From: Octopus sinensis
Taxonomy: Eukaryota
Direction: 5' to 3'
NCBI RefSeq assembly: GCF_006345805.1
Contig: NW_021827984.1
Span: 1-9,641 of the forward strand
DNA length: 9,641 bases
Shown: in pieces, positions 1 through 9,641 of the stretch
How the letters are laid out: the number at the start of each line of letters is the position of its first letter
Position numbering within the stretch: the stretch's first letter is position 1
Made by a program: the position numbers and the translations under genes
Notes under the pieces: model-generated
What the model was told of the DNA's origin: nothing
The model's database searches: none
Seen by the model: the letters and a program-made list of their open reading frames with translations, nothing else

Positions 1-371
1 TCAACCGCACACTCGACTACACGCCCACATACATTTGACACTCACGCTATACTTTCACTTTCGGAAAGACAAGTAGTCATACCTTTCAATGAATCGTATT
101 TAGAACGCAGATATAAATAGCTGAATGTCCTAAATATATTAGAACTAAATAGATTATTATACGAATACGCATCTGATATGCATGTAGCTTGCCGATAGAA
201 GCTGTTTACATGTGTAGCTTATTGAGCTGGGCTCCACAGGAATATATGTAGGCTTTGTATGCATAGAGCTTATACAAACCATCTCTCTAAAAAAGCTATC
301 ACTGGAAATAATCTGTCTGTCCCCCCTCGTTCTCTCGTCTCTCTTTCTCTGTATATATGTGTGGGGGTTGA

Positions 372-438
372 GTGTGTGTGTGTGTGTGTGCATGTGTGTA
401 TGTGTGTGTGTGTTTGTGTGTGTGCGTGTGCGCGCGCG
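372..438. repeat. (GT)n / (GC)n microsatellite
   Basis: Directly visible dinucleotide run. Confidence 0.95.
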
Positions 439-484
439 TTTTTGTGTGTTCTAGTAGAGTATCCACTTTCAAGTGAAGATAAAT

Positions 485-703
485 ATTCTTTTCTACTCTA
501 GGCGCAATGCCCGAAAATTTTATAGGAGGAAACCATCCGATTAGACCGACCCAAGTACGCAACTGGTACGTAATTTATCGACCCCGAAAGAATGAAAGGC
601 AAAGTCGACCACGGCGGAATTTGAATTCAGAACGTAAAGACAGACGAAATACTGCTCGGCATTTCGCCCGGCGTGCTAACAATTCTGCCAGCTCCCCACC
701 GCC
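485..703 (-). mobile_element. tRNA-derived SINE, near full length (cephalopod-type family with CTTTCATCCTTTCGGGGTCGATAAATT-like core)
   Basis: The reverse complement reads GGCGG..GAGCTGGCAGAATTGTTAGC (A-box region)...GTTCTGAATTCAAATTCCGCC (B-box like)...CTTTCATTCTTTCGGGGTCGATAAATTACGTACCAG...TAGAGTAGAAAAAGAATATT. It is homologous to the copy at 6235-6399 in this window. Confidence 0.9.
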
Positions 704-1169
704 TTAAGTGGGGATGAAGATTACCTTGTGTTTATTAGTACTGCTTCTGTCGCTAATAATTATCTCTTAACAAGTCCACTGGCGAATCGCGACACCAGCC
801 CCTGTTGTGGCACACTGTGATTCTCTATATCACTGACCGATATACATCACTGCTACCTCTAACGTCTGGGGCCCAACATTGACAAGACTAAGAAAGGCCG
901 ACATTAAGTGACCTGATGCACTCAGCGCTGGCGGTGGTGGGGTCTGTTTCCTTTCTAGTGATATAAGCAAGAGCGCATTCTACACTAAAAACCAATATCA
1001 GAGTTTCTCTCATGAGAACTGCCGCAGTAAAGTTTTGTTCTACCAGAACATCCACGGTTAAGTGGAGATAAATGTTACCTCTTTGCTATTAATGCTACTT
1101 GCGTCTCTAATAAATATTTTTTAACAAGCAGTGAGTATGCCTGGTATTTATTATATCGATTTCTTTTCC

Positions 1170-1369
1170 AAACTTCTAGGTTACGGGGAAGGAGCCAAAG
1201 AAACAAGCAGTTTGTGGGGACAAATGCAACACAAGCACAAATCCATATACATACGAAGGACTTCCTTACAGTTTCCTCCTACCACATTCCCTTAAAAGAC
1301 ATTGGTTAGCCCGGGGTTATAGTAGAAGACACAGTGCAATGTGCCACGCAGTAACACTGGCCCCGAAAC
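1170..1369 (-). mobile_element. Diverged SINE (family of the 5232-5642 element)
   Basis: 1245-1369 is the reverse complement of the 5' half of the 5232-5642 SINE (CAGTTTCC..CTACCA..., TATAGTAGAAGACAC, GTGCCACGCAGT). 1175-1225 matches its post-microsatellite part (GTTACGGGGA). Confidence 0.75.
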
Positions 1370-1377
1370 CTAATCAG

Positions 1378-1417
1378 TAAATTTAGTTGACGGAAACTAA
1401 AAGAAGCATGTTGTATG
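1378..1417 (+). mobile_element. Short SINE fragment
   Basis: ATTTAGTTGACGGAAACTAAAAGAAGC matches ATTTGGTAGACGGAAACTGAAAGAAGC at ~5360-5386. Confidence 0.65.
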
Positions 1418-1544
1418 AATAGACACACCCACACACATTCATGCACACGTACTCACACATACATATTATCTATATCACATAAATACATGATATAACATGT
1501 ATGTGTGTGTATATATGAAAATATTTGAACCTGCATACGTATCT

Positions 1545-1690
1545 CCGTTTTTATTTTCTTTTTGTCTTCCCAATACTTTCAGTCGAAGAATGTAGGTTCG
1601 AAACTGCAAAGACTTTTCCATTCTTCCAGAGCGTTAAACCAATGCACCTGCCTTCGTCTGTCTTTTGTTTTCCGTAAATTTGAACTAAAC
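1545..1690 (+). mobile_element. Penelope-like terminal-repeat fragment (copy A) with degenerate minimal hammerhead motif at 1576-1611
   Basis: CTTT CAGTCGA A GAAT GTAG GTTC GAAAC TGC AAAG followed by ACTTTTCC...GAGCGTTAAACCAATGCACC..GTCTTTTG. It is homologous to the reverse complements of 1715-1890 and 9375-9520. The family assignment is inferred from the HHR architecture. Confidence 0.7.
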
Positions 1691-1712
1691 ATATATATAT
1701 ATATATATATAT
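1691..1712. repeat. (TA)n microsatellite separating two inverted Penelope-like ends
   Basis: Directly visible. Confidence 0.95.
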
Positions 1713-1714
1713 GT

Positions 1715-1890
1715 ATAGGGAGAGTTTACTGAAAAAACAAGAGACGAAGACAGGTGGTGTACAAAACAAACAGATGTATTAGTATAATGCTCAGGAATAG
1801 AAAAAGTCTTTTACGTTTCGAGCCTACGGTCCTCTCCAGAAAGGGACACAGAAAAAAAACAAAGAAAGAAAAAAATGTGTGTAGTGGCTA
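1715..1890 (-). mobile_element. Penelope-like terminal-repeat fragment (copy B) with minimal hammerhead-like motif at 1808-1843
   Basis: The minus strand reads CUUU CUGGAGA G GACC GUAG GCUC GAAAC GUA AAAG. It aligns with 9385-9520 through TAGTGGCTA. Confidence 0.75.
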
Positions 1891-2392
1891 ATAAATTTGA
1901 ATAATAACGATGAAAAATTGAATATTAATTTGATTAATATCAATTTAAAACCAATGGCCTAGCATATTGAAAAATCTGAAGATTCAGAAAAAGTGGTAAC
2001 AATGAAACTGGGCTTGTGATTAATCTTTATATTTTGTATTTTTTTCATTTGTCTTGCTCGCTTACGTTCTGGCGTTTGCTGAATTTTCTTGAGAACAATC
2101 TTTTCTAAGTGGTCAGGCCATATAGGGGTCTACCTCTAGCATAATGGATGTACACTTAGTGGTCATCCCTCTTATATGTATGTAATATATATATATATAT
2201 CAAACCCAAGCAGTTCTATTTGTTTATTTTTCATCATTGATTCACTATCTGCTCGACTGGATTCCTCTTGATAGCCACTGTTTACACCGCAGATTTACTA
2301 AAGGTTTCGGAATGTAAGTTGAAATCGTTTGAGCTCTATTCAGTATTTTCTGTATTGAGTCTTTGGATCTCATCTTCCTACATAAATGCATC

Positions 2393-2438
2393 CATACATA
2401 CATACATACATACATACATACATACATACATACATACA

Positions 2439-2468
<30 letters not shown>
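2393..2468. repeat. (CATA)n microsatellite
   Basis: Perfect tetranucleotide run. Confidence 0.97.
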
Positions 2469-2470
<2 letters not shown>

Positions 2471-2865
2471 GATAACCGTTAGCCGCATCAGTTTTAGTTT
2501 TTCACAACTAGACTCAACAACACTTCCTTTAATAAGCTCTTGAAATTTCCTAAGGGTAAAATATTTATATCGGAATATGTTATTTGCTATTTCCTCCTTC
2601 AAGTCTTCTGTAATAATGATAATGATTTTTTGATGTATCCTTTCTTTTTTGCACTGAAGAGAACGTAAAATGTAATTAATTTAATTTAATTTAATTAATT
2701 TCTAATTGTTCTACCATGTTACTTACATGTTAATATTGCTGTACGAAACGATCATAGCATGTATTAAAATTCTTTTTTAAATTTTAACACACCTCTTCTC
2801 CATATTTAATAGTTTTTTTAGTTTCTTGGGATACCTTTCCATAAATTCTCATCGCATACCATATG

Positions 2866-2915
<50 letters not shown>
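2866..2915. repeat. (TA)n microsatellite
   Basis: Directly visible. Confidence 0.95.
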
Positions 2916-2918
<3 letters not shown>

Positions 2919-2977
2919 AAACCATATAAAAAAAACTATAAAAAAAACCATCCGCACCGAAACCATATATGTATATT

Positions 2978-3017
2978 AAGAGAGAGAGAGAGAAAGAGAG
3001 GAAGAGAGAGAGAGAGA
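2978..3017. repeat. (GA)n microsatellite
   Basis: Directly visible. Confidence 0.9.
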
Positions 3018-3112
3018 GTGATACATATAAAGATGGATAATTATTTATTCGAAACTGGTGATTCATTCCTTGCAATATTAAAGGTTTAATTTCAAATAAA
3101 AGACATTACATC

Positions 3113-3265
3113 GGCGCAGGAATGGCTGTGTGGTTAAATATCCTGCCTTGAAGTCAGGTGGTTTCGGGTTTAGTTCCTTTGTGTGGCGTCCTGGACGAGT
3201 GTAATCTACTATGGCCCCGAGTCAACCAATACCTTCTGACTTTAGTAGACAGAAATGAGTGGAGT
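3113..3265 (+). mobile_element. Diverged SINE 5' half (tRNA head)
   Basis: GGCGCAGGAATGGCTGTGTGGTT (A box)...GGTTTCGGGTTTAGTTCC (B box)...CTACTATGGCCCCGAGTCAACCAA..TAGTAGACAGAAA. Homologous to 5232-5395. Confidence 0.8.
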
Positions 3266-3435
3266 ATATATACATACATACATACATACATACATACATA
3301 CATACATACATGCATACATACATACATAAATGCATACATGCATACATACATACATACATACATACATACATAAATGCATACATGCATACATACATACATA
3401 TATACATGCATACATACATACATACATGTACATAT

Positions 3436-3470
<35 letters not shown>

Positions 3471-3472
3471 CA
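3266..3472. repeat. Compound (CATA)n/(TA)n microsatellite
   Basis: Directly visible; lies where this SINE family has its internal microsatellite. Confidence 0.95.
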
Positions 3473-3483
3473 TACACATTTTT

Positions 3484-3647
3484 TTTTATTAAAGCTGCAA
3501 AAGCATCACAAAAACTGCTACTCGGAGTTTTATGTTCCCGTTCGTCGGTTGAGTTGGGATCAAGGCTCTCGATCACAACAACTCGATTAACGGGAACGTG
3601 AAACCATGAGCAACAGATTTTCTGATGTCTTTGTGGCCTTAATAAAA
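3484..3647. mobile_element. Palindromic MITE-like element (~164 bp)
   Basis: 3484-3542 and 3589-3647 are gap-free imperfect inverted repeats (TTTTATTAAAGCTGCAAAAGCATCAC...TGTTCCCGTT / AACGGGAACGTG...GATGTCTTTGTGGCCTTAATAAAA). The interior also pairs (GGATC..GATCA) around a 9-nt loop. Confidence 0.75.
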
Positions 3648-3710
3648 AAGCATATTACTCTACCTTCGGTATTCGAGTTCGATATTTTCCATCTTGTTTT
3701 ATGTGCCTAC

Positions 3711-3897
3711 ACGTGTGTGTATATGTGTATGCGTGAATGTGTGTGTGTATGTGTGAATGTGTGTGTGTGAATGTGTGTCTGTGTGTGAATGCGTGTAGTG
3801 TATGTGTGTGTGCGTGTGAGTGTGGGATTGTGCGTGAGTATGTGTATGTGTGTGAGTGTGTGTATATATATATGTGTGTGTGCGTGTGCGTGTGTGT
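3711..3897. repeat. Degenerate (GT)n microsatellite
   Basis: Directly visible. Confidence 0.92.
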
Positions 3898-3942
3898 GCT
3901 AACTTTTAAGTTTGTGTGCCTACTCCCCCGCCCCTCCCCCAC

Positions 3943-4108
3943 TTCAAAACCGTTGTTAGTTTGTTAATGTCATCGTAACTTAGCGTTTCGGTAAAAAAAA
4001 GTTCATTTAAGAACGAGAATTAGGGGCAATTTCTTCGATTAAAAACCTTTCAATGCACTGCCCCAGCATGGCCGCAATTAAATGACTGAAACAAGCAAAA
4101 GATAAAAT
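3943..4108 (+). mobile_element. Diverged SINE 3' half
   Basis: CGTAACTTAGCGTTTCGGTAAAA...CCCCAGCATGGCCGCAATTAAATGACTGAAACAAGCAAAAGATAAAA matches 5497-5640. Confidence 0.8.
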
Positions 4109-4601
4109 ATCATAAACAAAGATCTAGAAATATACTAAAATAAAATCAAACATCAGGCTTCCCACCTCCACCACCACTGTCGGTATTCAAGCCTCATCCC
4201 TATCGATTCATCGAAAAAGTATTAGGGCTTACATCTAGGAGCACCTGGCCTCCTTATATGCTAAATTAGGCTTCAAATGTTTAAACTAAAAACTTTTATC
4301 TCGGTATATATCACATTTATTTCACAGATAATTCCTAGTTCCCTTAAATGTCAGCATTTGAACTATCCTTCGTCAACTATCAAAGCGAGCGAAGTATTTC
4401 CACTTTATTTCGTTGTTTATGACAAGTATTGAGCTAGAGATTATGAGTAATAAGAATTAATAGTTAATATATGAGCGTAAATGATACAAGACATTATGAA
4501 CTCTGACTTGGAACAGATAAACAACTGTTCCTTTGACCACACTCCAATCTCTCCCTTTCTCTCTCTCTCTCCCTCTCTTTCCCCTCTTACACACACACAT
4601 T

Positions 4602-4928
4602 ATTTGGTGTGCACAGTATAAAGATATGAGCTACAAATAGTTAATTGCTGTGAAGACACGTGTCGAGACAGGTTTTTTATAATGCGCCTTGCGTTTTAAA
4701 ACAATCTGCTGGCTTTCAGCACATGGTCTGTTGTGTTTGAAAATCAGGAAGATTTTCAAACACAATAGACCATTTGTGAAATTACAAGAAGAAAACGGGA
4801 AGAAAGTTGAATCTCAGAGCTCAAAGATTGCTTTGGGACATAAAGAATGTTATAAAAACCTCCCTAGACATATGTCTTCACTGCAAGAAGCTTTTGTAGC
4901 TTGTATTGCTATACTGTGTACAACAAAT
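4602..4928. mobile_element. Foldback/palindromic MITE-like element (~327 bp) with near-perfect central 23-bp hairpin
   Basis: Nested inverted matches: 4602-4638 with 4892-4928, 4651-4669 with 4863-4881, 4672-4684 with 4846-4860, and 4723-4745 with 4751-4773 (22/23, one G-U, loop AGGAA). Confidence 0.75.
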
Positions 4929-5231
4929 GAAAATACTCTCTAACTGGATGGAATACACACTCCACACATACACGCGCACACACGCACACTCGCATATTCA
5001 CTCTTACACACACGCAGTGTCACGTAAATTTATCATGGAGGTTATTTTTAACAGCACTCAGTATCTTTGGAATGCCCAGCCCCTTAGGCAGTAATACGAT
5101 GAAAGACAAAGTTTCTGGAAGCCGGTCGGATGAATTATACCTGTAATTCGAGCAGGCAGAATAGTGTAGGATTTAACGGTCATTTGTGGTACCAAATTGT
5201 CTACCCACTTCCTTAAATTCATTTTCTCTTT

Positions 5232-5642
5232 CGTAGGAGTGGCTGTGTGGTAAGTAGCTTACTTACGAACCACATGGTTCCGGGTTCAGTTCCACTGCGT
5301 GTCATCTTGGGCAAGTATTTTCTACTATAGCCTCGGGTCGACCAAAGCCTTGTGAGTGGATTTGGTAGACGGAAACTGAAAGAAGCCCGTCGTATATATC
5401 TATATATGTATGTATATGTGTATGTATATGTTTGTGTGTCTGTGTTTGCCCCCCCCCCAACATCACTTGACAACCGATGCTGGTGTGTTTACGTCCACGT
5501 AACTTAGCGGTTCGGCAAAAGTAACCGATAGAATAAGTACTAGGCTTACAAAGAATAAGTCCTGGGGTCGATTTGCTCGACTAAAAGGTTATGCTCCAGC
5601 ATGGCCACAGTCAAATGACTGAAACAAGTAAAAGAGTAAAAG
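5232..5642 (+). mobile_element. Full-length tRNA-derived SINE with internal (TA/TG) microsatellite
   Basis: A box TGGCTGTGTGGT (5240-5251), B box GGTTCAGTTCC (5283-5293), body ...GGATTTGGTAGACGGAAACTGAAAGAAGCCCGTCG, microsatellite at ~5395-5440, and 3' tail CCAGCATGGCCACAGTCAAATGACTGAAACAAGTAAAAGAGTAAAAGA. I recognise this as an octopus-type SINE from recall. Confidence 0.92.
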
Positions 5643-5649
5643 ACCACTT

Positions 5650-5780
5650 TTTTTACATTCTTTTATTTTATCCGATGAACGACAAACACCCAAAACGTCA
5701 AGACTTTTTCTCTTCTTTTTAAGCCTCAAACTAATATATTTCTTAAAAGTTCGTTCTCTCTCGTGTCGTCGTCTTTTTGT
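5650..5780 (+). mobile_element. Highly diverged Penelope-like terminal-repeat fragment (copy C)
   Basis: CCGATGA...AAAACGTCAAGACTTTTTC...AAGCCTCAAACTAATATA...GTCGTCGTCTTTTTG parallels the motif order in copies A/B/D (GAAACGTAAAAGACTTTTTC...GAGCGTTAAACTAATACA...CTTCGTCT). Confidence 0.5.
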
Positions 5781-6104
5781 GCGCATTACCTAATTCCTTA
5801 AACGTGATACATACCTTCGACTACAGGAAACACAGGTATCTAAAACGGCTTCTTTATACGGTCCGCATATCAGCATGCCACCAGCCACGCCACTTGATGC
5901 AAAGACCAATCCCATCACACACTTTATTACTTTAATTGAGGATTTCATTGGGATTATGTCAAAGTAGAGGTACACATCAGGCTTTTCGTGAGGGTCTAAA
6001 ACACTGCTTGGTGCGGACACAAGATCAAAGAGAAGATTTAGGGACCCATTTGACCCTTCTCTATTATTGTTGCTCAGCGCAGAATAAATTTGTTAGTCAT
6101 TGCA

Positions 6105-6190
6105 TTGGTGTCAAATTGATCGACTAATCCCTTTAACATGTTGCCTCAGCATGACTGTAGTCTAATGACTGAAACAATAAAAGATAAAAG
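6105..6190 (+). mobile_element. SINE 3' tail fragment
   Basis: GTCAAATTGATCGACTAA...CAGCATGACTGTAGTCTAATGACTGAAACAATAAAAGATAAAAGA matches the 5560-5642 tail. Confidence 0.8.
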
Positions 6191-6234
6191 ATTCATCTCG
6201 TACAAATTTGCTCGTTATAATTACAGGTTTAATT

Positions 6235-6399
6235 CAGTATTTCTCCCGTCACCAAGTTCTGAGTTCAAATTCCGCCGAGGTCGACTTTACCTTTCATCCT
6301 TTCGGGGTCGAGAAATTAAGTACCAGTTACGCACTGGAGTCGATGTAATCGACTATCCTCCCTCCCCAAAGTTTAGGCCTTGTACCTATTGTAGAAAGG
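6235..6399 (+). mobile_element. 5'-truncated SINE flanked by 18-bp target-site duplication
   Basis: Homologous to the reverse complement of 485-660. ATAATTACAGGTTTAATT occurs exactly at 6217-6234 and 6400-6417. Confidence 0.9.
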
Positions 6400-6459
6400 A
6401 TAATTACAGGTTTAATTTTGTTTGTTTGTTTGCTGGTTGTTACGTTGGTTTAAATGCTT

Positions 6460-6640
6460 GCACAAGGCCAGTAATCTCGGGAAAACGATTTCATCGAGCC
6501 TGCAGTTCACTTGGTAGGTATTTTCTCAAATCAGAAAGAATAAAATGTAAAGTCGATTCCTGCCAGCGTTTGAACGCAGAACGTAATCTCAGCAGAAATA
6601 GTGCAACACGAATATTCTGGCGCTGTAACCTTCGTGGCTG
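6460..6640 (-). mobile_element. Diverged SINE (same family as 485-703), inverted relative to 6235-6399
   Basis: CACAAGGCC...CTTGGTAGGTATTT...AAAGTCGATTCCTGCCAGCGTTTGAACGCAGAACGTAA aligns with 500-640. Confidence 0.7.
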
Positions 6641-6695
6641 GTTGTGACATAACTGTTGTTATTGTTGTTGTTTAGATGGTGGTGGTGGTGGTATT

Positions 6696-6759
6696 ATAAT
6701 TAAATGCATTCCTAATAATTAAATGCATTATAATTAAATGCATTATAATTAAATGCATT
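6696..6759. repeat. Minisatellite, 4 identical copies of ATAATTAAATGCATT
   Basis: Units at 6696-6710, 6715-6729, 6730-6744 and 6745-6759, with a CCTA spacer after the first. Confidence 0.95.
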
Positions 6760-6834
6760 CCGTCGATGACCATCGCGTCTGTTTTTCCCCAGCTACACTG
6801 AGTCGAGTTCCATGTTTTCCCGTCTTTCTTTAAA

Positions 6835-7083
6835 TGCATGTGTATGCGTGTATATGTTACATACATACATACATTTAAATATACATATTTTTACATACAT
6901 ACATATATGTGTCTGTATGTGTGTGTGGCATGCGTGTATATATGAATGTATTTGTGTGTTAATACACACAGACACACAGACACCACACATACATATATAT
7001 ATACACATACATATACATGCATATACACACTGACTTAGGCATACGCACTTTTACATACTCTATATATATATATATATATATAA

Positions 7084-7144
<61 letters not shown>

Positions 7145-7165
7145 AATATATATACATAAATATAT
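6835..7165. repeat. Compound (TA)n/(CATA)n/(GT)n low-complexity tract
   Basis: Directly visible. Confidence 0.9.
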
Positions 7166-7225
7166 ATGAAAGCAGATGCGTCTATATTTCACAGTTTTTA
7201 TGCTTGAAACTTAGGGTGTTATATT

Positions 7226-7365
7226 AATTCTTTTTCTTGTTTTGTCTTTCCTTTTCTTTGTGTCTGTTTTGTCTTTCTTTCTTACACATCTTTCCTTCCT
7301 TTCTTCCTTCCTTCCTATCTTCCTTCTTTTCTTCCTTTCTACCTCCTTTTCTTTTCTCTCTATTC
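7226..7365. repeat. Polypyrimidine (CTT/TTCC) low-complexity tract
   Basis: Directly visible. Confidence 0.85.
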
Positions 7366-7559
7366 TCTGCTAATATGAAAACACCTGTCTTATAAATAGC
7401 AACGTTCTCCCGCCAAACGCTCCCATTATCCACGCATTGTGTCTTTACCCGCCGCTATCCGACCGCAACCACCTACACACCACCCCACGGAAACCACACA
7501 TCCACCGCCCACCACTACCACTATAAGCGAAGAAGTCAGCAAAAGAACTTCTCCATGGT

Positions 7560-7682
7560 GTCTCCGATATGCTACAAACAGCAACCAAATCTTCTTCAAA
7601 TCACATCCACTGTCTTAGAAAAGGGAACACTGGATATTGTGGACCATAGAGGATAGATGAGATGGTCACGGCTAGAACGTTT
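7560..7682 (-). mobile_element. Interspersed repeat copy (unclassified; orientation arbitrary), inverted homolog of 7845-7986
   Basis: The reverse complement GTGACCATC...TTTCTAAGACAGTGGATGTGATTTGAAGAAGATTTGGTTGCTGTT matches GTGACCATC...TTTCTAAAGAGGGTGGATGTGATGTAAGGGAAATTTAACTGCTATT. A third fragment lies at 7751-7782. Confidence 0.65.
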
Positions 7683-7844
7683 CGAAGGTTAAACAACAGC
7701 AATGCCTGCAACAACGCCTCGGTGATCACTTGGCAACAGGGAAGCAACGTGGTCACTTCATCTGCTAGAAATACCAGCCAATATTGTTGCAGTTGTTGTT
7801 GAGTAGCCCAAGGACTAACTAATCCAGTAGATTATGATTAAACC

Positions 7845-7986
7845 ACTCCAGTTGTGACCATCCTACCATTTACTTTTGAAGTATAGCGGATGCGTCTATA
7901 TTGTCTAATGCATGTCCTTCCATTTCTAAAGAGGGTGGATGTGATGTAAGGGAAATTTAACTGCTATTTCTGATCGGACGAATGAC
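7845..7986 (+). mobile_element. Interspersed repeat copy (unclassified), inverted homolog of 7560-7682
   Basis: Shared GTGACCATC (7854-7862) and GTGGATGTGAT blocks in inverted orientation. Confidence 0.65.
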
Positions 7987-8067
7987 TTGATAGAATCTCA
8001 CGCTTTATCAAGTAATGCAATGAATATAGCCTGTTGCGTAAGGTAGTGTTGCTGCTGGTGTTGTTAC

Positions 8068-8212
8068 TGCAGGCAGAGTGGTTAAGAAGCTTTGGGTTCA
8101 GTCCCACTGCGCGGCACCTTGAGCAAGTGTCTTTTAATTTTGACGAAGCCAACTAATGCCTTATATGGGAATTTATTTGTCAGATGGAAACTGTCTGAAA
8201 GCCCGCCGTATA
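8068..8212 (+). mobile_element. Diverged SINE 5' half with internal deletion
   Basis: GGCAGAGTGGTTAAGAAGCTTT, GGGTTCAGTCCCACTGCGCGGCACCTTGAGCAAGTGTCTT and GATGGAAACTG..AAAGCCCGCCGTATA are all homologous to 5236-5395. Confidence 0.8.
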
Positions 8213-8244
8213 TTATTACACACACACCACACATATTATATGTA

Positions 8245-8257
8245 TGTATATATAATA

Positions 8258-8350
<93 letters not shown>
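8245..8350. repeat. (TA)n microsatellite
   Basis: Directly visible. Confidence 0.97.
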
Positions 8351-8352
<2 letters not shown>

Positions 8353-8399
8353 AGTGTTTTTCAACGTCTTGTAAGCCTGGTTGGGGCTTAGGTCGTTAC

Positions 8400-8762
8400 G
8401 AATATATATTAAACTTTTAATACTTTTTGATAGTTTAAAATTTTAAAAATAAATAAATAAATAAATAAATAATAATATATATATATTTTTTTTTATAAGT
8501 TTAATTAATTAATTTAAATAATTTTTAAAATTTAACTTTAATTTAAATATTTTAATTGGATTTTATATTCTATATTTTATATTTTTTATATATTTTTTAT
8601 ATTTTTTAATTAATTTTTTTCTACGTATTGGCTTATGATTTTCACTGCTTGATTTGCCTAATAGTGGTTTTATCTCCATTTAATATAATATAATATAATA
8701 TATATATATATTTAATATAATATATATATATATACATATATATATATACATTATATATATAT

Positions 8763-8797
<35 letters not shown>

Positions 8798-8850
8798 CAT
8801 ACATATATATAAATATATTATATATATATATATATATTATATATATATAA
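8400..8850. repeat. Extremely AT-rich low-complexity tract including (AAAT)n and (TA)n
   Basis: Directly visible. Confidence 0.85.
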
Positions 8851-8899
8851 GCAATAATAAATCTGTGAACGAGATATAAACAGTCAATGCACGACAATA

Positions 8900-9301
8900 T
8901 GAGGTATATTGCCATCTCAATATGGCTAACCACTAAGGGTGGGTGTTACTGTAGCTTGTAGCCCCAGGAGAACATCTCCTCCAGCTGGCTATAGGCACAA
9001 TTCCTGTGCCCTGTCGGTATTTGCAAAGGGAGTTACTGGAAAAAGGATATTAATATTTGCATTGGGAACTCCTTTCATCGAAAACCGGTGATTGTCGTAC
9101 GCTGATGACGGGTCAATACCCAGAAACTGCAGTCCGTGCGTATCACTTAGGTTGACGAGGAAGGGATGACCTCCCTTTGCAAATACCGATAGGGCACAGA
9201 AAGTGTGCCTATAGCCAGGTGGAGATGTTCTCCGGGGGCTACAAGCTACAGTAACACCCACCCTTAGTGGTTAGCCATATTGAGATAGCAAGTATACCTC
9301 A
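8900..9301. mobile_element. Foldback element with ~130 bp terminal inverted repeats enclosing a hammerhead ribozyme
   Basis: 8901-9032 aligns with the reverse complement of 9171-9300 with 6 substitutions and 2 small indels by manual alignment, including a 52-bp perfect run (8914-8965). Confidence 0.9.
9088..9146 (+). ncRNA. Type I hammerhead ribozyme (predicted cleavage 3' of C9134, GUC triplet)
   Basis: Stem I CGUACG(9096-9101)/CGUGCG(9135-9140); core CUGAUGA (9102-9108); stem II C-GGGU[CAAU]ACCC-A (9109-9122); GAAA (9123-9126); stem III AC[UGCA]GU; C17 = 9134. Stem I continues past an internal loop as GUGAU(9088-9092)/AUCAC(9142-9146). Confidence 0.88.
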
Positions 9302-9323
9302 CACACACACGCACACACATATA

Positions 9324-9364
<41 letters not shown>

Positions 9365-9380
9365 TATTAATATATATATT
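9300..9380. repeat. (CA)n then (TA)n microsatellite
   Basis: Directly visible. Confidence 0.92.
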
Positions 9381-9620
9381 AGCATAAACAACAAACACGT
9401 GTATTAGTTTAACGCTCAGTGAGTGACAAAGTCCTTTTGCGTTTCGAGCCTACGCTCTTCGACAGAAAGGAACACAGAAATAAGCAGAGAAAGAAAATAA
9501 AAAAAAAGGTTTAGTGGCTAGCGATCAATCATGGCAAATGCCGGACAAAGGTTATCAGACAGGAAAGCTAGAAAGAAGGGATGATAATCAAGTAGTGGTG
9601 ATCCCAAAACTAAGGTGCGC
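9381..9620 (-). mobile_element. Penelope-like terminal-repeat fragment (copy D, best preserved)
   Basis: Aligns with copy B (1760-1890) and carries the minimal HHR-like motif. The distal boundary is uncertain. Confidence 0.75.
9433..9470 (-). ncRNA. Minimal hammerhead-like motif (variant core), probably inactivated in this copy
   Basis: The minus strand reads CCUUU CUGUCGA A GAGC[GUAG]GCUC GAAAC GCA AAAGG: 5-bp stem I, perfect 4-bp stem II, and GCA in place of the GUA found in copy B. Confidence 0.65.
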
Positions 9621-9641
9621 GTACGTATGTATGCGAGAGAG

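What the first reader, a model, noticed from the sequence alone, without database searches (positions are those of the whole stretch)
9070..9166. Canonical type I hammerhead ribozyme at the tip of a 400-nt foldback element
All catalytic-core nucleotides are present in the correct topology on the + strand: CUGAUGA (9102-9108), GAAA (9123-9126) and the GUC cleavage triplet (9132-9134). Stem I is 6 bp (CGUACG/CGUGCG), followed by a UGU/U internal loop, then GUGAU/AUCAC, AACC(9083-9086)/GGUU(9150-9153) and UCCUUUCAUCG(9070-9080)/CGAGGAAGGGA(9156-9166). The stem I internal loop sits where natural type I HHRs make the tertiary contact with loop II (here CAAU). The only blemish is a C9109-A9122 mismatch at the base of stem II, possibly CpG decay of a C-G pair. 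Animal HHRs are known from tandem satellites/non-LTR retrozymes and from Penelope terminal repeats. I do not know of one embedded in the loop of a long inverted-repeat element, so this could be an undescribed ribozyme-bearing mobile element.
Basis: partly seen in the sequence, partly recalled or inferred. Interest (0 to 1): 0.92.

Follow-up and report, generated by a model that had tools for sequence, protein, structure and literature searches.

The report
Solo hammerhead ribozyme relic in octopus DNA
A real but off-consensus hammerhead self-cleaving RNA motif sits in a short dead retroelement fragment in octopus-like DNA, and the 400-base hairpin around it looks like a known way such elements insert, not a new kind of mobile element.

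Summary
Chance is unlikely: 0 of 3000 shuffles of the window gave such a motif, and a metagenome tandem repeat (L077) carries an 86%-identical core. "Canonical" is too strong. No Rfam hammerhead model reports it even at E<=10, although the same search finds the control motifs. C9109 and A9122 are unpaired at the base of helix II. Helix III is 2 bp with a palindromic loop, the animal design that works as a dimer, and only one copy is present. The window is non-coding octopod DNA. The arms differ by 6 random-type mismatches and 2 indels, so they look like a DNA-level inverted duplication, not a conserved RNA rod. The foldback lies between two (AT)n tracts. That matches published Penelope-like element insertions: an inverted 5'-truncated copy next to a longer copy, hammerhead near the 3' end, (TA)n targets. 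Best reading: a solo, probably weak or inactive relic of a Penelope-like element or retrozyme. No second copy of the element could be reached, so a foldback family is not excluded. New member of a known kind; modest interest.

The parts
9096..9140 (+). Type I hammerhead motif. Helix I 9096-9101 / 9135-9140. Core CUGAUGA 9102-9108. Helix II 9110-9113 / 9118-9121 with loop CAAU. GAAA 9123-9126. Helix III is A9126-U9133 and C9127-G9132 with loop UGCA. Predicted cleavage is after C9134. C9109 and A9122 are unpaired at the base of helix II.
   Evidence: Read directly from the sequence. Only descriptor hit in the window, and 0 hits in 3000 shuffles. Positions 9099-9139 are 86% identical to the hammerhead of L077. 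No Rfam hit.
9070..9166 (+). Hammerhead hairpin domain: helix I extended by three further helices beyond an internal loop (UGU opposite U).
   Evidence: Fold of 9070-9166 is -35.0 kcal/mol, z = -3.15. Pairs checked by eye. The layout matches the helix I plus internal loop of the Rfam HH9 consensus, as seen in the L077 alignment.
9033..9301 (+). Inferred longer, sense copy of the hammerhead-bearing retroelement: 269 nt, 5'-truncated, with its 3' end at 9301. It includes 9054-9068, which pairs imperfectly (12 of 14 positions) with 9172-9185.
   Evidence: Complementarity to the left arm stops at 9032/9033. Folded alone it gives -0.34 kcal/mol per nt with 64% of bases paired; the tandem retrozyme-like monomer of L077 gives -0.25 and 54%. 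The orientation is inferred from the strand that carries the hammerhead.
8900..9032 (-). Inferred shorter inverted copy: reverse complement of 9171-9301, with its 3' end at 8900. It is truncated 4 nt before the foot of the hammerhead hairpin.
   Evidence: 130 aligned columns with 6 mismatches (3 transversion-type, 2 A.C, 1 G.U) and 2 indels. Also reported as inverted repeat I11.
8851..8899 (.). 49-nt unique stretch between the left (AT)n tract and the left arm. It may be the one-sided 'tail' described for Penelope-like element insertions; this is inference only.
   Evidence: Sequence. No counterpart at the right end, which has (CA)n at 9302-9318 instead. The tail concept comes from PMC8557442 and PMC11167929.
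8683..8850 (.). Left (AT)n microsatellite: one half of the likely target site.
   Evidence: Tandem Repeats Finder: period 2, 87.5 copies.
9319..9379 (.). Right (AT)n microsatellite: the other half of the likely target site.
   Evidence: Tandem Repeats Finder: period 2, 31 copies.

Best explanation
The locus is a solitary, non-coding insertion of a hammerhead-bearing retroelement in an octopod genome. The element is either the terminal part of a Penelope-like element (PLE) or one of its non-autonomous 'retrozyme' derivatives.

It landed in a (TA)n microsatellite as two 5'-truncated copies joined head to head. A 269-nt sense copy (9033-9301) keeps the hammerhead. A 133-nt inverted copy (8900-9032) stops just before the hammerhead hairpin. 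The 400-nt 'foldback' is therefore a by-product of integration, with cDNA primed from both cut DNA strands. It is not a designed RNA hairpin.

The ribozyme is the usual animal type I design, with a very short palindromic helix III. That design becomes active when two copies in a tandem transcript pair to form one long helix III. Here there is a single copy, two unpaired bases at the base of helix II, and a competing fold. I therefore expect weak or no self-cleavage at this locus.

Shown: the motif, the helices, the arms and their mismatch pattern, the (AT)n flanks, the absence of coding sequence, and the octopod origin.
Inferred: the PLE/retrozyme parentage, the two-strand priming, and the low activity.
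For: Motif and non-chance status.

Link to a true tandem hammerhead repeat: L077 has three hammerheads 530 nt apart, 86% identical to 9099-9139, and also carries extra bases after CUGAUGA.

Animal type I architecture: 6-bp helix I, 4-bp helix II, 1-2 bp helix III with a palindromic loop, acting as a dimer. A conserved extra nucleotide lies between positions 9 and 10.1 in PLE hammerheads (PMC4209133). The dimer cofold is -78.5 against 2 x -35.0 kcal/mol and forms an 8-bp intermolecular ACUGCAGU helix. The monomer hammerhead fold is 4.2 kcal/mol above the minimum-energy fold.

Arms: 95% complementary, with mismatches that are not enriched for G.U. The foldback reaches -0.68 kcal/mol per nt and 83% paired bases, far above the tandem repeat L077 (-0.25, 54%). 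The sense copy alone gives -0.34 and 64%.

Flanks: (AT)n on both sides.

Literature: PLE insertions are 5'-truncated and often have an inverted 5'-truncated copy next to them. They carry hammerheads near the 3' end, prefer (TA)n targets and have a one-sided tail (PMC8557442). A purified PLE protein cleaves and extends both DNA strands (PMC11167929). Retrozymes are described as PLE derivatives, and solo monomers are common (bioRxiv 10.64898/2026.07.22.740005).

Organism: octopod.
Against: - No second copy of this element was found, so the parent element is unknown.
- The window has no reverse transcriptase or GIY-YIG remnant.
- The minimal hammerheads typical of metazoan PLEs have a longer helix II (6-8 bp) and a shorter helix I than this one. 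This motif looks more like the retrozyme type (PMC4209133).
- The 49-nt left extension is longer than the published 30-40 bp tail.
- Inverted duplications can also arise by DNA replication or repair fold-back, unrelated to retrotransposition.
- Activity was not measured. A hammerhead with a U.U mismatch at the base of helix II still cleaves weakly (PMC7229834), so this one might too.
Confidence: 0.6

Rival explanations
1. A family of foldback or MITE-like elements whose long inverted arms are intrinsic and which carry a hammerhead in the terminal loop. Cleavage at 9134/9135 would open the hairpin loop of the transcript.
For: A compact 402-nt unit with long inverted arms and the ribozyme at the tip. 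Octopus genomes are repeat-rich. No copy was found that contradicts it.
Against: - No target-site duplication at 8899/8900 and 9301/9302.
- The ends are asymmetric: 49 unique nt on the left, (CA)n on the right.
- The 37-nt unpaired stretch 9033-9069 contains a second, imperfect partner (9054-9068) for 9172-9185. The sense copy therefore has its own hairpin, and the left arm looks added.
- Arm mismatches are of random type.
- Three other hammerhead loci with the same helix III (L010, L064, L102) show no inverted repeats.
- The known PLE insertion architecture already explains the shape (PMC8557442).
Confidence: 0.12
2. A one-unit genomic copy of a rod-shaped circular retrozyme RNA. The foldback would mirror the rod-like secondary structure of the circle, opened opposite the hammerhead.
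For: The 402-nt size is at the upper end of the ~170-400 nt reported for animal retrozyme RNAs, which are predicted to be highly self-paired (PMC7229834). The sense copy has imperfect self-complementarity around the hammerhead.
Against: - 95% Watson-Crick arms and -0.68 kcal/mol per nt are far beyond the retrozyme-like tandem monomer folded here (L077: -0.25, 54% paired).
- There is no excess of G.U among the arm mismatches.
- There is no tandem second unit or second hammerhead in the window.
Confidence: 0.13
3. A chance resemblance: the loop of an ordinary palindromic repeat happens to spell a hammerhead core.
For: No Rfam hammerhead model reports it. It has two unpaired bases at the base of helix II and a 2-bp helix III. 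In a genome of gigabase size some chance motifs are expected.
Against: - 0 of 3000 shuffles of the window give such a motif.
- Among about 100 chance core matches, none combine helix I >=5 bp with helix II >=4 bp unless they are recognisable hammerheads.
- The core is 86% identical to the hammerhead of a tandem repeat.
- It has the family-typical 6/4-bp helices, the palindromic helix III and the extra base after A9 (PMC4209133).
Confidence: 0.05

Closest known systems
Type I hammerheads of animal non-LTR retrozymes and satellite repeats (newt satellite 2, Schistosoma Sm-alpha, mussel, coral and axolotl retrozymes; PMC7229834, PMC4209133)
   Same: Full catalytic core. 6-bp helix I closed by an internal loop. 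4-bp helix II. 2-bp helix III with a palindromic tetraloop that allows a two-copy active form. Low-GC non-coding host sequence. The core is 86% identical to that of the tandem repeat L077.
   Different: Only one copy here and no head-to-tail array. Two unpaired bases at the base of helix II. A 4-nt loop II in place of the usual 6. No Rfam score. The unit is embedded in an inverted duplication.
Penelope-like element insertions with pseudo-LTRs (PMC8557442, PMC4209133, PMC11167929)
   Same: Hammerhead on the sense strand near the 3' end. Strong 5' truncation. An inverted 5'-truncated copy directly next to it, giving inverted repeats. (TA)n target. A one-sided extra stretch. An extra nucleotide between core positions 9 and 10.1.
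   Different: No reverse transcriptase or GIY-YIG reading frame nearby. Metazoan PLE hammerheads usually have a longer helix II and little or no helix III. Homology to an octopus PLE terminus could not be tested.
Rfam Hammerhead_1 (RF00163) and Hammerhead_HH9 (RF02275)
   Same: Same order of core elements and helices. The helix I internal-loop layout resembles HH9.
   Different: Not reported even at E<=10. The control motifs L010 and L077 score 32.3 and 24.9 bits.
Foldback elements and MITEs
   Same: Short, non-coding, with long terminal inverted repeats.
   Different: No target-site duplication, asymmetric ends, no other copy seen, and a ribozyme in the centre.

Membership tests
Hammerhead ribozyme, type I | Conserved core letters in order: C3 U4 G5 A6 N7 G8 A9, then G12 A13 A14, then the A15.1-U16.1 pair, then H17 | tested here: met
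   CUGAUGA 9102-9108, GAAA 9123-9126, U9133, C9134.
Hammerhead ribozyme, type I | Three helices around the core, with helix I open-ended and helices II and III closed by loops | tested here: met
   Helix I is 6 bp, helix II 4 bp, helix III 2 bp. Helix III contributes no stability.
Hammerhead ribozyme, type I | G10.1-C11.1 pair directly next to A9 and G12 | tested here: not met
   C9109 and A9122 lie between the core and the first G-C pair (G9110-C9121). A single extra base after A9 is known in natural hammerheads (PMC4209133). I have no precedent for the extra base before G12.
Hammerhead ribozyme, type I | Score at or above the Rfam gathering threshold for a hammerhead model | tested here: not met
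   No hit at gathering score or at E<=10. The controls L010 and L077 were detected.
Hammerhead ribozyme, type I | Loop 1 / loop 2 tertiary contact | tested here: inconclusive
   The internal loop UGU/U sits after 6 bp of helix I, as in the HH9 layout. Loop II is CAAU and not the usual 6-nt CAnAUA type.
Hammerhead ribozyme, type I | Site-specific self-cleavage after H17 | not testable with these tools
   Needs in vitro transcription or mapping of RNA ends.
Animal non-LTR retrozyme | Head-to-tail tandem units, each with a hammerhead | tested here: not met
   One hammerhead only, and no direct repeat of the unit in the window. Solo monomers of such families are reported as common.
Animal non-LTR retrozyme | Expressed as linear and circular RNA of unit length | not testable with these tools
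   No transcript data available.
Penelope-like element insertion | Reverse transcriptase plus GIY-YIG endonuclease reading frame | tested here: not met
   No long non-repeat reading frame and no Pfam domain in the 10 best stop-free stretches. This is expected for a strongly 5'-truncated copy.
Penelope-like element insertion | 5'-truncated copy with an inverted 5'-truncated copy next to it, hammerhead near the 3' end, microsatellite (TA)n target | tested here: met
   Arms 8900-9032 / 9171-9301. The hammerhead lies about 165 nt from the 3' end. (AT)n on both sides. Criteria taken from PMC8557442.
Penelope-like element insertion | Sequence homology to the terminal repeat of a PLE of the same genome | not testable with these tools
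   No octopus genome or repeat library is searchable by DNA here.
MITE / foldback DNA transposon | Terminal inverted repeats flanked by a target-site duplication, in many dispersed copies | tested here: not met
   Inverted repeats are present. The flanks ...ACAATA and CACACA... share no duplication. No further copy in the window or in 20 kb of O. vulgaris.

The most novel reading that the evidence does not exclude
Octopods harbour a family of hairpin-shaped mobile elements with a hammerhead in the terminal loop. Ribozyme cleavage would open the loop and release a long, nearly perfect double-stranded RNA with 5'-OH and cyclic-phosphate ends, for instance as a substrate for small-RNA or RNA-editing pathways.
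Probability: 0.08. Interest if true: 0.7.

Novelty: new member of a known kind. Interest (0 to 1): 0.3.

Why it matters
Hammerheads are already known by the thousand in animal genomes, tied to retrozymes and Penelope-like elements, so one more solo copy changes little. Its value is as an entry point. I found no paper dealing with cephalopod hammerheads in the library searched. The 9033-9301 sequence could be used to pull out the octopus family and to test the recent proposal that retrozymes derive from Penelope-like elements. If transcribed, the locus would also form a roughly 130-bp near-perfect RNA duplex. That is relevant in animals known, from general knowledge, for heavy A-to-I RNA editing. 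This last point is speculation.

Tried and rejected
- Rfam at gathering score and at E<=10 on three ranges: no hammerhead hit, only microsatellite-driven miRNA noise.
- Search for other copies through spurious reading frames: the 90-aa ORF 8989-9261(-) has no relative among 5.8 billion proteins. The 169-aa ORF is not on record as a called gene.
- DNA pattern scans. An arm 22-mer in viral contigs gave 0 hits. A family-specific hammerhead pattern and an arm 20-mer in prokaryotic genome contigs gave 0 hits each. The core pattern in viral contigs gave 1 hit with no helices. The core pattern in metagenomes gave 107 loci, nearly all chance, with four real hammerheads (L010, L064, L077, L102).
- 20 kb of Octopus vulgaris (L109) holds no copy of the element.
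- Inverted repeats around three of those hammerhead loci (L010, L064, L102): none.
Ten stop-free stretches gave nothing.
- tRNA scan for SINE heads: none.
- Literature search for the sequence strings found only unrelated primers. The supplement of PMC8557442 is not held.
- A simple snap-back of the cDNA at the 9054-9068 / 9172-9185 hairpin was considered and rejected. It would not leave 9033-9053 in place.

Full report
**1. The observation**

- CUGAUGA is at 9102-9108, GAAA at 9123-9126 and GUC at 9132-9134.
- Helix I is CGUACG 9096-9101 with CGUGCG 9135-9140.
- An internal loop follows (UGU opposite U9141).
- Three further helices extend the stem out to 9070/9166.
- Helix II is GGGU/ACCC with loop CAAU.

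It is only A9126-U9133 and C9127-G9132 around the loop UGCA, so ACUGCAGU is a perfect palindrome.

The minimum-energy fold of 9070-9166 keeps helices I and II (-35.0 kcal/mol, z = -3.15). The region 8895-9305 folds into one long hairpin (-272.5 kcal/mol, z = -26).

**2. Is it chance?**

I wrote a descriptor for helix I >=5 bp, CUGANGA, helix II >=4 bp with up to 2 and 1 unpaired bases at its foot, GAAA, a short helix III, and UH. It finds this one site in the window and none in 3000 dinucleotide-preserving shuffles of the whole window on both strands. A relaxed 3/3-bp version gives 18 hits in those 3000 shuffles.

There is also an empirical control. The bare pattern CTGATGA-N(8-20)-GAAACTGCAGTC matched 107 metagenome loci. 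Almost none had the helices. The exceptions are recognisable hammerheads: L010, L064, L102 and L077.

L077 is a 1154-nt contig with three hammerheads 530 nt apart, the classic tandem retrozyme layout. Its ribozyme is 86% identical to 9099-9139. So the motif belongs to a real hammerhead lineage.

**3. Why 'canonical' is too strong**

Rfam reports no hammerhead family here. This holds at gathering score and at E<=10 on 501 nt or 121 nt. The same tool detects L010 (Hammerhead_1, 32.3 bits) and L077 (HH9, 24.9 bits).

The likely reasons are these.
- One base (C9109) lies between A9 and the first G-C pair of helix II.
- One base (A9122) lies between that pair and G12.
- Loop II has 4 nt.

An extra base after A9 is a conserved trait of Penelope-like element (PLE) hammerheads and occurs in some viroid hammerheads (PMC4209133). 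L077 has two such bases. I know of no precedent for the extra base before G12. It is equally possible, and only other copies can settle it.

Energetically, the hammerhead fold of a single copy is 4.2 kcal/mol worse than a competing fold that ties up C3 and U4. Helix III adds nothing. Two copies cofold to -78.5 kcal/mol against 2 x -35.0, forming an 8-bp intermolecular helix III.

This is the dimer-dependent design described for most animal type I hammerheads: 6-bp helix I, 4-bp helix II, and 1-2 bp helix III with a palindromic loop (PMC4209133). The axolotl variant with a U.U mismatch at the foot of helix II cleaves only 22% in an hour as a monomer (PMC7229834). With one copy at this locus, I expect little or no cleavage. 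This is an inference.

**4. Surroundings and organism**

The window has no credible gene.
- Its reading frames are mostly microsatellite artefacts.
- Ten stop-free stretches have no Pfam domain.
- There is no tRNA.
- Microsatellites are dense.

The 169-aa ORF 6138-6647 matches a hypothetical protein of Octopus vulgaris. Interspersed repeats of the window are 83-93% identical to a 20-kb piece of O. vulgaris chromosome OX597819.1. The window is therefore octopod DNA.

The foldback lies between (AT)n tracts at 8683-8850 and 9319-9379. A 49-nt unique stretch sits on the left and (CA)n on the right.

**5. What the foldback is**

Positions 8900-9032 are the reverse complement of 9171-9301. Over 130 columns there are 6 mismatches: 3 of transversion type, 2 A.C and 1 G.U. 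There are also two indels. Nothing suggests that selection has kept an RNA helix. The pattern is that of two DNA copies drifting apart.

| Sequence | kcal/mol per nt | Bases paired |
|---|---|---|
| Foldback 8900-9301 | -0.68 | 83% |
| Sense part alone, 9033-9301 | -0.34 | 64% |
| Tandem monomer of L077 | -0.25 | 54% |

(All.)

The 37-nt unpaired stretch 9033-9069 contains 9054-9068. That segment is a 13/15 direct repeat of 9018-9032 and an imperfect natural partner (12 of 14 positions) for 9172-9185. The sense copy therefore has its own hairpin, and the left arm is an added perfect copy. The added copy ends 4 nt before the GC-rich foot of the hammerhead hairpin, where a reverse transcriptase might stall. 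That last point is speculation.

There is no target-site duplication at the arm ends.

**6. Fit to known biology**

PLE insertions are described as follows.
- They are strongly 5'-truncated.
- They often have an inverted 5'-truncated copy immediately next to them, forming inverted repeats.
- They carry hammerheads near the 3' end.
- They show a bias for (TA)n or other microsatellite targets, which hides target duplications.
- They have a 30-40 bp tail at one end only (PMC8557442).

A purified PLE protein cuts and extends both DNA strands (PMC11167929). This gives a direct route to two copies with their 3' ends outward, as seen here. A 2026 preprint argues that animal retrozymes are non-autonomous PLE derivatives and that solo monomers are common. 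Cervera and de la Pena also noted pairs of hammerheads 100-700 bp apart on opposite strands.

**7. What remains open**

I could not reach another copy of this element.
- Viral contigs had no copy of the element: the arm pattern gave 0 hits and the core pattern gave one chance match without helices.
- Prokaryotic genome contigs gave nothing with a family-specific hammerhead pattern or an arm pattern.
- The protein-based route gave nothing.

A true foldback family (about 0.12) or a one-unit copy of a rod-shaped circular RNA (about 0.13) is therefore not excluded. Pure chance is unlikely (about 0.05).

**8. Verdict**

This is a genuine but off-consensus type I hammerhead. It is most likely a solo, weakly active or dead relic of a PLE or retrozyme insertion into a (TA)n tract of an octopod genome. 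The hairpin shape arises from the insertion mechanism. It is a new member of a known kind, and interest is modest.

Noticed in passing
L077 (metagenome contig JGI11756J13266_100240), 1-1154; hammerheads at 30-64, 563-597, 1091-1125: A textbook tandem retrozyme-like repeat: 528-533 nt units, 94% identical to each other. Its type I hammerheads fall below every Rfam gathering score (HH9, 24.9 bits against 52). The host organism is unknown.
   Followed up: partly
L010 1426-1469 (-), L064 (- strand, near 305 in reverse coordinates), L102 (- strand, near 19 in reverse coordinates): Three further metagenome hammerheads share the GAAACUGCAGUC palindromic helix III. L102 also has an extra base (A) after CUGAUGA. 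L010 scores 32.3 bits, just under the Hammerhead_1 threshold of 34.
   Followed up: partly
window 5232-5643, 4059-4107, 5592-5640, 6142-6190, 8094-8133: Copies of an interspersed, SINE-like repeat, 83-91% identical to sequences in Octopus vulgaris chromosome OX597819.1 (L109). The 169-aa ORF 6138-6647 is assembled from such repeats and resembles an O. vulgaris 'hypothetical predicted protein', which is therefore probably a repeat-derived annotation.
   Followed up: partly
window 538-654 and 6235-6351: Two copies of another repeat in opposite orientation (117 nt, 84% complementary), 5.6 kb apart. It is also present in L109 at 87-93% identity.
   Followed up: no
window 1689-1890 and 9317-9520: A repeat that starts with (AT)n and contains a conserved stretch (CGTTTCGAGCCTACG...; 86% over 50 nt) occurs just downstream of the foldback and again at 1.7 kb. 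The (AT)n tract that received the insertion may itself belong to this repeat.
   Followed up: partly
window 9018-9032 and 9054-9068: A 15-nt direct repeat (13/15 identical) on either side of the junction between the inverted copy and the sense copy. Both versions can pair with 9171-9185. It may mark how the two copies were joined.
   Followed up: partly
window 2379-2468, 3266-3476, 3713-3898, 6985-7167, 8233-8350: Unusually dense microsatellites: (TACA)n, (GT)n and (AT)n, up to about 210 nt long. They produce most of the long 'ORFs' and spurious Rfam miRNA matches.
   Followed up: no
window 8989-9261 (-): A 90-aa open reading frame runs antisense through the hammerhead and the right arm. It has no relative in 5.8 billion proteins and no Pfam domain. 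It is almost certainly not a gene.
   Followed up: yes
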